Below, piece after piece: positions 1 through 64,000 of a stretch of 64,000 nt of DNA. The DNA comes from Glaucostegus cemiculus (taxonomy: Eukaryota). The notes beneath the pieces were generated by a model. It was not told where the DNA came from, made no database searches, and was given only the letters and a program-made list of their open reading frames with translations. Position numbers and translations under genes: made by a program. Location: positions 13,392,001 through 13,456,000 of the forward strand of contig CDPCPM010000074.1 in the NCBI GenBank assembly GCA_976551045.1. Reading direction: 5' to 3'. Numbering within the stretch: the first letter of the stretch is position 1; each line of letters starts with the position of its first letter.

Positions 1-1200
1 TTGGGGATAGTCAGCATGGCTTGGTGCGGATGAGCTCCTGTCTTACAAATTTGCTTGAGTTTTTTGAGGAAGTGATGAAAATGATTGAGGCTGGGGCAGT
101 GAAGTTGTCTGCATGGACTTTAGTAAAGCATTTGACAAGTTCCCTCATGGTAGGCAGGTCCAGAAGATTAAGGCACATGGGATCCACAGTGAGTTGGTAA
201 GTTAGATACAAAATTTGTTTGGTCACAGAAGACAATGTACTGATGTAGAGATGTTTATCTGAGTGGAGGTCTGTGATCAGTGGATCAGTTCTTCATAATA
301 TTTATTGATTTTGATGAAAATGTAGGTGGTCTGATTAGTAAGTTTGCAGATGATATGAAAATTGGTGGAGTTGTAGTTAGAGAAGGTCTTTCAAAGGACA
401 CAGCATGATATAGACCATTTGGAAATTAGTGGAGAAGTGGCAAAGTATAATCAGGACAAGTGAGGTAATGCACTTTTGGGGGTTAAATGCAAGTGGAAAT
501 CTTACAGTAACTGACTAGACCCTTGGAGTATTGATATTGAGGGGTCTTGTGCAAGACCATAGCTCCCTTGAAAGTGGCAACACAAGTGGATAGGGTGCTA
601 AAGAAAGTGTATGGCATGCTTGCCTTCATGGGTCGGGGCATTGAGTATTATAGTTGGCAAGTCATGCTGCAGCTGTTTAAAACTTTAGTTAGGCTACGTT
701 TGGAGTTCTGTGTGCAGTTCTGGTTGCCACACTATAGGAAGGATGTGGAAGCTTTGGACAGGGTGCAAAGTGGTTCACTAGGATGTTTCCTGGATTGGAG
801 TGCATCAACTATAAGAAGAGGTCGGATAGACTTGGATTGTTTTCTTTGGAGTGTCAGAGGCTGAGGGGTGACCTGATAGAAATACACGAGGCAGCAGGTG
901 GATAATCAATTTTTTTTTGAAAGGTTAAACTGTCAGGTATAGGTTTAAGGTGGGGGGGGGGGGGGAAGTTTAAAGGAAATTTGTGATGCAAGTTTTTCTT
1001 TAACACAGTGGTATATGCCTGGAATGCACTGACATGGGAGGTGGTGGAAGCAGATGCGACAGCAATGTTCAAGAGGAATTTAGACAGACATAAACAGAGA
1101 ATAGAGGGATATGGATGTTGTGAAGAGAGATGGGATTAGTTTAAATTGGCATTGTGGCTGGGCCATATGTAATGGGCCGAAGGGCCTGTTTCTGTACTGC
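1..1200 (+). mobile_element. CR1-clade LINE, decayed 3' part (RT C-terminus and 3' UTR)
   Basis: Has KFADD-like AAGTTTGCAGATGAT at ~340. ORF 547-864 reads 'LFKTLVRLRLEFCVQFWLPHYRKDVEAL'. Ends with the 3' stem GGGCCGAAGGGCCTGTTTCTGT at ~1174-1195. Contains many stops and frameshifts. Confidence 0.9.
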
Positions 1201-3190
1201 ACTAGTTTGTTATAGCTTCATTAGAACAGTTTGGCATAAGGGGTAAAGTATCTCTGAAACAACTATTTGTGATGTTTTTGAACAGAGCATTCATTGTCCC
1301 CCTGAGAGTAAATTCCCTGTGGCATGGGCACCAATTTTCTTGAAGCTGCCAACTTCCAATGTGTTTGTTCCAAGTCTTGCATTTCAGAAATATTATGTAA
1401 TAACTTTCCTCCTCCACATCTTGCACAATGTGAGTAGCTGCATTCCCCTAAAGGCAATTCTGTTTTGAAACATGATTTGCAGATACAATTCTTGAAACAA
1501 CCACATGATTGCTTTGTTTTAGTTTTTACTCAGTAAGAGAACAAACTCTGTCATAGTTATAAGGTGTTGTCATGCAAAATTCTAAGCTGCTCTTCATTTA
1601 AATTGCACCAATTGTTTTAGTTGTGGCTGTGCAGGAAATGCTAAATGTGCAGTAGGTAAGCACTTAGCACCGGACTTGATCCATGCAGGGAATTCCTAAT
1701 ATTTAAAAATAAATGGCTTTGGGTTCATGTTTAATTCATTAGAATCATGCAACCCAGCTCTCTTTTGGGGGTGGGGGGGGAAGAGGAGGGAATATTCTCA
1801 GTGAATTGGTTGCGATAAATAGAATAGATAGTATGTGTATTTAAAAAGGAAGCAGAAAATTGCAAAGGAACAGATCTCTTGAGATTTGCTGAAGTTAACT
1901 TTTAATTCTGATTTTAGAAAGCTTGGATTTTTTTCATTTTTAATTTTGGGAGTTGAAATTGGAGCCCAAAGATCCTGAGAAAATTTTGGAGGGGAGTTGT
2001 GGGAAAGAGAATCAGCTCATTTTGGATTTTTTTTTACATTAAGAAATATTTGCAGTTATTTAAATATTAATTCAAGTAATCCAAAATGTTAAAACTATTC
2101 AATCTAGATAAGAAATGGCGAGAGTAAAAAGTTTATGAAGTGATCAGATTAGCTTTGATTCAAAAATTTTAATTGACTTGTTTTGCAAGCTGTTTATGGT
2201 GGATGAAGGAAAAGCAGAAAGGACTACCCAGCTCGCTTTGAAACTCTGAAAACCAAATCCATGTTTTCATTTGATGATTTTTGGCTTTGAAAAATGATTC
2301 TTGAAATCCATGCAACTTGCTTTTATGAAATAGCACTGCTACGTGTATATTATATGTGCCAATGAATATGAAAAATGCAAATTTTATGATTTTCATTGAA
2401 GGGACCTGGGGGAGTTCTGTTTATTTAGGTATAAAATAGAATCTTTCTATAATAACTGAAAATATGCTGAAATGTGTAGGGTATATTTATCAAATCCTAA
2501 CTTTAATAATCAGCAAATGTTGCCCATGAAAGGCAAATGGGAGCATAGACCAGATGGAGATGTGAGAGGGAGACTTTTGAATACTAGTATGCAAGTCATC
2601 AAAAGTTAGTTTACAGAAAAATATAAGTTGTCATACCTCATGTAATGTACAAAAGCATACAGCTGTATCTGTGAAAGAGCCTTTTGAAGTATGTGTTAGG
2701 TATCAGGCTTCTGCCCTGGGGAAGATTACTGGCTTTAGGGGAAGTCAAATAACAGTCATGAAAATAGTGAACAAGGATTTGACTCTGATCAGAAACTAGG
2801 AAAGCCTCTGTTTATCTTTAATAGAAATTAAATTAAGGAGCAAGTTGGCTAAGAAGAATGTAGAATGGGGGCTAGTTCTTGCCACTAATAGTGGCATTGG
2901 GAACAAGGGAACACAATCTTAAAATCTCAACTAAATGTAATTTGAGGGAATATATTTTGAGTCCAGAATGTCAATTTGCTGACTGTAAAAGGGACACAGA
3001 TGCTTATGAATTAGCACTAAGAATGCACATTAGACAAGAATTGTGATTTAAAAGTGTTCTTACAGACAACAAAGTAGCAAATGATCTCTTGCTTCTCTCT
3101 CCCTACTAAGCTAGTAAAGAAGATTTTCACGAGTTCTCTGCAAACAGCTCCCCAGAAGGAACAACACTAACACTATGTTTTCTGTTGCAG

Positions 3191-3357
3191 GATTTTTTAT
3201 CGTGATGTTGTGCCTATTGACTGTTTATGCAAAAGATGCTTTGTTGGAGGGGAAACCCTGGTCCATATGCTTGCTGCTTGTAGTGATTCTTCTCTGTGCA
3301 GTTTTCACTTTCATCATCTGGAGACAACCAGAAAGCAAAGCAATACTCTCATTTAAG
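3191..3357 (+). CDS. SLC7A1: Cationic amino acid transporter 1, antepenultimate coding exon (167 bp)
   Basis: Splice sites ttgcag|GA...TTTAAG|gtagg. Encodes hydrophobic TM segments and 'IIWRQPESKAILSFK', which is characteristic of CAT-1. Phase is consistent with the next exon. Confidence 0.93.
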
Positions 3358-3468
3358 GTAGGCTTCCTAATTGGCTTCCGTTACAGCTTGAGTTGCTTGA
3401 CTGATTTCTCTTGATTAAAGTGTTTGTAAATGTCCCATTTCTGTGTATTTCATTGTTATGATTTTCAG

Positions 3469-3577
3469 GTACCTCTCTTACCCTGTTTACCTGTTGTGAG
3501 CATTCTTGTGAATGTGTACCTAATGATGCAGTTGGACAGAGGCACTTGGATACGCTTTGCTATCTGGATGGTAATAG
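3469..3577 (+). CDS. SLC7A1: CAT-1 penultimate coding exon (109 bp)
   Basis: Splice sites ttttcag|GTACCT...ATAG|gtgag. Translates [37 protein letters not shown]. 'LMMQLD.GTW.RFA.WM' is CAT-1-like; CAT-2 has LMVQLSADTW. Not in the ORF track. Confidence 0.95.
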
Positions 3578-3984
3578 GTGAGAAAGAAAATATTTATATC
3601 TTTTAGATGTGCTTTTCTCACCATTTTGTAGTGAAAACACTTTAAGGCGACCCCCATGATATTGTGGGGGGTTTGCGTTTCTAGGAAACAGCCTGAGTCA
3701 TGATTCTCAGTCAAGTGAAGTCTTGTCACCTGTGCATGTGTCAAGAAATCAGAGTTTGGGGGAAAATTGCTGTTTTCCCCCAGCTAAGTTGTATGAGAGC
3801 GAATTTTGATCCATTTCTCAAATTCTTGGGTAGTGATTTGTGAATTCTGTGAGGGCAAATTTATGTTACCCTAATGGCTGTAACATGGGGGTCACCTGTA
3901 TAACCAATTAATATTTTTTGAAGTTTCTTGTTCAGTAGTTATGTCAGAAATAGGATTGAGGGAAATGACAAGTTGCTCTGCTTT

Positions 3985-4095
3985 GGTGACATTGAGGATA
4001 AATACTTGTCGGGCCACTAGCCTTGCTCTTCTTTAAGAAGTGCATTTGGATCAGTTTTGTCCAGCTAACCTGACTTAATGTAACATTTGATCTAT
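3985..4095 (-). mobile_element. Ancient Deu-domain SINE relic (SacSINE/AmnSINE superfamily)
   Basis: GAGGATAAATACTTGTCGG...TGCTCTTCTTTAAGAAGTGCATTTGGATC...TTAATGTAACAT resembles the reverse complement of the Deu core as I recall it. Similar relics lie at 29570-29730 and 33105-33220. Confidence 0.5.
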
Positions 4096-4649
4096 CTTTC
4101 TATCCACCTGCATGAGAGGACTCCAGTACTGATGTGCATTGCATCTCCAGCATCAGCAAGGCAGGGGCCACACTGGCTGTCGAGGTCTCTGCAGCACTGA
4201 GCTACTTATGGCTCTGTGTGGGTTAATGGAGTTGCATCACCACAGATTGGTGATGGAAGGAATAGGCACTAAGTATTGTCCACATTGACTTATTTCTGAC
4301 AGGCCTGAGTGTGTACCATGCATTTCATTTTGCATATTCCCCAGTTGTTTTGCCTCACCTTTCCGTCATTGACCAGGGAGTTAACTAGATCAGAAATTCT
4401 GGCTGCAACAGCAGTTCACTGGCTGGTTGTCCTGCAGTGAGCTCCTTGCCTTCATTAAGTTGTATGTTGGAATGTTCTCCATTTCCTTGAGTGCAGCTCC
4501 AACATCATTCGACAGGCTCTGCACCATCCAGGACAAAGCAGCCAGCTTGATTTGATACTGATCTTTCTACCCTAAATGTTCACTCCTACTGCTGCACCAT
4601 GGCCATCTTAAAACCAAATACTTGCACGTTTCCAGGGTTTCCTCTACAT

Positions 4650-7270
4650 CAGTGGTTTTCAACCTTTTTCATGCTGCGGACCCCCAGAGCATGTCATTGT
4701 TAGATGGCAGACCCCCAAAGCCCACAATATCAAACAACCAATAATTCACGCATACAACACTTAAATTACTGCACACAGGCCCTATTGAAATAGTGACTAT
4801 TTCAGTCACCAATAATTACCAGCGGTGTCTTTCAGTGTTCAGTTCAATGTGAAGGTTGTACCTGTTTTGCACTGCAAAGTATGTCCAAACAATGTGGTAT
4901 GTGCAGGAAACATGCGTGTATGTCATCCTCAATATTCATTCTTGACCTGTGTTTGGTTTTCATGGCAGTGACTGCAGAAAATGCTATTTTGCACAAGTAA
5001 GTGGTTGCAAATGGTAACAGAACATTGACGGCTTTGCCGGACAGCAGTGGATACTCCTGGGAACATGCTATCCAGAACAACAACAGTGACATTCGGTTGA
5101 ACTGCAAGCGCAAAGTCCTGTCAGATGATAGTTCACCCAGTTCTTCTTGTTCATGTCCAGTTAAATCAGTAAGCAAGCATTCAAACAGATTTCGAATCCA
5201 ATCAAACATGCTTGTGTCATCGTCGCTGAAATACTCATGGAAATAATGTGACAGCTGTTGAATATGGTTCAAAACGGTGCTCTCAATGGCCTCTGTCTTA
5301 GTCTCATTCACTGTCAGAAAGTCAGTCAGCAACAGAAGCGTATCATAGACGCCTTGCTCGCATCTTCCCTTCCAGATACGGAGCTTTTTCTGGAAGGCAT
5401 TGATTTTTGTCATGCATTTTCAGAACATTTGTTGAAAATATCTTCAAGATAAGCTAATCTGTCAACCTACGTCTCATCTGTCAAGAACTGTGCCAGTGAT
5501 TTTAAAATATCACAAGATCACAAGATCACAAGGTAATGGAGCAGAAGCAGGCCAGTCGGCCCATCGAGTCTGCTCCAAAGGGAAGGGAAGGGGGGGGGGG
5601 GGGGGGGGAAATAAACCTACTATTCTAAGTCCAAATCCCTGCCTTATCTCCATATCCCCTGATACCTTGACCAATTAGATATCTATCTATTTCCTTCTTG
5701 AATATCCCCAATGATCTGGCTTCCACTGCTCTCTGTGGTAAGGAGTTCCACAGGTTCACCACCTGTGAGCAGTTCATCTCGTAATTCATATACACACTGC
5801 ACAATGCGGCCTCGTGACAACCATCTGACTTCTGTATGTAGCAACAAATACTTATGTTCGGCTTCCATTTCACGGCATATATTTTCAAACAAACAATGAT
5901 TGAGCAGCCTGGCTTTGATAAAGTTAACGATTTTAATGTACGTGGAAAACACATCCGCAAAATTTTCACCCATATCCTTTGCAGCCAAAGCCTCGTGCTG
6001 TGGGTTGCTGCTACATGTGGTGCTACTTCTTTCACTCGTGCGACTGGACCAGACTTCCGTCCCGTCATTGCGACAGCACCATCCGTGCATACTCCAATAC
6101 ACTTGTGTCCACGTCAATGCCAATTGTACAAAAAGTGTCAAGCACATGGAAAAGTTCTTCACTGGTTTTACGCCCTGGGAGCAACTTGCAAAACAAAGTC
6201 TTCCAAAGCCTCTCCTTCCCAGCAATATCAAACATAAACCAACAACTGGCAACATCAGTACTTTCATCGAGCTGAATCGCAAATCTGACTTGCTGAAGAC
6301 AATGCTATCAGCTGGCTCTGTACGTCTTCTGCCATATCACCAATTCTTCTGCTTACTGTGTTATCAGACAGTGGAATGGCTTTCAGTTTTTGACTGGTTT
6401 CTTTTCCCAGTACAACTTCGTACATATCTACTGCCGCTTCTCCAATTGTGAGGCTTTCTGGAACGTGCTATTTGTAATGCTACCAGATATGATGCACACA
6501 GAGCCTTCTCATTTACAGTGGCACAGGCTGTCATTTTGCCTTTCTGCTTGAGTTACAGCTCCTTTTGCCACTCAAAATATTCCTTTAGCTTACTGGCAGT
6601 TTCTGGATGCACTGTTGTTAAATGGTTCTTCAATTTTGCTTGTTTCATTGCATCGTTGGACAGCGTTTGCAAACACAACACAGAGGTTGGTCCGCATTTG
6701 TCCCCACTGTGATGAAGCCATATGAAATGTATTCTGGATCGTACTTGTGTTGATTTCTCTTTCAGTCAACCTTATCCCCTTTGTCATCAGAATCTTCCGG
6801 TTTCTGTTCAGCTTTTCTCTTCAGAAATTTCTCCATATTCAGCAATACACACTGGACAGTTTACTATTACTGATAAACAAAATTATCTAAAATTTTTAAA
6901 ATTAAACTTTACACACTTGTGCACTTTTCGTTTAACAGTGACGTCACTGTAGCGTAAGCAATATTATGAAGGCAGACCAACTACGTCACTCGGTCTCGTT
7001 AACAGTAGTGCACAACAGAATAGTAGTCAGTAGTGAACACCACTGACTACACAAACTGAATATTAAGTAGCAGCTTACCAGAAGGGACACTGTCCAAGTC
7101 CTTTAAGATTGTCGCCTGTAACAGGTAGAATAGATATGGCCGATTTTTCTGAATAGTGGAAAACTGGAGCAAGCAAGTAAGCTACGTCTTTGTAACAGGC
7201 TCTTACATTTTTTTTCTTGGCTTGCTCATGGACCCCCAGGGATCCGTGGACCACAGGTTGAAAACCTCTG
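4650..7270 (-). mobile_element. Full-length hAT DNA transposon, Buster/Charlie type (transposase pseudogenised)
   Basis: TIRs CAGTGGTTTTCAACCT and revcomp CAGAGGTTTTCAACCT (15/16). 8-bp TSD ctcTAcat (4642-4649) / cccTAcat (7271-7278). Transposase pieces: 'LCLQTLSNDAMKQAKLKNHLTTVHP' (~6600-6690), 'LLLHTEVRWLSRG' and 'LLPFATTYLCKIAFS...QPSH'. Confidence 0.95.
5509..5763 (-). mobile_element. Young 5'-truncated CR1 nested inside the hAT transposase
   Basis: Encodes 'VVNLWNSLPQRAVEARSLGIFKKEIDRYLIGQGIRGYGDKAGIWT'. Has an (ATCACAAG)3 tail at 5509-5532. Nearly identical to 43927-44176. Confidence 0.95.
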
Positions 7271-7464
7271 CCCTACATGTCCCAAACCTGCATCTTGAAG
7301 GAAACAGATGGCAGGTATATGGGAGCAGCATCACCTGCAGGTTCCCATGCAAACTGCATCTTCCTCACTTTTCAATATATTACCATGAGTTCATCGTGGC
7401 ACTCCCTGTTCAAAAACACTGAATAAAGTCAGCTAATGGTCCTATAGGATTTTATTTTAAGATA

Positions 7465-7715
7465 TCTTCATTTGTCACATGTACATGGAAGCACACAGTG
7501 AAATGCATCTTTCATGTAGAGTGCTCTGGGTGCAGCCTGCAAGTGTCGCCACGTTTCCAACGCCAACATCACATCCCACAACTTCCTAACCCGTACGTCT
7601 TCAGAATGTGGGAGGAAACCAGAACACCCAGAGGAAACCCACGCAGACGGGGAGAACGTACACACTCCTTACAGACAGTGACGGGAATTGAACCTGGGTC
7701 GCTGGTGCTGTTAAC
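7465..7715 (-). mobile_element. tRNA-derived V-SINE (HE1-like) with Rex1/Babar-like tail
   Basis: On the minus strand: B-box GGTTCAATTCCC, V-domain GCGTGGGTTTCCTCTGGGTGTTCTGGTTTCCTCCCACATTC, and tail TTTCACTGTGTG...GTACATGTGACAAAT. Confidence 0.85.
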
Positions 7716-8179
7716 TATAATTGGCTGAATTACATTAGAGTCTGGTTTCAAGGTCTAGGTTGCACTAATTCCTAATAGAGTGGAGAAATAGAGTATCTTT
7801 ATTTATTTGAACTGTGATCATAAAATAACACAGGAACAGGCCATGTATCCAAATGGCTTCTGCTTGTACTTGTCCTGAGCATCCACCATCCAGCTTCATC
7901 TAACTCTCCCCTTCCATTTCTTTCTTCCTTGTGCGCACATCCATCTTCGCACACTGGCATTTGCCACACCTACTGAAATAATATTCCTGGACAAATGATC
8001 TGGAGATATTAAACTACTGAACTTGCAGCCGGTTAGATCTGAAATTAAGCTAATATTTGTAATAACAATCATGAAACTGACAATGTTGCATAAAAATGTC
8101 CAGTTCACTTGTCATGTCAGGAAGGGAATCTGTTCTTGCCCTGTTTTGTATGTTGCTCTGGACCTACAAAAATGGCCAT

Positions 8180-9552
8180 AACTATTTTCCGGGGAATTAT
8201 AGACCGGTGAGTCTCACGTCTGTGGTGGGTAAGGTGTTAGAAAGGATTCTAAGGGATAGGATCTATGAACACCTGGAGAGTCATGGACTGATTAGGGACA
8301 GTCAGCATGGCTTTGTGAAGGGAAGATCTTGCCTCACGAGCCTGATAGAATTCTCTGAGGAGGTGGCGAGGAAGATTGAGGGCAGTGCGGTGAATGTGGT
8401 CTACGTGGATTTTAGTAAGACGTTTGATAAGGTTCCTCATGGTAGGCTTCAGAAGATCAGAGGTCAAGGCATCCAGGGGAGATTGGCTGTGTGGATCAGG
8501 AATTGGCTTGTCTGTAGAAAGCAGAGGGTTGTGGTGGAGGGAGTGTCCTCGGATTGGAGGGCTGTGACTAGTGGTGTCCTGCAGGGATCGGTTCTGGGAC
8601 CTCTACTCTTTGTTATATTTATAGATGACTTAGATGAAGGGGTGGAAGGATGGGTTGGTAAGTTTGCGGATGACATCAAGATCGGCGGTGTGGTGGATAG
8701 TGTGGAGGACTGTCGGAGCTTACAGAGGGATATTGATAGGATGCAGAACTGGGTGGACAGGTGGCAGATGGAGTTTAATCTGGAGAAGTGTGAAGTGGTA
8801 CACTTTGGTAGGACAAACTCCAGGGTGGAGTACAAGGTAAATGGCAAGTAGAGGAGCAGAGGGATCGGGGGGTTCATATCCATAGTTCACTCAAAGTTGC
8901 CTCGCAGGTGGATAGGGCAGTTAAGAAGGCTTATGGGATGTTAGCTTTTATAAATTATGGGATTGAATTCAAGAACCGAGAGGTGATGATGCTGATTTAC
9001 AAAATTCTAGTTAGACGGCACTTAGAGTATGGTGTTCATTTCTGGTTGCCACATTATGGGAAGGATGTGAAGGCGTTGGAGAAGGTACAGAGGTGATTTA
9101 CCAGGATGATGCCTGGATTAGAGGGTATGGAATATGAGGAGAGGCTTAAGGTGCTAGGGCTCTACTTGTTGGACAGGAGGAGGATGAGAGGGGACTTGAT
9201 AGAGGTGTTTAAGATATTGAGAGGAATAGATAGAGTGACAGCCAGTGCCTCTTTCCCAGAGCACAGTTGCTCAAGATGAGAGGGCATGGCTTTAAGATAT
9301 TGGGTGTAAAGTTCAGGGGAGATGTCAGGGAGGTTTTTCACCCAGGGAGTGGTTGGTGCATGGAATACACTGCCTGGGGTGGTGGTGGAGGCAGATACGT
9401 TGGACAGGTTCAAGGGATTGTTAGATAGGCATATGGAGGAATGTGGGATAGAGGGATATGTGGGAGGAAAGAGATGGTGTGACGTTTGAAGGATGGCACA
9501 GTTTGGTGGGCCAAAGGGCCTGTTTTGTGCTGTATTGTTCTATGGTTCTATT
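8180..9552 (+). mobile_element. CR1 LINE, 5'-truncated (RT domain to 3' tail)
   Basis: ORF 8096-8851 contains PGNYRPVSLTS, QHGFVKGRSCLT, QGSVLGPLLF and KFADD. Tail reads ATTGTTCTATGGTTCTAT. Confidence 0.95.
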
Positions 9553-9673
9553 TGTTAGCTACTCCTGAAGCTGCTTATTTGCACCTAACCATTGTGAGAA
9601 AGATCCACTACTTTCAGGTGATTAGGCAATCAGTGCTGCACTCCTTGGCCATATCCATGTACTCTGAATCTTA

Positions 9674-9727
9674 AAATGTAGCAAGTTCCACTGTTGGTAG
9701 AAATGTAGCAAGTTCCACTGTTGGTAA
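9674..9727. repeat. 27-bp tandem duplication
   Basis: AAATGTAGCAAGTTCCACTGTTGGTA(G/A) x2. Confidence 0.95.
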
Positions 9728-10310
9728 AAACAAAATCTGTAGAAGGCATAAATTCTGTTCAGTATCGCATGTTATAATGATGTGCATCAGGATGTTGCCA
9801 GATAAATTTTTTGTACTTGGCACTGGACAAAAAAAAGTCCTCAGCAAGACCAAAAGAAGTTTTTAAATTGTTGCATTATTCACACAAAGGAATAACTGGT
9901 TCAAACAAAATGATTACAGTGATTTTAGAATTATTTATTAGGAAAATTTCTGTAATAAATGTAAAGATAAAAGGTTGCATAGTTCAGTGTTGTGGATGCT
10001 GTTGAGAAGTAAATCAGGCTGTGCAGCAAGAACTGGTAAATGGGGTTCATATAGATGGGCACCTGGTTGTCAGCAGGGATGGGTTGGGCTGAACAGCCTG
10101 TGAGTGTTCTATGCATAACTTTCATCAAACAAGTCTTTTATTTTAAACCTTCTGATTGTAAATGTTAAAATGAGGAAATGCTGTGACAATGAAGAAACAA
10201 TTGTCAGATCATTTAAAAAAATTGTTAGGAAATTTATAGCTTGTATGGTTTCAGTTTTCAGGATGAAGTTAAATTTGAAATAAGAGCCTTTCATTTCCTT
10301 TTTCTGACAG

Positions 10311-10513
10311 GATGCGTTATTTACTTTGCTTATGGAATACGGAACAGCTCAGAGTCCAGTTCTTCAAGTCTCCCAAGTGATAGAACTTCAAGGGTGTTTA
10401 AGGACACAGTGAGTGCACCAAATGGCGAGGCAGTACCTCCAGAGAAGGAAGCTTTCCTGCATGATATCGACGAATACGCTGCAGATAATAGGAACAGAGA
10501 GGATGATGTTTAA
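10311..10513 (+). CDS. SLC7A1: CAT-1 last coding exon, to stop TAA
   Basis: Polypyrimidine tract and tttctgacag|GA. Translates (G)CVIYFAYGIRNSSE...PEKEAFLHDIDEYAADNRNREDDV*. Phase 1 matches the previous exon. Confidence 0.93.
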
Positions 10514-17900
<7,387 letters not shown>

Positions 17901-18102
17901 CAATTCATCTGGCCATTATTTAGTGTACATTATTCAGCTACTGACTCAACAGGTAAAGATATTACAATTGATAACAAATATTAAAAAATGTTGATTTTAC
18001 TTTTTGAATTTACTGCAAAGTATCCATATGATCTGATTTGTATCATTGTGCTTACTACTGTTCTGGGTCAGGTGTGTTTCCTCTGAACACATTTCTGAAT
18101 TT

Positions 18103-18347
18103 TAGTAGAACTCCATTAATCTGGCACATGTGGGCCTTTCACGCTTGATTGGTAGGTTTTCTGGGGTATTGGATGTTGTTTGAATTAATACTCCAACTTG
18201 TGTTTTAGTTGTTATGCTGTATATAATAAAATTTTCAGCAAACCTAGTACCTTTTAAAGGGAATGCAGGAACTGGGGCCTGGTGAGCCTAATACTGAAAC
18301 CTCGGGGTTTCCGAACAATTGGACAGCTGATTATTAGAGTTTCACTG
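18103..18347. mobile_element. Tigger/pogo-like MITE relic
   Basis: Imperfect TIRs TAGTAGAACTCCATTAATC and revcomp CAGTGAAACTCTAATAATC; TA follows the right end. Confidence 0.55.
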
Positions 18348-21300
18348 TATATGCACTGTTTTCCTTTTGGAGAAGAAAAGGAGATGTGGTGGTAGACCCC
18401 AAAGCTGATGTGTCAGTGTTTTGTTTAAGGATATCTCTTGTTGCCATGTGGATGGCTTCTGATCTGACTGGAATAGAAGTACCATGGGTCTGGTCACATA
18501 CAAGATATTTTTAACTTGTAACTGACCATCTTATGGCAGTTAACCCTACTCAAATGGGTTTTTGGAGCAAGCTATTCATGATTCATTTTAAAGCAGTATG
18601 CCATCACTTGCTTTCCAATGTAAATTTTAGTGGAGATTTTAAAGTTTTTGATTTATGGATTACCAATCATTCAGTTACCTGATGTTTATCACTTAAGTCA
18701 AACATAAACAGCACCATCCTCTCCGGACTGGGGTTTGCATGCTTCCATCTTTTATTGTGTAGGAACATGTATACGTACAGAATACAGTGCTGTATTACAC
18801 TCAATTCTCACACAATCCAGCTCAACCAGCAGAAATAAATAAATTATTCACAGATCATTAAACACTAGAACTAAATGACAGTTTATTCTCATATCAAACC
18901 TGTCTTATGTGTCCACAGGACACAGACCCAATCAGTGTGGACTTTATAAATACCTGATATTTGTTACTTTATACACTCTTTTTCAGATACTCATTAGATC
19001 TACACTTTTGTTACATAGAAAGGACTCTGTATTGAAATTGCCCAGAAATGTCAGTTTAACTTGCATATAAATGACCTAGTTTCTGATCTCCAGTGGTTAA
19101 GAAATACAATGCACTGCTGCTTCCATGTTGCTGCTTCAATAAAACCTGTCACAGAACAGAAACCATTTGTAATTAAAGCACTTTTACAGTCCCTGATGAT
19201 TTGATAGATAATTAAGTTTTCATTGTTGGAGGGCCTTGTATTCACTGATGTTGTATTGTTAAAGCATCAGGCTGGGGTGAATTGATGGATCTCTTTGAAC
19301 AGAAGCTGTAGCCCTCTAATTGGTATTAGCAATTCTGGGGTTGAGCAGAGTAAATTATGTCAGAGTTATCACTTCTAGACCTGAATTTTAACTTGGGCCT
19401 TTCCTGTCAACCCCAGTTGACTGACTTAACTTCTGTAATCTGAATGATTAGGATTGCAATGCCCACTATCCAGTTTCCACTATTTAATAGTATGTCTTAA
19501 ATATGATATGATATGGCTAATATTGCTACGCTCCTATTGAGGGCTGTAAGGTCCTAAAGGGATGCTAATGGGAGGAAGGCATAGCTGGAAGTTGCTGTAG
19601 AAATGAGCAGCAGGAGTGTAGTCCCTTGCTTCTGCCTTCATCTGCAAAAAGGTTCACACATTCTGATTGCCATATTAGTCTAACTTGTGAATCTGTCCAC
19701 TCTTTAAAAAAAAATCATTCCTAACACCATAACTTACACATGTATCCTTACCTGGCTGTGCATTTCCTCACATTGCCAGCAATCCAGTCACCTCTAACAT
19801 TCATTATCAACTTCCTTCCCGCGTAAGACATTGTTAACAGATGTTTGCCATCCCTCATGTGGTCAACATGTGCCATTGTTCTCACTTGAGTCTCCTCCTT
19901 GCAGAACAGGATCCCCAGGACACACGGGTGAGGTAGAAAACTGAGCTGACCCTCTATCCTTGTGACACATTGGGGCCTGGAGATGACCAGCTTGGTAAAA
20001 CAGAACAGCAATGACATTATGTAGAAAGGTATAAGGTCCTGCACCACAGCCATTGACACAGGATAGTTATGGAGCTGCTGCAACATGTGATGTACTGGCA
20101 AGTAGCCCAGCAACAATGTACTCCTGCACAGAGACTGCAGAATTCAGTCATGAGTCTGAGTGGCACAACATTTCCAATATTAGTGTCAGCTCTGGGAACA
20201 GTGGCCACCTGCATGAAGCATCAATAGTGATGATGACATGAGGTGTTTGGAGATCTTCCTGTGCTATGAATGCCTGCTCTCTGAGCCTTGGTGCTTCATT
20301 GCCTGTTAGTCTGCATGCAATGCACACTTCTAATGGGGAAGTGCAGGAGGGTTGATGGGAGAAGAGGGTTCTGATTAAAATGCTTTCCATCTTGCCTGCA
20401 ACCCTCCTCAACATCCCACATGCTGCCTGTGTCCCCGCAGCTGAGTTGGTCCCTGCAGATGAAGTTGGAGCAGTTTATGATGGGTTCCTCACAGACACCA
20501 AAGAAACTGAATGCCTCGACAGTCTGCCTTCCCCTCAGCAGAAGCCCCAGCTGTTTCAGGAAAACAAAGGGTAACATTTTTTGGTATTTTTGTGGATGGT
20601 TTGCAGAAAGTTAGAGTAGTGTATTTCCTTAAGATCATTGTTAATGGAGGAAATGCCCAGATTTCACCTGCCTTATACACACCACACATCTACTAGGCCT
20701 GGTGCTAACATCCCTTCAGATTCTCCACAAAAGTTTGTAAAACTTGTCACAAATATGCTTAAGGCAGAGGTCTATTAGTTTACACGTGGAAGTATATATT
20801 AAAGTCAGACCTATGTGCTCACAGCTGCTCTGTTATTGCTGTGTTAATCAGGGAAGGGTGTCCTTAAAGTAACTCTTCCTCATGGCAGTTACAGACCAGC
20901 AATGAGGCAGAAAGAACAGTGATCACCTGTATACTTGGCAACATCCACTCAATGGTTGACCCTCTGAGTCTGCGAGATGTGAGGTGATCAAGGGGCCAGA
21001 GGTGGCAGTATGTAGTTCAGCATTGAGGCATATCATGGGTTTGCAATCATTGCCATCTTCACTTCATCAGTAATTTTCAGTAAATCTGAGTTAGTCCTAA
21101 ACTTAGAATATTTTTAATAAACAATTACTGTTTGGAAACTGCTGACCTACCTCTACTGAGAGGGCTTTCTACAACCACCTCACTCAATGAGTGCATTGCC
21201 ATCAAGTAAAAGGATTATGCCTCAGCTATGATGCCTGACCATGAAGAATAGCTTCCATAGGATTCCTGGGACATCTGTTTCTGGTAAGGTACAGGATAAC

Positions 21301-23030
21301 TGGCAGCCAGAATGGAAGAGAAACATTGCAAAAGTGTTTCAAAGAATATTGTGTTTTCAGGAGGTTTTTCTTCATTCGGGAAGGGTACAGCCAATAAAAG
21401 TTTAAACTTTAAAATGTCTTTAATGTTGCCATGCTTGCTTTGATTACACTTCTGAAGTGAAGAAATTCTTAGGTTAAAATCTTATCAAATGTAAATTGGC
21501 TAATTGGCTTTAAGGTGAAAAGAAATGTCCATTTTTTAGCTCTGGGATTCTAACTTTTTTAAAGTTTGTAATTTTGCTGTAGTGAATTACAAAAATATAA
21601 GGATAGCAGTATAATCATAAAATCAACTATTGACATCAAGTTAAATCAGCTTGGTTATGGCAGATAAATGCAAGGCTGTAGTTAATAACACCTTTGTTTA
21701 AGAAAGGCGGGGTAAGAGATATACCTGGTAACCACAAGTCTAACATTGTAGATTATATTACCTACAATCAACAAACTTGGAAAAGCATGGGTTAACAGAG
21801 CTTTGTTTAAATATTATGCTTGACCTTTTCAATGAATTAACAGAAGTTTGATGAAGGTATGAGATAATATTGTTCACGGGCTTTGCAAAAGGGCACTGAC
21901 AATGTGTGCAAAACGAGTTAAAAGACAAAGCAATGGTGCACATTTGCTTTTCTTTCTGGAGGAAAACTTTGGGTTCCTAAGATGTATATAAATGAAAAAG
22001 ACTTGGATAAATGGATCTCTGTAGCTGGTACAAAGCTTGTTACAAACTCTGGCTCCTTTTCATAATTATTTACTCTACTGAACAGATTGCAAACGCAAAT
22101 ATAGCATGCTTATATACAAAGTAAAACTACTTCAATTTGATCATACCCAAGACTTTTCCCAACATCAAAAGGACACTTGTGTACATTATGCTGCAATGTT
22201 CCCCGATAATGAACCTTGAATATCCTAAACTCAGAAAAATTGCTTATGTAGCCCTCTTCCCTATTTAAGGTGAGTTAGTAAGATTAACAAATGGTTAATA
22301 TTGTGGGTTGGACAAAGTCTTAGTAGGGGTAATGGATAATGCTAAATGAATCACACAACTGTAAATGTCTATGGTGGTGGTTCTGAAAGTGATTTACCTG
22401 TATCTTACATTCTGCTTTTTGTCACATATTCTACATGTATAATCCCTAATCACTATTGAGTATGTCAGCGTGCCACTGAAAGAATGTACCTAGCACTATA
22501 AGAGTATGCAAAGGCACTGCGAAAATCACCAGCAAAGCCTCACTGTGAGATCAGGTAGGGGTGAATCTGGTGGAGTAACCCAAAAGGAATTGAAAGAGTG
22601 GTACAGTCTCTTCCAGACTTATTCTGGATTTAAGAATTATGAAAGGACAATGGTGTTATGCATTCAGTTAATGAATGTGGAAAAGAATAAATAACTCAAC
22701 TGAATTGCAGTGGCTCTTATTTAAGCTTTTCATTAAGCATTCTCATTTAGCAAATAAAACATCTAAATTACAGTTTTCACCTCACCCACTGCTCCCTTGG
22801 TGAAGTATTCTTTTATAATGATTACGCTATCAATTTGACAGTAAAAAAAATTTCAATCCTATTTCTCTGGAAATGCTTCAAAATTATTAAAAAGGTGTGA
22901 TGAGACAATGTAAATGTGTATTTTTTTTAAATATTTTGGTAGAATTAAATTTACAGGGTCTGGGTGAAAATTAACCACTAGTTTCAAAGAGTGGACAGCT
23001 ATTTAATTACTTTTTTAATATATTAATTGT

Positions 23031-24317
23031 TTTATTTAACAAATGTATTTCTTATTCTTGTCTGTCGGTGTTTCCAAACTTGAAACATGACTAAATTCTG
23101 CCTTTTAGAATTTTAATGCACCAGCCTAATAAAAATGAATGTAAGCTGTTTTTTTAAATGTGCAGCTCTCTTAGAATTTCTCTAACCACATTCCTATCTA
23201 CAGCTGCTAATGTCACTGATTTATTCCAATTCAGCCCCAGCTGCTGTATTGAATGTTACTGATTGCTCTTGTGACTTTTTTTTAAAACATGCTGACATTT
23301 TTGTTACAACATAAAAAAAATTGTTTAGCTCACACAGGCGGGTTACCTAGAACTGGGTGTGTAATACCAGCTGTATAATCAAGACATCAATTTTCAGATT
23401 GGATCACTGGTTTGCTTTAGTGATCCTCAGGAATACTTTGAGAATTTTCCTTTAATCTGTTTATTAATGTATTGTTTAGTAATGGTCATGAGGTGAATAC
23501 TTGAGGTGTTAAATACTTAAGGATATTTTGACCCTTTGTTTCAATATCCTCAGTTTTCATTTAGTTACATTCATTGTAAGTGGGAGCCTTACAAGCAGCA
23601 GTGCATTCACTCCCTTGACCAATTTCCAGGAGGGTAAGAAAATATCAACAGCAGAAATGGGTCTTCTGTTACTAATTACAAACATTTTTCTATACAATAA
23701 TGGATTCTTTGAATTAAAATTGGTAGCTTTTAAGTGTACTTTAAAAGCTGCTGTAGTGTTGAAGATAGTACACAGTCTGTTTGGGACATACTTTAAAAGA
23801 GGCAACAAGCCAAAATACTTTTGACAATTGTGTAAAAATATAATATTTCACATTTGTCCAATACTAACAGCAAAAAGCAAAATCCTGAACTCTTTAAAAC
23901 ATTACTCAAGGGAACACTGAAAGATAATTTTGGACAGAGGTACAAATATATTAAAAGCCCATATGCTCAAAGGAAAATCTCTTGATTTTTGCATACCTGT
24001 TCAATAAGAGGCATAAACAGTAGGCCTGGATCAGTTTTGGAAGAGCTTCCTCACATCAAACTCCATGGAGTATAACTTTATAAGGAACAATGCACTGAAA
24101 GTGCATCACTATCATTAACTTCAACAGCAAGACCTACTGGAGATTGAAAAGCAACTCTGTTTGCTTATTGTTATATGGTAACAAGCGTGCTCAAAGCACA
24201 AATGGTGACTTTGATCAAAACTAAGCATAATATTCAGCAGTTACAGCTGAGCTTCAGAGATGGCATGAGTAATATCAAAGTGGCCCACATATTTTCTTTC
24301 ATTCTGATATTTCTCCA
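23031..24317 (-). other. MTUS2: Putative MTUS2 3' UTR (end uncertain)
   Basis: Lies downstream of the TGA. Minus-strand AATAAA at 23460-23465, 23220-23225 and 23031-23036. Confidence 0.4.
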
Positions 24318-24525
24318 TCATCTTGGGTTAGCACTCACTGCTGGAGGTGGGAGGGTGCCCTGAGAAGACTGGAAGTTTGAAGAGGAAGATATTTTGATTG
24401 GACTAACAGGCTCACCAGTCTGGAGCCTCCAAACCAGCTCCTCGTTGGTTCTGCTGAGCCTTTTCTTTTCCTTACTTTCCTTCTCAACATATTCATGAAG
24501 CGTTGCATTTTCCTCAGAGAGCTGT
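24318..24525 (-). CDS. MTUS2: MTUS2 last coding exon
   Basis: Acceptor ttgcag|A. Translates (R)[68 protein letters not shown]. Stop TGA at 24320-24318. Confidence 0.95.
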
Positions 24526-24775
24526 CTGCAAGAACAAGCAAAAGGTATTTTCCTTCTAAATTATCTGAAAATCATGTGTAAAGAGAATTAAATTAGGTCA
24601 TTAACTGGAACCATTTTTACTGCCAAGGTGCTTTTAGCTGTCCTTTCTCTGGTAAACTGAATTTGAAAATACTTTCATCAGAAGATAAAGGGCATTTCCT
24701 CTTGGGCTTGGCTCAGTGATAGCCCAAGCTTCTGAACTAGTAAGACTGCATGAAAGACCACATACTGTAGAAAAT

Positions 24776-26580
24776 AATAATAGAACATTACAGCAAAGTA
24801 CAGGCTCTTTGGCCCACAATGTTGTGCCAACCTTTTAACCTACTCTAAGATCACTCTAACCCTTCCCTCCCACATGCCCCTCTATCTTTCTATCATTCCT
24901 GTGCCTATCTAAGTGTCTCTTAAATGTCCCTAATGCATCTGCCTCTACCAGCACCTCTAGCAGTGTGTTCCATGCACCCACCACTCTGTAAAAAAAAACT
25001 TACCTCTGATACCCCCATGTACTTTCCTCCAGTCACCTTAAAATGATGTCCCCTCATGTTAGCCATTTCCATCCTGGGAAAAAGTCTCTGGCTATCCACT
25101 CGATCTATGCCTCTTATCATCTTGTACACCTCCATCAGGTCACCTCTCATCCTCCTTCGATCTAAAGAGAAATGCCCTAGCTCACTCAACCTATCCTCAT
25201 AAGATGTGCTCTCCAATCCAGGTAGCATCCTGGTAAATCTCCTCTGTGCCCTTTCTAAAGCTTCCACATCCTTCCTATAGTGAGGTGACCAGAACTGAAC
25301 ACAATATTCTAAGTGTTTTAAGCCAACACATCATACGCTTTCTTAACAACCCTATCAACTTGTGCAGCAACTTTGATGGATCTATGGACTTGGATCCCAA
25401 GATGCCTCTGTTCCACCACACTGCTAAGAATCCTGCCATTAATCCTGTATTCTGCTTTCAAATTCAACCTTCCAAAGTGTCGTACTTTTCTGGGTTGAAC
25501 TCCATCTGCCACTCCTCAGCCTAGCTTTGCATCCTATCAATGTCCCATTGTAACCCTTGACAACTCCTGTGGCTTTTTCTTCTTCTCTTTCCTACCCTCT
25601 CTTTTTTCTACCCCCTTTTTTTCTCTCCTTACCTTTGACCCATCCCCCAGTGGATTTGCTCTCCCCTCCTCCCCCAGACCTGCCTATCACTATCTCTTAC
25701 CTGCATCTCCCTATCACCACCCTGTGCCCACTTCGCCTCCCCTCTTTTGTCCACCAATCACTGCTTTGCTTTTCCCTCCTATATATTGGGCTTCCCCTTT
25801 TCCTATCTTGGGTCCTGACCCGAAACATTGCCTGCTTTTCTCTGCAGATGCTGCCTGGCCTGCTGAGTTCCTCCAGCATTATAGTGTTTTCCTAAATCCT
25901 ACTTGCCAAGGCCTTCTCATGACCCCCTTCTAGCTCTCCTAAGCTCCTTCCTGGCTACCTTGTAACTCTCTAGAGCCCTGTCTGATACTTGCTTCCTAAA
26001 CCTTAAGCTTCTTTCTTTCTCTTCACTAGATATTCTACATCCCTTGTCAACCGCGGTTCCTTCACCCTACCATCCTTTTCCTCCTTCAATGGGACAAATC
26101 TATCCAGAACCCCATGCAAGTACTCCCTAAACAACCTCCACATTTCTAGTGTGCTTTTCCCTGAGTGCATCTGCTCCCAATTTACATTCCCAAATTCCTG
26201 CCTAATAGCATCATAATTTCTCCTCCCCCAATTAAATACTTTCCCATACAGTCTGCTCCTATCCCTCTGCAAGGTAAGGGTAAAGATCAGGGTGTTGTGG
26301 TTACTGTCTCTGAAATGCTCACCCACTGAGAGATCTGACATCTGACCAGGTCATTGCCTAGTACCAGATCCAGAATGGCCTCTCTAGTCAGCCTGTCCAC
26401 ATACTGTGTCAGGAATCCTTCCTGAACACATTGAACAAATTCTGTCCCATCCAAACCTTTTGCACTAAGGAGGTGCCAATCAATATTAGGGAAGTTGCAA
26501 TCAGCTATGACATCAACCCTGTTATTTTTGCACCTCTCCAAAAGCTGCCTCCCAACCTGTTCCTCAGTGTCTCTGTTGCT

Positions 26581-26612
<32 letters not shown>

Positions 26613-27790
26613 TGGGTCTATAGCAATAGAGTGATTGCTCCCTTCCTGTTTCTGAATTCCATCCACACTGACTCAGTAGACAATCCCTCCAGGACATCTT
26701 CCCATTCTGCAGGTGTGATACACTCCCTGATTAGCAAAGCCACTCCCCCACCTCTTTTACCTCCCTCCCTGTCCCTTTGGAAACATTTAAACCCCAGAAC
26801 ATTCTGCAGCCATTTCTGCCCTTGTGACAGACAAGTCTCTGCAATGGCCACAACATCATAGTTCCATGTACTGACCCATGCTCTAAGTTCATTACCCTTG
26901 TTCCTGATACATCTTGCATTAAAATAGACACATTTCAACCCAAACAACTGACTGCAATTTTGCCCTTTCAACTGCCTATCCTTCCTCACTGTCTCTCTAC
27001 ACATTGCATCAACCTGTACACCAAATGCCCCATCCTCTGACCTATCACTCTGGCTCCCACCCCCCCTGCCAAACTAGTTTAAATCCTCCCCAACATCTCT
27101 AGCAAACCTGCCTGCAAGAATATTGATTCCCCTCCAGTTCAGGTGTAACCCGTCCCTTTTGTACAGGTCGTACCTTCCCCAGAAGAGATCCTGATGATTC
27201 ACAAATCTGAAACCCTGCCCCCTGCACCAATTATTCAGCTACACACTCATTTGCCAAATCAACCTATTCTTACCATCACTGGTGCGTGTCACAGAGATTA
27301 CTACCTTTGAGGTCCTGCTTTTCAGCTTTTAGTTCCCCATATTCACTTTTCAGGACCTCATTCTTCTTCCTATCTATTTTGTTGGTACCAATATATACCA
27401 CGACTTCTGCCTGTTCACCCTCCCCCTTTAGAATGCTGTGGACCTGATCTGAGATGTCCCTGATCCTAGCACCTGGGAGGCAACATACCATCCAGGAGTC
27501 TCTTTCACATCCACAGAATCTAATGTCTACTCCCCTAACTATAGGGTCCCCTATCACTATGGCTCTCTTCTTCTCCCCACTTCCCTTCTGAGCCACGGAG
27601 CCAGATACAGTGCCAGCGATCAGACCGCTGTGGCTTTCCCCTGTTGTCATTTCTGCAACCCCAACTGTACCCCTGTTATTGAGGGGAACGGCCACAGGGG
27701 TACTCTGCACTACCTGCCTATTCCCTCCCCCTCCTGACAGTCACCCAGCTTCCTGCCCCCTGCAACTTCGGTGAGGCTACCCGCCTGAAG
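24776..27790 (-). mobile_element. CR1 LINE with ORF1 (SGNH esterase), endonuclease and 3' end; RT core deleted
   Basis: ORF1 reads 'AIVIGDPIVRG..CCLPGARIRD..VVVYIGTN'. Endonuclease reads 'CVYFNARCIRNK..VAIAET', 'GGGVALL' and 'LDLVLGN'. 3' ORF 24920-25267 is followed by the CR1 tail at ~24776-24815. Confidence 0.93.
25560..25885 (+). mobile_element. Penelope-like terminal fragment inserted in the CR1
   Basis: Pyrimidine-rich run, then GGGTCCTGACCCGAAAC...CAGATGCTGCCTGGCCTGCTGAGTTCCTCCAGCATT. The motif is shared with 33610-33780, 36130-36390 and 40545-40645. Confidence 0.7.
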
Positions 27791-28077
27791 CATTTATACC
27801 TCCCTGTGCAAAAAGAAAAAGATTTTCAAAATTAATTACTGTCAAGATTCCACACACTCTTAATGGGAGGTAGTTCTCTTAAGCATCCCATTCAGGCAAA
27901 TTATGGATATGACCTTCTGTTCCTTGAGATAAATAGAAAGTTTACACACTTAAAATTTCCTATGAAAGTACTAAGAACTTGAAATTAATTTTCCTTTTAC
28001 TGAATGTTCTGCCAGTTACCTTTAGGATTTGTATGAATTCTTCTTATTAAGGTGTGTCCATTTGACCACTAACTAAC

Positions 28078-28175
28078 CTTGTTAAGGCAGCATTATTATC
28101 AATCCTAACTTTCAGATCTTCATTCTGTTGTTGAAGTACTTGAACCTTTTCTTCCAATACCACATTCTTCTCAGC
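28078..28175 (-). CDS. MTUS2: MTUS2 coding exon (98 bp)
   Basis: tgcag|GCT...ACAAG|gttag; [33 protein letters not shown]. Confidence 0.95.
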
Positions 28176-28662
28176 CTGCACAGATGACATAAAAATAACT
28201 TTGTTTCAAGAAAATAGATGCACCATTGTGAATATTTGTTAAGCGTGATGGCTGCCAAAGTCTTACAGTTAAACAATATTACAAAGAGACAAATGTTCTG
28301 ACTCTTAATATGTGATGGAAAGTGTTCAGAACACTGCCTTGGTAAATATACTGAGTATGTAGATATGGAGGATTCACTTTGAAAATTTCACTGCCTGGTA
28401 CCTCATCTTGGGAAATTGTGTGCGATTGGCATGGTTTTCTATCCATTATGTTGGTAAATCACGGAAACTGCCAGTAAGTTTCCAATATTGATCCTCTGCA
28501 CTGGGAGGTCACACTTAAAGTAAGCAGCGTGAGACCAAATCCATACTGCCATTACATGTTCCAGGTTTAGTTCAATAATATAAATTCTCTAAATGCTCTG
28601 TTGAAAGTAATAAAACCTTTGGTCTCCTACCTCTACTTCTGTTTTTGTTTACTCCCTTTTTC

Positions 28663-28835
28663 NNNNNNNNNNNNNNNNNNNNNNNNNNNNNNNNNNNNNN
28701 NNNNNNNNNNNNNNNNNNNNNNNNNNNNNNNNNNNNNNNNNNNNNNNNNNNNNNNNNNNNNNNNNNNNNNNNNNNNNNNNNNNNNNNNNNNNNNNNNNNN
28801 NNNNNNNNNNNNNNNNNNNNNNNNNNNNNNNNNNN
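28663..28835. other. Assembly gap (173 N) inside an MTUS2 intron
   Basis: Run of N. The flanking exons join in phase, so no coding exon needs to be hidden in the gap. Confidence 0.99.
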
Positions 28836-29959
28836 AGTATCTCCTCTGTATATGTAAGAGAAAAGTAGATTTTCAAGGTTTTCATGACTAATATATTGCT
28901 GTTTAGAAGCAATAGGGAGAAGTACTATGTACTTTTCAGCCTTATTTTTTATCAGTTTAGATACTCAAAGATGGACTGGGACAGGGCAGAAGATCTCTGT
29001 CATAAGGGAAGTCAGGGGTATCCAATTGGCATTAGCAGTATTGTTGTTTGAGAGCTATGGGTGTTCATTGGAGGTCATATAGATAAAGGCCTATCATTTG
29101 GAGCTCAACATTTCAATTCATGGCCCTTCTTAACCTTGCAGGAAGGACACCATTCCCCACCCCCACCAAAAATATTTAAATAGATCATCAAGTCCTTAAA
29201 GGTTAATTGCTAACTGATGTACACTGGCTGTTGCTATAACCTCACAAATAGTTGGTATCACTCAAGCTGCAAACCACCACAGGGAGTGAGATGGCAGACA
29301 ATGAAGTACTTCATCCTGATTTTAGCTTCTTCAGAAACAAGTCACTTGTACATAAGGCTGCAGTCACAGTAGCTTGAGCTACTGCAAGAGTAAAGACAAG
29401 CCAATGGAGGCTGATTCTGCCCAAACCTCAACAAGGAACAATGTGCAAGACATTTGTACTTAAATAAGGACAAGCTCACTGCATTCTGGTATCTTTTGCA
29501 TGCATAACTGAACCCTCAGAGCACAGCAAGAATTAGAGCAAGCATGGCACTGGCTCCCTTCAGTTCAGTGCTATCTCTCAACGCTGTTGTGTCATGGAAG
29601 TCATTGAGTCGGTCTTTTCAAAGGTAGCTAACTTTGTCCTCTCTTTCTAGAGACATTAGGTGGAGACGACACATGGCATTCCTGGAATTGCAGGCTTTCT
29701 CATTATGTTGGGGAGCAATGACTCCATCACTTTGGGGACAGTCAACTTAGTCACATGTTGGAATTGAAAAGGATCTCTCCCTCAGAGAAAGAGAAAGAAT
29801 AAGAGGGAGAAGGAAAATAAGTGGGGGACAAAACCTAGGTAACTCCACAGACAAACTGAAAGAAGCTCCTCTTCCTTGGATAAAGTAGAAGGAAGGAGGG
29901 AGGGAGGGAGGGAGGGATAGTATCACTGACACATACAAAATACAGCATTTTGCAGCTTT

Positions 29960-30960
29960 TATTAGTTGGGAGTCATTAGATTGTCTGAGAAAAGTTCTCT
30001 TTGTAGAGTCCCTGAGACCTTCGACATTAACTTTCTTGCAGCAATGTTGCTGTCATTGTTTTGGGACCTGGCTGATGGAGATAACGGAGGATTTTTGGTG
30101 CTCGGTCCAACGGTGCTTGATACCTATCCTGGCACAGGCAATGTAGATATCCTTGCGATCAATTGGACAATAGAACAACCCGACAGATGTCATTTTCTGG
30201 ATCCGAAGGTGCTGCCATAAGATTTTGTCCCTCTGGCAAAAGAGTATTGGGAATAAGACAATGCTCCAAGCATTTTGTCAGGAGAAAATTTCAACTGGAG
30301 TTAGCTCTTTCTGTCAATCATGCCTTGCAAGAAGATGATGTTGTTTCCAGCCTTGGCATTGAAGTCACCTAGGAGGGCCAGCTTATCTCCATCCGAGATA
30401 TGGGCCAGGGTTTTCTCAAGGATCAGAAATCCTCCTTGGCTGCATCCACAGCCACAGGGCTTGGGGCTGATGCTCTGATGATTGTAGCATGCTGGATCCA
30501 CATTGGAGTGAGTCAGAGTCGAGAGAAGTTCACTGATTATGACGAGATGCCAGACTTGTTTGCTCAACAGCAGAACCCATCCTGTGAACATGGAGTTCTT
30601 CTTCTGGTTTCCTTCCAGAAAGAGGCTCACCCCCTGCTGTGTTCTTTGAGCTGCCCACCTCCTTCTGTTGTGTAGAACCCTTGCTGGCGATGTCAGTGTA
30701 AAAGTGTCTGAGTACCTGGGCTGTGTTCAGTTCTGTCAATGTTGAGCTGTCCAGGAGGGTCCTGACGCTCCATATCTTGAACTTCACATTGAACAGTGGA
30801 AGTTGCCTGTCTGTGACTTCCTTTAACATGGTTATCCATTCACACTAGCTACGGCTTGGGCCTAATAAAGCAGGGGCTTGGTCCAGTGGCAAGGTGATCC
30901 AAGGTGACAGGAGATCAGGCTGCAATGTCATGAATGGGCACACAGAGATGGGCATGAGAC
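29960..30960 (-). mobile_element. RTE-clade LINE relic (5' UTR and AP-endonuclease only)
   Basis: Fragments read 'FKIWSVRTLLDS', 'DKLALLGDFNAKAG' and an SYGSTFG/WQH-like segment with frameshifts. No RT domain is seen downstream. Confidence 0.75.
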
Positions 30961-32164
30961 AAGGTGCCTGTCAGCACACATACAGGAGGGCACAGGCACA
31001 GATGCTCTTGCCTGTTGCCTCTGTGCGTCTCCCCACCCATCACCTGGAAGAAGAGGCAGGAGTGTAGCTGGAGGTGGGAGATGGTGTGGGGATAGGAGTG
31101 GGTGGCAGGAAGTCAGCTACAGTCAGAGCAAGGATTGGGGAGGGTAGCATATGCACCACTCCGAGCCATTGCCATCAGTAGGCCCACACCCACTGGGGAG
31201 GGAACTCCACTGAGCGATGAACATGGGGGAGGACTTGGAGCAATGCAGGTGGAGAGTAACAAAGGGTTACAGGATAAAGGAAGATGTGCAGGGAGGGAGG
31301 GGTTGTAGTGCAGGGATGGATGGGTCAAGCAGTAGGTCCACAGAGAGCTGTAGCACACAAACAGGACTTTAGGCCTACCGAGTTTATGCCGACAATCAAT
31401 CACCCATTTACGTTAATCCTACACTAATTCTATTTTATTCTCCCCACATTCACATCAGCTCTCCCCAGATTCCATCAGTCACCTACACATTAGGGGTAAT
31501 TTAGTGGCCAATTAACTTACCAACCCAGGTTGTCAATGTTAGATGGAGGTGGATCTGAGGAAAGGTGGGAGAAGCTTTTGTGGGGGGAGCACTGAAGGAG
31601 AAATGTTTCAGAGGTAGTGAGAACTGAGAGTGACAGATTGCACTGTGACCTAGACTAATAGTGCAGTCAGTGGGATGTCTAATTTCATTCAGCAATACTC
31701 TAAGCAAATGTTACCATGGGAATGACACCATTAGATAAGATAGGATCATCCCTTATCAAAATAAAGCTGACTGCACATTGCTTTTATCAGTAGGAACTGC
31801 TCAGCTGAATTTCCTAGATTTGTGTAACTCAAACTAGAGAAACATCAATTTGGAGCCATGCAATTGAAACTATAGATAGTTAAATCTTAAAGGATTTTAC
31901 CTTTTAATCTAAAGGCACAGCACAGACTAATTTTGCATATTCTGTACAACTTCAATAGAATGCTTCAATTTTAAACTTGTCAGATTTTAGTGAAATCTGA
32001 GCCTTAGGACACTATTCTAAGGACACTATGCTGAGCCTTAGGACACAGTTATGTTGTTGCTCTAACATGACACTTCCATCAAAACCACACAGATTTAGCA
32101 AATTGACAAATCTGAATTTCAACCATGCAAGTTTTAATGAATAGAGATCTAATTTTTTTCTAAC

Positions 32165-32284
32165 CAGTTTTTCCAGTTGCATAATTTTCTTTTCTTGGTG
32201 ATGGATTTGTTGATTTTTCATTTCAAGAACATGTTTTAAACTATTCATATCTTCCTCTAAGTGCTGGTAAGGTGCCAAAGCAAT
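32165..32284 (-). CDS. MTUS2: MTUS2 coding exon (120 bp)
   Basis: tcacag|ATT...CTG|gttag; [40 protein letters not shown]. Confidence 0.96.
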
Positions 32285-32470
32285 CTGTGAAATATAATTA
32301 AAAAATACAATATTTAAATTCAATTTTTACTTCAGTCCATTGAACTATATATGATCATATGTGAAATATTATTATTTGAAGCAACATCTTATAATGCTAA
32401 AGTAAAAAGCACCAATACAGAGCCCAGGTATATATACATTACACAGGTAGAATGAGTGTGAGAGAACCTT

Positions 32471-32476
32471 CTCTCT

Positions 32477-32508
<32 letters not shown>

Positions 32509-32509
32509 C
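32471..32509. repeat. (CT)n(CA)n microsatellite
   Basis: ctctctcacacaca...aacacacacacac. Confidence 0.9.
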
Positions 32510-33609
32510 TTGCTGCTGGTTACAATAACTTGCAAGAACAAATAGCAATGTGGTTCTGAAAATCAGTGGAAGCATTAACAGCCATACTTTTAGTAGCCAC
32601 ACAAATAGAGCAATGCAGCAGTATCTGAAAGACAGCCAAAGTCCATCCAGTTTGGGTCCAGTATCCTGCTCAAACTGCCTAATCAGCAATTCCACTCTCT
32701 GCTGTACATATCAATCCCTGTCCAGCAGTGTGATATCATTCACCATCCCTCAAGTAGGCAGTTTTGAGTTTGACGGTACCATCCTTACATTTAGATAATA
32801 TTGACACAACCATTGCCCTTTATTGAAAGGATTAGGATTGTTGATTGGATAGCAAATAGTGACCAGCTACAGAATAACTGAATGGAATTCCTCAATACCT
32901 ACAAATCACAACTTTGTCTCTGAGGATACTATAAACACAAAGTCTCTCAGAAACATTTTAAAGTTACTTCACACACAATGTTTTAGTCTCTGTGAGTTTC
33001 TGGCAAGTCAAAGAATAAACTTTCATTTGCATTTAGTCAAGATGTACAAAGAGAAATTAGGCACTTGAGGCACTGATTATTTTTTGCAACTCTGCTTAAG
33101 GAAAGAAAGCCACATGGAGAACTCCTTGTTCCTTTTCAAATTATGCCATTTGATCTTTATAGCTTCCACCTATGTTGCTGCATAGGCAGAACCTTCTCTT
33201 GTGTAATGCTCATCAAAACACGTGGGGTTGAATTTTTCAGACTTAACCAACAAAAAAGAAATTGCATCTCAAATCATCCATTGCAATGACTGAATTTGAT
33301 TTAGTTGTGATTTATAGAAACCAAAAATTTCCAATTTTGCCAAACAGTAATAAGGACTGAAAAAATCTCAAAACAGAACAAAAATTAAAATCTGCAACAT
33401 TCTATCCCCATTTGCCTGTCAAATTAAACACTTGCACAGATTGCTTAACCTATGGGAAAATGAGATCAGGAAATTATAAAGTGCAACCAAAATTTAAAAC
33501 CTCAGATTTCATGAAGAAATAAAGTTACAATTCACACTAAAATGATTTTGCCAGCTGATAATTCTCGTCCATCGATACTTACTGGTTTACCTATGTATAA
33601 TAATTACAT

Positions 33610-33780
33610 AAAATGCTGGAAACAATCAGCAGGACAGGCTGCATCTATGGAAAGAGAAACAGAGATAACATTCAAAGCTTTGCACCTGGACGTTAACTTT
33701 GTTTCTCTTTTCTCAGTTGCTGCCTGATCTGCCAGCATTTTTTGCTTTTATTTCAGATTTCCAGCATCTGCATTTTTTTT
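33610..33780. mobile_element. Inverted pair of Penelope-like termini (hairpin)
   Basis: Arm AATGCTGG..CAGGCTGCATCTATGGAAAGAGAAACAGAGATAAC is complementary to GTTAACTTTGTTTCTCTTTTCTCAGTTGCTGCCTG..CCAGCATT. Confidence 0.7.
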
Positions 33781-34515
33781 TTGATTTTCACTACCTATGT
33801 ATAACTTTATCCAATCAGGAATCATGCATATGCATTGTACAGTATGTCTGAATGCGTAGAGTCATTGAGTAGACAGTTACAACTCCACTTGGAGCTGTTG
33901 AGTCCTCAATATATGTCACACCACAGGGGAGATATTATGTGTGGAACTGAGGCCCTAGAAATTGGATTGTACCATGGAAAATAGATCCACTAATGCTTTA
34001 TACACATTACTGGCAAACCACAATGTACCAACTGTACTCTCCCAAGCAGCTTACTGTTTGAGGTGTGACAGCCAAGGCCTAAAGTGAGTTATGAGGAAGG
34101 TGAAGAGAAGTTTGAAACCAAAGGTGACTTTCAGTTTTAAGTGTGGAACCGTGCTTCCTCATTAAGTACAAAATGATAGTGACGGCCTCAACAATCACTT
34201 GCTTGGCTGCTGTGCAACAGAGAAAACTAATGTTACAAAATGGCCTAAAATAATCAGTAGGCTTCTTATCTCCATAACCTAGATAGGCTCTGGTGTACTG
34301 AGCCCTTGCCACATGTCCCATGTAGAGCCTGTTTTCGGCTTGCTGAGAGATTCTATGGAGCTGAATTGAGAACAATTATGAAAAACAGACACATTACACA
34401 TCTGCTCTTGTGGATATAATTGGTTTACATGCGAAAAATGAAAAATTAAATTAAGCAATATTTATCACTTCAAGCATTCATTAATTATGGCACACAAATT
34501 CCAGGTATCTTTTAC

Positions 34516-34614
34516 CTCAACTTGCTCATCTGTAGTTTTTTTTAAGGCCTCTTCAAATCGTCTTGCTTTATCCTTCAGTGAACGATTCTGAAATGTTAAT
34601 GTGTCAACTTGATC
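34516..34614 (-). CDS. MTUS2: MTUS2 coding exon (99 bp)
   Basis: ttcaag|GAT...GAG|gtaaa; [33 protein letters not shown]. Confidence 0.95.
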
Positions 34615-35597
34615 CTTGAATACAGAAACAAAAACTTGATTTAATAAATTGTGGAAACTATTTTATTTTAAAATGATTATCAGGGAAATAATGATTCCTA
34701 ATTCTGAAGTGTGCCTTTCAGGCTTTGACCATAAACAGCTGGAATTGCAATCAATGACGATCCAGATGTCTTTCCTCCTCTAAGCTGCATCATGAGGAAA
34801 AATGAAACACTGGCAAAAGTGAGTTTATTATTACCTTCCTCTTGACACCAGCAAATTTCTTATATTAAGTTATACCACAAAGATGGGCCTAAAAGAGAAA
34901 GATTTGCTGGCTTCAAGAGGAAGGTGAAGTTTTGCACAAATTTATTTGCACATATCAATTTAGTTGGACAACTCTTTCCATTCAGGCTGCACCTAAATCT
35001 TTCACTTGGGCTGGTCTACCTCATACAAACCTTTGCAACAGTGAACCCCAAACCTTCAACATTAAAGGCCTAGCACTGTCCACTTTTTATTCCTATTTTT
35101 AAGAATTCTTTCTCCAACTTCCTATAAGGACAATAAGTTAAGAGTTATTTAGCACATCTAATAATAATGAAACAGGTCCAATCCCTTCAGAGGAATGTTA
35201 TCACAGAGGGTGGTAACTCCCTGGGATTCTCGACCCTGGAGGCTTCTGGAGGTATTTAGAGAGGAGGTGGATACATTTTTTGAAGCATATGGGGAACTGA
35301 CACGGAGAAGGAGTCACGACCTGGCCATAATCACATTGAATACTGGGCAGGCTTGAGGGGTCAGGTGGTCTACTTTTTTTTTCACCTTCTTCTCATCTGT
35401 CCCATGCATCGTACGCTTTTGGAAAAAAAGTATTTAACCTAAAAATGATATTTTTCACAAGATCATGTACAAAATAAAAAAAATTCATCAGCAACTACAT
35501 ATGTGTAAACAAAATAAATGATTTGCATGAGGCTTTTGTCAAATGACTGGTCCTAATTAAATTTTGTCTTAACTCTATGTTCTTAAATAGTACTAAC

Positions 35598-35671
35598 CTG
35601 AAGGGAAAGTCTTAGTTTTTCAAATTCTTCTTCTAAAGTCATCCTTTCAAGTTCATGTATGGATTTTAGTT
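35598..35671 (-). CDS. MTUS2: MTUS2 coding exon (74 bp)
   Basis: ttttcag|AA...CAG|gttag; ELKSIHELERMTLEEEFEKLRLSLQ. Confidence 0.95.
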
Positions 35672-36129
35672 CTGAAAAAAAGAAAATGCTGCATGAAGTT
35701 TCACTGTAAATACCACTGAGACAGTCAAATCCCCTAGAAGCAGGAATGCAAGACAAACTGCACATGGAAACTAGTTTGACAAATTAACATTTACATATCT
35801 TTCAACAGCTGGAAATAGGATTTTTTAAATCTTCTGTATTCTAATTATAACAAACTCAGTTGGTGAATCTTCATAACTTTTGTTTCAGGTCTCTGGATCA
35901 CTTTTTTCTGCCATTTTCTGCTCTTTCCTGAATATGTTAATACCTTTTAAAGGACTAACATCATTGATTCAGAAATAGCTCCCTACTGCTTAAGACTTGG
36001 GAACTATTAAAAATTTGTGATTTGCTGCTCAATTAAGATTACCTCAATGGTCAGTTAGAGCAGGTACTGCAATCGGTAGTGATACCATTTCCTATTAATA
36101 CCAGTGAGTGGCAGTTTGCACGGGAGATC

Positions 36130-36390
36130 AACAAACCATCTGCTGGAGGAACTCAGTGGCTCGAGCAGCAACTGCAGGAGGAAAGGAATCTGTGACATGT
36201 TGGATGGAAGACATGCATCAGGACTGAGTGTGGAGAGGGAAAATAGACGGTAAAAAGAGAGGGGGAAAGGTGAGACAGGGGCCAGTAGGTGATTAGTGCA
36301 ACAAGGATGCGTAAAGAATGATGGGCAGATGGAGATAGGTATGAGAGGGGCAGGGCTGGAGTTGGGAGACAGAGGCAGATGGATAGACAA
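36130..36390 (-). mobile_element. Penelope-like terminal fragment
   Basis: Minus strand ...CAGTCCTGATGC...GTTGCTGCTCGAGCCACTGAGTTCCTCCAGCAG, preceded by a pyrimidine-rich tract. Confidence 0.65.
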
Positions 36391-36677
36391 AGAGTTTCAG
36401 AAACCTACTGAATCACTCAATAAATGTGCAATAAAAATGAACACAAACTATATCAAGGAAGGCACTTAAATAAGATCAGCAAGAAGGGTTGTTATCACAG
36501 TGATACAAACTATATTTGCAGAATATGGATATCAAAGCATTCTTTTCATTAATGCTTCCCTCTGCAATTGCTTACTGTGGATTTCCCATAGAGTTTCCTT
36601 GTACTACCATTCTTTCTATCGGTACATTCAGCAATATATCACAAGGTAGTTTTCTTTATATCAGTCCTGAGTAGTAC

Positions 36678-36783
36678 CTTCAAGTTTTTTTTCATGCTTA
36701 TCTTGAAGAATAGTTATTGCAACAGTGTGATTGTTCTCTAGTTCTGTGATTGCACTGGTATGGTTAGCCATCATGTCTTCCAC
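36678..36783 (-). CDS. MTUS2: MTUS2 coding exon (106 bp)
   Basis: ttatcag|GTG...GAAG|gtact; [35 protein letters not shown]. Confidence 0.95.
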
Positions 36784-38120
36784 CTGATAAAATACAAAGA
36801 AAAACAATTGGTGACTGCCACAAACAATTCCTCCTTTGAGTACAACCTTCTATCTGTAAAACTTTCTAAACTAATTTGTAATACAGATATAACATTGTTA
36901 ATATTGTCATTACCTCACCAAAATTTCCTATAAAATCTGCAAAACATCTGAAATTCCACAAGAATAATTGGAAATTATTCAATATGATAATACAATGATT
37001 ATACCAATCATGAAAAATGTTAGGATAGCATTCCTGTAGTGGTACTACATGACAAAGTCAAACTGGAAGACAGCAAGAAACGTGAGATAATTAAAATAAT
37101 ACTTCAGTGGGTTACGTATTTGCAGCAGAAGCTAACGTTAATTGTTGGATCGAAGACAGTGAGATTATTAATCTGTGCTCTCACTTTCTAAGACATTTTG
37201 TATAGCAGGGAAGTGTTGCTCCCTCAATGAGAACAAGAAAAATAAAGTTATTTCTCAACTAGATTTTCTTATAGCTAAAAGACTTTCAAAACAATATAAC
37301 TTTTTCAGGTTCTAATTAATTTTTCCAAGAGAGTACTCAGATACCATCTTGACTATAATAGAGAAGGTAAAGTAGTACTCGGTAAAACATTGTTCCATGT
37401 TGTTCTCCATCTCTGTTCTTCTCACTGGCACTATGCTTCTGCACTATCTGAAAAGGAATGGCTTTTTATATTATTAATTTTATGTTCTCATGGTAGCAAT
37501 CAATGAAGTTGTTCAATTGGTGTCAAATTACGATCAATACTGTACAGAAACCAAAACTTGGACCCTTTTTCAGGTGACATGAAATAAGCTTACTTGGAAA
37601 ATTTAACAGGTAAATGGAAAATGGACAATGTTCAGACTGGATTATATCCAGGTATCCTCAGTGAAATCATGCTGAAATAATCCATGTTGCCTATTTGTAT
37701 ATTTAAAGACAACTGGTCTAAAAATGCTCAGGCTCCATAATCAGATGCAAGTGCCAGCAGGTCCTCAGGTGTGATCTTGCCAAGGTGGGTGAGGTCAGGG
37801 AAAGATCAACTAATTAGAAGTAAATTGGATGGTGACCATGAGGTAGATTGGAGACTCTGTTGTTCTTGGTGGTGTGGTGGAATGGTGGGAGGAGGAAAGT
37901 TAATCAGAAGCTCAGAGAAAAAAGACTTGAGGCCAGCCCTGACATGGAAATAAAATAAAATGAAAATGATTGAGAAACTTCTTCATCTTCTATGACTTAA
38001 GCTGCAGCTCAGTTCTGCCATACCAAACTCATCCACTCTTGTTTTTAGGAGGCTGAGCAGAAAAATACTCCTGGCCCTGCAGACCTCTCTTGGTATTTTC
38101 ACTTGCTTCACCAGAAAAAG

Positions 38121-38250
38121 ATCAGAATCAGAATCATTATCACTGACATATGTCATGAAATTTGGTGTTTTGTGGCAGCAGAACAGTGCAAATCTAAAAA
38201 TTACAATAAGTTACCAATAAATAAAATGGTGCAAAATAGGAATAAAAGAG
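38121..38250 (-). mobile_element. Rex1/Babar-like 3' tail fragment
   Basis: The (ATCAGA)n tail is the reverse complement of the (TCTGAT)n tail at 46568-46583, next to an ATTATCACTGACATATGTCATGAAA segment. Confidence 0.55.
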
Positions 38251-38396
38251 GAAAAAATAGGTCCCTTGCATATAAACACCAAGTTAAATTGATGACTCTT
38301 CAGCCATATCCTGCCAGATTAATGAGCCAGAATAGTTGTGGATTTTCATTCCAAATAACCTTTAAGTTAATTATTAATTAAGATGTTGATGCAGAC

Positions 38397-38611
38397 CTGT
38401 TCCTTGTGCTGAGATTGGATTTTCTTGAGGTACTCTGTGTGCTCCTCTATGAGGTGCTCTTTCTCTGCAGTGTAATGAGCCTTCAACCTTTCTTCAAGAT
38501 CCCGGATCTCTGCTTGCTGTTGCAGTTGGAGCCTCTGTACCTCGATCTCAAATCTCCTTTCCAGCTCTTCCTTCTCCTTTTGCAGCTTTTCACATCGTGC
38601 TGTATTAAGGG
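38397..38611 (-). CDS. MTUS2: MTUS2 coding exon (215 bp)
   Basis: gtttcag|CC...CAG|gtctg; [44 protein letters not shown]...QHKEQ. Confidence 0.96.
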
Positions 38612-39189
38612 CTGAAACAACCATGATGAAACCACTAAAGATCATCACTACATTGGGATCATATACAATGGCTGGAAAGTGTACTAAGACCATCTTGGGT
38701 ATATTATCAGCCTAAAACATTAAAACAAAACTTGAACACAGCAATCAGCGCAATCATTACAGTGATATTTAGTAAAATGCAATGATGAAAGTAAATGATA
38801 TTATTTCCAAACTTGCCTTGTATTTGGAGCACATATTTGTAGGTACCCAAAAAGAATGAAGTACTGATGGTTGCAGATCTGTTACATTTTTGTGTTCATT
38901 GCAAGTGGCATTTGAGGTGAAGAACTCAGAGCATCACAAAAAAATCATCAGCATAATGGCTATAATGTAGTGTATTTTTTATTGTTTGTACAGGCTACGG
39001 ACATAAATTTGCTTCAATAATAACCATTCAACCAACAGCCATGCATTGCTAGGTCTCAGTGTGAACCGTGACTATGTCAGGTAGTGACATCAACAAAACA
39101 AAGATAACTTCAATAATTTGTTTTAAGTGTGCTAATTAATAATATGTTCATAGTAATTAATAATATGTTCATATGTTTAACACTGACAT

Positions 39190-39645
39190 ATGTGCAGAGG
39201 AGGTTTATGAGGATGTTACTGGGATTTGAAGGACTGAGTTATGGAGAGAGGTTGGGCAGGTTTCATTGGAGCGTAGGAGAATGAGGGGTTATCTTATAGA
39301 GGTGTATAAAATTATGAGGAGCATAGATAGGGTCAATGCACAGAGTCTTTTCCCCAGTGTTGGGGAATCACGAACTAGAGGGCACAGGTTTAAGGTGAGT
39401 CAGGAGAGATTTGATATGAATTTGAGGGGCAATTTTTTCATCCACAGGGTGGTCAGTATACGGAATGAGTTGCCAGGGGAAGTGCTTGAGGTAGGTACAT
39501 TAACAACATTTAAAAGGGACATGGATAGGAAAGGTTTAGAATGATATGGGCCAAACACAGACAAGTGGGACTAGTTCAAATGGGAATCTCGGTTGGCATG
39601 GACCAGTTGGGCCAAAGGGCCTGTTTCTGTGCTGTATGACTCTTA
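39190..39645 (+). mobile_element. CR1 3' fragment
   Basis: ORF 39266-39544 'ERRRMRGYLIEVYKIM..SRTRGH' and tail GGGCCAAAGGGCCTGTTTCTGTGCTGTATGACTC. Confidence 0.9.
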
Positions 39646-40544
39646 TGTTAAAATAGTGGTTGCTGTCTTTTCTTGTTGTTAATTATAGTAGAAGTCTTGG
39701 AACTGCATGGCAAGATAGAATCATTTGCTCTATGACCTTAATCAATATACTAGCTCTTCTGCCCAGCACCATCACCACTGTGAGAAGGGCAGAATCCACT
39801 TTTTAAACCCACAACAGAAAAAGAAAGTTGTGCAATAATGAATGAAAAGAGGTGATGACAGCAGAAAGAGTTACCACAATGCTTGAGATTTTAAAGCATC
39901 ATGACAGTATACCTGTTCTCATACTTATAAAGGCAAGTTAGTTAGTGGTCCTTCAAAAACTGATCTATGTGAACAGTTAGAACTGTTAGCACATTCAGTT
40001 AAGGCCCCACATGATGTATTTTCCCAAGAAAGTGAATGATTTTGCCTTGACTGTTCCTCAAGCACAATGCAACTTCAGTCAAAATTATTTGAATAAATCA
40101 GTGACCTATTTGAGAGACAACACTGTGATCAATGTAGACAAAATATATTATTTAAAACCAAGGAGATGTCAAGGATTTTGTCAATCCACTTAGAATTTTT
40201 AAAATCATGCTTAAATTTAATAATAAGTTCTGAAAACCAATTTTATAACATCTCAACTGTACTGCTGACTAGTTCATTGATAAAAGTAGTACTTTGCAGT
40301 ATTTTGAAAGAATGTGAAAATTAATGGAATTTTGCCTTCTGCCATTGTACACAACTATTAAGCAGTTTAATGAAACACATTAGCTTTAAATGGTCTAGTT
40401 AATTTTAGCTTTTAATCTCAGGCCATATAGCCTAAATTTAACCATGCTTGGTCTCCAGGACATATCTATGCAGTTACCAATGAGACCTTTTTACTCCATG
40501 CTGACCAGAAGCTAGCTTCAATAATCCTAATAATAACCATCCAA

Positions 40545-40645
40545 GCCCGGATAAAGGGTCTCAACCTGAAACGTTGACTGTCCATTTTCTACCACAGATG
40601 CTGCTTGACCGGCTGAGTTCCTCCGGTATCTTGTTCGTTGCTCTT
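40545..40645 (+). mobile_element. Penelope-like terminus with decayed hammerhead motif
   Basis: CGGATAA-AGGGTCTCAACCT-GAAACGTTGAC...CAGATGCTGCTTGACCGGCTGAGTTCCTCC. Confidence 0.7.
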
Positions 40646-40799
40646 GGAATATACACCTATCTGCCCTGTCACCACCTCCTGCACCACCCATGTGGTTCCC
40701 ATAATGTCCTCATTAGCCACCTCAAAACCCACAAAATCCAGACTGGAAGCAAGTTATCCTTGATTCCAAAGAACTGCTTAAGAAGAAAGTTAGAGGGTA

Positions 40800-43700
40800 A
40801 CATTGAAAAAAGCGATCAATGATGAGCAGTACTCATTGTCTACTCCAAAGGTTTTATATGCAAGACTGGCAGGAAAGTTTCCACCGAACTCGATCCATTA
40901 CATGCATATGCATACGAATGTGGATTAGCAGCCAGCAAAATATGACAATCAATACACATAATTCCTACACAAAACTGAAAATGAATGTGAAATTGTCACT
41001 AAGAATCTTTCGAGCAACAATGGATAATATACAACAAGGTATAGATTGTTGTCTGTACAATCAAAGCAATGCATTCTAACATTACAGCTAGTGTTCAGAC
41101 AGCCACGTGAACACAATTTAAAAGTGAAAATAGGCAAATATGCATGTACAGAGGAAGTGGATTATCTTGGGCTAAAAATAAGTGTGTATAGATTACAACC
41201 ATTGAAAGGAGAATGAAAGTAAATGAAGGAAATCTGAAAACATTACTGAATCTAAATGATTCCTAAAAAGATACCATGCTGGATTTTTACCATATATTGC
41301 CAAAGTTCTGACACCATTACATCAGTTACAGAAGAAAGACAAAAAAAGACTGGAATTGTGGCAATCACTGAGTCGTGGCTGCATGATGGATGTGACTGGG
41401 AGCTCAATGTCCAGGGGTACACAGTGTATAGGAAGGATAGGCGGGAAGGTAGAGGGGGTGGTGTGGCCATGATAGTTAGTAATGAGATAAAATCAATAGA
41501 GAGGAAGGACATTAGGTCAGATGAAGTGGAAACTTTATGGGTGGAGCTAAGGAACAGCAAGAGTAAGAGGACAGTTGTAGCTGCTGTATATAGGCCCCCT
41601 AATAGCAATCAGGAGGTAGACCATAAGTTGCGGTTAGAGATAGAAAAGGCATGTCAGAGTGACAATGTTAAGATAATTATGGGTGACTTTAACATGAAGG
41701 TGGACTGGGAAACCCAGCAAGGCAGCAGTTCTCAGGAGAGCGAGTTTGTTGAATGTTTACGGGACGGCTTTTTGGAACAACTTGTTGATGATCCCACCAG
41801 GGGATCGGCTGTTTTGGATTGGGTGTTGTGTAATGAACCAGAGGTGATTAGAGAACTAAGGGTAAAGGAACCATTAGGAACTAGTGACCATAATATGATT
41901 GAGTTCAGAATGAAATTTGAAAAGGAGAAGCTGATGACTGGAGTGTCGACATTTCAGTGGAACAAGGGGAATTACAGAAGGATGAGAGAAGAGTTGGCCC
42001 AGATTGATTGGAAATATAAGCTCGCTGGAGGGACGGCAGAACATAAATGGGTGGAATTTAAGCAAGTAATAAGGAAAATGCAGGATAGACACATTCCAAG
42101 AAAAAAAGGTTTTAAATGGAAAAAGGACACAAATGTGGATAACGAGAGAGGTGAAAGCTAAAATAAGAGCAAAAGGGAGGGCATATAAGGAAGCAAGAAA
42201 AAGCGGGAAAACAGAAGACTGGGAAACTTTTAAGAACCTACAGAAAGAAACTAAGAAGGTCACTAGAAAAGAAAAGAGAAATTATGAAATGAAATTGGCA
42301 GAGAACATTCAAAAGGATACTAAGAGTTTTTTTAAATATATAAGAAGTAAAAGAGAGACGCGGGTTGATATAGGACCGATAGAAAATAATGCGTGAGAGA
42401 TTATTATGGATGATAAAGAGATGGCGGATGTGCTAAATCAGTATTTTGCGTCGGTCTTCACGGTGGAAGATATTAACAATATACCGGTTAGTCAAGGGTC
42501 TCGAGGGACGGAATTAAGTACAGTTAAGATTACTAGAGAGAAAGTGTTGGGGAAGCTAAATGGGTTAAAGACTAATAAGTCTCCAGGACCGGATGAGATA
42601 CATCCCCGTGTACTGAAGGAAGTAGCTTTAGAAATAGTGGAGGCATTAGTGATAATTTTTCAGGAATCGATAGACGCTGGAGAGGTTCCGGAGGACTGGA
42701 GTGTCGCGAATGTAGTTCCATTGTATAAGAAAGGTGGGAGACAGCACAAAGGAAATTACAGACCTATCAGTCTTACGTCTGTGGTGGGGAAGATACTAGA
42801 ATCGATCCTCAAGGACGAGGTGATGGGATACTTGGAGGTGCAAGGCAAGATAGGTCCTAGTCAACATGGGTTCGTGAAGGGAGGATCCTGCCTGACCAAT
42901 TTACTGGAGTTTTTTGAAGAAATCTCAGGCAGGGTGGACAATGGAGAGGCCGTAGATGTAGTGTATTTAGACTTTCAGAAGGCATTCGACAAGGTGCCGC
43001 ACAAAAGACTAATTAGTAAGATGAGAGATCACGGAATAACAGGCAGGATAACAGAATGGGTGGAGCGTTGGCTGGATGGCAGGAAACAGAGGGTGGGAAT
43101 AAAAGGTTCCTGTTCTGGTTGGCTGCCGGTTACTAGTGGTGTTCCACAGGGGTCGGTGTTGGGGCCCCTTCTTTTTACCTTGTATATTAATGATTTAGAC
43201 GAAGGAGTTAATGGGTTTGTGGCCAAGTTTGCAGATGACACTAAGATTGGGGGGGGAGTGGAGAGTATTGAGGAGACAGGAAAGTTACAGAGAGACTTGG
43301 ATATTCTAGGAGAATGGGTGAAGAAATGGCAGATGAGGTTCAATGTGGAAAAATGTGCAGTTGTACACTTCAGAAGTAGAAATGGACGGGCAGACTATTA
43401 TCTAGAAGGAGATAAAATTGGAAGCACAGAAGTACAAAGGAACTTAGGGGTGCTCTACAGGATAACCTAAAGGTTAATCGCCAGGTTGGATCGGCAGTAA
43501 GGAAAGCGAATGTTATGTTGGCATTTATTTCGAGGAGTATAGTATATAAAAGCAAGGAAGTGTTGATGAGGCTATACGGGGCACTGGTGAGGCCTCACTT
43601 GGAGTACTGTGTGCAGTTTTGGGCCCCATACCTTAGGAAGGATGTGCTGATGTTGGAGAGGGTTCAGAGGAGATTTACTAGGATGATTCCTGGGATGAAA

Positions 43701-45230
43701 AAGTTTACATATGATGAGCGACTGTCGCCACTTGGACTGTACTCGTTGGAGTACAGAAGAATGAGAGGGGACCTAATAGAAACGTACAAGATGTTGAAAG
43801 GAATGGACAAAGTGAATGTGGTCAAGCTGTTTCCCTTGGTGGGGGAATCCAGGACTAGAGGACACAAACTTAGAATTAGAGGAAGCAGGTTCAAAACAGA
43901 GATAAGGAGGAATTTCTTTAGCCAGAGGGTGGTGAACCTGTGGAACTCCTTACTACAGAAAGCAGTGGAAGCCAGATCATTGGGGATATTCAAGAAGGAA
44001 ATAGATAGATATCTAATTGGTCAAGGTATCAAGGGATATGGAGATAAGGCAGGGATTTGGACTTAGAATAGGTTTTTTTTTCTCTTATCCTCTTTTTCCC
44101 CACCCTCCCTTCCCTTTGGAGCAGACTCGATAGGCCGACTGGCCTGCTTCTGCTCCATTATCTTGTGATCTTGTGAATTAAGCAAGAATAGAAAACAGTA
44201 TATGACATTTTTAGGAAGAGTCTAGGAGGTGAGTCATTGTTAGTTCACTATGATGCAACGTTATGTTAGAACTTGTGTGTGATGCTCTGACTTACTATAA
44301 TCAGTCATGTAAGAGACGGTGGTCAAGAGAAAACAATTTCACTGATGAAGAGTGAGAAATATAATTTTCTTTTAAATGTATTAAATGCTTGCTTATTTCA
44401 CCATATCATCCAGCATCAAATGGTGCAGTGGAAAGATAAGTGAGAATTAGCAAGGAAGCAAGTATTACAGGGATACTTAAGTTTAACAATGAGACATTGG
44501 TCATCTAAACTCCAGAACAATGCCTCATCCTATTGCATGTTATACACATCTGAGTTACTGATGCACAGAGTACTCAGAACATGATGGAGCTTGGTTCAGC
44601 CAAATCTTGAGGGGAGAGTGGAAGAGAAGCAGATAAAAGAGAAACAAAATTATGGCTGATGCTGTGGAAAGACATAAATCAAACAACATGGCAGAGAGTG
44701 TTTGTTGACACCATCTAGCAAATTTGATACCCAAACATGGCATACTGGAGTCATAGTTAAAATCTTTGGTATAAAGGGATATCTTGTAAAAATAGGAGAT
44801 AAAATTGGAGGTGTATTCATAAGTCACTTATTTCTAGGAAAAAAGACATGAAAGAGAATTTTGAAGTGTTATGTGTTTCCAAGATATTAACCAACTGGTC
44901 CAGTGGAGACTGTGGAAGAAACAACTGAGGATTCTGCTGAATTGAGACAAGTAGTGGGATCCCTCTCCAGTCAAGAATGGTTACAACACCTATGATGCAA
45001 AATTTTTTTGATGAACAACGAGATTTAGATAACCCATGAATAAATTAAATCTGTCAATAATGAGAATATATGAATCATTAATTTCAGAAATGGAAAGCAG
45101 TGTAGTGCGCATAAATGCATTAAAATACACATGAGCAGTGTAATCACAGAGACACATGAGCAGTGTAATCAGACAGCTGAATAAACAAGATACAGGTGTT
45201 CTAGCAGCTCTCCATTCCCTGCACTGCACA
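40800..45230 (+). mobile_element. Heavily decayed Gypsy LTR retrotransposon (RT, RNase H, integrase, possible 3' LTR) interrupted by a CR1
   Basis: Before the CR1: 'IFRATMDNIQQG' (~41005), 'EEVDYLGLKI' (~41150) and 'GFLPYIAKVLTPLHQLQKKD' (41281). After it: 'LLVHYD' and 'LVCDA' (~44238-44286) and 'WQRVFVD' (~44689). A TG...CA segment at 45101-45230 contains AATAAA. Confidence 0.7.
41355..44176 (+). mobile_element. Young CR1 LINE, nearly complete ORF2 (endonuclease and RT) with three lesions
   Basis: Four consecutive ORF pieces: IVAITESWL, GDFN, SDH / WITREVK / NYRPISLTS, GVPQGSVLGP, KFADD / RPHLEYCVQFW. Frameshift at ~42110, TGA at 42394, frameshift at ~43460. Tail (TCTTGTGA)2; possible GAATT TSD. 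Confidence 0.97.
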
Positions 45231-45799
45231 TAGTTGCAGCACATGTATATGCACAGATATAACAAATACTGAGGGATTTTAAACACTTTTTGATAGAAGT
45301 ATCTGTGAGCTGGCCTGTGGCAATAATACTGTATTTACTAACTGACCACAAGATGTGTTATTAGTTGACTGTAGTTCTTTTGTGGTCTTTTGGTTCTGTA
45401 AATTAAGACATGATTAAATTAAAGTAGCTAATGAGATTAGTCTTGAGCTGTGGGAAAACAATAGAATATGAAACACAAGCTATTTAGTAAGTAACCTCAG
45501 CAGTAGATGACATCAGAGGGAGCTAAACTCCTCTTTCCAATGTCTTTCCATTAAACTTACATTCCCAAAAATGTCTTTCTTTCCTCACAAAAATATTTAC
45601 ATCAGGAGTATTTAAATGTGTCTCCCCTTCATCGTCTATTTGTTAAAGACAAATGTAAAGGCTTCCTTAAAGCTTTCATCCTACCTGTCATTTTTTAAAA
45701 AATTTCCTCCCTCTGCGCTTTTAGAAAAATGTTGTTACTGTGATCCTATACCCATGATCAAAGCATCATCACGACATCAAAAATAAAAGTGAACTCCTT

Positions 45800-47070
45800 A
45801 TTGGTCTTGGGAACTCACTGCCTCTGCAATGTCTTCCTTCTTCCTGAACTGTGGCTTTCTCTCTACCATGGTGGACAGAGCTTTCCACCACATCTCATAT
45901 TCCTGCACCTCTACTCTCACCCTCTCTTCTCCTGAATAGTGCAAGGTCCTTATCTTCCATCCCACCTGCCTCTTTATTCAATGGATCATTCTTCGGACGT
46001 TCCACCAACTCCAATAAAATTTCACCACTAATCCATGCGGAATGGATCATAGGTGTCTCGCTTCTATCCCTCGCAGACATATACAAAGACCGTTGTATGA
46101 GGAAGACCAAAAGCATAATGGCCGACCCTTCTCACCCCTCCCACCGCCTCTTTACAATTTTGCCATCAGGGAGGAGGCTTAAATGTATCAGGGCAAGAAT
46201 GACCAGGCTGAACAATAGCTTCTTTCCGCAAGCCATCAGAACTGCAATCTCTCTCATCCCTCCATCTTCCTTTGTTAACACTAAGAGATGCTAGGTGCAC
46301 AGAAATGCACCAGCACTTTAAATGTCCGACACCAGCCCGTTCACTTTAATAACTATTTATTTATTTACCGGCCATTTTTTATTTAATCTGCGTATTAATT
46401 TAATTTTAACTTCCGTAGTTTTTAATGTTTAGTGTTTTTTTAATGTTTATTCTGTTAAGTGTGTCTGTGTGTCTCTGTTGGTTGTTATTTAATGGGACGA
46501 GCACCTGAGGAGGACGGTATCTCGCTCCTATGCATACTATGTATGTATATGGTTGTGACAATAAAACTGATTCTGATTCTGATATTCCCCTTACCTCCTC
46601 TTTCAGCATTTCAAATGGATTACTCACTTCACACTCCCCTAGTCCACGTTTCTGTCTGTAACCCTAACCCAATCACTCTGTCTTTTGGCACTTTCCCATG
46701 CAACTGAGGGAGATGCAACATTTATTATTTTACTTCTCTCCTTCCTACCCTCCAGGGACTCTAGAAATCTTTTTGGGTAAAGCAGTAATTGATTTGCACT
46801 TCTTCCAATTAGTGTACTGCATTCAGTGCTCACAATGTGGTCTCCTCTACATTGGAGAAATTAAATGCAATTGGATAATTGATTTGCGGAGCACCTGCAC
46901 TCAGTCCACAGCATTCGTGACCTTGAGCTTCCAGTTGCCTGCCACTTAAGTTCGTTGTTCCATTCCTATTTTGACCTTTCTGTCTGTGGCCTCCTGCATG
47001 GTCACATTGAGGTGCAAAACAAGTTTGAGGCACAACACCTCATCTTCCATCTTACCTGCTTAACTTGTTC
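45800..47070 (+). mobile_element. Penelope-like element relic (GIY-YIG end), split by Rex1
   Basis: ORF 46698-46949 'LVYCIQCSQCGLLYIGEIK' is a GIY-YIG motif, preceded by the 'GTFPCN' Cys linker. Confidence 0.85.
46031..46583 (+). mobile_element. Rex1/Babar LINE 3' fragment nested in the Penelope
   Basis: Reads 'SIMADPSHPSHRLFTILPSGRRLKCIRARMTRLNNSFFPQAIR'. Tail GTGACAATAAAACTGATTCTGATTCTGA. Confidence 0.9.
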
Positions 47071-49189
47071 CTTTTATCAAATTCAATACTTTGATCCATC
47101 TTCAACTGCTTTAATTAAAAGGTGTTACTTTGTACAGTTGATGTATTGATCAATTCGCTTACCTTTCTGATCAGTTAGTTTGGGTCATATGCCTTCTCAA
47201 CCAATTGGACCACCATTTTCTGATTCCCTTACTTTTGACTTGATTGTTCTTACAATATTTTCAAATAGTTCTTCTGTTCTCACTAGTTTTTTACAGCACT
47301 TTTTATTTTCCGACCTGAATCAGTGCTTTCCTTGCTGCACTAGAAATATATAGATTAAGCAAGTGTCTTTTGCATTCTACATTAAGTCATGAATCTTGAT
47401 TCTAGATTCTCTAACCGTAAGCTCTTACTATGATACTCCATTACAAGATATCCAATGTGTACGGGACCTGGTTACTGAAGCAGAGATTTCTCAATATTGA
47501 CCCACTCGGTCAGTATGATTGTGGTTCATTGTAAAACTTCAGTAGGAAGTTTTTTCAATATTAATGCCAGTAAAGCATCTTGGCAACCGCACAAGAATGC
47601 TGAAAAAACAGTTAACATGCTTTGCAGATGCATCTCAACTTCCAGTTTTCAGTCACCATCCAAGCCACAAATTTCTCTAATGTGTTATAAACAACACTGA
47701 AGGAATGGTCACCTCTTGCTTTTTGAAGATACAGTTCATTAATGTTGCAACAATGACTAACCCCACATCTGCAGTCGTGCAATTTAATTTCTTCTTCAAA
47801 GACTCTCACATAGTTCTTGAGTTAGATGTTTTTAAACTAGAATTCAATGTACTTTGATTTTCACTTTCTAACTATAGTTTATGAGACTCATCAACTATGA
47901 CCAGATGCTCAATACTTTATACAGATTCTTTGATAAAATGCCACCAGCATACATCTTCATCTCAAATCAAAACTGACTGCAAATTGGTTATGACAGAAGA
48001 TTCTTACTATTTAAAATATTTTATAGAGATTTACATCTGGGCATCTAGAGTTTTTTTGTACCACTTATAACATTTAAGAAGGATGGAAGACCAAGGGAGA
48101 CCATCTGCAAAACCAGTATTTAATTTCTAGTGTTTTATGAATAACTTACAGAGACTAATTTAAAAGTAGGTCATTTCATGTGACCTACTAATGTAATAAT
48201 GTACCTTAAATGAAGTGATTATGGATAACTTGAACCTCCTGAAACTCAGGATAAGCTATAATTTTATGAAAAAAAGATGATAAACACAAATATACAGAAT
48301 TAAAGTGTACTCTGTGTTCATGTACCACTGACTAATTGTGGCCTGCAGATCAATTTATTCCTGCCTCCCATGTCTATGCATTGTGATGCGGAACTCGGGA
48401 CTCTGCTGGAGGTCAAATGCCAGCACTTCTAACATCTCCCTCCACCTCTGTCTCCCCAACAAGTCTTGGGGCCATTCCAGATGACCTTGAGCTGAGGTGC
48501 CAGATACACCTCATATTTGACTTTGTGGCTTTATACCAGCAATATTTCCTGTATCTGGCGTGGCCCCTTCTCGGATGGGAAAATTTTTTTGTTCTTTATT
48601 TTGACAATGTTTTAGAAATTATTTAAAAATATGTTTAGTTAATACACAATAGTGTTTAAAATAAATGTATCATTTTAACATATTTTCAATTAGTTAATAC
48701 GATGTCATTGTTTTTAAAATACATACTTTTTGTTATTAACTGCTGTAAACTATTCTTCCTGAATATCCTCAATCTACTTTCAGCTTTTGACCCAGTTATC
48801 CTTTCTATCCAGATCTAAAATCTGTCTCCTGTTGTACAGCTGGGTGGAACTTCTCTTTCTTAGTTCTATTCTTATTTATTGAAATATAGTCAATGAGTTA
48901 TCAATGTCTTCCATCTCCTGCAATATTTTCTTGAGTACCCCAAGGATCCATTCATGGCCCTCTTCTACCATACTTCTGGTGTACATTTCATACAAAATCA
49001 CAATACAAGGTTACACATGTGAGCAAATGACACTCAGTCCTACTGCACTTGACCATTCTGCTGCTTCAGATCTGTCACATCATTTATCTCATATCCAGTA
49101 TTGAATAAGAAAAAAAATTCTATAGCTAAATATGGGAAAGGCCGAAGTTATTGTTCTGTCCGTGCTCCCTGATTAGCATTTCCATTCCT

Positions 49190-49850
49190 GAAAACTGCCT
49201 GAAGCTGAGCCAGTCCATTCGCAACTCTGATGTTATAGCTGCCCAGAGCTGAAACTTCAGTCGTGTACCCATGCCATTACTGAGTCTGCCCATTTCCACC
49301 TCAGCCTTATTGCTCATCTTCAAATCAGCTGGTGCTGAAGCCCTCATTCTTGCCTTTCTGAGAACACGTTACGAATAAGTCTGCCACCTCCTACCTCAGA
49401 AAACTGCTCATATAAAAACCGCTTGCAACTCTTACCCGACTCCAAGTTTTGTTTACTCAAAGTGACTGTGCTAGTTGACCTACATTGGCTCTTACTAAAC
49501 AATGTCTCAACATAAAGATTCAAAACCCTTTGTTTTTCCATTTCTCAGTTGTCTTTCCTTATGTTATACCTCAGTTCTTGTCTTTTGTGTCTCTGCAATT
49601 TTAATTGATTTACCATTAATAATCAATGATATTTTCTGCTGCCTTGACTCTAAGTTTTGGAATTCCCATCCTAAACCTCTCTACCATTTCTTAAAATATA
49701 GTCATTAAAATCCACCTCCTTGACCTGTCCTTTGGTCATTTATCTGGATAACCTTTCTGTGGCTTTGTGTCAAATTCTGATAATTTTTTTCAGATAATGT
49801 TCCTATTACACATCTTGAGATTTTTCAAGGCAAAATAAATGCAAGCTGTC
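49190..49850 (+). mobile_element. Old L2-like LINE 3' fragment
   Basis: GCTGAAGCCCTCATTCTTGCCTTT, GACCTACATTGGCTC ('LHWL') and a 3' end AAATAAATGCAAG. A similar relic lies at ~51490-51900. Confidence 0.6.
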
Positions 49851-52800
49851 AGTGCTGACATGAGGTACTCTGAGATAAGGAACTCGTAGGTCAGGTATTT
49901 AGAATATAGTTACCTTTACTCCAAGTCAACAAGCAGCCTCACTCTCAAAGCAGTGGGGAACCTTCCTATTTCCTACAGTAGTTTAGTTTATGGGCTTATT
50001 TGTAACATTTCTAAAATGTAAATAAATTTGCATTTTAGGTTATGGAAACTCCAAGCATTTGTTCAGCTGTTTAAATGTGTTTTCCTTAGGAGTTGCACAC
50101 ACTGATAGAGAAAGTTCCTCTCTGTGACTGTCACCAAGATGGGTGTCAGCAGTGTTGGATAATTCCATTCCGCTCTGTTGTTTCTCTTCAAATGACCAGA
50201 TAATGACGCTGCTTTTTTGTGGTCCAGTCCTACCTATCTGAATGTAGCCAATGCATGGTTTCTATTCCTCCCCTTACATCATAAATTCTGTTCTTAGCTC
50301 CACCTCTTCCTGATCTTCATCCTGCACTTCAGTGATGCCATTTAATAGGATTAGTTTCGATGTGGAAATTAATGATATCTAGTTCTTTCCACACTTTCCG
50401 CCAATCCCAATCCACCTTTATGCTTGTGTACCATGCATTCAGCACTGAAACTTAATGCTGTTTAACATCAGAAAGGCTGAAGTTATGGAGATGAATTTTA
50501 ATTCCTTTATGGGATTTAGGAATGGATGGGAGATTAACTGTTGAAAGTGACCATATCAGGAAGCAATCTCCAACTGCTGACACCCATATCTAGCTCAGGC
50601 TCATCAGACTGTGTGGTAGCAATTACCTCAGGAAAGACAGATTGTCAATTTCAATTTGTTAATAGCTCATTAAAAATAACATTAGCATGAGTTCGGAACT
50701 GTAACTGAATGTCCATGGGTTTCCAGGCTTTCTGGAACTCATCAGTCAAAGCAAAGAGTGTTGAACAGGTGTCAAGCAAATCTAAGAATGAGAAATACAA
50801 CTACATAGCTGATTCCTTATGCAACTTACAAATGTTCTGTTCAAAGAATTTCTGGAGAGGGATTGACAAGCAATGGGTGTAGCTGTGAAGTGAGTTGGTG
50901 TGAGAAGGCTAGAGAACGGGTTTATGATGGCAGACCAAAGGAATTACATAATATTCAACACTAGGATCAGGTTAATGTGTGACTCTTTTCACCATTCCTT
51001 TTCTCATGAGGTACTGAATCCAGGAGTGCAGGATCATGCTTCCACTGCTAACTTTCAGGGCTACCTCTAGTCATGCTTTATCCTCCTGTCTGCTAGAAGA
51101 TGGTGTTCCCGCAACTTCTCACAGCCTACAGTGTGAAATCCAGTGAGGAACTCTTAGATCTAGGTGCACCTTTGACTTTGCCACAAGGCACTTTCTTCAT
51201 TCCTTTTGCTGTGCAGCTAATGCAGAATCCATTAATTACTGTATTTGCAATGTCTCTTTAAATATTGGAGATGAAATTGAGTTGGGTACATTGTCTTCAG
51301 GCCTGATGTACCTAACATGCTGTGAAACCCAGAAAGAATATCTTAATACAGTGTCTGCAATAAAAGATATTGTAACATGTACTGGGCTTTCCAAGTAGTA
51401 TCAGAACCCTGAAACAATATTAAAGTTGAGCCAGTTATATTTGTTCTCAGCTATAAACCTTATTCTCTTTTCAATGATTCCTTGTGCCTCCCTGAATAAT
51501 CACACCCTGAAAAACTTGGTGTTCTCCTCAACTCAGAGCTAAGCTTCAACCTCCAGAAGTTTACCATCACCAAGTCTATTCTTGTATCTACCTGTCTTCA
51601 CCCCCAGTCTCAGTCTCTCTGCCAGTAGATCTTCCTTGCATCTTTTTGCACCTCCAGCTTAGGTATCTGTAGCATTTCCAATCTACACCAACGTCTATTT
51701 ATCCAAAATTTAATGGCCCTGTAATGTCCCTCACAGTCAACTTATTTGTCCTTGTCCTCCAACAAAATAAATCTCAGATCCATATCTCTCAACACCTGTC
51801 ACAGATTCATTCTGTCCAATCTGTACCATTTCCTCCAGCTATACATTGACTTTAGCAACTTACAATCTTTTGACTTTGCATTCATTATCCCTTTGTCCCA
51901 TCATATCAGAAAACAATAATTGGTGAGCAATAAGTCTTCAAGGTCTGATGGGAGTTTGGAGAAAAGTTTGACCTTTAGTGGTGTTGTGATACAGCTTCCT
52001 AGTTGAATAGAAAAGGTTTACCTAAACTGATCCTGTTAGTTTCTCGCTAGGCAGGTTAGGCTTAAATGATTTTACTCTTGTGAGTTGGGTTTGAGTTATA
52101 AGGAAAGACTCAAGCAGGTTTGGATCTTTCATCCTATCTAGATGGCTAGAGATCATAGCAGAGATAGGGAAGACAAAGCAAGAAAGGATTTGAAACCAGG
52201 GATGCAAAATTTTAAGCTGGCATTGTCACCTATTATGTTCTCCAGCAACTTTCTTTTCTAATCTGTTTAGTCTGTTTTTCCACTTGAAAATTACTTCCAA
52301 TAATGTCTAGACTAAATACAGTGATGCTATTTGATGGAGGCAGGTCAGAAATATACACCTACAGAAGCTGAACTAGTCATGGAGTCCTTTGAGGTTCAGA
52401 ATGGCCTTCAGTTAAATACCTAATTACAATGCAACATGGATGTATCATTTAACTAAGGTACTCTGAGAAGTTTTCTCAGCTTCATCCTTAATAGTTGTTA
52501 ACCATCATTAAGAACAAAGTAATAATCACAACTGCATAGTATTTTGATGCCACAATATTAATGTAAAATGACTACCCACAGTTCAGAGTACCTGAATAAT
52601 GAAACTAATTCATTTTTGTTAAAATAGTTCCAGTTTTTTTTATATACAGTATTACCTTACACTAGGTTAGTAGATAAGAAATATGGCACATTTAATCAGG
52701 ATAGCTATGAGACACTGAGTCAAAATGAGTGAAAACTATGATAAATCCACATTTTGAGGAACTGAAATGGGAGATGTCGGTAAGGGTTAGGGTGAAGGGA

Positions 52801-52884
52801 GCAAGAAAGACATCCATGGCTAGGAAAATAAACCTTGGTCATACAGAGAATTCTGGGTGAGATAGAGACACGAGAAAAACAGTG

Positions 52885-53220
52885 CAGGCAGTCCCCGGAT
52901 TACATAAGGGTTCTGTTCCTGAGAACTGTCTGTAAGCCGATTTCTTCACAAGTCAAAAATGTCTATTTTCTATAGCTATCTATCTCAAATTGCTCTACAC
53001 ACACTTCCTATAATTCTTTCATTTCATTGAATAATCACCCTAACACTACCCACAATTAAACCAATGGACTACATCTACTGTATCCAATCATTAATGAATA
53101 CCATGAAATATTTTGTAATTGTTATTAGTAGCTTGAAAAATACTTTAAAAATGTATGGAAGAATTTGTGCAAAGTTGGTTTTCTGTAAGTCAGGTCATTT
53201 GGTACCCTGGGGAACCCCCG
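52885..53220. mobile_element. Tigger-like MITE
   Basis: Imperfect TIRs CAGGCAGTCCCCGGATTAC and revcomp CGGGGGTTCCCCAGGGTAC; TA after the right end; AT-rich interior. Confidence 0.6.
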
Positions 53221-54185
53221 TATAATGAATACTCTAAAATTTCCACGAAGAGACACCACATAATCCTTTTCCAGTAATGCTTCTTATCATGGCCATGGCT
53301 GCCCTCATTGTCAGTAAGGACCAACACAAGCTTTTCCACAGAGGACAGGATCTAGAAGAAGGTTCGGCCATCGATAATCACCAACACTTGCTTTATGTTG
53401 TACATGATCTTTTCCTCAAGAAAGAAGAGATTTTGTTTATTGTTCCCTTCTAAGATGCTTGGAAAATGTGCCTGTCCTGGTTAAGCAGAGCTGAGTGATT
53501 GAGTGCAGGATGTATGGTGAAGCGGCTGATGTAATTGTACAGACAACAGAAAGTTTATACTCATTGATAGGAGGTGAAAAAAGTGCAGTGTTGTGGTTGC
53601 AGTGATTAACAGGAGAGTGAATAGAAGCATTGAAGGAGGTGCTGTGAATAGTTAAGCTGTAAGTGTTGATGATGTGATCAGAGTAAAGAGAGCAGTATCC
53701 TTATCTTGACAACTTTAGTGTAGCCACAGATCTGCATCTTGTATTGCAGCTATATCCTGGGAGCTAAGATCCCAACATTAACTTTCTCTTTGTTTGTGGA
53801 ATGCCTTCTTATCTCTTTTGGGTAACAGAATACCCAACTCCTGACCAGAACCTGGACCAGGGCCTCCAAATTGGTACTGGAGAAACTTAGGGGAGGGAGG
53901 TGGGGAGGCAGGGGAGGGTCCAATCTGCCAGTTATACCAGTATTTCTTTCTTCAGAATATTCACTGACGTCAGCAGCCAAAATCCCCTTTCCTCTTGAGG
54001 TGCTGGTTGCATTTAAGTGCACAGCAAAAATCAGTGCATCAACTTCATTTCAACAGGCCATATTCTTTAAGCTATTGTTTTTCCAAGATCTCCCTAAGTG
54101 GCTATCAAAGATTTTTTTTTAATATATGATCTTTTTTACTATCTTTTCCTATGTACCCTTGGACATTGTGGAAATTGTCCTCCAT

Positions 54186-55610
54186 TGTAGCAAAGAAATT
54201 GCTGGGACCCTGGCAGAGATCAGCTTTAGCACTGGTGAGGTACCGAAAGACTGGAGGGTGGCTAATGTTGTGCCTTTATTTAAGAAAGGTTGCAAGGACA
54301 AACCAGGGCACTACAGGCCAGTGAGCCTAACATCAGTGGTGGAAAGGTTACAGGAGGGGTTTCTGAGAGATAGAATATACTTGCATTTGGAAATGCAAGG
54401 ACACAAGACTTTGCGTGTGGGAAATTATGTCCCAGGAATTTGATTGAGTTTTTTTTTGAAGAGGTGACCAAGAGGATTGACAAGACCATAGCAGCAGACA
54501 TTGTTTACATGTAAGGCTTTTGACAAGGTCCTGCACAGTAGGCTGGCCTAGAAGGTTAGATCACATGGGATCCAAGGTGAGCTAGCCAATTGGATACAAA
54601 ATTGACAGTGGTAGGAGTCAGAGGGTGGTAGTGGAGGGTTGTTTTTCAGATTGGAGGCTATGGATTACATGGATCAGTGTTGGGTCCATCGTTGTTTGTC
54701 ATCTGTATTAATGATTTGGATGTAGTTGGCATAGTAAGTAAGTTTGTGGATGACACCAAAATTGGTTGTTCAGTGGACAGTGGAGAAGGTTATCTGAGAC
54801 TACAAAAGGATCTGGATTATCTGGGAATGTGGGCCAAGGAATGGCGGATGGGATTTAATTCAGACAAATGTGAAGGGTTACACTCGTTAAATTAAACCGG
54901 GCAGAACTTGCACAGTAAATGACAGGGTCCTGGAAAGTGTTGTAGAACAGGGAGACCTAGGGGTACAAGTGCATAGTCCCTGAAAGCGGTGACAAAGGTA
55001 GACAGAGTGGTGAAGACGTTTGGCAAGTTTGCTTTCGTTGGTCAGGGCACTGAGTACAGGAATTGCGATGTCATCTTGCAACTGTACAAGATGTTGGTGA
55101 GACCATGATTGGAGTATTGTATCCAGTTCTGGTTATCTAGCTGTAGGAAGGATGTCATTAAGATGGAAAGAGTGCAGAAAACATTCACAAGGATGTTAGT
55201 GGGACTAGAGGGTTTGAGTTATAAGGAGAGGCTGGGTAGACTGGGGCTTTTTCCCTGCCTGTAAGAGGCTGAGGGATGACCTTATATATAAAATCATGAG
55301 GAGCATCGATAAGGTGAATGGTCACAGTCTTTTTCTCTGGGTGAGGGTGGGGGTGGGTCTAAAACTAGAGGGTATATGTTTAAGGTGAGAGGGGGAAAAC
55401 TTAAAAGTGACCCGAGGGGCAACTTTTTCAGCACAGAGAGTGGTATATGGAACAAACTGCCAGAGGAAGCAGTAGAGGTAGGTACAATTATAAACTTTAA
55501 AAGGCATTTGGACAGGCACATGGATAGGAAAGGAAACTTGGTTGGCGTAGACAGGTTGGGCTGAAGGGCCCGGTTCTGCACTGTAAAACTTTATGACTTT
55601 ATGTCTCTAT
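54186..55610 (+). mobile_element. CR1 LINE, 5'-truncated and decayed
   Basis: 'VPKDWRVANVVPLFKKG..YRPVSLTS' and 'KFVDDTKIG'. Tail ACTTTATGACTTTATG. Confidence 0.92.
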
Positions 55611-56744
55611 AATAATTTCTTTGGTGTTTAAAGATAACAAGTTTATAAAAGCCTCGTGTCACCATGCAGCATTTGTATAGAAATGAAATTAAATGACATG
55701 CAAGATAATGCAAACTGATTATGTGAAGACTTTTTTTTATCTCTGCATGTTATCATGTGTTATATTGCCAAGGTCTGCAGTTTCCACCATCTGACAGGAT
55801 AAAGCACACTGTCTGCAGCCTAATCTACAATTTATGTTAATACTGTTCCATTATCAACTGATTAGGAGTGTGCTTAAATCTGTACCATTCACTCCCTCAC
55901 TCTTCAACTGAAACCTGATACGGTGCTATATTTAGTGGCCAGGCCCCTCTAAACTGAAACAGAGTGTTTAAAGCTCAATGGATAAAAATTAAATAAAAGT
56001 CACCATATTCTTATATTAGTGTGCACACTGTACAGCTCCCAAATTAAACATGATCATACAATAACCAATTCTTAATGTTTCTTAGTAAAGCTTTGATTGC
56101 TGTTTTCTACCAAACCACATAAACAGGTAAACAATTTATCTAAGTGCTTTCCATCTCCTACTGCTTTATAGAGCAAGAAAAAATTATATACATAACTTCC
56201 AGATGTTCCAAAATGGTTATTTCATTCAGTTTATTATATCCTGTGTATTCAGTATATTTTGTCCTGTCTGCACTCAGCCTAACGGAATGACACCTTATTT
56301 GGAAATAAATGAGAATGATTCAAATAGTATGTAACATTTCAATCAATTACTTCAAATCAGCTGTATTAGCAAGCTACACCTGAGAAAAAAAACACTAACA
56401 CAAACAAAGTTGGAACAAAACTATATATATTTATCACACAATGTTAGTTATCCTTAGGAACTGTAATGGGAGAGAATGGATCTGTCTGATGATAATCAGG
56501 TATGACAGAACCAAGTTGTTGTTCCATCATCATGCCAACAAATTAAGTTATGACAACATAAGAAAACAGGAGCAGGAATAGGTAGTTGGATAAGTTATTG
56601 CTTGTTACTGTCCCACTGGAACCAAACTAGCTCCCATGCAAATAAAACTATTTCTGTAAATTTGCTTTTGTAGGACCCCTACATACAAAATATCCATTTA
56701 GATATAGGCAGTAATACTAATTTACATCTCATTGTTCAGCTTAC

Positions 56745-56811
56745 CTACTTCATCCCTGATATGAGCAAGCTCAATGGAGAGTTCTTTCTCTTTGATAAGG
56801 GCACTTCCATT
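56745..56811 (-). CDS. MTUS2: MTUS2 coding exon (67 bp)
   Basis: tttgcag|AAT...GTAG|gtaag; NGSALIKEKELSIELAHIRDEV. Confidence 0.95.
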
Positions 56812-57688
56812 CTGCAAATAGGGACAAGAAAATTTAAAAAAAAGTGAGGAACTGCCATAAGAGAGCAATTTTAATCCAGCATGCTCAGTAAACACAATGA
56901 TACTTTCTATAACAGACAAGTACTCACAGTCTAGCAGAGATGAAAACTTAACCCTCTGTATTCTATTCTGAGTTAAGCGTAGAACTAATTACAAACACAA
57001 TTTCCTGAAGATTTCATTTAATGCATTATCTACATTGATTTTGGTGACCTAATTTTCAACACAAGAGAAAAGCATTAGGAATTACTGTTTATTGAATCTG
57101 AAGGTATCTATTCAGAAAAATGTGTATGCAAAATTACCTCAGTGCTGTGAAACATTTAATGCTTGTACAAAGTTAATATATTACAAATTTAATAACTATT
57201 TTCAAGTCTAAAATCAACCAAAATGATGCTGTGTTACCATGGAAAGCCAGCAACCTGAGAGTGAGAAACTAACTTCAAGAGGTATTGAAAAGCTACTTCA
57301 CTTATTTCCCTCTCTCATTCAAATAAAAAACAGCTGTGGCAGTGCAACATTACTAATACGTAGACTAAAACTGTGAATAAACAAAATATTTGGGGTTGCT
57401 CCTCATTATAATGCCATTTCTTTAAGACGATAAATGGCCAGTTTAAGTTATTATCTTCGTCAGAGTTGTGAACTGAACTGCACCTTGGAGTTTATCCTCT
57501 ATCTTCAATATTCACAATATAATAATGTTAAGTTATAAGACTATTGCAAAATAAGTACATTTTCTTGCCATTAAACACTTTGAAAATCATAACACTAGTT
57601 CCTAAATCATTTTAACTTCGGAAGCACCATGACTTTAATCGTCACCCTGTGACAGTTGCACAAAAAGAAAGAATGGAAGTTAAATTAC

Positions 57689-57742
57689 CCTCTTGTCCAG
57701 ACAACCAAAGCAGTAATGCAGCTTGCAACAGCAATGGCCCAT
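57689..57742 (-). CDS. MTUS2: First coding exon of the short MTUS2 isoform (MGHCCCKLHYCFGCLDKR)
   Basis: Good Kozak context (AGGATGG), 18 codons, then AGG|gtaat. The phase 0 donor matches the 56811 acceptor. It resembles the MGHCCCK.. start of the mammalian short isoform, from recall. Confidence 0.88.
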
Positions 57743-58330
57743 CCTAGCAGGCTTGGTGATACACAAGCCTGCTTCATTCAATCGGTCTTCTCACAGGTCC
57801 TTTGCTGCAATGATTTTTAGTAAATGCTGCACACTGGCAACAGCTACCCCTACCTATATGTGACACTAAGAACTACCTTATTCTTCTTAATATTTCCAGA
57901 AACACAGAGAGGGAGACGAGGATACAGGAAGATTATCAACATCCTGCTGAAGGGGAAGTTACTGTGCCAGTGTAAGCTGCGTCAGAATGAGGCTGATCAA
58001 TACTCACACTATGGGTATGATGCTGATTCCATCATTCTTAAAGCTGACAACGTTATGGCACTGTGGCGATTTGTTAATGTAACGCGCAGAAAAATGAAGA
58101 AAACCTATTGCAGTGTAAAAATGATTAATTATATTATAGAAATGATTCACTACCATCATAGCATAGCTACATTCCTGCTAGCTGGTTGAAGCTGCTATCT
58201 GGCTGTTTAAAATAGATCTTATTTTTTAAAGTCACATTTTGTTGTGCAGCCACTAGCTTTATTGTGGTAATGGGTGGGATTACAATAATTCAAACCCAGA
58301 TATAATCAAGATATCTCTATTTAGACTGTA
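57743..58330 (-). promoter_or_regulatory. Putative internal promoter / 5' UTR of the short MTUS2 isoform
   Basis: Repeat-free stretch directly upstream of the ATG exon. Contains CRE-like TGACGCA (~57978-57984), a near-MEF2 CTATTTTAAA (58206-58215) and a possible UTR donor gtgagt at ~58007. Confidence 0.4.
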
Positions 58331-59029
58331 AATAAGAAATAAAGCAGTACTGCAGAGTAAGTAAATCAATTCAGTTCTGTTTTCTCACTTTGTGTCCCTT
58401 TTAAGGTTATAAAAGGGAAAATAATGGAAATATAAAGCATAATACATCAGAATTTGAGAAATTAATATCTCACAGAATCCTTTTCTTACAATTGACCTCT
58501 GCCTAAAATATCAGGTTGTCTTTTCCTTTTACAGATGTTGATGTATTACTTCAGATCTACAACATTCATACTTTATTTCTCTTTATCTCCAGCTGAGCTG
58601 AATATAGCAATACTGAAATAAATGTTCATCATGATAAAGAAAATTAACTTTAAAGGTACAGCATAATAAAGGAGGAAATTGGGACCAGGAGAAAATAATG
58701 GGCAGAATGGAGGTGCATTCATGCTATCAGCTCCCACCAGGGTCAGATGTGAAGAGCTGAACATGTGACTCTATTCCTAGGGGGATGGGCAGTGAGATAT
58801 GGTGAGGCCTCAGTTAATATATGCCTGAGGCCCCAACTTCCTAACGCCCTGATAGCATTTGATAGGAGGAAAGGTTAGAGGTACGTCTGCCAAGTGTGGA
58901 AGACAATATTTAACAATTTTTGATCTTCAGAAATTTTTTTTTAAGATTCATTTTCAGGATCTGGGCCCATGTCTAATAAGCTAGCATTAAAAGTTATTAA
59001 GAATGCTGTGAACAATTAAGATGCACATT

Positions 59030-59590
59030 GGAACACGATAAAATAGGAACAGGAGTAGGCCACCTACTCCACCTGGCCTCAGAGAACTGCCCTGTCATTC
59101 TGTAGTATCATGGTGCATCTGCCTCAAGACTTAACTCCTCTTCTGTACCAGTTCCCCACAGCCCTCAACTCCCTAATCTTTTAAAAATGTATCTATTTCC
59201 ATGTTAAATACCTTCAGTGATCTGGTCTCCACAACTCTCCAAGGTGAGAATTCCAGAGATGCACCACCCTCTGTAAGAAGATTTTCAGCTCAGTTTTAAA
59301 TGACTGCTCCTTTATCCTGTGACCCATGTTCCCTTGTTCAAGACTCTCCCAGTATTGAAAAAGTCTACCCTTTTAGGCTCCCTTAGGATCATTTGTGATT
59401 CCATTTCTCTTTTTCTTCTGAACTCATAAGAATACAGATTTAATTTCTTTAGCTGTTCATGGTAGGACAACTTTCTCAGTCCAGGAATTAGCCCAGTAAA
59501 TCTTGTCTGGATTGTCTCCAATACCAGTTTATCCTTTCTTATATAAAGGGATCAAAATTGTACTCAGTATTCCAGGTGTGGCCTCACATT
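59030..59590 (-). mobile_element. Decayed CR1 3' fragment
   Basis: Minus-strand GAGGCCACACCTGGAATACTG and 'METIQTRFTGLIPGLRKLSYHEQLKKLNLYS'. Confidence 0.85.
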
Positions 59591-59934
59591 AAATTGACTG
59601 AAATACATTAAAACATAAATGAAAATATTAAAATAACATTAAATGAGTGCAAGAATTAGATAACTAATTATTTTGCTCAATGTAATCTGCAGGTAAGGAA
59701 TCTGCAGGGTGTTTCTGGGGAATTCAACAATCACACAGACAGACAGATGCACCACTGCTAAGCTTACAGTCCGAATGCTGTTTGTTCTCTTTGAAATCAC
59801 AGGCCACACCAGCACAATTTGGCTTAATGTCCGGTGCTAAGAAAGGTTTACGTTTGTATATTAGCTTCCTGTTGTTGTGTATAAGTAGCTGCTTTGTGCA
59901 TAACCTTTCCAAAGGCCTTCCAAAGGCAACTAAG

Positions 59935-60883
59935 AAAGCTCTCTACTCTTCTCCCTTTACACTCACAACTGTATGGCCAGATTCTGCTCTAACTCCATCT
60001 ACAAGTCTGCAGATGAAACCACCATAGTGGGCAGAATCTCAAATAAGTCAGAGTACAGGAGGAGATAGAGCGCTTAGTGGCATGGTGTCATGGCAACAAC
60101 CTTCCTCTCAACGTCAGAAAAACAAAAGAGCTGGTCATTGACTTCAGGAAGTGGAACAGTGCACATGTTCCTGTTTCCATCAACGGTACTGAGGTTGAGG
60201 GGGTTGAGAGCTTCAAGTTCCTGGGACTGAACATCACCAATAGCCTGTCCTGGTCCAACCACATAAATGTCACAGCTAATAAAGTGCATCAGTGCCTCTA
60301 CTTCCTCAGGAGGCTAAAGAAATTTGGCATGTCCCCTTTGACTCTCAACAATTTTTATCGATGCACCACAGAAAGCATCCTATCTGGATGCATCATGGCT
60401 TGGTAGGGCAACTGCTCTACCTGAGACCGCAAGAAACTGCAGAAAGTTGTGGACACAGCTTAGCACATCACGGAAACCAGCCTCCCCTCCATGGACTGTC
60501 TACATTTCTAGCTGCTTCAGTAAAGCAGCCAACATAATCAGCCACCCACCCCGGACATTCTCTCTTCTCTCCTCTCCAATCGGGCAGAAGAATGCCTGAA
60601 AGCATGAACGACCAGGCTCAATGACAGCTTCTATCTTGCTGATATATTACTACTGAATGGTCCCCTAGTACGATATAGACATTAACCTCACAATCTACCT
60701 CATTATGGCCTTGCACCTTATTGTCTGCCTGCACTGCACTTTCACTGTAACTATGACATTTTATTCTGCATTCTATTATAGTTTTCCCTTGTACTACCTC
60801 AATGCACAGTTGTAATGAAATCTGTATGGATGGCATGCAAAACAAACTTTTTCACTGTACCTTGGTACATGTAACAATAATAA
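59935..60883 (+). mobile_element. Rex1/Babar LINE, 5'-truncated
   Basis: ORF 60077-60406 'WCHGNNLPLNVRKTKELVIDFRK..FKFLGLNITNSLSW..LYFLRRLKKFG'. Tail TTTCACTGTACCTTGGTACATGTAACAATAATAATA. Confidence 0.92.
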
Positions 60884-60884
60884 T

Positions 60885-61140
60885 AGGGGCGGCACGATAG
60901 CATAGCGGTTAGCGCGACGCTGTTACAGCACCAGCGATTGGAGTTCGATTCCCGTCGCTGACTGTAAGGAGTTTGTACGTTCTCCCGTGTCTGCGTGGGT
61001 TTCCTCCGTGTGCTCCAGTTTCCTCCCACATTCTGAAAGATGTACGGGTAGGTTAATTTGGGGGGGTTAAAATTGGTGGCGTGGACTTGGAGGGCCGAAA
61101 GGGCCTGTTACCACGCTGTAAATAAAATTTAAAATAAAAA
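60885..61140 (+). mobile_element. Full-length V-SINE (HE1-like) with CR1-derived tail
   Basis: tRNA head with A-box TAGCATAGCGG and B-box GTTCGATTCCC, V-domain, and tail GGGCCGAAAGGGCCTGTTACCACGCTGTAAATAAAA. Many CpGs are retained, suggesting a young copy. Confidence 0.9.
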
Positions 61141-61567
61141 AAACCCCAATTTACCAGAAATTCATGAGCACAGACACTGTTACTGTGCCAGACCTGACCT
61201 GGCACAGGTGCTTTTGGATGATTCCACAGCCAAAGTGCTGAGGAATTACTGGAACTTTGTGTTTTTTCATTGGAGTTCATGTGGAGTCCAACATCAGTGT
61301 GCAGTCAGGAAGATGCTGACAAACAGGTGCCAACGAGTTTGGGACTTGCAGGTTTTTTGGACTCTCACATTGGAGGCAGCTATGTGGAGAAATGCTGCAA
61401 GTTCTCTACAAGGTCCAGGCCAATGTATTTTTATACTTCTAATAACATGACCATTGTTCATGTACCATCTGATTATGTTTCTTTACAACTTTTATCCTAT
61501 AGGCCATGGTCATTATAGACCATTATGAAGTTCGGCCCATCTAAGTTCATCATTTTACCTTTAATTC

Positions 61568-61812
61568 AAGGGGGTAAGTTCAAAGGTGATGTTTTTTTAC
61601 ACAGAGAGTGGAGGGTGCCTGGAATGTGCTGCTAAGGGTGGTGGTGGAAGCAGTGCTCAAGAAATTCTTAGATGAGCACATGAATGTGCAGAGAATGGAG
61701 GGATACGGACATTGTGTAGGCAGAAGGGATTAGTTTAGTTAGGCATTTAATTACTAGTTTAATTAGTTCAGCAACATCGTGGGTCGAAGGGCCTGTTCCT
61801 GTGATGTTCTAA
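61568..61812 (+). mobile_element. CR1 3' fragment
   Basis: TTTTTTTACACAGAGAGTGG..GGAATG and tail GGGTCGAAGGGCCTGTTCCTGTG. Confidence 0.85.
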
Positions 61813-64000
61813 CCCATTTTATTCTTCCTACATTCCCATCGCCTTCCCAATTTCCTGCTGAGAGGCTCCATCTATCGCCAAGCACTCTAAACTCCACTTA
61901 GCTCCAGTGCTTCCCCTACGTGTGATCAGAGAGATGTTTGAGGACAAGATCTGGTTCTCAGTCTTCCTTGAGGTCCTTCTTATGCAGGGATGGTGATAAA
62001 GAGACCTATGAATGAGAGTACAGATATGTGGTACACAGATAGAGGAAGTGTCCTTGTTGAAGCCACCTATGAAGGAGTGACATAGCTTTGCATGAAGAGG
62101 AGGCTGACTGTTGGAGGTGGTCAGACAGAGAGGGTTGTACTCAAGTACATAAACACAGAGGAGCAGTTGTGGAATTTTTGTGAAGTGTGATGTGCTCGTC
62201 TCTGTTTGAGTAGTCAAAATGAGAGGTTTGGAGTAAAGTGCATTCAGTATGTAGATAAGTACAGTATGTCTCTGTGTCACGGTTATATGTCCCTGACTCC
62301 AACCCTGATCATTTATGATCTGCTTAGGTTATTGAACCACATTAGACACAGAATCTAGGCAGACAGTAGTAAGTTCCTGCTGGTAACCTCTGCAACAACC
62401 TCCAGCCATAGCCTCACTGGCAGCCTGCTTCCCCATCAGTAGGGAACAATACATCTCTGCTATGTTTGTATGGCTCAGAGCAAGACACCACCAAGACAAA
62501 GGGCTGTCTTTGGACATTTCATTTATTTGTTTCTTCCCTGCACCTCTATAAATCTTTAAATAGTGGAGTCTAAATGGACTGACACAGGCCATCATCACAC
62601 CTTTGAATCTAATTAAATCCTGAAATATTGGTCCAGGTTTTGCTGGTCTGGGGCACTTGTTTGTATGTAGTCAAACCTGGAAGTCTCAAACTTCCTTATT
62701 TATGATTGGTTCCATATCTTTCAATATATTCTGTTATTGGACATCCATGGGATTCAGCTGTGGAGCTGGAATTCTTGCTGAATTCTGCAGTATTTACTCT
62801 GTTTAATTGGCTCACAATTCCTGTGCCAGAATCTACAAGATCACTGATTTTTGAAAAGGATTGTATAGCTGCAGGGAAGACAGGCATTTTTAATTATTTG
62901 TGGTTTGTTTGATGTTTTAATTAATTAATGCCTTAAATAATTTAATTTAAAAAAATATTTTACTTTTTAATTGCTTATTTCACTTTTTTAAAGTTTTTGT
63001 CAGAGACATTCAGAAACAGCTAAACAGCTTTGTCAACCAACAAAGTTGGGAGTTGGGCTTTGCCAGTTTTAAATTGGTCAGGGGATTTACAGAGAAGGAT
63101 TTTTTCATTGCATCATTGTGGCTTTACCTACATTCAGAGCCTTTTCGGCAAACTTTGGGACACATTAGTCCAGTGAGATAAATCCTTAGTACTTAGATTA
63201 AGTGAGTTATGGAGAGCAACGATTACTAGTGTCAATTACAAGCAGCAAGACTGTGTCAGTGAAATCTGGAAATACTGTCAATACAGCGAAAATATGTTAA
63301 TACAGAGATTGGGTTAAAATACTCCCGACCGGGCCATTGTGGAATCTTTCAAGTTTCCTGGATGCTGGTGGGATCCCCTGCTCCCAGTGAATTTGAAAAT
63401 TAAAATGTTTCAACACAGAGCCACATTTACGTGACTGATTTTAATGACTTCCTTCCTTGCTTATGGCAAGTGAAGTAGCTGTTTATCGTTGCCTTCTCTT
63501 TTTGACATGTTATCAGGGGAAAAATGCTCAGAGTAGGGAGACTGTAATGTACTGATGAAGTTCCCAATGCAATTCACTTCTAAAATTTCAAGTCCACCAT
63601 AAATCTGATTCAAATATGATGTGGGGTTTGAAATTCCAGATTTACACAGTTCCTAATATTTTCCATAAATGATGCATTAGTCATTCTCCTGTCATAGTGC
63701 AATATAGTTTCAAATTGTCTCAGTGGTAGTTTCAGATTACCTCTAAGTCTGGATTCAAGCTCCTCTCCAGAGACATTATGTAGGTTGATTCTCCAGTGTA
63801 ATACTGAAGTTAGAAATGCAAAAAACAATACAGCAAACAGATACCACTGGTAAGAACGGCAAAAGGAATGCAAGGAAAGGTCTGTGAGATCGAGGGCAAC
63901 ACTGAAGAAAAGGAGGGTGACTTAGAAAAATGTGGGCCCCTTTCTGAAAGACAGGTGATGTAATTGGAAATCACTTACAAAATAGCTATTGATACTATAG

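Follow-up and report, generated by a model that had tools for sequence, protein, structure and literature searches.

Does MTUS2, besides its long isoform, possess a second start that would attach its coiled coil to membranes? Research on MTUS2/TIP150 and MTUS1/ATIP3 treats them as regulators of microtubules and as candidate tumour suppressors. Should the short isoforms of both genes carry a lipid anchor, experiments with knockouts, C-terminal antibodies or 3' probes would mix two proteins from different compartments, and N-terminal tags would mask the anchor, as reported for CCDC69 (PMC11621681). The family would also provide a clean example of an isoform turning into a separate gene after duplication.

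The question arises from 54 nt on the minus strand of the window, i.e. the whole 64,000-nt stretch of DNA analysed here. According to our preferred reading, to which we assign a probability of roughly 65%, these 54 nt form an alternative first coding exon, likely under an internal promoter, giving rise to a 346-residue, predicted all-helical isoform with predicted myristate on Gly2 and palmitate on Cys4–6, membrane-held rather than tip-tracking.

Results and Discussion

Gene model. The first-pass annotation had claimed that the exon splices in phase to eight downstream exons. All named sizes were found in the window and, when joined, they give 1041 nt coding for 346 amino acids and one stop.

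57689..57742, minus strand: alternative first coding exon of MTUS2, 54 nt, MGHCCCKLHYCFGCLDKR; ATG at 57742, phase-0 donor
56745..56811, minus strand: common 67-nt exon; acceptor of the long isoform and also, as annotated in other species, of the short one
38397..38611, minus strand: 215-nt exon, coiled coil; AG..GT, open frame in phase
36678..36783, minus strand: 106-nt exon; AG..GT, open frame in phase
35598..35671, minus strand: 74-nt exon; AG..GT, open frame in phase
34516..34614, minus strand: 99-nt exon; AG..GT, open frame in phase
32165..32284, minus strand: 120-nt exon; AG..GT, open frame in phase
28078..28175, minus strand: 98-nt exon; AG..GT, open frame in phase
24318..24525, minus strand: last coding exon, 208 nt including the stop, helix end and Ser/Pro-rich tail; AG..stop, open frame in phase

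The first exon comprises 18 codons with an AGG/GTAATT donor directly after 57689, and the ATG at 57742 lies in a strong Kozak context (A at −3, G at +4). Assignment to MTUS2 was borne out: beyond the first exon, the protein is identical to the Pristis pectinata MTUS2 record P0001 at 325 of 328 residues, which places the window in a sawfish-like ray, and the MTUS2 clade is supported with 100/100. The first-exon peptide shares 16/18 residues with skate (P0002), 13/18 with emu (P0077) and 12/18 with horse (P0020). Residue 20, encoded at window position 56807, is Gly, in contrast to Glu in P. pectinata and in the organisms A, B and C; this is either a private variant or an error of the assembly.

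The preceding exon of the long isoform ends at the window-equivalent position 82511, beyond the window and 25.7 kb ahead of the common acceptor. The 54-nt exon thus sits within a 25,699-nt intron, 877 nt ahead of that acceptor. In this intron it is the only ATG-GG start with at least two Cys in codons 3–7 and an in-frame donor. By chance, 0.045 such motifs per intron are expected, or 0.405 without the donor condition (200 Markov simulations; criteria set post hoc). A chance intronic motif was rejected on this expectation together with the orthologous peptides in other species. The existence of a 54-nt first exon in MTUS2 is near certain.

Downstream of MTUS2 and on the opposite strand, window positions 3118–3411 (+) match cationic amino acid transporter 1 with an E-value of 3e-11. 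Together with a putative exon at about 10229–10513 (+) they appear to be 3' exons of an SLC7A1-like gene lying tail to tail with MTUS2; in human, SLC7A1 neighbours MTUS2 in the same arrangement. Broken frames resembling LINE endonuclease/reverse transcriptase and pieces of DNA transposons were noted by eye at 41256–44066, 8081–9096, 26003–27740, 4844–6336 and 16008–16530, the first of these being CpG-rich and lying inside an 18-kb MTUS2 intron.

Annotation across vertebrates. The record set contained 235 MTUS2-type records, 207 of them with the shared-exon motif and 77 with the first-exon peptide directly before it. Two seal records carrying the peptide plus an extra insert were excluded from the 77. 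The peptide occurs in skate, teleosts, frogs, reptiles, birds, a marsupial and placentals up to primates, and the proposed conservation from cartilaginous fish to mammals therefore stands (77/235). The mammalian start MGHCCCK, given in the first-pass annotation, was found in the records, with MGHHCCK in mouse. No human short MTUS2 record was among those examined, and PMC11621681 gives the number of MTUS2 isoforms as three. The description of the exon as hidden holds in part: a short form is missing from the four P. pectinata isoforms (1503, 1455, 618 and 1504 aa), but it is widely annotated elsewhere. Short MTUS2 is an already annotated isoform and, as an isoform, ordinary. Since the peptide is internal in none of the 86 long MTUS2 records, the exon behaves as a first exon and replaces the long N-terminus as had been suggested; use as an internal cassette was rejected on the same count.

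Transcription. The following features were assigned around the start of the short isoform.

57743..57917, minus strand: inferred 5' UTR/promoter of the short isoform, sequence upstream of the ATG
57918..58014, plus strand: putative antisense exon, 97 nt, donor GTATGA; one 225-nt contig, run X1
58593..58719, plus strand: putative next antisense exon after a polypyrimidine-CAG acceptor; same X1 contig

In this genome no in-frame ATG precedes the start before a stop 16 codons upstream of 57742. One out-of-frame ATG with weak context lies 35 nt upstream, and no match to TATA or CArG consensus sequences was found upstream of the start. For the related organism A, no read or contig fell on the 54-nt exon in three raw RNA runs or in one set of contigs, these data being shallow (18–24% of the raw runs) and of unspecified tissue. 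From the same runs, four reads and one contig cover the shared 67-nt exon; three X6 reads and the contig extend from there into the long-isoform exon, their loose end being matched to P0001 by eye. The junction between first exon and shared exon is annotated in other species. We consider it highly probable that a promoter lies just upstream of 57742.

The 225-nt X1 contig (depth 4.9) joins 57918–58014 to 58593–58719. On the plus strand the skipped segment begins with GTATGA and ends in polypyrimidine-CAG, and it is present without a break in a DNA contig of organism B; 57918–58014 does not differ between organism A and the window. The joined piece contains no open frame of more than 32 codons. 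This suggests a divergent spliced transcript that begins near the short-isoform start, some 180 nt before the ATG. The antisense evidence is one strandless contig, from a run flagged as likely DNA, whose other contig is nevertheless spliced, and a deletion in organism A instead of splicing is an alternative explanation for the join.

Predicted lipidation. In the window short form, the first in-frame ATG is followed by Gly at position 2, and Cys stands at positions 4, 5 and 6. The SH4-type signature assigned earlier is thus present with respect to Gly2 and Cys4–6, but the myristoylation site is weaker than had been implied: position 3 is His, and Cys6 replaces the canonical Ser/Thr6. Fyn likewise has Cys6-Lys7. 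Ser6 is not obligatory for dual acylation, judging by analogy with the sperm hexokinase HK1S, which is reported to do without it (PMC4736023). Concerning His3, no such peptide was among the rows listed from two tables of PMC10696250, and no rule for it was found in the available main text of an NMT study (bioRxiv 10.1101/2021.06.22.449375).

The strongest support for the anchor is, by analogy, the published myristoylation of CCDC69 combined with equivalent exons in MTUS1 and CCDC69 (see below); with the pattern seen in all three genes, acylation of short MTUS2 becomes more plausible a priori. Human CCDC69 is reported at the cortex, and this localisation is lost with G2A, an NMT inhibitor or an N-terminal tag (PMC11621681). 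Palmitoylation is not mentioned in the available text of that paper (0 matches); the Cys cluster of CCDC69 predicts it on top of the published myristoylation. Lipidation proteomics was nearly uninformative, with no match to MTUS2, MTUS1 or CCDC69 in three supplementary files of PMC10696250 (SwissProt search; colon, kidney, liver, lung, muscle, spleen). The same three names gave no match in the supplements of PMC4200515 and PMC12316903 (six files each) or in the main text of PMC4550359. The N-terminal tryptic peptide of short MTUS2 has a length of six residues. As the first-pass annotation had supposed, the literature searched contained no lipidation study of the MTUS2 or MTUS1 short forms; most subscription papers lay outside this search, among them the first CAZIP paper and curated lists of the myristoylome, so the prediction may already be in print. 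Further background on the subject can be found in the available parts of PMC13082882 and PMC10318397.

Two gradations have to be distinguished here. Some N-terminal acylation giving membrane binding of short MTUS2 can be expected with good confidence, and the more specific combination of myristate and palmitate is the probable form of it. The latter competes with an N-terminus carrying palmitate only, as in GAP-43: the Cys cluster would be S-acylated and membrane-targeting without myristate, and Gly2 an ancestral relic or a residue with another N-terminal role. In the 77 short-form records, which are mutually non-independent and were selected by demanding a Cys within positions 4–6, conservation of Cys5 (76/77) equals that of Gly2 (75/77), with Cys4 in 64 and Cys6 in 68. 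Cys in place of Ser6, which is found in 5/77, also fits palmitate alone, as do the short forms of medaka (P0157) and Takifugu (P0179), where Asp2 occurs with the Cys retained, and the eight records starting 10–37 codons further upstream, in which Gly2 would be buried. Against this reading, Gly2 is kept from skate to primates and Lys or Arg stands at position 7 in 70/77. Furthermore, position 3, His in 55 records, is Gln in 17, and Gln3 is reported to facilitate myristoylation when Ser/Thr6 is absent (PMC4736023); the paralog CCDC69 is itself reported as myristoylated (PMC11621681). Palmitate alone is therefore regarded as unlikely. Two bird records, P0138 and P0160, begin with MGK and have fewer Cys.

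The extended starts also bear on the view that the real isoform is made mainly from an upstream AUG, or rarely made at all, and functions as a coiled coil lacking an anchor, e.g. as a dominant-negative partner of TIP150. Mouse RefSeq isoform d (NP_001403209.1) begins 10 codons upstream of the MG and so bears a 10-residue extension, the bases directly 5' of the ATG are similar in sawfish, turtle, kiwi and mouse, and the exon is free of reads in the shallow organism A runs. The extensions, however, vary in length by species (10, 11, 13, 18, 37), and the window has the strong Kozak context without an in-frame upstream ATG, which makes this view improbable. Slightly harder still to accept is a Cys/His-rich peptide (CCC..CxxC) that binds a metal or a partner protein instead of lipid. 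Cys11 and Cys14 are retained in many tetrapods and in rays, as such a site would have it, but one of the two is missing in many teleosts; the paralogs have canonical MGxxxS(K/R) starts, and the first-exon peptide is unstructured in the AlphaFold model. Myristate plus palmitate remains our preferred reading of the N-terminus.

Coiled coil and proposed mechanism. The loss of the EB1-binding N-terminus, claimed at the outset, agrees with the distribution of SxIP-like motifs. P0001 contains five at residues 675–982, all before the shared part starting at 1176; the four long forms examined have 4–6 each, again all before the shared part, and none remains in the short isoform. EB1 and MCAK are reported to bind TIP150 in a region upstream of the coiled coil, and the coiled coil dimerises without binding EB1 or tracking tips (PMC2699393). 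AlphaFold predicts the skate short form as a single helix from residue 15 to 314 (mean pLDDT 83.6) with low confidence for residues 1–16. The last two coiled coils of human CCDC69 reportedly bind microtubules (PMC11621681), and the window protein is most similar to sawfish CCDC69 at residues 251–300 (26/50, compared with 10–19/50 elsewhere).

A possible sequence of events can be drawn from these points. An internal promoter just upstream of 57742 would start the short transcript; after removal of Met, Gly2 would receive myristate and Cys4–6 palmitate. The product would be a membrane-held coiled-coil dimer, unable to tip-track; microtubules close to the membrane and TIP150 are its possible binding partners. 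That short MTUS2 acts as a CCDC69-like anchored dimer which contacts microtubules near the cortex, can pair with TIP150 and pulls it off plus ends is put forward tentatively, as less likely than not.

Origin of the First Exon

Equivalent first exons were located in the two paralogs of the same genome.

G000:C29:23847755-23847702, minus strand: MTUS1 first exon MGCSSSKICLYGPCTGKR, 54 nt, MGCSSSK start; AGG/GTAACT, phase 0
G000:C10:29793072-29793119, plus strand: CCDC69 first exon MGSSNSKLCCCKSRKK, 48 nt, MGSSNSKLCCC start; phase 0, then 67-nt exon

In MTUS1 the 54-nt exon is followed by an 885-nt intron and a 67-nt exon, compared with 54, 877 and 67 nt in MTUS2. The MTUS1 locus was identified by 574 summed bits against an MTUS1-clade protein versus 233 against MTUS2. 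CCDC69 lies on a third contig, separate from those of MTUS2 and MTUS1. After the first exon, the sizes are 67/215/106/74/99/120/98 in MTUS2, 67/215/106/74/(fifth outside the scan)/120/98 in MTUS1 and 67/212/100/74/102/120/98 in CCDC69. Among 120 paralog records, 19 are MTUS1 isoforms starting with MGCxxS (fish and one bird, chosen for the MG start); 69 have other MG starts, nearly all CCDC69 and 67 with Ser6, and 32 start otherwise.

A tree of 40 C-terminal regions, with the first exon cut off as far as the profile allowed and rooted at the midpoint, supports MTUS2 (100/100), MTUS1 (99/97, five of its rows being assigned by tree position), CCDC69 (100/99) and MTUS1 plus CCDC69 (99/97). Eleven invertebrate proteins lie on the opposite side (100/100); lamprey_B and Priapulus form long branches. 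The small number of lamprey, hagfish and invertebrate records examined showed no MG-Cys start.

The three first exons are too short for a proof of homology by sequence. As the peptides share little beyond MG and Cys, homology rests on position, phase and size. Matching phase-0 exons ahead of the same 67-nt exon in all three genes indicate that the anchor exon likely predates the three-gene split. That it arose once, before the duplication separating MTUS2 from MTUS1/CCDC69, and that CCDC69 lost the long N-terminus and retained the short form only, is the simplest reading and, in our judgement, likely; CCDC69 looks like a short isoform fixed as a separate gene. The family-wide occurrence of an MG-Cys exon across the three genes has apparently not been remarked on before. 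A broader scenario, which we place a little short of even odds, would have the ancestral vertebrate MTUS gene gain a lipid-anchor exon toggling between a microtubule-tip and a membrane-bound coiled coil. MTUS1 and MTUS2 would have kept both forms and CCDC69 the anchored one alone, MTUS2 would have swapped Ser6 for a triple-Cys palmitoylation patch, and short MTUS1 and MTUS2 would be CCDC69-like cortical regulators capturing long isoforms by dimerisation.

Long MTUS-like proteins were also seen in amphioxus, echinoderms, hemichordates, priapulids, brachiopods, molluscs and chelicerates (P0315, P0330, P0335, P0357, P0340, P0336), that of amphioxus with a CAP-Gly domain. These matches differ from two papers calling TIP150 and CCDC69 vertebrate-only, with the reservation that coiled-coil bias may inflate their E-values. 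At the curated Pfam cut-off 0/8 proteins gave a match; PF27558 and PF27559 are present in database rows.

Comparison with Known Systems

The window isoform differs in nothing of substance from annotated short MTUS2 (skate P0002, horse XP_014699326.1, gibbon A0A2I3GX19, mouse D3YZ69/NP_001403209.1), which has the identical type of first peptide and junction and about 347 aa. TIP150, the long MTUS2, has the same C-terminal dimerising coiled coil but also contains the region binding EB1 and MCAK, which is missing from the short form (PMC2699393). CCDC69 resembles short MTUS2 as a paralog consisting of a coiled coil only, its MG-Cys first exon agreeing in intron position and phase and its downstream exons in size; it differs in being a separate gene, without a long N-terminus in the records examined, and in its canonical Ser6. 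In the available text of PMC11621681 CCDC69 is set against ATIP3A, ATIP4 and TIP150, and the short MG isoforms do not figure in the comparison.

At MTUS1/ATIP, internal promoters are reported to attach different N-termini to a shared coiled coil and thereby alter localisation, as proposed here for MTUS2; ATIP1, 3 and 4 have 395–396 residues in common (PMC3566609, PMC8147298, PMC2706840, PMC5015389). The MTUS1 isoform starting with MGCxxS (about 347 aa) is present in databases and undescribed in the available parts of these ATIP papers. Switches of first exon that bring in a dual-acylation motif are a known type, HK1S being a reported case (PMC4736023). There, an alternative first exon provides Gly2 and Cys as a dual-acylation motif without Ser6 and targets the protein to the plasma membrane; HK1S differs in being an unrelated, experimentally tested enzyme with Gln3 instead of His3.
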